Source of the DNA: Macrostomum hystrix
Taxonomy: Eukaryota > Animalia > Platyhelminthes
Length of the DNA stretch: 64,000 nt
Assembly (NCBI GenBank): GCA_950097015.1
Contig: CATNEN010000011.1
Location: 3,968,001-4,032,000, forward strand
Direction of reading: 5' to 3'
The notes beneath the pieces are model-generated. The model made no database searches, was not told the DNA's origin, and saw only the letters and a list, made by a program, of their open reading frames with translations. Shown one piece after another: positions 1-64,000 of the stretch. The translations under genes and the position numbers were made by a program. Position 1 is the stretch's first letter, and each line of letters begins with the position of its first letter.

Positions 1-36
1 GAGCCCCAAAGAATACAAAAGTCTCTAACGCTGGCA

Positions 37-3000
37 TGGCAACAGCGAGGGTCGCGCCTCAACCAACGGGCCTGTCATCCGACTCCGAATCTGCTCATTG
101 GGAACAGCTCTCTGCGGTGCAGTACTTTTACCTTTTTAGACCTGAATTGATAGAATAATATCTGACTGTTGATTTATTTGAATTCCAGAGCGCAGCCAGA
201 GAGTTTCAACGCAGGCTGAGACAGTCGCCGCATCAGAACATTGTTGACATTTTCAAATGCGGCGTCAGAACCTCCGGTTCGAGACCCTGCCTCGGCTGGC
301 GACGTGACGCTCGGTCGCCATTCACCTGGCTCAGCTATCAGGAGGTGAATCTTTTATGCTCGTTGGCAGTCTTGGAAGTGCTGTGGGGTGGTGGGTGCTA
401 TTGGGTGGTTGGAGCTGTGGGGTGGTTGGTGCTGTGAGGTGGTTGGTGCTATGGGGTGGTTGGTGCTATGGGGTGGTTGGTGCTATGGGGTGGTTGGTGT
501 TATGGGGTGGTTGGTGCTATGGGGTGGTTGGTGCTATAGGGTGGTTGGTGCTATGGGGTGGTTGGAGCTGTCGGGTGGTTGGTGCTGTGGGGTGGTGGGG
601 CCATACAGTGGCTTATGCTGTGGGGTGGTTGGTGCCACGGAGTGGCTGACGCTGTGGGGTGATTGATGCAGTGGTGGTGGGTGCTGAAGGGTGGTTAGTG
701 CTGTGGGGTGGTGGGGCCATACAGTGGCTTATGCTGTGGGGAGGTTGTTTCTGTGGGGTGGTGGTTGCTTTGGGGTGGTTGATGCTAAACTAATTTGTTG
801 AATATAAACTTATATTCTGTTGAGCCTTTTAAAATATCGGCTCGAGCCGTAACATAACAAATATCTTATGTCATACATTGTCTGACATAAGATCTAAAAT
901 AAAAAAAACTATTAACATTTAAACTTTTCTATTTACGAACATTTTTCCGCTATAACCGCAGCTTTTCAACAAGCCTTGTAATATAATTTTTTGTTCTATT
1001 TTTAGAACAAGTCACGGTCATACGTCACGCGATAATGACGTGCTGAAAGTGAATACACGATTCTATTTTTAGCTCATCGATCAAATTCAAGGTCAGTCGA
1101 CGCGTGGTAGAAAATAATGACCGATTTTACTTCTTTCTTAGAATTCTAGTTTATTTGACCCGCGATGCTTCGTGACGAAATTGGGGAGTGTCTAAAAGTA
1201 CAACTCTTCATCTCAAAATATCTGACTACTTCTGACGTGCTGATCTCGAGCAAAAGAGCTTCCAATATCATGCTTAGGCAAGCACGCGGTGCATCATATT
1301 ATGTTACAAAGAAACTTCACGCAGCCGCTACACCGAATAATCTCAAAGGTGCTCAGCCAGGCGCACAGCTTCGGCTCTTACCTGTGCGGTGGCCGGCCGC
1401 GACTCAGCGTGGGCGATCGAGTGGCCATCTTGGCCAACAGAAATCGACCCGAGTGGTCCATAGCCGAGCTCGGCTGCGCCCTGTTCAGCTTGGTTCCCGT
1501 GGCCGTTGTCGAGTGTCCTTCGCTGGCTTCGGGAGACTCATCCACAATGGAGGAATCGTCGCAGCAGCTCGCAGAGCTAGACCGCGCCATCCTAGCAGTC
1601 GGTGGAGTGTCAGCGGTCCTGTTGCTCTGCGACTCGGACGCCAGCGTGCAGCTGAGACGCCTGGCAGCCACGCGCAGTCGAAGCCGCGGCACCGGCCTAC
1701 GCGCTGTCATCGTGTCCACCCAGAAAGGCGACTTTGGCGAGGCGCTGATGTCAAACAATGCGGCGATTGGCGTTGACACTGACGAAGCTGAGGTGGACGG
1801 ATTGGCTGTCATCGACTGGCAGACCGCCCTGCGGCTGGGCAGATCGGCGCCGCTGACACCGGAGCCGGCTGGCCGGGAAGACCTGGCGGCCATCTGCTTC
1901 ACTGGTGGCACGTGCGGTGAGCGACTGACAGGTTTTCTGGCCCTCCTCTGACTCGCAACTGTCCCGATGTCGCAGTAATACAATTTAATAATATTCGCTC
2001 TAGGGTTGAGGGCACAGGGTCATCGCAGCCTTTCTCAAGGCTTGTGTGGCATATCGCAGCGAGCTCAGTGAGAGCTCTGCCACTCACCCCCATCTCCAGA
2101 CCCATCTGAACATATCATCTTCCTACTACACTTCTACAGCCGATTTATCATCCGTGTAAATAGCAGACAGAGTAATATATGCACGGAGGCCAAACGTGAT
2201 TTATATAAATGTATTTTATCGCTTCCAGACAAAAATAGTTGTAGTGCACAATGTCACACTCGAGCAGAATACTTCATGAGTGTTTATCAAGGCGATAATC
2301 AGCAACAAACATTTTGTTTAACTAGACAAAGGTTTGGCAAGCAATGAAATAAAAATAAAATTTTATCTTTGTCGGTTGATCAGTTAAGAATTTATTAAAT
2401 TCTGTCTTTAATTCAAATTTAAGATGACAAATAAATGATATAGATCGTCGATAAAAATTCAGAACATTTTAGATAAACCGGAAAGTTTTGCAGTTCACTG
2501 ACCTGAACGTTCTGGAAGGAACGGATTTGCTTAAAAATAGATTTCAAATTGCTTAGAAAGCAGGGAATCAGAATTCAGTTTTCAGGACTTTCACTAAATT
2601 TAATGTACGGGAAAGATTTAACTACCCCTGGGGGGAGACCCCCAGGGAATACGGGAATACGGGACTGAGCAATCTTTGGCTACAATTTTATTTCTCCCTC
2701 GAGGCAGTTTGAGGAGAAAATTCAACCAATCTTTTCCTAAAGAATTCATTTTTGTAATGTCTAACCGCACACACTCACTCACGCTCCTTTTGAGCAGGTG
2801 CTCAGAAAGTGGTTCGACTCAGGCAGAGGAATTTACTGGCCCAATGGATGGCGATGTGTGACTGTCTCACCGGCGGATGGTCTCAAGGCAGCGAAAAGGT
2901 GAGCCCGTGCAATGATGGGACGGGAATTTTTCAGGAAAAATCCATTCCAATGTGTGGTTGCTATGGCAACAATTGTTCCTTTGTTCTACTGCGATATCAG

Positions 3001-6000
3001 GAGAGAAGCATTTTCAGCTATTTGAACTTTCTCATCCTAGACGGCAGTGTTTTGTAGATGTCTGTAAGTTTTAGCACGATTAAGATGGAATATCGAATGT
3101 AAAATTGGTTGACCAGAGAGGTTTCCGAGGGTAATGATGGTGTACGCACCCTGTGAAAGCAGGCTTAGGGATATTGACTTGAGGTATTGACCAATCCTGA
3201 GCACACAAAAGTGACAAGGCAAGTTCTCTAAAAGACAAGGTGTCAAAATTACAGAGAAAAGGCAGATATTTAACAGCAGAAGGACTGCGGGGTACTCCAA
3301 ATATCCACATTTTATCTGCCTGTACCTCCCAACATATTCGCTCTATCCGATAAAACAGCTTACTGAATAACGAAACGTCGACATCGTCGAGATATTCAGC
3401 GGTTATCGTCAGATGTCGGGTGCCAAAAACAGAAAATATTGTTCACTATACTGTATCGATTATAACTTTCAATTATGTGTACAGGTTTATACAAAGCAAT
3501 TATGTTCGTTGTCCTCGTGAGCATGTTCTTCGACAAGAATCGTTGAATATCCCGACAATGCCGAAGTCGGACGGCTTCGAAAGTGAATTCATCTGGTGGA
3601 CTTTCACGATAATCCGTTTGGGAAGTTGCGTAGCTGTTTTACTGTTAAGCGAAAAAAATTATTTTGATTTCAGTGGAATTAAAAAATATTTTCTCTGACG
3701 ATCACAGCACAAAGGAAAACACGAAATAACACTTTTGCACGGGAAAAGAAGGATTTAAAATGATTAATTTTCTAATCAGAAAATTTTCTGTGTCAAAAAT
3801 TTTCACAACATTTGCATATTGTTTTTGTCGAATATTTGATTGGATCAGAAGTAATGGGGCTAGTTTATCCCTAAATCCCATGCTCTGGCGGTTCCGGAGT
3901 TTAATCAGATTAAAGTGCAGTATTCAGGTAGGGAATTGTTGGCCATTTTTATCCTATATTGGTGCGTGCTTGAGGACATCTTTCATCGAGTCGGATTTTC
4001 CCCCCGAAACTGGCGGGAATTTCGTCTGCTTCACCAATTATCCACGATCTCTATCCTCTACTTTGCTCCCGTTCCCTTTGCCGTTTATATTTCTCTGGCT
4101 AGTTCACTTTACAGCTGACCGATCTCTGTCTTTTTTATTTTTATTGCACTTTCTATCATACTATCTTGCTTTCTTCTGTATTCCTATCTTTCTTTCCATC
4201 TTTCTTTCATTCTTACTTTCTCTCTTTCTATTTTTGGATAATTCAATCTTTCTGTCTTTCTATCTTTCTATCATTCTATCTTTCTATCATTCTATCTTTC
4301 TTTCTATCATTCTATCTTTCTTTCTTTCTATCATTCTATCATTCTATCTTTCTTTCTTTCTTTCTTTCTATCATTCTATCATTCTATCATTCTATCATTC
4401 TATCATTCTATCATTCTATCATTCTATCTTTCTATCTTTCTTTCTTTCTTTCTATCATTCTATCTTTCTTTCTTTCTATCATTCTATCATTCTATCTTTC
4501 TTTCTTTCTTTCTTTCTATCATTCTATCATTCTATCATTCTATCATTCTATCATTCTATCTTTCTATCTTTCTTTCTTTCTTTCTTTCTATCATTCTATC
4601 ATTCTATCATTCTATCATTCTATCATTCTATCTTTCTATCATTCTATCTTTCTATCATTCTATCTTTCTATCATTCTATCTTTCTTTCTTTCTTTCTTTC
4701 TATCATTCTATCATTCTATCATTCTATCTTTCTATCATTCTATCATTCTATCATTCTATCTTTCTATCATTCTATCTTTCTATCATTCTATCTTTCTATC
4801 ATTCTATCTTTCTATCATTCTATCATTCCATCATTCTATCATTCTATCATTCTATCATTCTATCATTCTATCTTTCTTTCTGTCCTTTCCTCCTTCTTTC
4901 CGTAGAATGTACCGAGCAAAAGTACAATGTGTTTCTTTCATTCCTCTGAGCCCCGGTTTCCTCTAAGCCACTCCAACAGGTGCAGTTTAAGGCAGAAAAT
5001 ATTTACGCCCTACGCGAATGCCGGAATTCGCGAAGCTTACCTGAGAATTAGGCTGGGAAAATCTTTTTAAAAGACGCTCAACCCCACCTGACTGCATGCG
5101 ATTTCATAGAAAACGTTTTGCTTTCTTCTTCGCAAACGGATCGCAAATCTACGAATCTAAATAAAGAGATGAGAATCGTTAATAATCTGCTGTTACACAA
5201 TTAAAAAGCTGATGAAAGGCCTTAGCATTCTAGTACGAATAACAATTAGTCGACTTTCAGCGAGTTAAAGGCTTCGTTGAACGTCTTACAGCTCAGTCTG
5301 ACATGTTACAGCTCAGTCTGACATGTTAACAGCTCAGTCTAACATGTTACAGCTCAGTCTGACATGTTACAGCTCTGTCTGAGATGTTACAGCTCTGTCT
5401 GACATGTTACAGCTCTGTCTGACATGTTACAGCTCTGTCTGACATGTTACAGCTCTGTCTGAAATGTTACAGCTCTGTCTAACATGTTACAGCTCAGTCT
5501 GACATGTTACAGCTCAGTCTGACATATTACAGCTCAGTCTAACATGTTACAGCTCAGTCTAACATGTTACAGCTCTGTCTGACATGTTACAGCTCTGTCT
5601 GACATGTTACAGCTCAGTCTGACATGTTAACAGCTCAGTCTAACATGTTACAGCTCAGTCTGACATGTTACAGCTCTGTCTGAGATGTTACAGCTCTGTC
5701 TGACATGTTACAGCTCTGTCTGACATGTTACAGCTCTGTCTGACATGTTACAGCTCTGTCTGAAATGTTACAGCTCTGTCTAACATGTTACAGCTCAGTC
5801 TGACATGTTACAGCTCAGTCTGACATGTTACAGCTCAGTCTAACATGTTACAGCTCAGTCTAACATGTTACAGCTCTGTCTGACATGTTACAGCTCTGTC
5901 TGACATGTTACAGCTCTGTCTGAAATGTTACAGCTCTGTCTAACATGTTACAGCTCAGTCTGACATGTTACAGCTCAGTCTGACATGTTACAGCTCAGTC

Positions 6001-9000
6001 TGACATGTTACAGCTCAGTCTAACATGTTACAGCTCAGTCTAACATGTTACAGCTCTGTCTAACACGTTACAGCTCTGTATAGCATGTTACAGCTCAGTC
6101 TGACATGTTACAGCTCAGTCTAATACGTTACAGCTCTGTCTAACATGTTACAGCTCTGTCTAACACGTTACAGCTCTGTATAGCATGTTACAGCTCAGTC
6201 TGACATGTTACAGCTCTGTCTAACACGTTACAGCTCTGTATAGCATGTTACAGCTCAGTCTGACATGTTACAGCTCAGTCTAATACGTTACAGCTCTGTC
6301 TAACATGTTACAGCTCTGTCTAACACGTTACAGCTCTGTATAGCATGTTACAGCTCAGTCTGACATGTTACAGCTCTGTCTAACACGTTACAGCTCTGTA
6401 TAGCATGTTACAGCTCAGTCTGACATGTTACAGCTCAGTCTAATACGTTACAGCTCTGTCTAACATGTTACAGCTCTGTCTAACACGTTACAGCTCTGTC
6501 TAACATGTTACAGCTCTGTCTAACACGTTACAGCTCTGTATAGCATGTTGCAGCTCAGTCTGACATGTTACAGCTCAGTCTAATACGTTACAGCTCTGTC
6601 TAACATGTTACAGCTCTGTCTAACACGTTACAGCTCTGTATAGCATGTTACAGCTCAGTCTGACATGTTACAGCTCTGTCTAACACGTTACAGCTCTGTA
6701 TAGCATGTTACAGCTCAGTCTGACATGTTACAGCTCTGTCTAACACGTTACAGCTCTGTCTAACACGTTACAGCTCTGTCTAACACGTTACAGCTCTGTA
6801 TAGCATGTTACAGCTCAGTCTGACATGTTACAGCTCAGTCTAATACGTTACAGCTCTGTCTAACATGTTACAGCTCTGTCTAACACGTTACAGCTCTGTA
6901 TAGCATGTTACAGCTCAGTCTGACATGTTACAGCTCTGTCTAACACGTTACAGCTCTGTATAGCATGTTACAGCTCAGTCTGACATGTTACAGCTCAGTC
7001 TAATACGTTACAGCTCTGTCTAACATGTTACAGCTCTGTCTAACACGTTACAGCTCTGTATAGCATGTTACAGCTCAGTCTGACATGTTACAGCTCTGTC
7101 TAACACGTTACAGCTCTGTCTAACACGTTACAGCTCTGTCTAACACGTTACAGCTCTGTATAGCATGTTACAGCTCAGTCTGACATGTTACAGCTCTGTC
7201 TAACACGTTACAGCTCTGTATAGCATGTTACAGCTCAGTCTGACATGTTACAGCTCAGTCTAATACGTTACAGCTCTGTCTAACATGTTACAGCTCTGTC
7301 TAACACGTTACAGCTCTGTCTAACATGTTACAGCTCTGTCTAACACGTTACAGCTCTGTATAGCATGTTACAGCTCAGTCTGACATGTTACAGCTCAGTC
7401 TAATACGTTACAGCTCTGTCTAACATGTTACAGCTCTGTCTAACACGTTACAGCTCTGTATAGCATGTTACAGCTCAGTCTGACATGTTACAGCTCTGTC
7501 TAACACGTTACAGCTCTGTATAGCATGTTACAGCTCAGTCTGACATGTTACAGCTCAGTCTAATACGTTACAGCTCTGTCTAACATGTTACAGCTCTGTC
7601 TAACACGTTACAGCTCTGTATAGCATGTTACAGCTCAGTCTGACATGTTACAGCTCTGTCTAACACGTTACAGCTCTGTCTAACACGTTACAGCTCTGTC
7701 TAACACGTTACAGCTCTGTATAGCATGTTACAGCTCAGTCTGACATGTTACAGCTCTGTCTAACACGTTACAGCTCTGTATAGCATGTTACAGCTCAGTC
7801 TGACATGTTACAGCTCTGTCTAACACGTTACAGCTCTGTCTAACACGTTACAGCTCTGTCTAACACGTTACAGCTCTGTATAGCATGTTACAGCTCAGTC
7901 TGACATGTTACAGCTCAGTCTAATACGTTACAGCTCTGTCTAACATGTTACAGCTCTGTCTAACACGTTACAGCTCTGTATAGCATGTTACAGCTCAGTC
8001 TGACATGTTACAGCTCTGTCTAACACGTTACAGCTCTGTATAGCATGTTACAGCTCAGTCTGACATGTTACAGCTCAGTCTAATACGTTACAGCTCTGTC
8101 TAACATGTTACAGCTCTGTCTAACACGTTACAGCTCTGTATAGCATGTTACAGCTCAGTCTGACATGTTACAGCTCTGTCTAACACGTTACAGCTCAGTC
8201 TGACACGTTACAGCGCAGTCTGACATGTCTAGAACTTTTTCTTTTGCAGAGTTCTCTTCTACCCTCGAGCGAGGATTTGCACCTGAGCCACCTGCCGATG
8301 TCCCAAGCGTTCGCACGCAGCCTCCTGCTGATGTGCTACTCGCAAGGTGTCCGGGTCGGTTTCTGCCATAGCAACATTGACGAAGCTGGCGATATTCAGC
8401 CGCTGATGGACGACCTGCGGGAGCTGCGGCCGACCCTGCTGTTCACACGGCCAGCTGTGCTCAAGCTGCTCAAGATTTGGTCCGCTGAGTCCGCCAATTC
8501 TCAGGTGGGATTTTTCTGGAAGAATACATGGGATAATAACAACAATAATATTGGCTCCTTTAATGCGGACACAGACTGGAACCTGACCCACCCACCGCTT
8601 CCAGGGCTGCTTCAAAGGACTGATCTACCGTTTAGTCGTGGCTAAACAAGTCGCTGCCAGAGCTTCCAGAACGCCGACATGTTCAACCGACGGCTTCTGG
8701 AATCAGCTGGCTTTTGAGCATCTTCGAGCAGCTACGGGGGGCCGGCTTAGGCTGACGCTGGTGGTCGCCGACCCGTTGCTAGCCGGACTGAGGAGATTCG
8801 TTGAGCTCGCCCTGAACTGCCCGGTCCTGCCTGTCTATGGCCTGGTCGAGACCGCCGGACCGTGCATTGTGAACGGCCGGCTGCTGGGCCATCTGGAAGT
8901 CAGGCTCAACGGAATCCCATCGACTCAAACCAACGACTCCGCCAGCTTAGTGCCGACTCCCAAGGAGCTCTGGCTGCGTGGTCCAGCCGTGGCCACAGTC

Positions 9001-12000
9001 AGCGACATTCACGAAGACGAAGACGACCGCCAGGCGGATGTTGTTGTCAATTTTAACAACGACGACGAGGATGACGTATACAGCTCGTGGTTGGACTCCG
9101 GCGACATCGCCGAGTGGACGGCGGAGGGCGGCCTGGCGATTGTGGACCGGAGGAAGCACATGTTCCGCCTGGCCTGCGGAGAATGGATCTCGCCTGACAA
9201 GCTGGAACAGGTGCTGTCGTGTGCTGTTTGTAGCTTTCTTCTGTCTAACACTGTGGTGACACATAACTCATCTGTTAGACAAGAGAACTCACCTGTTAGA
9301 CAAGAGAACTCACCTGTTAGACAAGAGAACTCACCTGTTAGACATGAGAACTCACCTGTTAGACAAGAGAACTCATCTGTTAGACAAGAGAACTCATCTG
9401 CTAGACAAGATAACTCACCTGTTAGACATGAGAACTCACCTGTTAGACAAGAGAACTCACCTGTTAGACAAGAGAACTCACCTGCTAGACAAGAGAACTG
9501 AAAAATCGTTCAATTAAGTTTGTTAAAAACTGTTTAATTCGATCTGGTGAAACAGCTAGCCCAGTTTAATCAGACTTCAAATTAACAGTTTTATATCTTC
9601 CCACTAGCTTGAAAAATTTTTATTATTAAACAAGAAAATAATACATTTAAGTGCGAGACACGCATGTTGACTCACCACCGATGAGTATAAAAAACAGACC
9701 CAACCCTGGCTTGCTCAAGGATGTGTTCTTTAAGTCAACTAACTGTCAGTAAAGCATGCCTATCCTTACAATAAAATGTAAATATAGCTTTGAGCACGAT
9801 TCTTCGAGTAGCAAGCTGCACTAGAGTCTAGCATTACTTTCCCTAGCGCAACGAAGTACCCAAAATACGAGCTAAGGACAGGTATTTTGTTTATTTATCT
9901 TGCGTTTTTTTACCTCGCCGTCTTTTAATGTACTAAAGTATTAAAGTATTAAAGTACTAAAGTACTGAAGTACTAAAGTACTGAAGTACTAAAGTACTGA
10001 AGTACTAAAGTACTGAAGTACTAAAGTACTGAAGTACTAAAGTACTGAAGTACTAAAGTACTGAAGTACAAAAGTACTGAAGTACAAAAGTACTGAAGTA
10101 CTAAAGTAATGAAGTACTAAAGTACTGAAGTACTAAAGTACGTACGAAAGTATTTGATATTTTGCAAGCTCATGTTAGCATAAAACTTACAAGTACACAT
10201 CAGTAGTATAAACTACCAGAACTCTGCCTCAGAGATATCCGCGGAAATTCCGTGGAGCACTACTGTTTAAACATAGGCCAGAGGTCGGCAAACTAAGTAG
10301 CTAGCGGACCAAAGCGAGAATCTAAAAGACGACAGCGGGCCACATTGACTGTAGAAATAGGAGACATGGGAGAATTGAGACACGGGGCTGAAACAAGGGC
10401 GCTATGATCGCACACTAGTGCCCCACGGAATTTCAAATGCAATTTTTGATTGCATCACGCCTCAGGTGTACTCTACCTGCAGTTTGGTTCGCCAGGCCTA
10501 CGTTGATGGCGACTCAATGGAGACCTTCGCCTTGGCAGTGGTGGTGCCTCATCGCGACGCTGCTCTGGCATGGCTCAACGCCAGGCGACATGCCGGCGGG
10601 TCTGGCCCTGGCAGTAGTCGTCAGCTGACTGCCCAGCAGGCGGCGACAAACTTTGAGGCGGTCTGCAGCAGCGAGGACTTCAAAGCCGCTGTGCTTCGGC
10701 AGATGCTGGATTCTGGACGAGCCGTTAGACTGAGGCCTTTTGAGCAGGTGAGCGGCTGCTGACAGTTAACTGACATGACTGACAGCTTGCTAATTAGCTG
10801 ACATGACTGACAGCTGACAGTGAACTGACATAACTGACAGCTTACTGATTAACTGAAATGACTGACAGCTTACTGATTAACTGACATGACTGACAGCTTA
10901 CTGATTAACTGACATGACTGACAGCTTACTGATTAACTGACATGACTGACAGCTTACTGATTAACTGACATGACTGACAGCTTACTGATTAACTGACATG
11001 ACTGACAGCTGACAGTTAAATGACATGACTAACAGCTTGCTAATTAACTGACATGACTGACAGCTGACAGTTAACTGACATGACTGACAGCTTAATAATT
11101 AACTGACATGACTGACAGCTTGCTAATTAACTGACATGACTGACAGCTTGCTAATTAACTGACATGACTGACAACTTAATAACTAACTGACATGACTGAC
11201 AGCTGACAGTTAACTGACATGACTGACAGCTTACTGATTAACTGACATGACTGACAGCTTAATAATTAACTGACATGACTGACAGCTTGCTAATTAACTG
11301 ACATGACTGACAGCTTACTAATTAACTGACATGACTGACAGCTTACTAATTAACTGACATGACTGATAGCTTACTAATTAACTGACATGACTGACAACTT
11401 AATAATTAACTGACATGACTGACAGCTGACAGTTAACTGACATGACTGACAGCTTACTGATTAACTGACATGACTGACAGCTTAATAATTAACTGACATG
11501 ACTGACAGCTTGCTAATTAACTGACATGACTGACAGCTTACTGATTAACTGACATGACTGACAGCTTACTGATTAACTGACATGACTGACAGCTTGCTAA
11601 TTAACTGACATGACTGACAGCTTACTGATTAACTGACATGACTGACAGCTTACTAATTAACTGACATGACTGACAGCTTACTGATTAACTGACATGACTG
11701 ACAGCTTACTGATTAACTGACATGACTGACAGCTTACTAATTAACTGACATGACTGACAGCTTGCTAATTAACTGACATGACTGACAGCTTACTGATTAA
11801 CTGACATGACTGACAGCTTACTAATTAACTGACATGACTGACAGCTTGCTAATTAACTGACATGACTGACAACTTAATAATTAACTGACATGACTGACAG
11901 CTGACAGTTAACTGACATGACTGACAGCTTACTGATTAACTGACATGACTGACAGCTTAATAATTAACTGACATGACTGACAGCTTGCTAATTAACTGAC

Positions 12001-13429
12001 ATGACTGACAGCTTACTAATTAACTGACATGACTGACAGCTTACTAATTAACTGACATGACTGATAGCTTACTAATTAACTGACATGACTGACAACTTAA
12101 TAATTAACTGACATGACTGACAGCTGACAGTTAACTGACATGACTGACAGCTTACTGATTAACTGACATGACTGACAGCTTAATAATTAACTGACATGAC
12201 TGACAGCTTGCTAATTAACTGACATGACTGACAGCTTACTAATTAACTGACATGACTGACAGCTTACTGATTAACTGACATGACTGACAGCTTGCTAATT
12301 AACTGACATGACTGACAGCTTACTGATTAACTGACATGACTGACAGCTTACTAATTAACTGACATGACTGACAGCTTACTGATTAACTGACATGACTGAC
12401 AGCTTACTGATTAACTGACATGACTGACAGCTTACTAATTAACTGACATGACTGACAGCTTGCTAATTAACTGACATGACTGACAGCTTACTGATTAACT
12501 GACATGACTGACAGCTTACTAATTAACTGACATGACTGACAGCTTACTGATTAACTGACATGACTGATAGCTTACTAATTAACTGACATGACTGACAGCT
12601 TACTGATTAACTGACATGACTGATAGCTTACTAATTAACTGACATGACTGATAGCTTACTGATTAACTGACATGACTGACAGCTTACTAATTAACTGACA
12701 TGACTGACAGCTTACTAATTAACTGACATGACTGACAGCTTACTGATTAACTGACATGACTGACAGCTTACTAATTAACTGACATGACTGACAGCTTACT
12801 AATTAACTGACATGACTGACAGCTTACTGATTAACTGACATGACTGACAGCTTACTAATTAACTGACATGACTGACAGCTTACTAATTAACTGACATGAC
12901 TGATAGCTTACTAATTAACTGACATGACTGATAGCTTACTGATTAACTGACATGACTGACAGCTTACTAATTAACTGACATGACTGACAGCTTACTGATT
13001 AACTGACATGACTGACAGCTTACTGATTAACTGACATGACTGACAGCTTACTAATAAACTGACACACATATGCCTGCAGACTATACTTATATTAAAAAAT
13101 GGATTGCCACAGACCTTACACCTTATGAGTAATCTGAGAATCACACACAGACGCATGTCTATCTAGTCTTTGAGTTGCTTTACTTGTTTTTCGCATCGAA
13201 AATCGAAAAAGTCCAACATATTACTCGCCCCAACCTGTAACAGTACCCCATCCATCGGTATGTCGTCAACCCGCAGGTGAAGGATATTCTGCTCTATCCG
13301 ATGCCATTCTCAATAGAAAACGGTTGTCTAACACCCAGCGGAAAATTGAGACGCTTGGAACTCAGAAGACAATTCTGGGAGCAGTTCAACAGAATGTACT
13401 ACGATTTGAGGCACGCAGCCAGGTCTTAA
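37..13429 (+). CDS. Long-chain fatty acyl-CoA ligase (ACSL-like), divergent; 8 exons
   Basis: Phase-consistent GT-AG exons: 37-117 (tentative first exon), 189-344, 1349-1916, 2798-2898, 8250-8504, 8605-9210, 10466-10747, 13277-13429. The spliced protein shows ACSL landmarks in order: PCLGWR..PFTWLSYQEV, GDRVAILANRNRPEW, DLAAICFTGGTCGAQKVV, DLHLSHLPMSQAFAR, GGRLRL, VYGLVETAGP, WLDSGDI, IVDRRKHMFRLACGEWISPDKLEQVY, FSIENGCLTPSGKLRR. Confidence 0.9.
379..780. repeat. G/T-rich ~20-bp minisatellite (ggggtggttggtgctat-like) in an ACSL intron
   Basis: Direct tandem reiteration starting about 35 nt after the donor at 345. It explains ORFs 356..649 and 388..666. Confidence 0.9.
4170..4882. repeat. Compound microsatellite (TTCT)n/(ATCATTCT)n
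   Basis: Seen directly. It explains the low-complexity ORFs 3760..4905 and 4166..4966. Confidence 0.95.
5283..8228. repeat. 20-bp minisatellite (acagctc[at]gtct[ag]acatgtt), about 145 units, with higher-order structure
   Basis: Direct tandem repeat filling most of the ACSL intron 2899-8249. It ends about 20 nt before the acceptor. Confidence 0.97.
9268..9498. repeat. 21-bp minisatellite (agacaagagaactcacctgtt)
   Basis: About 11 tandem units in the intron after the donor at 9211. It yields the RQENSPV tail of ORF 8638..9501. Confidence 0.95.
9935..10140. repeat. 8-bp alternating repeat (aagtacta/aagtactg)
   Basis: Seen directly. Each unit contains the palindrome AGTACT. Confidence 0.95.
10279..10294 (+). 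mobile_element. Possible hAT-type terminal inverted repeat fragment
   Basis: cagaggtcggcaaact resembles the CAGGGGTCGGCAAAC-type ends of hAT elements. I found no partner TIR. Confidence 0.25.
10760..13045. repeat. 28-bp minisatellite (gactgacagcttact[ag]attaactgacat), about 80 units
   Basis: Direct tandem repeat beginning about 13 nt after the donor at 10748 and filling most of the last ACSL intron. Confidence 0.97.
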
Positions 13430-13774
13430 AAGTACATGATAGTCGCGAACTATATGGACGCCGCACAATGTAAAGAGTCTATCTAAGTTTCTTGGCTTTG
13501 AATGTGACTAAATATATGTGAACTATGCAACTAAAACTTCTTAACAGTGCTGAAAACTAGCTAACTGATCTATTTCTGAGCTAAAACTTTTCAACGTTTT
13601 CCCTTCTTTTAAATTAATCGAATCTACAATAAGTCAGAAAGCAAAGCGAACTTAACTTTAAACAAACACGGGCTAATGTACAATAATTAGACTACTGTTA
13701 GTAGTCGAAAGTGCTAAATATGCGGTTAAATGTACGCGACCCATAAAACGACCCATTGAATGACCTACGTCGTA

Positions 13775-14575
13775 TTACATTACCATAGAACGACCGATTA
13801 CATATGCCATAGAATGATCGATTACATAGGCCATAGAATGACCGATTACATAGGCCATAGAATGATCGATTACATAGGCCATAGAATGACCGATTACATA
13901 GGCCATAGAATGATCGATTACATAGGCCATAGAATGACCGATTACATAGGCCATAGAATGACCGATTACATAGGCCATAGAATGATCGATTACATAGACC
14001 ATAGAATGACCGATTACATAGGCCATAGAATGACCGATTACATAGGCCATAGAATGACCGATTACATAGGCCATAGAATGACCGATTACATAGGCCATAG
14101 AATGACCGATTACATAGGCCATAGAATGATCGATTACATAGGCCATAGAATGACCGATTACATAGGCCATAGAATGACCGATTACATAGGCCATAGAATG
14201 ACCGATTACATAGGCCATAGAATGACCGATTACACAGGCCATAGAATGACCTATTACACAGGCCATAGAATGACCTATTACATAGACCATAGAATGACCT
14301 ATTACATATGCCATAGAATGATCGATTACATAGGTCATAGAATGACCGATTACATAGACCATAGAATGACCGATTACATAGGCCATAGAATGACCGATTA
14401 CACAGGCCATAGAATGACCTATTACACAGGCCATAGAATGACCTATTACATAGACCATAGAATGACCTATTACACAGGCCATAGAATGATCGATTACATA
14501 GGTCATAGAATGACGATTACATAGGCCATAGAATATTCTATTACACAAGCCATTGAATGACCGATTACATAGGCC
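13775..14575. repeat. 24-bp minisatellite (ccatagaatgaccgattacatagg)
   Basis: Direct tandem repeat downstream of ACSL. It explains ORFs 13760..14524 (+) and 13775..14548 (-). Confidence 0.96.
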
Positions 14576-15264
14576 CTAACCCAGTTATCCTACAAGTTGA
14601 AATTAAGTGTTGAATGCCAAGATGGACAAAACTGATTATCATTGATTGGGCATTTAGGCACACGCAAAGTTATTTGTACATAGATATATATTTTCAGAGT
14701 TATTAGCAAAATTTGAATGCAATTCTTTTACAAAAATACATGCTTAATGTAAACTATTGAATCTGAAATTTAGTTCAAGCCCTGATGCGAACTTTACACA
14801 TGCAGTGTGAAACAATGCTAATTTGGATACTTAAACTAATATAAATAAAAATCAAAGTCAAGGCAATGCTGGAAAACACTGTTTGATTAACGCACCAATA
14901 TTCAGACACAGTAATTTACTATTAGTACGCAATTATAGTTTTACATAATGGAAACTGTATAAAATAATGCATAACAACAAATATCTCTAGCGAAAATATC
15001 GAATGCACTTTTAAAACCCAGGAACTGTGCACTTACACAGATTAGCTTAACTGAGAATTTCCTATAGCATTGATTTATGTCCGCATTTTCGTTATAGAGC
15101 AACTTTTATTGTTGAGGAATACGAACAAGGATCAGGTAGAAATTGGGAAAACTTTGATGGGATCATAAAATTAAGTTAGAGAAATTGAATCAGTTAAACA
15201 ATGAGATTATGGAAATGGAATCAGTTTAGAAGTTGGCTGACAATGGGATGAGTTAAGGAGCGGA

Positions 15265-16940
15265 GACATTGGAAATGGGATCTGTAAAGGAACTGGGATT
15301 ATGAAAATGGATCTGTTAAGGAACTGGGATTATGAAAATGGATCTGTTAAGGAACTGGGATTATGAAAATGGATCTGTTAAGGAACTGGGATTATGGAAA
15401 TAGGATCTGTTAAGGAACTGGGATTATGGAAATGGGATCTATTAAGGAACTGGGATAATGTAAATGGGATCTGTTAAGGAACTGGGATTATGGAAATGGG
15501 ATCAGTAAAGGAACTGGGATTATGGAAATGGGATCAGTAAAGGAACTGGGATAATGGAAATAGGATCAGTAAAGGAACTATGATTATGGAAATGGGATCT
15601 GTTAAGGAACTGGGATTATGGAAATGGGATCTGTTAAGGAACTGGGATAATGTAAATGGGATCTGTTAAGGAACTGGGATTATGGAAATGGGATCAGTAA
15701 AGGAACTGGGATAATGGAAATAGGATCAGTAAAGGAACTACGATTATGGAAATAGGATCTGTTAAGGAACTGGGATTATGGAAATGGGATCTATTAAGGA
15801 ACTGGGATTATGGAAATGGGATCTGTTAACGAACTGGGATGATGGAAATAGGATTAGTAGAGGGAACTGGGATTATGGAAATGGGATCAGTAAAGGAACT
15901 GGGATTATGGAAATGGGATCTATTAAGGAACTGGGATTATGGAAATGGGATCTGTTAACGAACTGGGATGATGGAAATAGGATTAGTAGAGGGAACTGGG
16001 ATTATGGAAATGGGATCAGTAAAGGAACTGGGATTATGGAAATGGGATCAGTAAAGGAACTGGGATTATGGAAATAGGATCAGTTAACGAACTGGGATGA
16101 TGGAAATGGGATCTGTTAAGGAACTGGGATAATGGAAATAGGATCTGTTAAGGAACTGGGATTATGGAAATGGGATCTGTTAACGAACTGTGATTATGGA
16201 AATAGGATCTGCTAAGGAACTGGGATTATGGAAATGGATCTGTTAAGGAACTGGGATAATGGAAATAGGATCAGTTAAGGAACTGGGATAATGGAAATAG
16301 GATCAGTTAAGGAACTGGGATAATGGAAATAGGATCAGTTAAGGAACTGGGATAATGGAAATAGGATCTGCTAAGGAACTGGGATTATGGAAATGGATCT
16401 GTTAAGGAACTGGGATAATGGAAATAGGATCAGTTAAGGAACTGGGATAATGGAAATAGGATCTGTTAAGGAACTGGGATAATGGAAATGGGATCAGTAA
16501 AGGAACTGGGATAATGGAAATGGGATCTGTTAACAAACTGGGATAATGGAAATAGGATCTGTTAAGGAACTGGGATAATGGAAATGGGATCTGTTAACGA
16601 ACTGGGATGATGGAACTGGGATCTGTTAAGAAACTGGGATTATGGAAATGGGATCTGTTAACGAACTGGGATGATGGAAATAGGATCTGTTAAGGAACTG
16701 GGATAATGGAAATGGGATCTGTTAACGAACTGGGATGATGGAACTGGGATCTGTTAAGGAACTGGGATAATGGAAATGGGATCTGTTAACGAACTGGGAT
16801 GATGGAACTGGGATCTGTTAAGGAACTGGGATTATGGAAATGGGATCAGTAAAGGAACTGGGATAATGGAAATGGGATCGGTTAAGGAACTGGGATAATG
16901 GAAATGGGATCGGTTAAGGAACTGGGATAATGGAAATGGG
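15265..16940. repeat. 32-bp minisatellite (gggattatggaaatgggatctgttaaggaact)
   Basis: Direct tandem repeat. The 32-bp period was checked at 15601/15633. Confidence 0.96.
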
Positions 16941-17384
16941 AACAGCAAGAAATTCAGAAATGGAAACTGTAAATGTGTTGAAGCAAAATTCATAATATGC
17001 ACATACTTTTCACATTTAACAATCAAATAGTGCTGAGATGTGCTGAGCTGAGCAAAAAATGACACAATGAAACGCGACAAAATTTAAGCTACATTTTTAA
17101 TTAGTTCATTAACAAACTCTTTTTACACAAATTTTCTATGAACTTATAGCAGACGGAATAAAGTAATTGGAAAATAAAATAGATTTGATAAGTTAGACAG
17201 TCAGTTTTTATTGGCAGAAACGCAATTCTATCAATCAAAGGACAATCTTCAAATATTTTTAAACGTCATTTAACATTTAGCCTAGCCTCGTCTGTCGGAT
17301 GGTTAAAGAATCCTTATTTTAATTGGGACTTTGCACAGAGATATATAACTTTAATCCCGAAAATATCAATGGGAAATGATCTAT

Positions 17385-17612
17385 GGGGTTGTAGCCCAGT
17401 GGTTAGATTCGAAATCACGACTTGAACGTCTAGGGTTCGATTCTCGACTCCACTGGAACAATTTGTGTCCTTTAGCAAGGCACTTAGCTTTGCATTGCTC
17501 TAGATCAGCCCAGCTGTAAAAATGGGTAACAGCATCAGCTGGGGTAATTGAGGGCGGGTGTGGCGTCCCCACAGTCCATGGACTGAACAGCCGTACGCAG
17601 CTTTCAGATTAG
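17385..17612 (+). mobile_element. tRNA-derived SINE (CORE/MIR-like central domain), copy 1
   Basis: A-box-like tagcccagtgg and B-box gttcgattc, then gtgtcctttagcaaggcacttagc...gctgtaaaaatgggtaacag, then the palindrome cagtccatggactg. Alignable by eye with the copies at 22451, 34349 and 43300. Confidence 0.85.
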
Positions 17613-17844
17613 AATCATGAAATAGGCAACAATGCTAATGGGAAAATTATAATTATGGGATAACTGATGATCCTACATTATCCTAAAGGGGAAATTAGGA
17701 TTACATATTAAACAATAATATAATATGTATTATGGGATAAATAGGAAAAAATGATGTATTATTCAGATCCCAGTGAATCAGCTGATCACAATAGCAAAAT
17801 GCCAACAGTTATCAGTAATTAACGATTTGTCTGACAAGTTAACG

Positions 17845-19264
17845 CTACCTTCGGCCCTGAAATCTGCGCCTCCGACTGTGTTTAACCACCCGGTCAATCA
17901 GCATCGACAAAAATGCGGAGGTCGCCGAGGAACCGTTTGGCGACACACTGGCAGGCAGGACCAGATCGGGTAGCAACAGTTTCAATAGGCGAACAATGCG
18001 GCATTTCAGCTCAACTAGACAGCCATTGGGCTGAGAGCAAAGCGACACGGCGGCCAGTCTTCTGTGACGCAGCTTCTTCCGTCTTCTGGGCCCGAAGAAT
18101 TCGCGGCGACAGTCGTCAATGGAGGCCGGATCGCCAAGGGCACGACAGGCGGCTATAAGCAGCCGGTCTGTGGACCGGGTGGTGCAGTCGAATTCCGGTC
18201 TGAGCTCTAGCTGAGGCAGTAGGCAGGTGATGAGACGGAATGCGGCCCGACGCAGATAGGAAAGGTCCGCGTCGGCTCTGGCCGCCTCGGCTGCCCAGGC
18301 CAACAGGCTGCAGGATCGGTTTGACGATGCTGCTGGCATGATTGCCTGCTGCTGCTGCTGCTGCTGCAATGGTCGCCTAGATATTGTGAAATTTTTGTCG
18401 CTAATATCGAATATATCGCCGCAGTCCTGGTCCAGAAGCTTGGGCGCGAAATCGATGGGGACGTCAATGTAGCCGTGCTCGTCAACACTGGCCTGGATGG
18501 GATGACAGATTGGGAAAATTCATTTCGTAGTCTGATAAGAAATACTTGTATGCACAGCGTCTTAATGGTGTATGACTCAATTTTGAGATTTGAAACTTCT
18601 AGTGACTTTATTTTAGAATCTAAAAGGTTCGTGAATTGATGATGGGATATGTAGGTTTTTCCGCGACTTTTTAGGAGTTTTTTAGGATCTAAAAGCTCTT
18701 TTTTAGTAAATCATGAATAGCTCTCACCTGAATATCATAGGAAGCCTGATATTGATCCTCGTCATCGTTAATCACAATGGTATTTGAGTTCGTTAGCAGG
18801 CCATACTGATAAGTCTCCGTAACGTGCAGCACAGTTCTCGTTACGGTGGAAGACGCGGCAGCATCAGCGGAGCCTGCTGGGCCCAGACCAGATAAATATT
18901 CGAATATGTTATTGTGCAGAGAAGATTCCGAAGATACTTCAGAGCATCGACTGTCTGGTCCACCGCCACCGCCGCCGCCGCCGCCATTGACAGCACCGAA
19001 TTTGGCATAGGAATCCTTGCGACACTTTGGCTTGCCATTCTTGCCGCTAGTGGCGCAGCCAATAGTAGAATCGACTTCGTCACTGCTGGCTACGCAAGCA
19101 TTGAGAGGCACAGCCGATTGAGGCTCTAGTAGATCATCAGTCTCATCTGGCACATCAATCAATAATGGCTCGGATTCCGTCATCACTGAGCAATATTGCT
19201 GGCTTGCATAGCTATAGGAATCATGATTTGCATAGGGTAGGGATTTTCTCAACTGTGAAGACAT
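17845..19264 (-). CDS. Hypothetical protein, at least 2 exons (low-complexity poly-G and poly-Q tracts, Leu/Arg-rich C-terminal region)
   Basis: Exon 19264/19252-18728 ends in cag|gtgaga. Exon 18492-17845 follows atcccatccag| and is 648 nt, in phase 0 to the stop. The join reads YQASYDIQ|ASVDEHGYIDVPIDF. The 5' end is uncertain (ATG at 19264 or an acceptor at 19253). No family recognised. Confidence 0.7.
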
Positions 19265-22200
19265 GACTGAACATGAGTCTGAGTTTGAATGTCTTGTCTA
19301 GCACTAGCAGAACTATGGTGGCATTCGATTTGTGGCAATCAAACTTTGTTAGGGCATCATCAATGCTTGCTGAAGTGTATAGAAAAGTTGTAATTGACAA
19401 AGGGTAAAAAACCAATAAATAATTTAATAATGATATTGTGTCAAAAAGTGAATCTTTTAAGCCAAATTTCAAAGCAAACACAACAGTTGTTTTTACTAAA
19501 ATACTCATTTAAAACAAGCAACAAAGCTTATAACTTTGTTACTTTGTATTCTATTCTGAATTGCATCCAAAATGTTTACATTTAGGTACCAATATTAGGT
19601 TTTCAAGACCATCTTACTTTATGTGGAGACTAACCACTTTTTAACAGACTTATTTAGAAATCAAAAAGCCAGTGCTGTGTAGGTATATATATATAAATAT
19701 GACTTATTAAAACTTTTTTTCATAGACAATCTCTATTAGCATCCATTTCCATAACTAAAAAAACCTGTAACATACTGTATGCTATTCTAGCTCATATTTC
19801 TGTAGCATCTATTAAATCAAGTGATTTTCTCATACAAAGAATTTATATAACTCAAATACATGCAATATGACATGTAAAATAGGATTTAACATGTTTAACA
19901 GTGTGAGACTTACAACATTTATGCCACATTGAAATCCTAGAGCCTGAGTCCTAGAGTTGGCAAAAACACAAAGGAAAGACTCCCAATTAGATTAAGTGAA
20001 CAAAAATCTGTCAGATTTTCTAAACTTCCTGATGTCTGGTCGCTGGAGTTAAGGCAGGTGGTTTTGCAGCGCAGTACAATGTAGCCATGTCACTAAATGA
20101 CATTTTGGGGTTGGTAAACACCAAGGTTTACACATTTCTGTTGCAGTGTTTTTGGAGCTACAATTCTAGACCCTATGTTGCCTGCCTGAAGGTTTTTTAT
20201 ATTTATTCTAATAGAGAAAATAGTGAAAATGTATGTAGCAAATTTTTCATCAACAAGCCCTTAAACCCCAGACTCAGGATAATATACAGGATAGGATTTA
20301 GCACAACACAACACATTGGGATAAAAATTGGTATACAGAGGGGCCTGGTGTACCCCTTGGTGCATAGCTTGGTATATGCCACGCAGACAGCAGGTAGAGG
20401 TGATCGACCAGGTTCCAAGTCCCCACTAGAACCATGAACCATATATAAAAAATGACCTAGTTCAAGTTTGGCATAGCATAGTATCTGCATGTGAAAATTA
20501 AAATGGAGTAGCTAAATGTTGATCAAAGAAAAGCTCCTAAAAATGAACAGAAAACTTAAATGAAAAATGTGTTTTATATTTTTGTGTTTATGTTTACATT
20601 TTATAGCACATTTATTTTTGTTATATGTGATTATAATTTTCTTAGTATATTTTCATGTGCGATATAAGTCCATTGGCCTACATTGGCATACAGGAGCTAG
20701 GAAAGCGAATTTGTTCTGGCATACACCAGTACACAATCCTGACACTGGCTTAAACCCTATCAGCTGCATGTCTAGTAGCCTATTACCAATAGGATAATTC
20801 ACATTTTTGGTCTGCCCTTCTCAGCCCCTCCCTTTAGAAAATTCTAGTTATGCCATTGGAGGGGTGTTGAAAAAGTAGCTGGCAGTTAATACTTTAGGTC
20901 CATATACATAGTCATTCCTACAACATAGGCCTAAGCAAAGTTGTCAGCAGAAAGCAGCATATTTTAGACCCACTTCCTCAACAACCACAGTAATAAATCA
21001 AATCACTTTGGTAGGTAAACCCTAACTGAAACTTTTAAAACAAAAGTGAAAATATTTAATCTGAGTATATTAAGTCCTAAATCATAGATATGTCAAAGCA
21101 ATATGTAGGCCTAGGCCTAACAATAGGCCCTATTTTTACTCATTTAAAATGTTTCAGTAAAATTAAGTTAATAAAAAAGAAACTTAGACCACATAATGTT
21201 AAAGTTAGGGTTAGAGCTTAAAGTTCAGACTTAAAGACTTTTAAAATTTCTAAACATTAACATTTCACTGTAGAACAGTTTGTGTACTTTACTGCATTGG
21301 CAAGACACTCAAATCTTCAAGAATTCAAGAATCTTCAAGAATAATTCATAATTGCTTCAAGAATTGAAGACATAAAAGAGAGAGGGAGTGAGCAATTCAA
21401 AGTCGAAGTGATATGTGAGAGACTGCGTTTTAGCATTGCTTTTAGTGAGTTTTAGGTTGCATCTTGCATGACAGGCTAGGCTCACTTCCTAAAACAGCAA
21501 ATACAACTAGCAGAATGTTGAACAATATGTAAGAAGATTATACACATGAAGACAGACTCTAAATTATGAGAGAATTTTCTATATTATGTCAAGTCGAGAC
21601 AAATGTGACCTTTATAATACAGAAAAACTGGCGCACAGTGCTGAGATCGCATCTAAAGTTTCTTGCAGGCAGAACAATCAAGTAAAAATACGAAAGGGCA
21701 AAGTAATATAATTAAAATAAAAATATGTTTCTTATAAAAAAACATTTTTTGAGTACTTTTGCGACAATTTTTAGTTTAAATATATTTATTTTGCTTGAAA
21801 ATTTCACAAACAGACCTAAAGTACCATAAAAGGAATAAAGAAAGTATTATCTTCGTTAAAACTTTTTATTTACGGTTTAACTGCTCATCTCACAATAATT
21901 GTTTTTTAATTGCGTAGAATGCATTGTTTTGCATTTTGGCTTGTAATATAATTTATTCATGTTGGATTTTGTTGATGCTTGGTGTGTTCATATTGTTTGC
22001 ATATTCTGCGCATTACAGATATAGGAGAAAAGTAAAGGTAATGATAAAAATGATTACATAAGGCGCCAGTCGTTTTACATACGTGAGATGTATATCCATC
22101 AAATAATCTCCGTGTCCGCAATTTAATCTCTTCTGCACTACGGATGTAATAATGTCGGCTCGAGTTTGCTTCAAATAGACAGACTGGTTACTTGTCCTAG

Positions 22201-22450
22201 TTGAACATTTAACTCGTACATACATGCAATGCGACTGTTAATATGCCTTTAAGTTATAAATGTAAAAGTATAAATACTTTTAATTATTGCCTAATTTATC
22301 TTATGCTCTCGCTTTGCAAAAACCGATCCTCTATAAATAAATGTAGGCGAAGTTTTTCGTACAAGGCACCGTTCTATTTATTAATTTACATTACTACGTT
22401 ATTTACAAACAAAAACTACGCGTGTATATATAACCAGGTATTGTGTGGTA

Positions 22451-22725
22451 GAGGTTGTAGCCTAGTGGTTAGGGCGTCGGACTCACGACTTGAAGGTCGG
22501 GGGTTCGATTCTCGACTCCACTGGAACAATTTGCGTCCTTTAGCAAGACCCTTAACTCTGCATTGCTTCAGTTCACCCAGCTGTTAAATGGGTACCAGCA
22601 TCAGCTGGGATAATTAAAGGTGGGTGTGGCGTCCCCCCAGTCCGTGGACTGAACAGCTGTACGCAGCCTTCAGATGCGCCGCGCATTAGCTGCGGCTGTG
22701 CTGTCGGCTGCACATCTGACCCAAT
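22451..22725 (+). mobile_element. tRNA-derived SINE, copy 2 (appears most intact)
   Basis: gttgtagcctagtggttagggcgtcggactcacgacttgaaggtcggggttcgattc head, CORE-like body and GC-rich 3' tail (gcgcattagctgcggctgtgctg). Confidence 0.87.
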
Positions 22726-23057
22726 TGGGGCAGGTGTAATCAATTATTATTATTATGTGTGGCAGACAAAAAAACAACCGACTCAGCCAATCACAGCGTG
22801 CGCGACTAGCAATTTCACTCAAGTGGCAATTGCAAGCCGATTTGCACAACAGTAGCTGTGCAATTCTTTCAATGCAGCTTGCCTCACATTATCTACCTAG
22901 CTGTATTTAAATCTACTCTATGGGATTTTCTAGCTGATGCCATATATTTATGAATCTGTAGCCTCAATTTTATTTGTTTTTATGAATTCTTTAAAGATGG
23001 GTTGGAAGATACGGCCCTACAAGAGGCATAAGTAAATAGTGCAGCAAAAATAACGGA

Positions 23058-24803
23058 TCATCGCGCCGTCGGTAGAAACTCGAGCGCGTCGAACAGGTGA
23101 TGGCCGGAGGCCACAAACTCTCGCATGATAGCCTTGGTCACCTTTCCGGTGGGACCAGTGGGGAAGTGATCCAAGAATGCCCAGTATCTCGGCACATACG
23201 AGATGCCAGTTCGAGTTTCACCGATGCCCTGGTCGATGCACCAGTCGACTAAGAGCCGTACATTGTGCCGGATCTTCTCCAATGCAACCAGCTTTTCGCC
23301 ACTTTGCAACACAATGCAGGCAACGATTTCTTCACCAATGCGACTGTCGGGAACTCCGAACACCTGGGCGGCGTGAACACTTGGATAACCGAGGAGCACA
23401 TGCTCAATGCTGCTCGGTGAGACATTGTCTCCAGCCAGAATCATCAGATCCCTGATGCGATTGGTCACAGTGATCCTGCCGAACTCGTCCATGCTGGCAA
23501 GGTCTCCGGTGCGGTACCAGCCAGCATCCGTCAAGACAGTCCGGCTGAGGTCCGGGTTGTCCAAGTAGCCGCGCATCACAGAATAGCCGCGTACCAGCAC
23601 CTCACCGACGGTTCCGATTGGCACAGGTAGCGGACTGCCTGCGTCACTCTCCAGGTCGGCTATCATCACTTCCATGTGAGGCGCAGCCTTGCCAACTGTT
23701 TCACGACGAGCTTTCTGATCGTCGTCCGGACCCCACGGTGGGCAAACTGAGGAGATCATGCAAGTCTCAGTGCTGCCGTAGTAGTTCACCAGGCCCGGCA
23801 GGCCGGTCATCGCTCGCTCCATCTGCTTGCTGGTTGTCGGGGCTCCGGACAGCAGTGCGCTGCGCAAAGTTCCTGGCGGACTGCCGCCTTTCTGCAGAAT
23901 GTCGTGCACCAGGTAGCCGAAGAAGTCGCCGCTGGTTACTCTCTCCTCAGCGAGTGTTTTGAGCAGCCAGAGCGCATTCTCGGCGCCTCGATTTCCAGCG
24001 AATGTACTAGCCGGGGTGATCACCAGAGTGAGGCCATCCAGCATGGCCATGAAGAGGCCGAAACTGCCTACCATGTGGCTGGTGGGCCGATCTGAGAAGA
24101 AGACGTCGTCACAAGTCAGCAGGGCGCCCTGAGTGCGAAACCGAATCGAATTGACCAGCGAGTGATGCGTGTGCGGCACCATCTTCGGCTCTCCAGTTGT
24201 GCCCGACGTCAAGTAGATGAGCGCCACTTGATCAGCCGAAATCAGTCGCTGTCTTTCACGCAGAAGTTTCAGCATCTCGTCATCCAATTTCATTGCAGTT
24301 TCTTTGCCTTTCTCAACAAGCGATTCGAGATCGATTCTCAGGTTGAGTTGATCAGCTAGCGAGTCCGCACCAGCCTTGTAAACTCCTGATCCCAAGTAGA
24401 ACAGCGCCTTGCTCTCGGTTCTTTGAGCCAGTCGGATCAAGTCGCACTGCTTGCTGACCTGAGCGGAGACAATGACCAGACCTGCTTTGTGAAGGCCGGC
24501 CAGCGTGGTGGAAAACTCCAAGCAGTTTGTTCCCAGCATCATCACCCGGGTACCGACGCTAAGGTAAGGATTGTTCAGCATCAGGTGGCACGCGATACCA
24601 TCTGTGACATGGTGGAACTGGGAGCATGTCATTGCTATTCGTTGAGTGCTCGGGCTGCGGAACACAATGAGCTCTTTGTCCGGAGTTTCGGCTGCCCATT
24701 TCGAGAGGCGATCAAAACTGCGCCAGAACCGCAACGGCTCCGCTGTGCTGCCGTGACAATAACTGCTGGTGAGCTTTGAGCTTGAGACTGTTGGATTCGC
24801 CAT
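23058..24803 (-). CDS. Intronless AMP-dependent acyl-CoA synthetase, ACSF2-like (581 aa)
   Basis: Single long ORF with intact ANL motifs: YLTSGTTGEPK (P-loop), SDRPTSHMVG, YYGSTET, GEVLVRGYSVMRGY, GWYRTGDLA, RIRDLMILAGDNVSP, PTGPTGKVTK (A10 Lys). Confidence 0.93.
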   Translation of the reverse strand: MANPTVSSSKLTSSYCHGSTAEPLRFWRSFDRLSKWAAETPDKELIVFRSPSTQRIAMTCSQFHHVTDGIACHLMLNNPYLSVGTRVMMLGTNCLEFSTTLAGLHKAGLVIVSAQVSKQCDLIRLAQRTESKALFYLGSGVYKAGADSLADQLNLRIDLESLVEKGKETAMKLDDEMLKLLRERQRLISADQVALIYLTSGTTGEPKMVPHTHHSLVNSIRFRTQGALLTCDDVFFSDRPTSHMVGSFGLFMAMLDGLTLVITPASTFAGNRGAENALWLLKTLAEERVTSGDFFGYLVHDILQKGGSPPGTLRSALLSGAPTTSKQMERAMTGLPGLVNYYGSTETCMISSVCPPWGPDDDQKARRETVGKAAPHMEVMIADLESDAGSPLPVPIGTVGEVLVRGYSVMRGYLDNPDLSRTVLTDAGWYRTGDLASMDEFGRITVTNRIRDLMILAGDNVSPSSIEHVLLGYPSVHAAQVFGVPDSRIGEEIVACIVLQSGEKLVALEKIRHNVRLLVDWCIDQGIGETRTGISYVPRYWAFLDHFPTGPTGKVTKAIMREFVASGHHLFDALEFLPTAR

Positions 24804-26943
24804 TTACTTGGTAACAGTTAGGCTCTCTTATCATATGTGCTCACGTAAAAGTTAGGTCTTTAGCTCGTTTAGAACTGTGTCAATTCATATATTTACCCGT
24901 TTTAATCTTATCTATTATCTTGCCTTCATTCTTGCTCCTCTAGCTATATGTCTTAATAGCAACAATCGCACATTCGTGCGGGCCATGAAACTGATATTTT
25001 ACCGGAGGAGGCCCAAAATTACTAGACCAAGAGAGCTACATGTGCTAGTAGCAGATCGAAACCTAAATCAGTGCAGTCTGTTTAATTATTACTTATATGG
25101 CAGTGCAATTTGACTTGAAATATACCTATACACGAGCGACGGAATTGCACTTATATTAATTAAGCTATTAATTATTTCTTTTAAGCAATAAATCCTTTCC
25201 AATATATTGCATGGCGTTAATAAATTTCATAAAATCAATAAAATCAATAATGAGATCAATAAAATAATTGATCGATAGGCCCTGTCTGTACATATATACC
25301 GTACAGTGATATTATACAAGGCATAATATAAAATATGTTGATTGTATTTATCTGCTGATGACTTGGTCTAGATTGGTCTAGCTAATATCTTATAGGTGGA
25401 GTCAGGTAATAAAGTTCTACTGCCCTGTACTGTACGTGACAAGGGCATGCTTATGCATATCAATATGTTATTTGACCAATTAAGCATCGCGCGCGTGCAA
25501 AGGGATGATTTTTTGCGAATTGTTTTATTTCTTTTAATTAAGAGGGTGTGACATTCACATAGAATATAGAGACATATAGAGACATCCAAATCTTCGCAGT
25601 TGCGGATTGCGCTGACCTGGCATTGCCAGCTGCAGGACTTCATTGCCTGCATGGATTTATAGCTTTTCAGGCCTTCATTCGCCCGTAACTTGTCAAGTAA
25701 ATCAAATACGTTTTATCAACAAATAATTTAAAATAAAGCAAATGATTGACACATAAAATTTGTCACCAGATTTCTTAATTTGTCTGTTAATTTACTTGCT
25801 ATATTTGCATATTTTAACGGTCGCACAAAACGCACAAAATATAAAGCCAATTAAAATTACAAATGACCCATAAGCTGGTTTTTTTATAAATTTCTACCAG
25901 TTTCTTTTGTCATCGGTATGCAATCAATACAAGTCGTGCAGTTTATTATATATAGGGCGTTTCCGGTGGACATTTATCTTCTTTCGTGGTTACTTTTTTT
26001 TAACCTGCACTTCTTGCTAACGTCACGAAAAAAGGTAAGAAAAATTCGAACAGGAACAAATGTTGTCGTTGTTATTACAATTTATATTCATATTTCTGTT
26101 TATTTGCTTAGTTTTCTATCAATTTTCTGTCAGTTTGTTTTTTTGCGTCACTGATTTAAAAGCTTCACTAACGACGCTGTTGCCAATTTTGAAAGCTATT
26201 TCCATCTTTCTTTTTTTCGGTAACTGACCGAGGACTTAAATTCACTTAATTACTGTTTATTTTTTGTCTAATCCAGTTTAATGTGTTATTATGCATTACT
26301 TAGAGTATGAAGCTTAAATTATTTTATAAATCTTATAAAAACTTCTTATCTAAGTGATTGCCAGAATAGAAACACCGTGGTCTAAAGCTAAGTTCATTAA
26401 ATAATTAAAGTTCAAAAAACCAAATGAACCTTAGCTTATTTTAGTTCGTATTTTTTTATTATAAGTTAAAGTTCTTTCGTTTTATATCCTGCTGATAACC
26501 ATTGAATAAAACAAAAGCGCTCGTATGATTAACAGTATAGATTAGTTACTCGTAGATTAGATTAGATTAGATAAATAGTAAACAAATAATCTATTAATTT
26601 TATTTACAATCTTTTTAACTTAGTAACACAGTTGTTTATTATTTATAATTAAGTGTTACCTGGGAAGCATGAGCTGTATAGAATTATTTATGTTTGAGTT
26701 TTACCTTATTAAATGCTAAATTTGTTTATAAACTACATATATATAGCTCGTCTATACAACTTCTCTAATCAAGTTAATATTTACAAACAGAATCTGTAAG
26801 TTTCCATTTCAGTTGATCGACACGGAACTATAAGCGGTGGTCCTAAAATGACACAACTAACTTTATTCCAGCTATTTCATATCGGGCTCACTGGTACCCC
26901 CGTAAAACCAGTTAGTGTCTCATCATCACACTGTTACTGAACA

Positions 26944-28097
26944 ATGCTGGCCAATTGCGCTTCAGCAGCTCTGGTTGCCATAGTAACAGGCGTCTCCTCT
27001 CGCAACGCCGGGCCAGCAACAGCTTTTTCATCCGGCGGAGTTTCGTTGAGTTCCTCGTCAGATTCGGCGATACGATGGCACGCCACCCTGGCTGGCGTGG
27101 CTGCCGCAGGATTGTTGAGTTTCGGTGTGCGAGCTCTGCGACGTCGCGAGGGTCGGGCTGGACAATCGGAGACTCTGGCGCACAGCAGGCTCACCCGGCA
27201 CACACTGTTCAACGCTGCGGCGGTGGCGCAGACTGCAGCCGGGGTTGGCCTCGCATGGCTGGCCATTCGATCCGAGGTGAGGTCGGGCAGAACTGGCTGA
27301 TTGACAATTTTTGCCTAATGTTTTCTCTTTTCTGACTCGGTTCAATGCGTTAAATAAAACAGAAAGACTAAAGTGAATTCTCATCCAGTTGGGTTTTACT
27401 GTCTATGGCACAGCCGCTGCTTCAGCTCACTCAGTCGTAAGATGAGTAACAGCATCAGCTGGGTTGCGGCGGTCCCCAGTCCACGGACAGTACAGCTGCA
27501 CACAGCCTTCAGAAACGCCGCGCAACAGCTGCGGCTGTGCCAACTAACTATGCATCTAGCCTAAAGTTAGTTCGTTGTCATTTCTATCAATTTAGAATGA
27601 ACGCAATATGCTAACAATCCATTGTCAATTCAGCTAGTGTACTCGTACGCCATTGGATGTCACAGATGTAGTTTTTGCAGAAAATTGGAAGTCTTAAGCA
27701 CGTCGCATTAAACTCGTTTATCGCTCGCTTTACCATGCTGTGAGCTTCAAAGTAGTTTTCATTAACTTCATTTTTTCAGGCGCACCATCGTCATCTCGCC
27801 TCTTGGCACGGTTGGATTGGTTCGGCGGCTACGTTGGCCCTAGTAGCACAGTGTACAGCTGGCTTCCTCCTGAGATATCGCCTACCGGCGGCTTCGAAAC
27901 TGCGCTTAGCCATGGAGTTTCTGCACGCAGCCAGCGGAGGTGTCACTTTTGGCTTGGCCTCGGCTGCTGTCTGTAGCGGTCTCTTCACTGATTGGTTCCT
28001 GCGCCGATGTCCTACGCCTCTGCTATTGGCTTGCGTTGTCTGCCTTCACCTGATTGGTATGCGAGTTTTCTCGCAAATTTGGAAGCACTACTTCTAA
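26944..28097 (+). CDS. Cytochrome b561 domain protein, CYB561D1/D2-like; 2 exons
   Basis: Exons 26944-27276 (gag|gtgagg) and 27780-28097 (ttttttcag|), phase 0. Four His sit at the heme-ligand spacing typical of the family: IRWH, TRH, LASWHGWIG and FLHAASG...GLFTDWF. Hydrophobic TM segments are present. Confidence 0.85.
27385..27560 (+). mobile_element. 5'-truncated SINE copy in the CYB561 intron
   Basis: cacagccgctgcttcagctcact...aacagcatcagctggg...cagtccacggacagtacagctgcacacagccttcaga...gctgcggctgtgc matches the 3' half of the SINE. Confidence 0.75.
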
Positions 28098-28861
28098 ATT
28101 TCGGACTTATTCTTTTCATTCGGTTAAGATTTAACAATCATCTTCAGCTGTTACTACTGCAAGTAAGCGAGTTGGCAACTCTTTCGTGAAATAGTATCAT
28201 GAATTCAATGTGTCCACTTCCGAAAACGAAGGATGAAAAAATAAAATCATTGCCCTGTAATCGTATCGTTTTTGTTAGTTTAGTAATAGATAAAACCTTA
28301 ATTCCCTCCTAAAGCCAATCAAATTCAAAGTCCTCAACTGTTAAAATGTTGCTTTCTCAAATTGATAGTTGAATGCAAATTTAACAGCTTTTACTCTCAT
28401 TGCTAGTTGTTTAGTTCCACAAATTTTATCAGTTTTTGTAAAATGAGGTGGAGTTTTTAGGTTTTTCAAACATTCCATTGTTTATTTTCGTGATTTGAGA
28501 ATTTTACATGTTTAGTTTCGTCATCACACAGCTTTGAGTATAGGTCAATTATTTGTTAGTTTTTTTCGTGTTCACATACGGTCATAAAGCTTTACACTAC
28601 GAGCTGTAGATATTTAAAATCCGGTGCTAGAAAATTTGTTTAATTATTGCTCGTACAATTTAATTTCTCGGATAGAATTGAGCTAGCTAATGATAGATAA
28701 TGCTTCCATTGACATGTATCTTCCATATTTTATTGGATCTTAAAATAAACATTTAAACTGTATAGTCTAGCAGCTTAATTATACTATAAATACGTATTTA
28801 ACTCGTTTCACTTTGTTACCGACGCTGTAAGGCATCTTTTAGAGAATTCTGAAGGTCGATG

Positions 28862-29105
28862 AATTGCAGGAGGGCTGCGGGCAAATGGTACTAGACCCGC
28901 AGCCGCTGACTCTTGAGCACACATGTACGCAAGAAACTGAACGCGGGCACAAACTCACAAAGTTGTGTACATCTGCCCTGACTTTCTCATCGTTCAGGCA
29001 ATCTCACTGTGCCTTGGAGGTGGGCCAATACGGGCGTAAAACACACGACAAGCCCCCAAGCCTTCTCTACGCGGCTGCGCCCCAAATGAATGTGGCCTCG
29101 CCGCG
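28862..29105 (+). repeat. Dispersed hairpin-containing repeat, copy 1
   Basis: aattgcagg.gggctgcggg...ctagacccgcagcc and cacgacaagccccc...ctacgcggctgcgccccaaatga are shared with 44990-45110. The first block also recurs inverted at about 51757-51815. Confidence 0.75.
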
Positions 29106-30224
29106 GAATCGAGCTCAGGGATATTAGTGCGAGAGACAACGCGTTAACCGCTCTGCCAGCGACCCCCTGTTCTTGCATGCCAGCATAAGCTGGGTTGAAA
29201 GCTTTGTGCTATTATAACAATTACTTTTAGTTATTGCGAGTGGTACAGAACTGGAGAAAGAGTATATGGCTACTTAAGCACCGGCGTCGGTTCACTAATA
29301 GCAAAGTTAGTTTAAGTATGAGTTACAACAATTTAATGTACATGTGCACGTAGTTCATTAGTTTAACTTTTTAAAACTCTTTCTATTCGCGGCCCCGCTA
29401 TACGCTTAAAACACAAAAAATATTCGAGTGAAAACCTTTTGCAAAAACCTTTTCGTCTGCTAAGACACGAAATTGCATGCAAACCCACTGCATGGTAGAT
29501 AACATATCTTAAAGCTTCGACAAAAATGCAACAATTTTTTTTTGTTGCTTTTAGAGAGGTTGTATACGAGTATTTAATAGAATTAATAGTTAGCCCGTAA
29601 ATATGTGCAAACCCTAGAGCTATAGGAAGAGCCTGTTACAGGCTTCAATCTCAAATCCGTTGACATCAGCTCAGGCTATCGCCATGTGACATTCAATGTA
29701 CATTATAATACAAATATATGAAGAGTGGTGTCCCATCATGATTGCAACTCATGTTTTCTCAGAAACAAGATTATGCAAATCAAGATCAGAGAGCCGCTAT
29801 GCTAATTCTGAGCAATCAGGATTTACCCGCTCAGGCATTTAGATTAATTTTGATCATTTATTTGAGCCACAACTGCATGCATACGAGAGCAACTAGACGG
29901 AACAGTTTCGGGATCTCATATTAATCCCTGGAGGGATAAAATGTAAATATATACTTTGGGTCCTTGAGAGCAATAAAAGCTTGAGCTATGCAGTCGGAGC
30001 TGGTCCGGTCTCTTTGATCGTGGCGCCCAGTTGTCGTTAGAACCAATGAACTGGAACAGACCAGACTCCAAAATTTGCTAATAATCAATTTACAGCTCGC
30101 TCAAACAGATCAGAAGTTTCTCGAGACGCGCATTATAAAAAGCGATTCATTTGGAAAAACCTGGTAAGTTGAGAAACAGGAATTCAGCCTTAGCACTGCA
30201 GCCACAGAACGGATTCTATTGAGA

Positions 30225-31898
30225 ATGACATACTGTACTGTCTTGCAAATTTTGCTTCTGACTTTTTTCGCCCAAGCCAACTGCCTTGACAATGTCGCTG
30301 TTAGACACTCGGGAGATCTCATCGTTCCTGAATGCTATTCAAAAGCTGACAACTGCGACAGATATCAAGACTGCTGCGACAGCGCTCGAACTTTTGATCC
30401 TAGAGATGCTGGCATCACTTGCGAGAGTGTATTGCTGTGTACCAATGGGACATGCGACAGTCTGCGAGGTCAGTACTCGGTGTACATGGTCACGAAGTGC
30501 CCAGCCAACAGCAATCAAAGCTCTTTGGTGCATTCTCGCTGCCAGTCAGGCCTTGGAGACATCAACGTCGGTGATAAAACCAATTTGCCGGTTTTTTCCA
30601 ACCACACAGGTTTGCTATATCGCAATGCTTTTTGTGCAATGTGCCACGGCATGACCGTCGAGCTCCAAACAGCTCAGCTGGTATTGTTCTGCAACGGTTC
30701 AGACACTTCCAGCTGCAAATCTGTGGCCATAGTCGAGTCTCAGCAGGCCCACGTGTGCTACCCGAACCTCGCCGATGCCAACGCCTGTAAGGACGAGTAT
30801 CCGTCTCTGACGGAGACCTGCTCACGGGCGCCGACAAGGTATGAAGTCTGCCTGGGCATCGCTTATCGCAATTCCTATTGCCGCATGTGTCAGCTGGGCT
30901 GGTATGCGCCCTGGTGCGAGAAAACCGAGTATGCGCTGTGGAACCTGCGAGAACGCCTGGACTACGGCTTGCTAGGTGTTTACGTCGGCTTTCGCGATCT
31001 AGACGCTAACAGGCCTGGTCGGGGCTTCAGTTCACGTGACAACGGCACATCATCAGGCGGAGGATGGCGGGTGTCTGTCAGCCTCTACGCCACTCACACG
31101 GCATCGATAACGGCTCTGCTAATGCTGCTCGCTGTGTACCTCAGTGTGCCGAGCCTGCGCAATCGCCCCGGCCTGTGTCTTTGCTGCCACGCCGTCTGCG
31201 TTCTAGTCTGGGAGGTCCTGGCCATTGTTACTCGAGCAATGCAGCCAACTCAGACAGCCTGTTTGAGTCTCTTGCTGCTCAGCTACTTCTGTTTATGCTC
31301 AATCTTCTCCTGGGCTTCCGTATTTGGCTTTGACCTGCTTCGCAGTCTGGCCTCAAATCTGCCGTCCCGCGGCCCGTCCAAATGGCTGATGCTGCTGGTC
31401 TGGTTGGCCCCCGCAATTCTCACGGCGTGCGTCGGTTTCCTGCACTTCAGACTCGGACTCCTGGACCTGACCGTGTGCCAGTTCGCGCCTTGCCACAAGT
31501 GGCTCATGCTGGCGCTGTCGCTGACTCCTCTGGGATTGGCTTTGACCGTCAATTTATCGGTAGCAGCCGCAGTCTGCATCATCCTGCGCAGAAGAACTCG
31601 GACAGCTCAGCGACTGAAGTCGGCAACTGGCGCCAACGCGCGCCGAATGGTTGGAGCCGCTGTGCGCGTCTCAGTGGCCGCCGGGGCTGCCTGGCTGCCG
31701 CAGTTCTGCCTCGCAAACCTTCCTCCGTCTGACGCTATCAATCAGCACCTGGCTGCCATTGTCGGCGAGCACCTGGCGGCTCTGCACGGAGTCCTGCTGA
31801 CTGTTTGCTTCTGCTGTGCCAGTCGTCCAGTGCGTCAGCTGATTTTGAGACAGCAGCCGCAGCGGCTGCAGCAGCCGCAGCGACCGAGGGCTTCTTAG
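30225..31898 (+). CDS. Intronless Methuselah-like/adhesion-class 7TM GPCR with Cys-rich ectodomain
   Basis: Signal-peptide-like N-terminus (MTYCTVLQILLLTFFAQANC) and a somatomedin-B-like C..C...DCC motif. Repeated LYRNAFCAMCHG / AYRNSYCRMCQ modules are followed by seven hydrophobic segments (LRNRPG, WASVFGFDL, W.AP). The first ATG is at 30225; the ORF track starts at TTG 30219. Confidence 0.85.
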   Translation: MTYCTVLQILLLTFFAQANCLDNVAVRHSGDLIVPECYSKADNCDRYQDCCDSARTFDPRDAGITCESVLLCTNGTCDSLRGQYSVYMVTKCPANSNQSSLVHSRCQSGLGDINVGDKTNLPVFSNHTGLLYRNAFCAMCHGMTVELQTAQLVLFCNGSDTSSCKSVAIVESQQAHVCYPNLADANACKDEYPSLTETCSRAPTRYEVCLGIAYRNSYCRMCQLGWYAPWCEKTEYALWNLRERLDYGLLGVYVGFRDLDANRPGRGFSSRDNGTSSGGGWRVSVSLYATHTASITALLMLLAVYLSVPSLRNRPGLCLCCHAVCVLVWEVLAIVTRAMQPTQTACLSLLLLSYFCLCSIFSWASVFGFDLLRSLASNLPSRGPSKWLMLLVWLAPAILTACVGFLHFRLGLLDLTVCQFAPCHKWLMLALSLTPLGLALTVNLSVAAAVCIILRRRTRTAQRLKSATGANARRMVGAAVRVSVAAGAAWLPQFCLANLPPSDAINQHLAAIVGEHLAALHGVLLTVCFCCASRPVRQLILRQQPQRLQQPQRPRAS

Positions 31899-32471
31899 TG
31901 GATTGAATTTACATGGAGGTGATTCAGTGCCAGATTTTTTAAATTACAGAAAAACAGTACTATAAGTACTTCTCAGACTATTAGAGAAGTCAAATACTCG
32001 TAGCTGTAAAAATAACAAAAAAGGTTTTCGAAACCAGAAAAAATGAGAATACTGATCTATTGGTTTGATTTAAATCAAATTAAACGAATGAAAAATTCAG
32101 AAAAATATTTCCCTTTCCTACAAGTATTTTTTACGAAGTTAACTGTGTACTTCATGCTACACCATGGCTCCCAAAATATAATTTCATCTAATTGTGAGGA
32201 GAGCTTTTGATTGCTAATAACAAACTGATATTTTATTGTCTTGCCTTGCGAAGGGTGGTTCGTTTTAGTGTATTTTGTAATTTATAAATTTATAATTAGC
32301 GATCGGTCAGCAGGTGAATCTGTCGAAAAATTATTTTTCTTTGATTTGCTCACACTACTACTACAAGTAAAGTTGAAGAAGAGCAAACAGCAGATACTTA
32401 AAATTCAAAGCATACGTATAAATTGGACGTACACGAAAGGTACACGATTGGCGATCACGTAGGGCACCGCA

Positions 32472-32834
32472 TGTCATCCATCACGAGGGTGAGACGAGGC
32501 GGACCAATCAGAAGGCGGCGGAAAGAGATCAAAGGGAGAGGTAGAGAACCAGACAGAATTAAAGCCAGGTGAGAACTGACTATAAAGAATCGAATGTAAA
32601 CAGACGAGAGGGCAGAGGAACGATAGAAGAGGCATGAAAGTAGGGACAAAGAAATTTGCCAACACATGTACACATTCAGCAACAGACATTAATCTCGCAA
32701 ATAAGTATAACAAATACCAACTCGTAGCGCTCGTTTTCATGAGATTTCATGATTTCATAAAAACGGTTAGGCTCACAATAAGGGAGAGAAAATTATCAGC
32801 ACTCCAATGTGACAATTGGTAGCAGCGGTGGGAT
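32472..32834 (+). mobile_element. LTR (32472-32814) followed by a tRNA-Leu-type primer-binding site; truncated LTR retrotransposon 5' end
   Basis: Inverted termini TGTCA...TGACA and a TATA-like ctataaa at about 32580. After a 2-nt spacer comes TGGTAGCAGCGGTGGGAT (32817-32834), complementary with one mismatch to the usual tRNA-Leu 3' end (...ATCCCACCGCTGCCA-CCA). No gag/pol follows. Confidence 0.65.
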
Positions 32835-33019
32835 CTCAAGGGATGTAAAGATTGAATTGTACCATGTTGTCGCCCTACTGATATACGCGTATTTTATGCA
32901 TCTATATAATATAATACAGCAGTTAGAGATCAGTAACAAAAAAAAATAGAAAACAAGAAACGAATAAACTTTCAAAGTGCGTTTTGTTATCTACTCTCAC
33001 TTTTCAAAGTTAATTCGTG

Positions 33020-33960
33020 CTACATCTTGAAGAACTTGACAGACAGTTTCTTGGAATCTGGAAGCTCTTTGTAAACCTCCAGGAGCAGGCTGGGCAGGTT
33101 CATGCTGAGCTTAATGCTGCCCACGTGGTCATGGTTCAGCATCACTGAAAGTTGCAATTGCGAAAGTTACAAGAATAGATGCAAAAGGCAGGAGCAAGTG
33201 CTAGTTACTCACGGGGAAAGCTCTCCATTAGAATGTCATCGCCTCTTGCGATTCTACCATCGAGATTGACAATCGCTTGGCCAAGGTCCATATAGAAGTC
33301 GCTGTCGGGGTCCGATGGCTCGCACACCACTGTGAATGTAGTCTCAATGTGCTCGCTTTGCAGAAGCAATGCGGCCAGCAACTTGCGCTTCTCATAGCTG
33401 CTGTCAAAACTGTACTCATATAGTTTCTTAAAGTTGTAGCTCAGGCTGAACTCCTCCGGTCGCGATCGGCCCGGTGTGGGAGTTGGCAAAGAGTTTGGCG
33501 TCTCAGTTTCCTGGAACGGAAAGCCTGGCAGCTGGAAGGACACGTAGCACTTGGTATCGTCCAAGTCTAGATTCTTCAGGGTCTGACAGGTTTCGTTAAA
33601 ACGCACGCTGAATATCTCGACTGTGCAGGTTTCCACAACGGTCCGAACCGAATTTTTTTGTGGATTGCTGGCCTCAATCAAGCGACACATCAAAAAATTG
33701 TCTACCGGTTTTTGAAGCTTCTCGCGGCACAGAGGGCAGCGGGAGCCAGGATTTATCGCAGTAGCCCGATAGCATGCCCGACACAGTGTGTGGTGATTTT
33801 TGCACACAAAGCATGGGTCTTTGAACACTTCCAAGCATACTGGACAGGTGAGATCAATGTCTTCGCGAGCTGAAGTTCGCAGAATAAAAATTCTGGATTT
33901 TAGTAGCGCCAAACTAATGAGGGAATTAATCCTAGCTAACAAATTGTTAGCTTCGACCAA
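33020..33960 (-). CDS. RING finger protein fused to an RPGRIP1/RPGRIP1L C-terminal RID-type C2 domain; at least 2 exons
   Basis: RING: CPVC..CKNHHTLCRAC..CPLC. Then ETPNSLPTP..YNF..KRKLLAALL..FTVVCEP..DLGQAIVNL..GDDIL. A phase-1 intron (33212-33145; c|gtgagt ... tttcag|tg) leads to LMLNHDHVGSIKLSMNLPSLLLEVYKE...KM* ending at 33020. The 5' end is uncertain: there is a likely acceptor near 33872 and the upstream exon was not identified. Confidence 0.8.
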
Positions 33961-34049
33961 TGACCGCGAAAAGCTCGAATCTCAGTAAAAGTAAAACACA
34001 ATGTATGATATGTTACTTCACTATCAAGCCCCTATTTCCTCAGTTTACT

Positions 34050-34150
34050 AAGCTGTAAAATCAGCTGGGATATAAATTTTCATGCGAGAGGTGGCGTCCC
34101 CAATTCATGGACTGATCTGCTGTGCAAACAGCTTCGGATATGCCCTTAGC
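34050..34150 (+). mobile_element. Degenerate SINE 3' fragment
   Basis: gctgtaaaatcagctggga...gtggcgtccccaattcatggactga matches the SINE body. Confidence 0.55.
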
Positions 34151-34348
34151 TGTACATCTGGATTCGATTTTAGCGATTGAAACTCTCGATCAATCAACTT
34201 AGTAATTGTTCTAATATTTATGATTTTCGCCTTCATAAGCCTTAAACACTTGCCTACCACGCTTTTTCCTACACAAAATGTAATAAACATTAGTCTACAA
34301 ACTGAGCTTTTCTGCCAGTTGATGTCTTTGTTAACTAATCCCATCTAT

Positions 34349-34625
34349 GGAGTTGTTGCCAAGTGGTTGCAGCGTTAGACTCACGGCTTGAAGGTCAGGG
34401 GTTCGATTCCTGACTTCATCACGGGAACAATTTGTGTCTTTTAGCAAGACTATATTGACTCTGCATTCCTGTAGTTCACCCAGCTGTTAAATGTGTACCA
34501 GCTTTAGCTGGGGTAATTGAGGGTGGGTTTGGCGTCCCCAGTCCATGGACTGAAAAGACATACGCAGTCTTCAAATTTTGCGCACAAGAGCTGCGGCTGT
34601 GCTGACTGCTGTATCTGGCCCAATA
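34349..34625 (+). mobile_element. tRNA-derived SINE, copy 3
   Basis: gttgccaagtggtt...actcacggcttgaaggtcaggggttcgattcc head, the same body and the palindrome cagtccatggactg. Confidence 0.85.
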
Positions 34626-35383
34626 GAGCTCCTGCATGTCAACGTACGCTGACGCCCAACAAAAGACACCCATTGAAACGGCAATATAAAGAGCACTCAC
34701 GAGGTGTTAAGTTCATCTGTTTACTGATGGCGCTTCTTACCTGCAGCTTACTGCTCACAAACTTTAAGTTTTCGCTGTTCAAAAAGAGGTACTAGCTTAA
34801 ATGCAAGGTCTTCTATTTGATATTTTAACCAAATTATTCTCTGGAACACAGACTTATAATACATACCCAGGTCCATTGCTGCAGAGATTGCTAACTTTTT
34901 TACACAAGTTCGAGCGTACACAAAAACTTATCCGCAAAAATTGACGATTGCATGTTTAGCCGAGAAAGTCTGGCCATGATAACAAGCGCACAGCAGCACT
35001 GTGTGAGTTCTGACTAGAAGTCTTCGTCACTCTCTTCGAAGAGTACCATTTTATAGCTGTAAAATTGCTCATGTATAGTTTTGGCTATGCATGCACACTG
35101 TCTTTTTTATTTAATTTAAATTTTTTAGTTTGGAGAGGTAAAATTAAAGGTATATGGCTGCGGCTTGTGTTAAATGGCTGCGAGCGTAGACCAGGGCCAT
35201 CAGATCAGGGGTTGGCTACGTCGGCTACTAAAATATATTGAGGCCACTTCATAAATAACTGCTTGGAATCGAATGGGGACAAACATAGGAGCTAAGTGTC
35301 GCTTATTTAATATCTATGCTCGTTACTATAGCAACATCTACTTTGCCTTGTCTTTCAGAATTAAATATACAATCTTATAATAA

Positions 35384-36513
35384 TGTAATAAAATGAATGT
35401 CCTATAGCTGGAGCGTGAGGAATTTAAAGCTAGCGACTATTCACTATTCACCGGGGTCGGTGTCCTACCAAACGTTTCAATAGCAGCAGGGAATCTGGAA
35501 TTAAATAGCGTTAGAGACTGTGGTAGCGAGCGAAGCGGAATAGATAAGCGATGAGACCCGAGTGTCCCTCCGGCCTGGCGAAACTCCCAATGAAAAAATA
35601 ATAACACAGTACGAACACGAAGACTCGAATAAATTGATTGGGAGTGATTTAATCAGTTGTGACTCGCTAAGATTCCAGATAAGAGTAGGAATTGATTTGA
35701 ATCTCGTTTACTTGCTGAACTTGATTTAAAAGTTACACTGACAGAATGAGGATATTCACACGGAAATAAATTATAGCGTGCTCACAGTGAGAAGCAAAGT
35801 TTGGTCTAACAATTGGGATATAACAATTTTACTTAAACTGGCCTTATCCGCGCCCTACTCTTCCCGAGAGGCTCCGGTTGTCTCTGCTTTCAGCGCTGCC
35901 CCGACAGATCCTATCGGTTGGCACTCCTTCTGCCTGACGGCGGAGTCTCCGAAAAGAGCACGTACTGACTTCGACAATTCAAGCGCCTATCTAGACCACC
36001 CTTGTCAGCGGCGCACTCTCAAGACGCGTAGCGCCGAAAGCTACCTAACTGAACAAGCGGAGCGTGGTCGGGCGGGGAGAGACAAAACAAAGTGGACTTG
36101 TTTGCACGTGCTTCTCACAGTGTGAGGCGAATTGTGAAGAAACAGATAATTTGCACTGCAAAAACACGCTTCGTTGTATAGAGTCATTTTAACCCCAAAT
36201 TAGGTCGATCGGCGAGGTGGATGCCTGGCTGTAGCTTGAGCCAAGGCGACAAATCACAGTAGACTTGCGACCGCCGTTATGAGCCCCGGGGTCGCTTCTT
36301 GCCGAGGGTATAGACAGGTAGTGAGGCCGGGTCGCTCGCTGATTGGCCGGGACCGTAGCCCAGGGGTAGCGCTCGCGGGGTGGTGGGCGTCCGTTCCCCC
36401 AGCTGGTCCGGCCCGGCTTGGCGTGGGTGAACTCTTAGCAAAATACACGTGTCTAAAAATAAGTACTGAATAATAACACGGGGAGATAGAAGGGCAAACA
36501 AGCTGACACTACA
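35384..36513. mobile_element. Probable solo LTR (1130 bp)
   Basis: Begins TGTAAT and ends ACTACA (imperfect inverted termini). It is flanked by identical ATAA (35380-35383 and 36514-36517). The interior is GC-richer than the flanks and contains CCAAT and AATAAA motifs. No coding capacity and no PBS. Confidence 0.5.
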
Positions 36514-37884
36514 ATAACACTCCTGTAATATACTGTACATAATTAATTTTGTTTATGAGCTGCACGACCTAATATTGAAATGAAGACGGACGCCTTTCAT
36601 TATAGCTTTAAAGCCGGGGTGGGTGTCCATCGACTCATTCGCAAATTTTGTAAGGGGAGCCGCAGCCCGACCGCTAATTTGATCCCACTTTTGGCTCGGC
36701 TTTAATTTTTAGAATTTTTTAAAGTAAAAATATATAGGAACTGTAGTGGCGAAGCTTCAATTTTTTGTAGTGCGCGTTAAACGTCAATGCTTTTTTGTGT
36801 GGACACAGGATCGTGCCGTTGGTCACTGCTGAAGCATATGCCATTTTTGAGGTAAGTAAATGTTTTTGAGTTAAATTTATTAACTTTTACTAAATATATT
36901 GAGACAAAATCAATCTATTGTCAATTAAAACATTTAAAATCAACATCAACACATTTATAAAGGAGGTCTTCACACAAAATTTAGCTGGTCATTTTGTTTA
37001 TCCATATTGTTCGCCACACTTTCTAAGAAGAAGCAGTTTTTTAATCTTGGAAAATCTTGGAAGCTAAGTCTATCTTTGGTCAATTGAAATAAAAATATGA
37101 TAAATAGGCAGTGAATCAAGGTAAAAATTCTCTTTGTCTACAACCTTATATACTTGTTACGATTAGTAACAGTGCTACATGCATGCACACTATTCCCACA
37201 TTTGATCACAAAGTATGCATGTCAATAATTAAATGTGAGGCAAGTTGTATGCAAAGCATGTCCATGCATAATGCACATAAAATTATGTAGGCAATACCAA
37301 TGCAAAACCATTTTAAGTAACAAACTTCATGGTCTGGGCTGGACTATTGCATTTATTGCTGGGGTCTATAATTTTATCTAAAAATTTATATATGAAAACA
37401 CAACCATGATTATTAACAATTGACACCATTTGCAACAAGGTTTTTTAAATAATACTTTCTGAAAGTTTAATGTAATAGATATTCTTGCAATATCTAATGT
37501 AGCTTAGTTTTTAAAGCCTCAGTTCTGCAATGAGACTATATTAATTAAATTCTTAATATGATAAACAAAATTCTTAGCCAATTTTTAGGCCAGTAAATTT
37601 TGGGCCATTGTTTGTTTGTTTTGTCTATTTTTATGCCAATGAATCACATAGTCTGAATTCGATTCAACTAGCTATGCCACCTTATCTGTCTATGGCCAAA
37701 ACTATATAGACCTAGACGGCTAGAGTTTTTATTGGAGGATTTAGCCAAAATAACTGGTCAAAATAAAACAATTTTACAAATAGCCAAAATTGACATTTAA
37801 GCAAAAAAAGTTCCAAATTTCTGAAACTCTAAATTGAAAAAATGGACTATATCTAATAGAGATCCAATGAGATAAGTAGATAGG

Positions 37885-38566
37885 CGTGCCAGGCTTTTTG
37901 GCGACAGTTGATTTCGGTGACATGAAAAATTGTGACTTCGGCGACAAGTAGGCCTAATGTTCAATTCGGCGACAAGTATGTCACCAATAACAATGATGCT
38001 TTTTGTCTAAGTACAACGGTGTGTTTCCAAGAGCATTCTAACTCAATCCAAGTCAAAGTCAATCCAATTGTCATTAAAAACCCTAGACTCAAAAGCCGTA
38101 CAAATGACTCAATGCCCTCACCCACCCCTGACTGTAAAACCAGGGGGCTTTCTTATGAATTTCTTATTTCTTTCTTATTTCGTACTGTGACGAAGCCGCC
38201 TTGGTGATGGGGCTTGCTCACATAATTGGTTGGTCTCTTCAGGTTGGTGGGTACAAAGTCAGAGTGCGGATATTTATCAAGCTTCTTATCCCGACAATCA
38301 GCACATCACAGGATTGCTTGTCAGAGCACACATGTTCGTTACATTTAACAAAAAAGGAAAGTATTTTGTAGGCTGTAGGCGGTTACAGTAGGATATAGAC
38401 GCATTAGTTTTGTTAGTAAGAAAAGACTAAATACGAGTAAATAGCCATAGAAAGGGATTTGTGAAAGTGAAAGAGGAACTTTTCGCCGAATTTAACATTG
38501 CTTGTCGCCAAAGTCACAATTTTCAGTGTCGCCGAAATTAACTGTCGCCAAAATGCCTGGAATCCA
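37885..38566. mobile_element. Non-autonomous DNA transposon (MITE-like) with ~90-bp TIRs
   Basis: The left end ccaggctttttggcgacagttgatttcggtgaca..aattgtgacttcggcgacaag..aatgttcaattcggcga is the reverse complement of the right end (38478-38560). TAGATAGG flanks both sides (37877-37884 and 38567-38574). Confidence 0.8.
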
Positions 38567-40216
38567 TAGATAGGACTCAGACAGGACATGCATTTTATTT
38601 TTTAACCAGTGATATAGGATCAGGTTTGTGATTAATGAATTCTACAACTATAATGTGACATTGTAGTAAATATAACTATCTTATGTAACAGGGCTTATGA
38701 CTCTACTTTTCCTTCTCTTAGTAGTGTATTCTTCTGGCCTCTTTTGTTCCTTATTTCTCTCTTTAACTCTTTGTATTCTCCCTTATGCCTTATCTTGGTG
38801 ACCCTGAAAAGGGCCATTTTAACTCCACAACTCTTACATTGTGGGCTTCCCTTAAGGTAGCGCTTTGCACTGGCACAAGTGGTTTATCCTTCTAAGGCAC
38901 TGTCTCTTATTCTCTAGTCTTAGCTGGGTGTTTCTCCAGGATTAGAGGGTCATAGCCTCAATCTCTGTCTTATTTCCAAACTGGACACTATCTACTTAGT
39001 ATATTGAATAACTCAACAATTTCACTTATTCAAAGATGTTAGTTATTGCCTTTCTTCAGCTCACTGGCGAGTTGTATTTTTCACAGTAAAATTTTCTCCT
39101 TTTATATACTGTTCTTAAAATTTGTTTTTGTGAAATCTTTTCCTAAAATAAATATGTCGTAGGCCTCTTTCTAATTTCTTACTAAACTCTAATTCCAATA
39201 ATGCCAATCCTACTACTGTCACCAAAGTTGTTGTAGGGCTAATTTAATCCTATTGCTGTTATCAAAGTTGTCCTAGGGCTTACACTTGATTCAAATACTA
39301 TCTTTATATCAATCTTATGAATGTCTTTACTTTATTTGCTTTATGCACTTTCTTAATTCAAATTGGTAGCGTTTATGTATCTAATCTGGTAGCGATATAA
39401 TATGGCCAACTTCTATTTTACTTCTTTATTTATAACTTTACAGTATTATTCCTTTAAGTACCTTTTATCAGTCTTTATCAGTCTTTATCCGTCTTTAGTC
39501 CGTCTTTAATTCAATCTTCAGTCCATCTTGGGCTTTACCAGTGGATCTAGATTTACAGCTTTTCTTCAATTTCTACAGCTTTACTTCTCTTTCGCAAAGT
39601 CTCTTTCTCAAATAACTTCAACACAAATACTTCACATTTCAAGCTTTTTCAATCTGAACTCTTTTTCCAACCGAGGTTGTCTGAGTTACTTTTCTCTTTA
39701 TTTTGCTCATTTTGATCATTTAAAGTATTTCCTCGCCTCCTCTCCTCCACGACTTCAGTATAACTATTTTATTTTTTTGGTGCAGATAAACAAACTGTGC
39801 ATTGAAACAAAATTTATGTAACATTAAAACAAAAATAATTAATTCATGGGAAAAATTTCTAAGAAACTAAAACAATCAGAGGCCCTATCTCAAAAAATAT
39901 TTAGAATATATGGCATATAGATTTCTAAGCGCAGGAATATAAAAATTTTTGAAATATACTGTATAGTGCAAAAATATTGGACTATTACACTTACGAACAT
40001 TTAATCTTTAGAGGTCTTGTATAATAATTTATATTTTTTGTACATTTTTAGGAATAAGACTCTTAAAGGCTTATTTATTTAGAAATTGCAAATTATTTTT
40101 TAGCTGCACTGTGCACCAGTTGCAATTGTAAATTTTGTTTAGTTTCTGTACAATGAGCTTTATCTTTATTTTCTTATTGCAGATAAAGAATTTAAAGTTT
40201 ACCTTAATTTGTCAAA

Positions 40217-43200
40217 ATGAAGCAACTGTTAGAGTCAATCAACGAAGCTGCTGGCAGTACCAATGATGAGTCAGTTAAAGAAGATGAGGATGATGATTGT
40301 CCTCAGCTTGTTAGCCTGTCACAGCCATCTGCTGCTGCTTCACTTGCTAAGCAACTAAAAGATTCACCCCCTGTACCTGTGACTGTGATAACAGGTTACC
40401 TAGGTGCTGGCAAGACTACTTTGTTAAATTTCATTCTCACTGCGCAGCATGGTAGACGAATCGCTGTCATTATGAACGAATTTGGCGACTCAGCCGCTGT
40501 GGAAGCCGCTCTTACTGTTGCCGAGGACAACACTGACGATGGTAGGCTGACTGTTGATCTTAATCCCATCTAAAGTTGTTTGTTTGTTGATCTTGATCCC
40601 ATCTAGAGTTGTTTGTTTGTTGATCTTAATCCCATCTAGAGTTGTTTGTTCGTTGATCGTGATCCCATCTAGAGTTGTTTGTTTGTTGATCTTAATCCCA
40701 TCTAGAGTTGTTGTTTGTTAATTTTAATCCCATCCAGAATTGTTGTTTGTTGATCTTAATCCCATCTAGAGTTGTTTGTTTGTTGATCTTGATTCCATCT
40801 AGAATTGTTGTTTGTTGATCTTGATTCCATCTAGAGTTTTTGTTTATTTATCTTGATCCGATCTAGAATCTTAATATTTAGCCTTTATATCTAGATATCA
40901 TTAGGCTTAAGATTATTCTGCAGATACAAAATATAGTTCAGTCGGGAATCGAACCCCCGACCATGAGTGATAAGTCAGACGCTTTAATCACTAGGCTAGC
41001 ACTTGGCTAATTCCCTTCGAAACTGATCTGAAGATTGTTCTTTGGAGATTTGGACTTACTCTAGCGCCTAAATATTAAAATAAAAATATTAAAAAATCGA
41101 TATTTTGTAGGCGACAGCGAAAGCGGCGGTCGTCGCCGCTACGAAGAATGGCTAGAGCTTGGCAACGGCTGTCTCTGCTGCTCCCTGAAGCACGCCGGCG
41201 TTGCCGCTATCGAACGACTGATGGAACGCCGGGGTCGCTTCGATCACGTGCTGCTGGAGACCACGGGATTGGCCGAGCCCGGTCCCATTGCCGCGCTGTT
41301 TTGGTTGGATGAGCAGCTGGAGAGTTTGATCTGCCTGGACGGCTTCGTTACCGTGGTGAGTCAGCAGCTGATTGTTTTGCTAGATTTGTCCCTTGGCGTT
41401 TAGAGTTTTTATATAGTACCCTCGGAATGTTTTTAGGAATGCCTACCCTGAAGTTTATGGAAAAGTGCACCTTAAATTTAATCATCAAAGTACATTTCAG
41501 GTTCTTTAGGAAAGCACACCTGCAGTTCACTAGGAAAGTACATCTGAAGTTCATTAGGAAAGTACATCTGAAGTTTATTAGGAAAGTACATCTGAAGTTT
41601 ATTAGGAAAGTACACCTGAAGTTCACTAGGAAAGTACATCTAAAGTTTATTAGGAAAGTACACCTGAAGTTCATTAGGAAAGTACATCTGAAGTTCACTA
41701 GGAAAGTACATCTGAAGTTCATTAGGAAAGTACATCTGAAGTTTATTAGAAAAGTACACCTGAAGTTCACTAGGAAAGTACACCTGAAGTTCACTAGGAA
41801 AGTACATCTGAAGTTCATTAGGAAAGTACATCTGAAGTTTATTAGGAAAGTACATCTGAAGTTTATTAGGAAAGTACATCTGAAGTTTATTAGGAAAGTA
41901 CACCTGAAGTTCATTAGGAAATTATATCTGAAGTTTATTAGGAAAGTACATCTGAAGTTTATTAGAAAAGTACACCTGAAGTTCACTAGGAAAGTACACC
42001 TGAAGTTCATTAGGAAAGTACATCTGAAGTTTATTAGGAAAGTACACCTGAAGTTCACTAGGAAAGTACATCTAAAGTTTATTAGGAAAGTACACCTGAA
42101 GTTCATTAGGAAAGTACATCTGAAGTTCACTAGGAAAGTACATCTGAAGTTCACTCGGAAAGTACGTCTGAAGTTTATTAGGAAAGTACATCTAAAGTTT
42201 ATTAGGAAAGTACACCTGAAGTTCATTAGGAAAGTACATCTGAAGTTCACTAGGAAAGTACATCTGAAGTTCACTCGGAAAGTACATCTGAAGTTTATTA
42301 GGAAATTATATCTGAAGTTCACTAAGAAAGTACACCTGAAGTTCACTAGGAAAGTACATCTGAAGTTTATTAGGAAAGTACATCTGAAGTTCATTAGGAA
42401 AGTACATCTGAAGTTTATTAGGAAAGTACATCTGAAGTTCATTAGGAAAGTACATCTGAAGTTTATTAGGAAAGCACACCTGAAGTTTATTAGTAAAAGC
42501 ATACCTTGAAGTTAATTATCAAAGTACATCTCAGGTTCTTTAGGAAAGTACATATGAAATTCATTAGGAAAGTAACATCTGAAGTTTATAAGAAAATTAC
42601 ACCCTGAAGGTAATGAAAAAACACACCCTGAAGTAATTTAGGAAAACACACCCTGAAGTTAATTTGGAAAGTGCACTCTCAAGATCCAAGTTGATTAGAA
42701 ATTCATACTTTAAATTATGATATGCTCGTCCTAAAGTTTTAAAAAAATGCATGCTCTTTTATAACGTGAATAAGCAATGCATGAACTGTTAATTGTTCAG
42801 ATGCCGATAGTCTAAATTCCAAGAGAATATGTTTCGCAATTCGCAGGTGGACAGTTTAAACGCCAATAGGCAATGCAGTCAAATCGAATGGCAACGTCAA
42901 GTAGCATGCGCTGACACAGTACTACTGAGCAAAACTGATCTACTAACTGACCAAGGCTCTGACAGTGTTGAAGCTCTGGTTAGGCAAATCAACTCCACCT
43001 GTCGCATTTTACCTAGTCAACGAGGCGTTGCACCTTTAGACGCCATCCTAGGCTTAGAGGCCTATCAGAACTCTGCGGCAATGTCTGAGAAACTGCCTAG
43101 CCTTGCCAACAATAGCGACGCCCACCTCAGCAAGCTTGGCACCGATGTTGGCACTGTGGCCATCGACTTCGATATAAATGCGAAGTTTTGGCGCGAAAAA

Positions 43201-43900
43201 GTTGAACGCCTACTTGGCAACCTACTCTGGCGCAGCGATGAACCTATGTTTCCCGAGGCCCAGTTCCTCAGGACTAAGGTAGGTTAGCTCTCATCTGTGC
43301 TCGCATCTGAAGGTTGCGTACGGATATTCAGTCCATGGACTGGGGGGACGCCACGCCCACCCTCAGTTACCGCAGCTAATGCTGTTACCCATTTAACAGC
43401 TGGGTGAACTGAAGCAATGCGGAGTAGTTAAATATCTTGCTAACGGAAATAAATTGTTCTAGAAGAGTCAGGAATCGAACCCTTGACCTTCAAGTCGTGA
43501 GTCCGAAGCTCTAACCACTTTGGCTACAACCTTTACTCAACATAGTTTGAGTAAGGTTCTGAGTTTAGTTCCGAGTATAGTTCCGAGTAATGAGTAATAA
43601 TTAACTTTCAAAAGAACTTTCAAAGTAATAATTTTCAAAACATCGTCTCATTTACTCTAGGGCATCCTTCGCCTAGTTGACGAAAATAATGGTGATCCGG
43701 CCAGGCCAGTCACTTACTCGGTACAGGGTGTTTACGAACTGTTTGAACTGCGGCCAGCTTCAGTTACTGATGGCTCCGATAATGCTGCTGCTGCTGCTGC
43801 TGCTGCTGACCCAGCTCTGCAAAGATTGGTGTTTATTGGCCAATCACTGCCTCCTGTTGAACGATTAAGGGAACTGTTTGCCGATTGTCTGCTCTGGTGA
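40217..43900 (+). CDS. ZNG1: Zn-regulated GTPase metalloprotein activator / COBW domain protein; 4 coding exons
   Basis: Exons 40217-40541, 41111-41355, 42847-43278 and 43661-43900 join in phase. Motifs: N-terminal DDCPQLV (ZNG1 CPELV-type motif), TVITGYLGAGKTT, AVIMNEFG, EWLELGNGCLCCS (CxCC), ETTGLAEPG, SKTD, and a CobW_C region (LLW..RTKG..VQGVYELF..LVFIG). Confidence 0.93.
40555..40870. repeat. 33-bp minisatellite (gatcttaatcccatctagagttgtttgtttgtt) in ZNG1 intron 1
   Basis: Tandem units beginning about 12 nt after the donor at 40542. Confidence 0.9.
40935..41005 (-). mobile_element. tRNA-like SINE head or tRNA pseudogene fragment
   Basis: The minus strand reads gctagcctagtgattaaagcgtctgac...ggtcgggggttcgattcccgac, with A-box and B-box. 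It lacks a clean acceptor stem and the SINE body. Confidence 0.55.
41450..42670. repeat. 24-bp minisatellite (ggaaagtacatctgaagtt[tc]atta) in ZNG1 intron 2
   Basis: Direct tandem repeat. It explains ORFs 41427..42509, 41348..42502 and 41640..41903. Confidence 0.96.
43300..43535 (-). mobile_element. tRNA-derived SINE, copy 4, in ZNG1 intron 3
   Basis: The reverse complement reads gttgtagccaaagtggttagagcttcggactcacgacttgaaggtcaagggttcgattcc...gttcacccagctgttaaatgggtaacagc...cagtccatggactgaa. Confidence 0.87.
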
Positions 43901-43984
43901 GCTTTATTATTTCTTTATTTTTAACTTGCCTATGCATGTATCTATGTCCCTTCTCATTGCTTCAAAGCGACTCGCTTCCTCCCC

Positions 43985-44545
43985 TTCTAGTCTCCTTCTA
44001 TACACCCTTTTCCCTTCTCCCTTCTCCTTCTCTCCCTCTCCCCTTCTCTCCCTCTCTATTACTCTCCCTCTCTACTTCTCCCCCTCTCTACTTCTCTCCC
44101 TCTCTACTTCTCTCCCTCTCTACTTCTCTCCCTCTCCTTCTCCCCTCTCTACTTCTCTCCCTCTCTACTTCTCTCCCTTCTCCTTCTCTCCCTCTTCCCT
44201 TCTCTCCCTCTCTATTACTCTCACTCTCTACTTCTCCCCCTCTCTACTTCTCTCCCTCTCTACTTCTCTCCCTCTCTACTTCTCTCCCTCTCCTTCTCCC
44301 CTCTCTACTTCTCTCCCTCTCTACTTCTCTCCCTCTCCTTCTCCCCTCTCTACTTCTCTCCCTCTCTATTACTCTCCCTCTCTACTACTCTCACTCTCTA
44401 CTTCTCCCCCTCTCTACTTCTCTCCCTCTCTACTTCTCTCCCTCTCTACTTCTCTCCCTCTCTACTTCTCTCCCTCTCTACTTCTCTCCCTCTCCTTCTC
44501 CCCCTCTCTCCTTCTCCCCCTCTCTCCTCTTCCTCCCTCTTTTCC
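43985..44545. repeat. CT-rich microsatellite (ctctctacttctccc-like)
   Basis: Seen directly. It explains ORFs 43878..44816 and 43885..44670. Confidence 0.95.
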
Positions 44546-44934
44546 CCGCTATTTCCGGTCTTCCTGTTATTTTTCATTCTCATTTTTCTTTCATAATTAC
44601 TCCCACTCACCCTGTGTCTCGCTCTTGTTCTTGTCTACCTCTCAGCATTTTCTGTCCTCGGTACCTGTAGATGCTTCAAATTCACATATTTTAACATTTC
44701 TCAAAAACACTAAAATATTCAAAAAAAATGTTTTCCTGTTCGTTCTAGAAATCTCAAGATCAGACTCAAGATCGTGTAACCCCTGTGGCGATTTTCTACT
44801 GACTAAATTTGTATAAAAACAAAATAATAAAACAACAGATCAACTGATGACATATTTGTACAGTTTCTCTTCCTAGTTGGCCTATGCTTAGCTTTTAATT
44901 AAAACAAAAGTTCATACTGTTCTGATAGTATTCA

Positions 44935-47900
44935 ATGGGTAAGTGAAAAAAATGATTTTTTTTCAATCTCTTAAGGCGTCTATTTAATAATAATTGCAGT
45001 TGGGCTGTGGGCAATGGCACATCATATGGTGACACTAGACCCGCAGCCTGCACGACAAATTGCACGACAAGCCCCCAGCCCTTTCTACGCGGCTGCGCCC
45101 CAAATGAGTCTGTCCAATGCGGCTCGTTACATTTAGTTTCGTTAATCTTAAAAAAGCTATTTTTCTCTCATGACATTGCAGTCAATCTCTGCAATCAGCC
45201 ATCAGTCGCGGCCTATCCGAGTGTGGACTATTTCGCAAAATTCAACGTTGCCCCAGTCTGGTCTGTCAATCACAACCGTGCGACCTACTCGCTGTTCTCA
45301 ATAAGCCAAACACTGATTTCAATGCTATGGTAGCAACAGGTTTCTTAGAAAATCTACAATTTAAATCTGGCACTGCATTCATTGACCGATGCGAAATATC
45401 TTCCGCGCAATCGACTGGCAGTCAGAATTGTCGTTTCATTCTGCATCGGTCTACTAGCATTGCTAGAATAATGCATTCTCCTATGCCGTATCTAGCAGCA
45501 TTATCGAAAATGCGACCCAGTTGTCCAGTCCTGTTTGTTCGCTTTTATCCCGAGTGTCAGTTTCGCTGTCTTCGAGGTCTGGCCTGGGCCTGTTTTATTG
45601 GTCGATTGCTCAGTCTGAAAAGATTGCCCGGCTTTTGGCGGAGTGACACCAGTTTGGACATTGTGTTTGATTCGCAGTATCGCGATCTGATCAGTCGGAA
45701 CTTCATGCCCAAATTGACTGCTGGATTGCAGCTGCAATTTAATGAACGCAAAACTATGATTAGAGAAACAGCAGATTTGCAGGAATTGCTTGTTGGAGCG
45801 GTAAGCGAATTTTTTTTGATTGATTGCTCCTTGAAAGAACTCAGACAGTACTGAATTATTTACTGAAGGAATTAGTAGAGTCCTGAACTGATGACCTGAA
45901 GGAATAGAGACAGTCCTGAACTGATGACCTGAAGGAATAGAGACAGTCCTGAACTGATGACCTGAAGGAATAGAGACAGTCCTGAACAGATGAGCTAAAG
46001 GAATAGGGACAGTCCTGAACTGATGAGCTAAAGGAATAGGGACAGTGCTGAACTGATGACCTGAAGGAATAGAAACAGTCCTGAACAGATGAGCTAAAGG
46101 AATAGGGACAGTCCTGAACTGATGACCTGAAGGAATAGAGACAGTCCTGAACTGATGACCTGAAGGAATAGGGACAGTGCTGAACTGATGACCTGAAGGA
46201 ATAGAAACAGTCCTGAACAGATGAGCTAAAGGAATAGGGACAGTCCTGAACTGATGACCTGAAGGAATAGGGACAGTCCTGAACTGATGACCTGAAGGAA
46301 TAGGGACAGTCCTGAACTGATGAGCTGAAGGAATAGGGACAGTCCTGAACTGATGACCTGAAGGAATAGGGACAGTCCTGAACTGATGACCTGAAGGAAT
46401 AGGGACAGTCCTGAACTGATGACCTGAAGGAATAGGGACAGTCCTGAACTGATGAGCTAAAGGAATAGGGACAGTCCTGAACTGATGAGCTGAAGGAATA
46501 GGGACAGTCCTGAACTGATGAGCTGAAGGAATAGGGACAGTCCTGAACTGATGAGCTAAAGGAATAGGGACAGTCCTGAACAGATGAGCTAAAGGAATAG
46601 GGACAGTCCTGAACTGATGACCTGAAGGAATAGAGACAGTCCTGAACTGATGACCTGAAGGAATAGGGACAGTGCTGAACTGATGACCTGAAGGAATAGA
46701 AACAGTCCTGAACAGATGAGCTAAAGGAATAGGGACAGTCCTGAACTGATGACCTGAAGGAATAGGGACAGTCCTGAACTGATGACCTGAAGGAATAGGG
46801 ACAGTCCTGAACTGATGAGCTAAAGGAATAGGGACAGTCCTGAACTGATGAGCTGAAGGAATAGGGACAGTCCTGAACTGATGAGCTAAAGGAATAGGGA
46901 CAGTCCTGAACTGATGAGCTGAAGGAATAGGGACAGTCCTGAACTGATGACCTGAAGGAATAGGGACAGTCCTGAACTGATGACCTGAAGGAATAGGGAC
47001 AGTCCTGAACTGATGACCTGAAGGAATAGGGACAGTCCTGAACTGATGAGCTGAAGGAATAGGGACAGTCCTGAACTGATGACCTGAAGGAATAGGGACA
47101 GTCCTGAACTGATGAGCTAAAGGAATAGGGACAGTCCTGAACTGATGAGCTGAAGGAATAGGGACAGTCCTGAACTGATGAGCTAAAGGAATAGGGACAG
47201 TCCTGAACAGATGAGCTAAAGGAATAGGGACAGTCCTGAACAGATGAGCTAAAGGAATAGGGACAGTCCTGAACTGATGAGCTAAAGGAATAGGGACAGT
47301 TCTGAACAGATGAGCTAAAGGAATAGGGACAGTCCTGAACTGATGACCTGAAGGAATAGGGACAGTCCTGAACTGATGAGCTAAAGGAATAGGGACAGTC
47401 CTGGACTGATGACCTGAAGGAATAGAGACAGTCCTGAGCTGATAAACTGAAGGAATAGTGACAGTCCTGAGCTGATAGACTGAAGGAATAGTGACAGTCC
47501 TGAGCTGATAAACTGAAGGAATAGTGACAGTCCTGAATGATGAACTGAAGAATTAGGGACAGTCCTGAGCTAATGGCCTGAAGGAATAGGGGCAGTCCTG
47601 AGCTAATGGCCTGAAGGAATAGTGACAGTGACAGTCCTGAGCTAATGGCCTGAAGGAATAGGGGCAGTCCTGAGCTAATGACCTGAAGGAATAGAGACAG
47701 TCCTGAATGACGAACTGAAGAATTAGGGACAGTACTGAATAATGAAAGGAAGAAAAGGGACACTCTTAATTATATTATCTTAGGGAGTCTAAGTTATCTT
47801 AGAGACTGTCCTATTAGGGAATAATCCTAACTGACACCTGAGCACAGCTATTTCTGTCCTGTACAGATGGACACTTGTACCTACTCCAGCCCTGCGGACT

Positions 47901-48565
47901 ATCTAGCCCAAGTATCAAGCATGATTGCTGAGCAGCGCAGTGGCTCAGAAGACTCAGATTCTACCACAATCCCAGCAAATTTATCCCGTCGCCTAGCCGA
48001 AGCAGTCCTAACAGCTGAGCTGCTTTGGAGTCGATCACAAGAAACTTGTCGATTCTCGCCTGAACGACGTCGCTCGCTGCTGTTTGTTCTATACAACCGT
48101 GCCAGAGCCGAGTCTATTGTTAGTCGCTGCCAGGCCTGGCACTTGTACACCTGTGCGTCAGTTCTTGAAGCTCCGGCTTCTCTGGCAGTCGACGATTCCG
48201 TTTGGTCGCTAGTCTGGGGTCAGCTAGATTCTCTCGGCGATGTACTAGCTGAGGCCCGATTGAAATTGTTCAGCCAGTCATCATCGTCTGGTCATGTAGG
48301 TTGTTGCTATGGTGATTTGAATCGAGTTATTCACTGTTTAGCTGAATTGGGCCGAGATTTTGCCCGTTTTTATCATCGTGTTCGTGTTCTGCCAACACCA
48401 GATTCTGGTGCTGCTGCTGCTGCAAAAGCAAATGATTCAACAGAATTGCTTGCTTGGAAAATTTTATTAGTCCGGAGAATATCCGACTGGATTGATTTGC
48501 TTTGTCAGCTTTGCGGACTTGATTGCGTCACCACTATGCAGGCGTTCTCAGGTGCTTCAATTTGA
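44935..48565 (+). CDS. DALRD3: DALR anticodon-binding domain-containing protein 3-like
   Basis: Exon ~45199-45800 (open frame upstream of Met 45327; gcg|gtaagc) joins 47867-48565 (gtacag|) in phase 0. The C-terminal DALR domain has FVLYNRAR, WSLVW, L.ELGRDFARFYHRVRVL and KILLVRRI..WI..LCQLCGL. The start is tentative: a 4-nt coding exon ATG-G at 44935-44938 (g|gtaagt) spliced to 45199. Confidence 0.78.
44990..45110 (+). repeat. Dispersed hairpin-containing repeat, copy 2 (internally deleted relative to copy 1)
   Basis: aattgcagttgggctgtggg...ggtgacactagacccgcagcc...cacgacaagccccc...ctacgcggctgcgccccaaatga. Confidence 0.75.
45880..47745. repeat. 33-bp minisatellite (gtcctgaactgatga[cg]ctgaaggaatagggaca) in the DALRD3 intron
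   Basis: Direct tandem repeat. It explains the 635-aa minus ORF 45856..47763 (SSVQDCPYSFS repeats). Confidence 0.96.
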
Positions 48566-49290
48566 GCATAGACAGGTTTTGACGTGCTTCAGTTTGAGCT
48601 CACATGTTTTCAGGTGCTTCAATTTGAGCACACAGACAGGTTCTCAGGTGCTTCAATTTGAGCACACATACAGGTTCTCAGGTGCTTCAATTTGAGCACA
48701 CAGACAGGTTCTCAGGTGCTTCAATTTAAGCATACAGACAGGTTTTGACGTGCTTCAGTTTAAGCTCACATGTTTTCAGGTGCTTCAATTTGAGCACACA
48801 GACAGGTTCTCAGGTGCTTCAATTTGAGCACATAGACAGGTTCTCAGGTGCTTCAATTTGAGCACACAGACAGGTTCTCAGGTGCTTCAATTTGAGCACA
48901 CAGGCAGGTTCTCACGTGCTTTAAATTGAGCACACAGACAGGTTTTGACGTGCTTCAGTTTGAGCTCACAGACAGGTTCTCAGGTGCTTCAATTTGAGCA
49001 CACAGGCAGGTTCTCAGGTGCTTCAATTTGAGCACACAGACTTGCTTGGTTTTGACGTTCTTCAGTTTGAGCACACAGGCAGGTTCTCCGGTGCTTCCAT
49101 TTGAGCACACAGACATGTTCTCATGTGCTTCAATTTGAGCATAGAGACATGTTCTCCGGTACTTCAATTTGAGCATAGAGACATGTTCTCCGGTACTTCA
49201 ATTTGAGCATAGAGACATGTTCTCCGGTGCTTCAATTTGAGCACACAGACTGGTTCCCAGGTGCTTCGATTTGAGCACACAAACAGGTTG
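48543..49290. repeat. ~34-bp minisatellite (caggttctcaggtgcttcaatttgagcacacaga)
   Basis: Tandem units. The first unit overlaps the last codons and stop of DALRD3. Confidence 0.93.
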
Positions 49291-49649
49291 TCATATACTT
49301 ATATTTGATTAAAATTCAACTATAGTTTGACAAGGCATAAGCGTTAATTAGCATCGAGTTTTCTGTTTGTTAAGCTTCATTTCTTCGTTTTTTTTTTAAA
49401 ACAAAACTAGGTTGTAATTGTCAACTGTCAAATTTTCAACAAAATTTTCAAGTACATAGCTTACCGAGTGTCTTTATGGCTAATATATTAAGTTAAATAT
49501 ATCGTTGATGTTGATGATGTAGTTATAAGTTACGTTTGGCTCAGATTTTTTGTTTTTTACATACATCGGAACATTTCTAGTAGGGCACATTATATTCTTA
49601 ATTGCATTTTTTTGTTTTTAAGCATCACTATTTATCATACCTTCTAACT

Positions 49650-49820
49650 CCTCATTATCCTCACTCCATGCCATTATTCCCCACGACATTCCATTCTCCC
49701 CCCATTTCTTCCCCACCCCATCCTATTCTTCCCCACTCCATTCTATTCTTCCCCACTCCATCCTATTCTTCCCCACTCCATCCCATTCTTCTTCACCCCA
49801 TCCCATTATTCCCCACCCCA
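49650..49820. repeat. Pyrimidine-rich short tandem repeat (ttccccactccatcctattc-like)
   Basis: Seen directly, just upstream of the PRELID gene. Confidence 0.85.
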
Positions 49821-49918
49821 TTAAAAAGTGTTTTGCTTACAGTTAATCAAAACAAAACTTTTCAGCTGGCGGTCTGGTCTTCCTCGGAGGCTTTGTTTTA
49901 TTAAACGTCTCGACAGTT

Positions 49919-50515
49919 ATGCGTGTTTGGCAGCGCGAACACATATTTGATCACAAATGGGAAACTGTAGTGCAGGCGGCTATGAGAAAATATCCCAATC
50001 CATTGTTAAATGGCGTTCTGAGCCAAGATGTGATAGCTCGCACGGTATCAAATGACGGTGTGCTCAAATCTCATCGACTATTCGGCCTTCTATTCACTGG
50101 AGTTGTGAGACGATTGCACAGTATGGGTCTGAGCCGGCTGTTCGGTTCGCTAATAGATTTGAAGTCGGATATCTGGTACGGCAGTGAGCACATCACTGTA
50201 GATCCAGTTGCTAAGATGTATCTATTGCGCAGTCGCAATATTACATTCAGTGGCGCGTTCACTCTTGAAGAGCGTCTAGAATATCGGCCGCATCCGCTCA
50301 GTCCGCACAACCGCACCGTCCTGAGCCAATCTGCCACCATCCGGTGTCCTTGGTGGCCAGTCGGCGGTCTAGTTGAAGCCGTCCTTGAAGAGGTTGTTTA
50401 CTCCGGCTTAGCGGCTAAAGGTCCCAGCGCTATTGAATGGGTCATTGCTAATCGGTTAACGGATAGTTCTGCCGTTGCTTCGGCTGCTGCGGAAATTGCA
50501 TTTGATACTATTTAA
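49919..50515 (+). CDS. PRELI/MSF1 domain protein (PRELID3/SLMO2-like), intronless, 198 aa
   Basis: MRVWQREHIFDHKWETVVQAAMRKYPNP, DVIARTV..GVLKSHRL, E...VDPVAK...LRSRNITF, EERLEY.PHP, RTVLSQ.A.I, KGPSAIEWVI. These match the PRELI family consensus. Confidence 0.92.
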   Translation: MRVWQREHIFDHKWETVVQAAMRKYPNPLLNGVLSQDVIARTVSNDGVLKSHRLFGLLFTGVVRRLHSMGLSRLFGSLIDLKSDIWYGSEHITVDPVAKMYLLRSRNITFSGAFTLEERLEYRPHPLSPHNRTVLSQSATIRCPWWPVGGLVEAVLEEVVYSGLAAKGPSAIEWVIANRLTDSSAVASAAAEIAFDTI

Positions 50516-51634
50516 CTGCATATTTTAACAATAGGACCAAGCCCACAAGCCCTTTTGCCGCCCGTTTTTTATACCCTTCTATATAAATCTTTCTAGATAT
50601 ATGTAGGTCACCACCGAAGACGCAGATGATGCAGGCACATTGGGTGTGATTCTGATAAATTTTTAAGGCCTGGCAAGGCCGCACTGAGACGCAGTGCTAA
50701 TTAGCGTATGGTGGTGTATGAAATACACTAGCGCTAATGGAAAAAATCTGGCCCTCGGCCAGAACCATTGAATATCTAGACGGTCTAAAGAGCTGGCGAT
50801 TTGATTCTTGTTTCAGAATATGCGCAACAAAAATTTGGCCCGTGTTCTTGAGTTTCGTGTGCTTGCGTTGCTCCGTTCGGGTGCAGCATAAAAAAATTGT
50901 CACATTGATAGTTCAACTGTTAAAGTTTAAAGTTAACGATTAACGCAAAACATAGCGTCAACTAATTATGGCTTAAGTGGCTTAAGTTCACCGATTTGCT
51001 AAGTCGGTGTAGCTCGTACCAGATGTCCGCGGACTATCCTAACTGGTACAGATTTTACTGCTCAGTGTTACTAGCAATTAGTATTTATAATTATTATTTT
51101 CGCTTAAAGATTCCTGCAGTTTATTAAAAGTAGTGTATTGCGTGTTTGCTTATCTTGACGAGAAAAAAGTTCTTACATTTCCTGTAGTTCATGTGGTGAT
51201 TAAATAGATACAATCCAGGTTAAGGCATATTATTGTTTAGCCAATTTGGCTTGTCACTTTAACTAGCTTTTATTTGCTTCAATTTTTTGTTTTATTTCTT
51301 ACAAGAAAAATATTGCTTGTTGTTCAGAATTATAGTTACACACTTGCAAAAAAAACTATTTTTTTATTAATTTTATTAACACAATTGTTCATTCATTATT
51401 ACTTGATTCCAAAGTCAATAACTTTTTAATTTTATTGGTAGACAAGAAGATTAGCTACTTTTTTATCTATAGCTACTGAATAGGTTCTCGTTGTCTTGTT
51501 TGAACCATTAGTTGTAGCCTAACTCGAGTGGCTCGTATTATTCGTTTATATTCTTGCGCCATCAATCAAGCAATTAAAAAGCAATCAAGTTTTTGTTTTG
51601 AAAACATATTTGTTATATTTTTGTGTTCTTTTTT

Positions 51635-52330
51635 TCTGACCAATCAAAAAGCTTCACCATAGAAATGCCACTGACCAATCAGAAAGCGTCACTGTAGATA
51701 AACTTTTAATCAATCACAAGACTACACTGTAGATAAGCCACAGACTAATTAGAATGCCTGCGGGTGCGGGTCTAGTGTCACCAAATGATTTGCCACTGCT
51801 CGCAGACCTGCAATTATTTTTTGTAATTATTTATAATGCCTCATTGTGGATAAGCTAGTGGCCAATCAGAAAACATCACTGTAGATAAGCTACTGACTAA
51901 TCGGAAAGCCTCACTGCAGGGGTAAAATTTTTATCAATCGGAAAACTGCACTCTAGATAAGCCACGACTAATTAGAGTGCCTCCTTTTGTATAAGATACT
52001 GATCAACCAGAAAGCGTCACTGTAGATAAACTACTGACTGATCCGTGGGCGTTACTGTAGATAAACTACTGACCAACCAGAAAGCGTCACTGTAGATAAA
52101 CTACTGACCAACCAGAAAGCGTCACTGTAGATAAACTACTGACCAATTAGTAGGCGTCACTGTAGATAAGCAACTGACCAATCCGTAGTTTAATCAAACT
52201 ACTAACTCTCTGATTCCTCCCACATTTCTGGTCACTGCGTGGCTGGCGGGAGCAGTTTGTTGTTGTTGTTGACTAATTAGTAGGTGTACTGAATAGGTGT
52301 ACTGAAGATAAGCTACTGACCAATCAAAAA
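51635..52330. repeat. Degenerate tandem array rich in CCAAT (ctgaccaatcagaaagcgtcactgtagataa...) upstream of the zinc-finger gene
   Basis: Repeated ccaatc/ccaacc plus cactgtagataa units. The array is interrupted at about 51757-51815 by an inverted copy of the hairpin repeat. Confidence 0.8.
51757..51815 (-). repeat. Dispersed hairpin-containing repeat, copy 3 (5' fragment, inverted)
   Basis: The reverse complement aattgcaggtctgcgagcagtggcaaatcatttggtgacactagacccgca matches copy 2. Confidence 0.7.
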
Positions 52331-52394
52331 GCTTCACGTGATAAAAATCTTGATGGCTAGTTTATAAATGCCCTGAATGTTCTTTTCCAGCGCC

Positions 52395-55269
52395 ATGGCC
52401 GAACCTCAGTCGTCGGGCCCTGGCACATCCGCAATTGACCAGCCTAAAAGTGGAATCAAAGCGAACCAGATGCTTGTAGTTCGTCAAACTGCGAATCCTG
52501 ACGGCTCGTCTCGTCCAGTTTACACCATAGTTCGCAAGCCGTCCTCCACTGCAGCTAGCCTGCCGCCTACTAGTCAACTGGCTGATAAGCCCCACAATCA
52601 GCCACAACTAGTCAGCATCGATGAATCGTCAGCATCGGATCAATCCATGACCGACTCGGCTGTCTATGGCGAATCATTCTGGATTGACGATTTCGGCTGT
52701 GACACCGTTATGGAGGTCGCGCCGGGACTTGCCAGACAGTCCAATCAGCAGGCAGCTGGCGGCGACGGTTCGTCTAGCTCCGCCACCTTGACTCACCTGG
52801 TGATCGAGAGCGGCTCTGCGTCTTCGAGTCGACTGTTGCGCTGTCGTCTGGGTCCTGAAGGCTCGTCCGGATTGGCTAGCCAGAAGCTTCGTCTGCCGGC
52901 TCTGACGGATTCATCGGCGACTCTTTCCAGCGGCGCTGTATCATCCGCCGCTCCCAAAATGCTGCAGTGCTCAAAATGCGGCAAACATTTCCGCAATCTC
53001 TACTCACTGGAGCATCACATTTGTGGGCCTAGAAGGAAACATTTGAGCAGGCAACAGGTATGTTTGGCTTGACGGGCTGTAGCAATCTGGCTTGTGATCT
53101 GCGAGCGTTTGAAATTATCCCCTCAGTTTAGTAGGTTATCCCCTTAGTTAGTAGATTATCCCCTTAGTTAGTAGATTATCCCCTCAGTTTTCGAATTATC
53201 CCTCAGTTAGTAGATTATCCCCTCAGTTAGTAGATTATCCCCTCAGTTAGTAGATTATCCCCTCAGTTTGTAGATTATCCCCTCAGTTTGTAGATTGTCC
53301 CCTCAGTTAGTACAGATTATCCCCTCAGTTTGTAGATTATCCCCTCAGTTTGTAGATTATCCCCTCAGTTTGTAGATTATCCCCTCAGTTTGTAGATTAT
53401 CCCCTCAGTTTGTAGATTATCCCCTCAGTTTGTAGATTATCCCCTCAGTTTGTAGATTATCCCCTCAGTTTGTAGATTATCCCCTCAGTTTGTAGATTAT
53501 CCCCTCAGTTTGCGAATTATCCATCAGTTTGTAGATTATCCCCTCAGTTAGTAGATTATCCCCTCAGTTAGTAGATTATCCACTCAGTTAGTAGATTATC
53601 CCCTCAGTTTGTAGATTATCCCCTCAGTTTGCGAATTATCCCCTCAGTTAGTAGATTATCCCCTCAGTTAGTAGATTATCCCCTCAGTTTGTAGATTATC
53701 CCCTCAGTTTGCGAATTATCCATCAGTTTGTAGATTATCCCCCTCAGTTAGTAGATTATCCCCTCAGTTAGTAGATTATCCCCTCAGTTTGTAGATTATC
53801 CCTCAGTTTGCGAATTATCCCCTCAGTTAGTAGATTATCCCCTTAGTTAGTAGATTATCCCCTCAGTTTTCGAATTATCCCTCAGTTAGTAGATTATCCC
53901 CTCAGTTAGTAGATTATCCCCTCAGTTAGTAGATTATCCCCTCAGTTAGTAGATTATCCCCTCAGTTTTCGAATTATCCCCTCAGTTAGTAGATTATCCC
54001 CTCAGTTTGTAGATTATCCCCTCAGTTTGCGAATTATCCCCTCAGTTAGTAGATTATCCCCTCAGTTAGTAGATTATCCCCTTAGTTAGTAGATTATCCC
54101 CTCAGTTTGTAGATTATCCCCTCAGTTTTCGAATTATCCCCTCAGTTAGTAGATTATCCCCTCAGTTAGTAGATTATCCCCTCAGTTAGTAGATTATCCC
54201 CTCAGTTTGTAGATTATCCCCTCAGTTTGCGAATTATCCCCTCAGTTTGTAGATTATCCCCTCAGTTTTCGAATTATCCCCTCAGTTAGTAGATTATCCC
54301 CTCAGTTAGTAGATTATCCCCTCAGTTAGTAGATTATCCCCTCAGTTTGTAGATTATCCCCTCAGTTTGCGAATTATCCCCTCAGTTTGTCGATTATCCA
54401 TCAGTTTGTCGGTTATCCATCAGTTTATGGATTATCCCATCAGTTTATGGATTATCCCATCATTTTATGGATTATCCTTCAGTGTGCAAATTGTCCCCTT
54501 AGTTTGCAAAATATCTCCTCAGTTTGTAGATTATCCCATCCGTTTATGGATCATCCCATCAGTTTATGGACTATCCCCTCAGTTTGCAAAATATCCCCTC
54601 AGCTTGTAGATTGTCCCCTCAGTATGCTAATTATCCCCTCACACCAAGTCACACGGTCTCGCTAAACCGCAGGTTCAGCATCAGGAAGTGAACGGAGTTC
54701 GCTATTACCTGTGTCCCGCCTGCCGCAAGCCATTCAAGTGGATCGGCAATCTCACCCGTCATTTTCACACGCACACCGGGGGCAGATTTTTTCGCTGCGA
54801 AATCTGCGCCAAATCGTTCTTCACCTCCTACCAGGTGAAGCGGCACATGAATAGCCACCTTGGTGTCCGCTACAAGTGCACTGTCTGTGCCAAACCCTTC
54901 ACCTGCAAGTACTCCTGCACTTGGCATATAAGGCAGCATCTGCTGGCCCAGCAGCAACAGCAGCCGCAGCCACAGATTCAGCAACAGCAGCAGCAGCAGA
55001 AGCAGCAACAACCTTCCCTAGTAGTTCAACAACAGTGGATTAAAAATCTTAGCAAGATTCCTAGCGTTAATTACAAAGTAGATATCGACGAGGATGATGA
55101 GGACACTGAATCAGAAGAAGAAGATAATTATAATGATGATGTCGAAGTGGAAGCGGTGCCAGCTAAACTGGTCGATAGTCGAGTTGATCGACGACCGAAT
55201 GCTAGCCCCGCGTCTTCGCCAGTTGCCACTGTCACCGTGAAGACATTTTCTGGCACATCCGCTTGTTAG
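52395..55269 (+). CDS. C2H2 zinc-finger protein (4 fingers, poly-Q and acidic C-terminus); 2 exons
   Basis: Exon 52395-53057 (cag|gtatgt) joins 54673-55269 (aaccgcag|) in phase 0. Fingers: CSKCGKHF..L..LEHH, CPACRKPF..IGNLTRHFHTH, TGGRFFRCEICAKSF...VKRHMNSH and CTVCAKPF...CTWHIRQH. There is an alternative in-frame ATG at 52377. Confidence 0.88.
53115..54640. repeat. 20-bp minisatellite (gtagattatcccctcagtt[ta]) in the zinc-finger intron
   Basis: Direct tandem repeat that decays toward the acceptor at 54672. Confidence 0.96.
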
Positions 55270-55294
55270 TGCTTGAATAAATGTGCAATCGTGT

Positions 55295-57225
55295 TCTGAG
55301 TGACTGAAGGTTATTCCCTGAAGTTACTGTCTGAGTGACTGAAGATTATTCCCTTAAGTTACTGTCTGAGTGACTGAAGGTTATTCCCTGAAGTTACTGT
55401 CTGAGTGACTGAAGGTTATTCCCTTAAGTTACTGTCTGAATGACTGAAGGTTATTCCCTGAAGTTACTGTCTGAGGGACTGAAGGTTATTCTCTGAAGTA
55501 ACTGTCTGAGGGACTGAAGGTTATTCTCTGAAGTAACTGTCTGAGGGACTGAAGGTTATTATCTGAAGTAACTGTCTGAGGGACTGAAGGTTATTATCTG
55601 AAGTAACTGTCTGAGGGACTGAAGGTTATTCTCTGAAGTAACTGTCTGAGGGACTGAAGGTTATTATCTGAAGTAACTGTCTGAGGGACTGAATGTTATT
55701 CGCTGAAGTTACTGTCTGAGGGACTGAAGGTTATTCTCTGAAGCAACTGTCTGAGGGACTGAAGGTTATTCTCTGAAGTGACTGTCTGAGGGACTGAAGG
55801 TTAGTCTCTGAAGTTACTGTCTGAGGGACTGAAGGTTATTATCTGAAGTAACTGTCTGAGGGACTGAAGGTTATTCTCTGAAGTGACTGTCTGAGGGACT
55901 GAAGGTTATTCTCTGAAGTGACTGTCTGAGGGACTGAAGGTTATTCTCTGAAGTAACTGTCTGAGGGACTGAAGGTTATTCTCTGAAGTAACTGTCTGAG
56001 TGACTGAAGGTTATTCTCTGAAGTAACTGTCTGAGGGACTGAAGGTTATTCTCTGAAGTGACTGTCTGAGGGACTGAAGGTTATTCTCTGAAGTGACTGT
56101 CTGAGGGACTGAAGGTTATTCTCTGAAGCAACTGTCTGAGGGACTGAAGGTTATTCTCTGAAGCAACTGTCTGAGGGACTGAAGGTTATTCTCTGAAGTT
56201 ACTGTCTGAGGGACTGAAGGTTATTCGCTGAAGTGACTGTCTGAGGGACTGAAGGTTATTCTCTGAAGTTACTGTCTGAGGGACTGAAGGTTATTCTCTG
56301 AAGTGACTGTCTGAGGGACTGAAGGTTATTCTCTGAAGTGACTGTCTGAGGGACTGAAGGTTATTCTCTGAAGTGACTGTCTGAGGGACTGAAGGTTACT
56401 CTCTGAAGTAACTGTCTGAGGGACTGAAGGTTATTCTCTGAAGTGACTGTCTGAGGGACTGAAGGTTACTCTCTGAAGTAACTGTCTGAGGGACTGAAGG
56501 TTATTCTCTGAAGTAACTGTCTGAGGGACTGAAGGTTATTCTCTGAAGTAACTGTCTGAGGGACTGAAGGTTATTCTCTGAAGTTACTGTCTGAGGGACT
56601 GAAGGTTAGTCTCTGAAGTTACTGTCTGAGTGACTGAAGGTTAGTCTCTGAAGTTACTGTCTGAGGGACTGAATGTTATTCGCTGAAGTTACTGTCTGAG
56701 GGACTGAAGGTTATTCTCTGAAGCAACTGTCGGAGGGACTGAAGGTTATTCTCTGAAGTGACTGTCTGAGTGACTGAAGGTTATTCTCTGATGTTTCTGT
56801 CTGAGGGACTGAAGGTTATTCTCTGAAGTGACTGTCTGAGGGACTGAAGGTTATTCTCTGAAGTGACTGTCTGAGGGACTGAAGGTTATTCTCTGAAGCA
56901 ACTGTCTGAGGGACTGAAGGTTATTCTCTGAAGTTACTGTCTGAGGGACTGAAGGTTATTCGCTGAAGTGACTGTCTGAGGGACTGAAGGTTATTCTCTG
57001 AAGTTACTGTCTGAGGGACTGAAGGTTATTCTCTGAAGTGACTGTCTGAGGGACTGAAGGTTATTCTCTGAAGTGACTGTCTGAGGGACTGAAGGTTATT
57101 CTCTGAAGTGACTGTCTGAGGGACTGAAGGTTACTCTCTGAAGTAACTGTCTGAGGGACTGAAGGTTATTCTCTGAAGTAACTGTCTGAGGGACTGAAGG
57201 TTATTCTCTGAAGTAACTGTCTGAT
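55295..57225. repeat. 35-bp minisatellite (gactgaaggttattctctgaagtaactgtctgagg)
   Basis: The period was checked at 55571/55606. It starts just after the AATAAA (about 55277) that follows the ZNF stop. Confidence 0.97.
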
Positions 57226-57794
57226 ATTTAGAAAGTACTGTTAAGTTTTTCTAATAAGACCAGCAAGGTAACAAGTAAAGAATTTACTTGTCGTTGAGTT
57301 TCGTGACTTGTTTAGTTCTATTGTTTCTAAAGCTTATTATCTTTTATATAGTCAGTCCCAAAATATTGTTATTGACTTCATAATTTTGGGATATGTTTTA
57401 TAATAAAACAAATAAAACAGCTTAATTCCGTAAATTTCCAAATATATTTCCTGGCATTTGACTTGTTAGCTTCTTGTCAATGTTTTGTTAAATTTTTATA
57501 AAGTGAATATTGTCTGTGAATATGTTAGAGCATGTATCATGTTGTAAAAGATGTACATATGTAATTTTTTATCAAGTTCTCACACCTGCTCAGTTAAATT
57601 AATAAAATGGCTCTAACACCATCGCTGTTGGTGTGACGGTTAGTTCTTTTTAAAATCTATAATTCTTTTTTTGCGTTTACTTGTCTAACCACTATAAGTA
57701 GAGCTACAAGTTTTTATGTTCTTTTTCGAGCAGCAAACATCCTCTTTTATCTTTCAGAGACCTATAGATTTTCTAATCTATCTTTCTGTCTCGT

Positions 57795-58540
57795 TGATCC
57801 CCATTCTCACCTACTCTTTGATCCCCATTCTAACCAACTCCTTGATCCCCATTCTCACCTACTCTTTGATCCCCATTCTAACCAACTCCTTGATCCGGAT
57901 TCTCACCTACTCTTTGATCCCCATTCTCACCTATTCTTTGATCCCTATTCTCACCTATTCTTTGATCCCCATTCTCACCTACTATTTGATCCCCATTCTA
58001 ACCAACTCCTTGATCCCCATTCTCACCTTCTCTTTGATCCCCCCATTCTCACCTACTATTTGATCCCCATTCTAACCAACTCCTTGATCCCCATTCTCAC
58101 CTTCTCTTTGATCCCCCCATTCTCACCTACTATTTGATCCCCATTCTAACCAACTCCTTGATCCCCATTCTCACCTACTCTTTGATCCCCATTCTAACCA
58201 ACTCCTTGATCCCTATTCTCACCTTCTCTTTGATCCCCATTCTAACCAACTCCTTGATCCCCATTCTCACCTATTCTTTGATCCCCATTCTCACCTACTC
58301 TTTGATCCCCATTCTCACCAACTCCTTGATCCCCATTCTCACCTACTCTTTGATCCCCATTCTAACCAACTCCTTGATCCCCATTCTCACCTACTCTTTG
58401 ATCCCCATTCTAACCAACTCCTTGATCCCCATTCTAACCAACTCCTTGATCCCCATTCTAACCAACTCCTTGATCCCCATTCTAACCAACTCCTTGATCC
58501 GGATTCTCACCTACTCTTTGATCCCCATTCTCACCTACTT
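57795..58540. repeat. 24-bp minisatellite (ttgatccccattctcacctactct)
   Basis: Direct tandem repeat. It explains ORFs 57716..58063 and 58134..58583. Confidence 0.96.
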
Positions 58541-59269
58541 TTACCTTTTCATACTCATAAAAATAGGTAATTTAAATTTCTAACAGATGTTGTTTAAAAT
58601 TTTCACCTTTAAGTTCGGCGCTATCAAAGAAGTCGTAATTAAATTGCAGCCGAAGTCTTGGTGTTTTCGGCTCGCGCAGTTAATCAAATCAATCAATTTT
58701 GTTAAAATATTATAAATAGAAATATTTTTGTAATAAAGAACAGTAATAACTGGCCTGATACTGGCTGTGAAGGCCGGCAAAATCAAAGGCGTCGTGGTGT
58801 TTTGCCAACAGTCGTGTCAGCCGCAGCCAGTCTGACGGTCGGGTTGTTCAAGCGAAGATGATGCCGAAAACTAATGATAACATCGAAGACCAGTTGGAAG
58901 ATTGAGGACGATGCCAAGCAGCAACAGCAGAATGAGCTTCGCAATCGCGTCATCTTTAGAAAACGTTGCATAATGCGTGAACCGGCTAAGGGCTTTTAGT
59001 ACGCCCGATAAGATTTTTAGATGTCTTGCCCCACTGCAGGCTTTTGATTCAAATAAAAATTGGAAATAGGAAATTGTGAATTGGAAATAGGTAATTATGG
59101 GAAAAATAGGATCAGATAGAAAGGGTTAATAAGATAGGCAAAATTAGGATCAGTGAGAAGGATCGGAGGGTGAGGGATCAGCGAGAGAGGATTAAGGGAA
59201 GGAATAGGGATCAGCGAGAGATGATTAAGGGAAGCAATAGGAATCAGTGAGAGAGGATTAAGGATTCGG

Positions 59270-59962
59270 AAGTAAATAGCTGAGATGTGGAAGTAGATAG
59301 CTGAGTTGTGGAAGTAGATAGCTAAGGCGTTAAAGTAGATAGCTGAGATGTGGAAGTAGATAGCTGAGTTGTGGAAGTAGATAGCTAAGGCGTTAAAGTA
59401 GATAGCTGAGATGTGGAAGTAGATAGCTGAGTTGTGGAAGTAGATAGCTAAGGCGTTAAAGTAGATAGCTGAGTTGTGGAAGTAGATAGCTGAGATGTGG
59501 AAGTAGATTGCTGAGATTCGGAAGTAGATAGCTGAGATATGGAAGTAGATAGCTGAGATTCGGAAGTAGATTGCTGAGTTGTGGAAGTAGATTACTGAGG
59601 TGTGGAAGTAGATTGCTGAGATTCGGAAGTAGATTGCTGAGGTGTGGAAGTAGATAGCTGAGATGTGGAAGTAGATAGCTGAGATTCGGAAGTAGATTGC
59701 TGAGATGTGGAAGTAGATTACTGAGGTGTGGAAGTAGATTGCTGAGATTCGGAAGTAGATTGCTGAGGTGTGGAAGTAGATAGCTGAGATGTGGAAGTAG
59801 ATAGCTGAGGTTCGGAAATAGATTGCTGAGGTGTGGAAGTAGATAGCTGAGGTGTGGAAGTAGATTGCTGAGGTGTGGAAGTAGATTGCTGAGGTGTGGA
59901 AGTAGATAGCTGAGATTCGGAAGTAGATTGCTGAGATTCGGAAGTCGATTACTGAGGTGTGG
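59270..59962. repeat. 21-bp minisatellite (gtggaagtagat[at]gctgagat)
   Basis: Direct tandem repeat. It explains ORF 59456..59968. Confidence 0.95.
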
Positions 59963-60004
59963 TAGCAACTCGAACTAAATGCAAATCATATACACTTATT
60001 ACTA

Positions 60005-60075
60005 CCCATGTTCAGTCCATGGACTGGGGTAGTGGGGTGCCACACTCACTCAAATTTCTAGCCATCCGATGCTAA
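60005..60075 (-). mobile_element. SINE 3' fragment
   Basis: The minus strand reads gtgtggcacccc...cccagtccatggactgaaca, matching the SINE 3' body. Confidence 0.55.
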
Positions 60076-61438
60076 GATGTTAGTGTTTTTGTATACAATA
60101 TTGTGAATTTGTCTGGTGTCATTGCAGTGTCTTTCTGTCTGCCTGTTTGTTTGTTCATGTGTTTTTCACGCCCGGGTATTTTCCACATTCCTCGTTTAAT
60201 TCTAATAGTACAATTTTTCTAACTTTGATTAGATTTCTGGCAGTTTTTTCAAGTACTTGCTTGATAGGGTAATATCGTAGTGACTCATTTGGCTTGTCTG
60301 CCTGTCTGTGATTGATTAGCGCTATCTGTTTTTAAACAGCGAAACTTGTACTTTTGTCACCTTTTCAATGCAAAATAAGGTTATCATTATCTTAAACAAA
60401 ATCTGGCTGGTAGTAACTGGTAATTTGTTTTTCTCTTAAAGACCTAAAGTGTTCTGCCACCCTGCTTGTTTTGGTTTGAAATCAATTTAGCGTGTGTCTG
60501 CATTTCGAAAAATGTCGCATTGTGTACTTGTTATTTTTTCGTGATTTTTTCTTTTTATGTTGAATACTTTTTGTAGTATAGGCATCTAATTTAACGTAGA
60601 GCCAGTATGTGTATTAGTATACTATTTAGAGAACGAGTATACAATAATTAGTTAGCACGAGCACATCTCGTGCACATTCACTTGTGCTTCCCTTCTGTGT
60701 TCCACTTCGACGCACGCATTGGTTGTGTGTTCCAGTGATCTGACCGAACCATGTGCGTTGCGCGTGCTTTTCATTTTCAGCGTGGGGGAGGTCAACCCAT
60801 GCGACGCTTGTCATGTTGCGTTGTACACGAAGGTCCAGTAGGCAGTGAGCGTGTACTGATCACGCATTGTGTTGCTGCTCTATTAAATCATGCAAGAAAA
60901 GTGATGGTGTGAATGTGAATAGGGGTTTGTGTTCTCGCTCTGTGACGAAATCAAACATGAAGAAATGACTGCCTTAACCATGGACAAAGGCGGAATGAAT
61001 TCCCGCGCCGCGTCACGTCCTTCGCGCGTGTTTATATTTTTGCGGCTTCTATTTTCTAGGTCATTCTGAAAATTCTAATAGACTGAGGGGGAATTCCCAA
61101 TGTATGCGTGTTTCTAAATTTAGAACACGCCACGCGCTCTCGCGAGTGATATTTCTCAGTTAACAGCCTTGGGCCAACCAACCCCCTCCGCTGACACTTC
61201 CTCGCTGACTCCCAGACCCAGACTAGCCACCCTTCTTCGGACCGAGGCCTGTGAAGCTTATCGGAGGGGTGGTCGTTGCGTGGACTGATTTGCCCTCATC
61301 TATTTTGATATAAATATCGATTGTAGACTCCTGTTTTATTTATGACCTGTCTGTCTATTGTGCGAAAACGTCTTTTGTCGTGTGGCTTTCAAATAGCCTG
61401 CAGTCTAGACAACGCAAGGTATTTTCTATTCCTAAGAC

Positions 61439-63808
61439 ATGCATCTTCTTGCTTTGGCACCTCTAATTCATGGAGCTAGACCGTCTCTGCCACCGGACTG
61501 TGAACTGCTACATTCTGCTGCCTCTGTAGCCGCTTCTTTGGCTGCCAATGAAGTCGATAAAATTGCACAGCAACCATCGCTAACTGTAAGACAGAAGCGT
61601 CGCCACAGACGCTCGAATTCTTTCGACCCGGCCAGCCTAAGTCGTTCCATCTCGAACCTCGACATTCACACCGAAGCTGTCATTACGAGTTCTGAAAAAC
61701 TGACAACTAAAAAATTTACCATAGTTAATACTTTATTAGAAAATTTTGTTCGCCAAATTCACGACTGGCTTCAATGCGACTGGGAACAGCAAAGCCTGCC
61801 CGATGGGTTTGTGTGCGAAGCTTATTCTCTGTTTGCTTTATTTTGTTTTGTTGCTTTTTTCTCTGTTAGCCCAGCCCATCGACTAAACCTACACAGCCTC
61901 CGGTTGTATCGGTCCAACCGGATTAGGGTCTGTCTTATATTATTTTGTTTAAATAATGAGTCTTGATTTGTAACTGTTTTGGCCCTCGTCATACAACAAT
62001 GACTCATAGTTAAAAAATAGCATCACTTCACTACTACGATTGTCCAGTCTATAAATAGCATGAATAATGAGTCACTGCTTCAGTCTAAAAATAGAATCAA
62101 CTCCTCTGCACATTGCAGGCATCAACAACCAGATCAAGTGCACACACCGACGGACAGCTTTTTGAGCTGTCCAACTCTTCGACTAGACGCGGCCAATCAG
62201 AGACGCGGTCGTGCGCGGAGCGCTTTTCGAGGCCTACTCAGTCCGTTGTTAATCCTTCTATGTCTGGGCATTGGGCGTTGCCTATTGGAATCGCGCCTAA
62301 GACACGGCCCTCTGACTGGGAATCCGCTCAGCTGTCTAGCCACTGGAGGCGGTCCTCTATGCCTTGCCAGTCTGGCAGTCCTAGCCTTTGTCGCGTTGAA
62401 TATGGCAGTTCTATTGGCCAATTGCGGTGGACATCGTCGGCTCGGTGTCGTTAGCGCCGCCTGCCTGCTTCTCGTGTCTCCGGCCTGTGTTGTGCTGTGG
62501 AGCAGGCCATCGCCTGGTAAGCAGTGCATCCCCTGCTTGCTGGTAACAGCGGCATGATAATAATATCTAACATTCTACAACACCTTGGAAACTTTTCTTC
62601 CTGCTAATTCTAAAGCTGACCCTCCCTAATGCTTCAGTAGGGTCATTGCTACCCTCCCTGAAGCATCAGTTGTCTGTAGCTACCCTCCCTGAAGCATCAG
62701 TTGTCTGTAGTTGTCTGTTGTCTGTAGCTCAGTTGGCTGTAGCTACCCTCCCTGAAGCTTCAGTAGGTCATAGCTACCCTCCCTGAAGCTTCAATTGGTC
62801 ATAGCTACCCTCCCTGAAGCTTCAGTAGGTCATAGCTACCCTCCCTGAAGCTTCAGTAGGTCATAGCTACCCTTCCTGAAGCTTCAGTAGGTCATTGCTA
62901 CCCTTCCTGAATCATCAGTTGTCTGTAGCAACCCTCCCTGAGGCTTCAGTTGTCTGTAGCTGCCCTCCCTGAAGCTTCAGTAGGTCAAAGCTACCATTCC
63001 TGAAGCTTCAGTAGGTCAAAGCTACCATTCCTGAAGCTTCAGTAGGTCATAGCTACCATTCCTGAAGCTTCAGTAGGTCATAGCTACCATTCCTGAAGCT
63101 TCAGTAGGTCATAGCTACCATTCCTGAAGCTTCAGTAGGTCATAGCTACCATTCCTGAAGCTTCAGTAGGTCATAGCTACCATTCCTGAAGCTTCAGTAG
63201 GTCATAGCTACCATTCCTGAAGCTTCAGTAGGTCATAGCTACCATTCCTGAAGCTTCAGTAGGTCATAGCTACCATTCCTGAAGCTTCAGTAGGCTGTAC
63301 TGTCATCTTCAAACCCTCAATTCCCGCAGTGCTCAGCTTTGCTGCCATGTCAGCCAGTGTGTGGCTATTCCTCAAGCTGGCCACATTTCATCTAGTGGCC
63401 TTCAAAACAGTCACATCAGGCCGGCAGAGCGAAGCCGGGCCTGTAACAACGAGACGCCTGTGTTATTTCGTCTTGTCCTCTCGTTTGGCAACATCCGAGA
63501 CTGGCGCTTTCAGAGCAGATTGGAACACTCTAAGCTATAGTCTGCAACTAACTGGCCTATTGGCAGCATCTGTCTCCCTGTCTCAGCAATGGCTTCTGCC
63601 TTCGCTGGAAGCTGCTGCCGCTTCAGCTGGCGACACTGCGGCCTCGAATGATGAGCAGTCGGCGACCACTCCGCACTTCTGGCTGTTGGTGACGTTGGAA
63701 CGCCAGCTTCGGTTGTCTGCGCCCGTCATCGCCGTCTGTCTTCTAGTCGGCTTAGCTGGAAATCGATTTTTTAAACTCATCGATCACTGCTGTCAGACTA
63801 AAGATCTG
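61439..63808 (+). CDS. Divergent DGAT1-like MBOAT acyltransferase, 5' part; continues beyond the window
   Basis: Exons 61439-61806 (gg|gtttgt, weaker support), 62119-62516 and 63330-63808 join in phases 2 and 1. Collinear DGAT1 matches: VHTPTDSFLS (~CHRLQDSLFS), SAFRGLL..LL.LGIGRCLLESRLRHG (~SNYRGILN..LSNARLFLENLIKYG), LFLKLATF (~LFLKLFSY), LCYFVL (~LYYFLF), QQWLLPSLE (~QQWMVPTIQ), LERQLRLSAP (~IERLLKLAVP). The last exon ends ctg|gtgaga. Confidence 0.75.
62625..63295. repeat. 31-bp minisatellite (agctaccattcctgaagcttcagtaggtcat) in a DGAT1-like intron
   Basis: The period was checked at 63121/63152. It ends about 35 nt before the acceptor at 63329. Confidence 0.95.
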
Positions 63809-64000
63809 GTGAGAATTTTATTATTATATAAATTTTGACTTTGCTTGTACCATTTTGTACTTTATAATAGTGTTTTATTGTGAACCTTCAAGGCCTCTCA
63901 AAATGATCCATTAGGGCCACTCTAAATTATCCTTCAAGCCTTTTTAAAATTATCCTTCAAGCCTTCTTAAAATTATCCTTCAGGACCTCATAAAATTATC

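Follow-up and report, generated by a model that had tools for sequence, protein, structure and literature searches.

A putative RING-RID fusion gene of Macrostomum hystrix, joining a TRIM-like RING finger to a partial copy of RPGRIP1L

A locus of the flatworm Macrostomum hystrix joins a RING finger, in frame and within a single exon, directly to a RID domain of the RPGRIP1L type. The locus lies on the minus strand of the window, by which we mean the whole stretch of 64,000 nucleotides that was analysed, taken from contig 11 of the assembly (C11), the contig that also carries RPGRIP1L. We are highly confident that this direct RING-RID fusion gene is a real chimeric locus of RING-family and RPGRIP1L origin. 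The explanation that we consider best overall, and towards which we lean slightly, is that of a structurally intact, lineage-specific chimeric gene encoding a RING E3 with a near-canonical RID.

Structure of the fusion gene and its two domains

The fusion gene consists of two coding exons separated by one intron, and all searches and folds of it were run exon by exon, with exons A and B unjoined. An open frame at 33205-33960 (-) holds the RING and the RID without a break. Exon A (33213-33869, -), the main coding exon, was delimited from the sequence and by alignment to the parent gene, and it codes for the RING, then a short linker and then ~140 residues from the N-terminal end of the RID. Its start is probably at 33869, after an acceptor in phase 1 (ttcag/CT, the slash marking the splice site), rather than at 33960, and its 3' end is a phase 1 donor (C/GTGAGT at 33213/33212). 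A GT-AG intron of 68 nt (33145-33212, -), also placed by alignment to the parent gene, has its acceptor at 33145/33144 (TTTCAG/TG) and is joined in phase 1 to exon B (33020-33144, -). This last exon, recognised by its DNA identity to the parent and by a RID HMM, supplies the C-terminal strand and helix of the RID; it encodes MLNHDHVGSIKLSMNLPSLLLEVYKELP...KM*, ending ...VKFFKM and then TAG, with the stop codon at 33020-33022. No clear AATAAA could be read by eye just 3' of the stop codon. The predicted product has ~265 residues, plus a putative short N-terminus. The claim of a preliminary description that RING and RID share one exon is borne out by the uninterrupted frame and by the Pfam RPGR1_C match described below.

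The RING finger (33727-33846, -) is a C3HC4 domain of the TRIM type, as identified by Pfam, PDB sequence matches, Foldseek and identity to paralogues. Its motif in frame is CPVC-x10-CKNHHTLCRAC-x11-CPLC, and all eight Cys/His zinc ligands are present in cross-brace spacing (C39, C42, C53, H56/57, C60, C63, C75 and C78 in open-frame numbering). The domain scores 22.4 bits against a cut-off of 21 with Pfam zf-C3HC4, and at 29.4 bits it barely reaches the cut-off of 29.3 for Sina_RING. Its PDB sequence matches are to TRIM21, and an AlphaFold model of exon A alone (33214-33867, -; 21-row alignment; mean pLDDT 81.7) contains a RING fold that Foldseek superimposes on the TRIM21 RING 6fga with an rmsd of 1.3 A and a probability of 1.00. 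The RING had earlier been called SINA-like, a label that does not hold. In contrast to SINA/SIAH proteins, the window gene gave no Pfam match to SIAH zinc fingers or to a Sina/TRAF-like domain at E up to 1, its paralogues are TRIM-like in layout, and its best structural RING match is TRIM21. On the evidence of sequence and model, the window RING is best classed as TRIM-like, not SINA-like. The complete TRIM/RBCC layout is absent, as no remnant of a B-box or coiled coil after the RING was found anywhere in the window, nor any remnant of a B-box, coiled coil or old RID exons 3' of the stop at E < 1.

The N-terminal part of the RID (33213-33635, -; RPGR1_C, a type II C2 fold) was assigned by DNA identity to the parent, Pfam and Foldseek. 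With exon A alone, Pfam RPGR1_C (PF18111) matched residues 110-246 with an E of 1.3e-13 and 51.6 bits (cut-off 22.9), and a PDB sequence search returned 4qam_B, the RPGRIP1 RID, at E 1.6e-5. The top PDB match of the exon A model in Foldseek was again 4qam_B (E 4e-8, TM 0.61 on the target), with the beta-sandwich of a C2 domain, so that the fold check proposed earlier gave agreeing answers from Pfam and Foldseek; the motifs previously listed for the RID are all present. Exon B scores 43.8 bits on positions 142-183, the C-terminal end, of a Macrostomum RID HMM. The C-terminal ~180 residues of the window gene are thus a bona fide RID with the same intron position as in RPGRIP1L/RPGRIP1. The difference lies in what precedes it, since the window RID sits behind a RING and not behind coiled coils, C2-C2_1 and a central C2. 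The N-terminal coiled coil, the C2-C2_1 and the central C2 are all absent from the window gene, which shares only the RID with the RPGRIP1/RPGRIP1L scaffolds.

Other features of the window were noted in passing. Directly beyond the 3' end of the fusion gene and on the other strand, at 30219-31898 (+), a single exon stays open for 559 aa; its N-terminal part is Cys-rich, and it carries a 7TM domain of the secretin family (Pfam 7tm_2, E 6.8e-8). A GTPase of the CobW/ZNG1 type (Pfam cobW, E 4e-15) has its first coding exon at 40217-40573 (+). At 41348-42509 there is a ~1.1-kb array of 24-nt units, open on both strands (FLINFRCT... and KVHLKFIR... repeats), which is probably a minisatellite and not a gene.

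Origin from RPGRIP1L and a TRIM-like RING family

A six-frame search of the whole genome (220,453,370 bases, 42 contigs) with PF18111 found only two places, the window gene and C11:4307291-4307713. The second forms the 3' end of a long gene whose upstream part has an acidic stretch and C2-like sequence, and the M. lignano counterpart of that gene (P0002/PAA67348) carries C2-C2_1 (PF11618), C2 and RPGR1_C. On this evidence, the long gene at about C11:4.307 Mb onward is taken to be the only RPGRIP1L of the M. hystrix genome. The suggestion to look for a separate full-length RPGRIP1L was therefore answered by a gene that shares contig and strand with the window gene and lies at a distance of 306 kb.

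The window RID and the RPGRIP1L RID are 85% identical in amino acids. At the DNA level, the RID part of exon A is 86.5% identical to the penultimate exon of RPGRIP1L (C11:4307295-4307715), and exon B is 88.9% identical to the last exon (C11:4307018-4307143). Homology to the parent sets in sharply at 33635, partway through its penultimate exon, and runs as far as the stop codon, before which the window RID is one codon longer than its parent. The intron is at the same site and in the same phase in both genes, at 68 nt versus 151 nt, and the two intron sequences are no longer alignable. Divergence by the Nei-Gojobori method is Ks 0.42 and Ka 0.082, and in an ML tree the window RID and M. hystrix RPGRIP1L are sisters (88/85), joined next by M. 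lignano RPGRIP1L (89/97). The RID part is thus read as a DNA-level partial duplicate of the last 1.5 exons of RPGRIP1L, in agreement with the partial duplication proposed at the outset; the identity and the retained intron both support it.

Several other routes were considered and rejected. Retention of the parent intron implies copying at the DNA level and rules out a retrocopy. The fusion junction of ~30 nt (33636-33664, -), bounded by blastn and MAFFT and with detected homology to neither parent, lies inside an exon for both parents, which rules out intron-mediated exon shuffling, the other origin that the preliminary description had offered. A larger segmental duplication encompassing both parents is also excluded, since a comparison of the window with C11:4.280-4.322 Mb gave the RID in two blocks of ~0.55 kb, the RING in 0.2 kb and otherwise only dispersed repeats. 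A SINE-like repeat of ~255 bp (34352-34610, +), in the presumed first intron or upstream of the fusion gene, had been credited with a possible part in its origin; this was dismissed because the element is dispersed and high-copy, with >3,600 first-look matches genome-wide at 82-84% identity, and is not locus-specific. ARAGORN found no tRNA in it.

The RING segment has ~10 paralogues in M. hystrix, nearly all at C11 4.229-4.303 Mb, directly beside RPGRIP1L. The closest to the window RING is exon 1 of a gene that we call RING-P, at C11:4302878-4303082 (+), with 70% amino-acid and 74% DNA identity; all zinc ligands are kept, as are the family-specific RING residues (DPCFVCKNHHTLCRAC), and Nei-Gojobori divergence is Ks 1.66 and Ka 0.21. 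RING-P itself (C11:4302872-4305198, +; exons at L013:6872-7228, 7785-8630 and 9014-9199) is the tail-to-tail neighbour of RPGRIP1L. The RING Ks of 1.66 against the RID Ks of 0.42 argues for an old RING lineage with a later gain of a fresh RID, and the window gene is accordingly read from these divergences as a chimera of two ages, its RING part much older than its RID part.

Relatives in M. lignano are proteins of 295-446 aa annotated as 'RING-type domain-containing proteins', in which the RING is followed by a Cys/His B-box-like motif and then by a long predicted helical region; the B-box call in the paralogues is weak (Pfam ANCHR-like_BBOX, E 0.08). In P0005 (A0A1I8GNY8) and P0007 (A0A1I8GQ13) of M. 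lignano, the C-terminal domain is colinear with the RID, and M. hystrix has counterparts with such a RID-like tail in RING-P and in a P0007-like gene in L019. In these longer family members the tail escapes Pfam. A Macrostomum RID profile, for which only M. lignano proteins annotated RPGR1_C were used, gave 58 bits for P0005, 35 for P0007, 35 for RING-P exon 2 and 20 for RING-P exon 3, against 5.8 bits for the best of 1000 shuffles; the short members without the tail gave no score on it. A pan-metazoan RID profile gave colinear but weaker matches, and hhalign of the tail against the RID returned a probability of 88% and E 3e-6. An intron after the motif ...G.DI..E.FP is common to RPGRIP1L, the window gene and the P0007-like gene, and the RID-like domain of RING-P is divided over two exons at the equivalent position. 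All Macrostomum RIDs, the long-branched RIDs of the RING family included, form one clade in the ML tree (100/100). An AlphaFold model of P0005, made from a 10-row alignment only, had a pLDDT of 52, and <50 over the RID-like domain, and the ESM Atlas held no model of P0005 and gave no feature match. From the profiles, hhalign and the intron site, we think it likely that the RING family had already captured a RID before the hystrix/lignano split. We therefore read two apparent RID captures by one RING family, an older one and a young one in the window gene. As the longer members already carry a RID-derived C-terminus, the combination of RING and RID would have been retained before in the Macrostomum lineage. 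Synteny in M. lignano is suggested by adjacent accessions and by contigs of shared size.

The following sequence of events would produce the present locus. An old member of the Macrostomum TRIM-like RING family would have stood at the present site, and ~0.6 kb of DNA would have been copied from the 3' end of RPGRIP1L, reaching from the middle of the penultimate exon through the intron and the last exon to the stop. The copied fragment would have been joined in frame directly behind the RING, where it would have taken the place of the B-box-like, coiled-coil and old RID-like regions usual in the family.

Further copies were observed in the same families. In L018 (C11:5119000-5124000), at about 1770-2473, there is a frameshifted partial copy of RING-P exon 2 (coiled coil and RID-like) with a deletion; its protein is nearly identical to the original at C11:4.3037 Mb, which marks it as a recent dead copy from the same family. 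The RING/B-box-like exons of L006 (C11:3829564-3832809) and L007 (C11:4294238-4297483), 465 kb apart, differ at 3/137 residues, which suggests that a segment of the TRIM-like cluster was recently duplicated to another place. Just upstream of the RING exon of RING-P, units of ~20 nt (gggattctagtt...) form a tandem array, at L004 1200-1385, or C11 about 4302580-4302765. In M. lignano, P0001 (A0A1I8J8Y7, 331 aa) has two tandem RIDs, and its accession adjoins that of the RPGRIP1L-like A0A1I8J8Y6. RID exons seem to have been duplicated often in Macrostomum.

Integrity, start codon and expression

The principal alternative to an intact gene is an unexpressed or decaying relic, that is, real chimeric DNA with no usable start or promoter, or a young pseudogene not yet disabled. 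We consider this unlikely, though it is the best placed of the rivals. The fusion gene has neither stops nor frameshifts in ~260 codons, and its donor and acceptor fit the consensus; for a relic, both splice sites and the whole frame would have stayed intact after a Ks of about 0.2 on the copy lineage. Pairwise Ka/Ks between the RID copy and RPGRIP1L is 0.20 (Fisher p 4e-10). When replacements were polarised with M. lignano outgroups, the copy had 15 derived ones and the parent 4, with 8 left ambiguous, and the omega of the copy lineage was about 0.4 (0.38-0.41), significantly below 1 (p about 0.001-0.002) if synonymous changes are assumed to be split equally. By these estimates, the copied RID still shows signs of purifying selection, which tells against a relic. 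The copy nevertheless evolves ~4-5x faster in amino-acid sequence than its RPGRIP1L parent, a pace that relaxed constraint in a decaying gene would also explain. The other fragment copy from the family, at C11:5.12 Mb, is clearly broken, and this too is in keeping with a relic.

The start of translation bears on the same question. No ATG lies in the open frame between the upstream stop and the RING, and the only convincing acceptor before the RING is in phase 1; together these mean that a 5' coding exon is needed. The Macrostomum spliced leader, which is 35 nt long and ends in AUG (PMC8629364), was considered as the source of the start and rejected, as there is no phase 0 acceptor and its AUG is out of frame. 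Both observations suit a relic. However, the intact RING-P, L006 and L008 have no ATG in the RING exon either, and their acceptor stands at the same place and in the same phase, so that a short upstream coding exon seems to be the norm in the family. A scan upstream for ATG...N/GT in phase 1 gave 52 candidates, of which the best, at 34701-34716 (-), would begin the protein as MNLTP-P-REDIDLTC... (ATG AAC TTA ACA CCT C/GTGAGT) and could be chance; a further candidate upstream exon is 34867-34876.

Neither a transcript nor a protein record of the fusion was found in the public sets searched, as a relic would have it, and the protein sets held nothing identical or nearly identical to the fusion product. 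The same search with RING-P was equally blank, and poor coverage of M. hystrix is therefore a more probable cause of the blank than a silent gene. Word-index protein searches with the fusion exon, RING-P exon 2 and P0005 returned only P0005 itself. Judged from sequence, we place the proposition that the fusion gene is expressed and functional as a RING+RID protein at an even balance.

According to a second alternative, translation would begin only behind the RING, at the Met of ...FLMCRLIEAS, the RING sequence would be 5'UTR, and the product would be a small free RID acting as a competitor or decoy for RPGRIP1L partners. We find this improbable. That Met is the first in-frame ATG in exon A, and small RID-only and RID-RID proteins exist in M. 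lignano (P0001, P0154), but the eight RING ligands and the family-specific residues have all been kept, and so has the acceptor before the RING, in place and phase, across the paralogues. An assembly artefact, in which RING and RPGRIP1L reads were chimerically joined, is scarcely credible: nothing specific speaks for it, and both parents lie on the same contig; against it, the RID copy differs from its parent at 14% of bases, in intron length (68 vs 151 nt) and by one extra codon, no paralogue is less than 26% divergent from the RING in DNA, a copy so unlike any existing locus is no mis-join of existing loci, and the assembly is a polished long-read one of 42 contigs (Wiberg et al. 2023, PMC10468722).

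Related architectures and proposed function

An intact RING-RID gene can be compared with several known systems. The members of the Macrostomum RING family (P0005, P0007, RING-P) resemble the window gene in a RING that is 42-70% identical, in the place and phase of the acceptor before the RING, in chromosomal neighbourhood and in a RID-derived C-terminal domain. They differ in having a B-box-like Cys/His motif and a helical region of ~150 residues between the RING and a RID-like domain that is old and diverged, whereas the window gene lacks both spacers and carries a RID of recent origin (Ks 0.42). In the mussel Mytilus edulis, at least five proteins of 241-255 aa (P0023 = CAG2186541.1; P0158-P0161), annotated 'RPGRIP1L', consist of one B-box followed by a full RPGR1_C. 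Like the window gene, they fuse a TRIM-type zinc module directly to a full RID in ~250 aa; unlike it, they carry a B-box instead of a RING, and their RIDs group with non-flatworm RIDs in the tree, which indicates an independent origin. A scan of 1.84 billion representative proteins, run without profiles, gave no protein outside flatworms with both a RING and a recognisable RID. The preliminary description had known of no RING-RID protein, and this stands for the direct fusion only; it fails for the looser arrangement, as A0A1I8GNY8, A0A1I8GQ13 and the M. hystrix paralogues combine a RING with a RID-like domain, and the Mytilus edulis proteins a B-box with a RID.

In TRIM5-CypA (TRIMCyp) of owl monkeys and macaques, an intronless cDNA was retroposed into or behind TRIM5, and jingwei is another young chimeric gene. 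The window gene shares with TRIMCyp the capture, by a RING/TRIM ligase, of a copy of another gene as a new target-binding domain, and its recurrence within one family. In contrast to TRIMCyp, the captured piece keeps its intron, as expected of DNA duplication or insertion, and the join lies inside an exon. The fusion is a lineage-specific variant of two known themes, young chimeric genes and TRIM-like ligases whose recognition domain has been exchanged.

RING domains recruit charged E2 enzymes. The RID of RPGRIP1, a C2 domain of type II, binds neither calcium nor lipid and serves instead as a protein-protein module that engages the RCC1-like domain of RPGR; the binding mode of RPGRIP1L is similar (Remans et al., PMC4519163). 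Most likely, to go by its domains, the fusion product is a minimal RING E3 aimed at RPGRIP1L partners, with start codon, ligase activity and target all putative. The RID would dock on one or more such partners, RPGR or another transition-zone protein, the RING would recruit an E2, and the partner would be ubiquitinated; alternatively, the product may compete with RPGRIP1L for its partner as a decoy. An M. hystrix RPGR orthologue was not among the two RCC1-repeat loci examined, which are HERC-like and NEK-like.

A wider reading is possible and is offered tentatively, with all its parts taken jointly. Macrostomum would possess a previously undescribed class of TRIM-like E3s that recognise their targets by a RID/C2 domain; the class would have been re-invented at least twice from the neighbouring RPGRIP1L, in an old capture now seen in M. 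lignano and M. hystrix and in the young window gene; its products would control how RPGR or other partners in the transition zone are turned over; and mussels would independently have reached a similar solution with their B-box-RID proteins.

The biological weight of the locus is limited pending proof of expression. As a case of new-gene birth it is clean and datable, by DNA-level domain capture between neighbouring genes, and with both parents and the product in one assembly it is comparable to TRIMCyp. To our knowledge, the RID has so far been described only at the C-terminal end of large scaffolds of the transition zone, in which it holds RPGR. A RID wired directly to a RING, with an older version in the same family, suggests that in some animals the RID is a portable recognition module for ubiquitination, and the fusion gene offers a natural handle on RID binding partners outside vertebrate photoreceptors.
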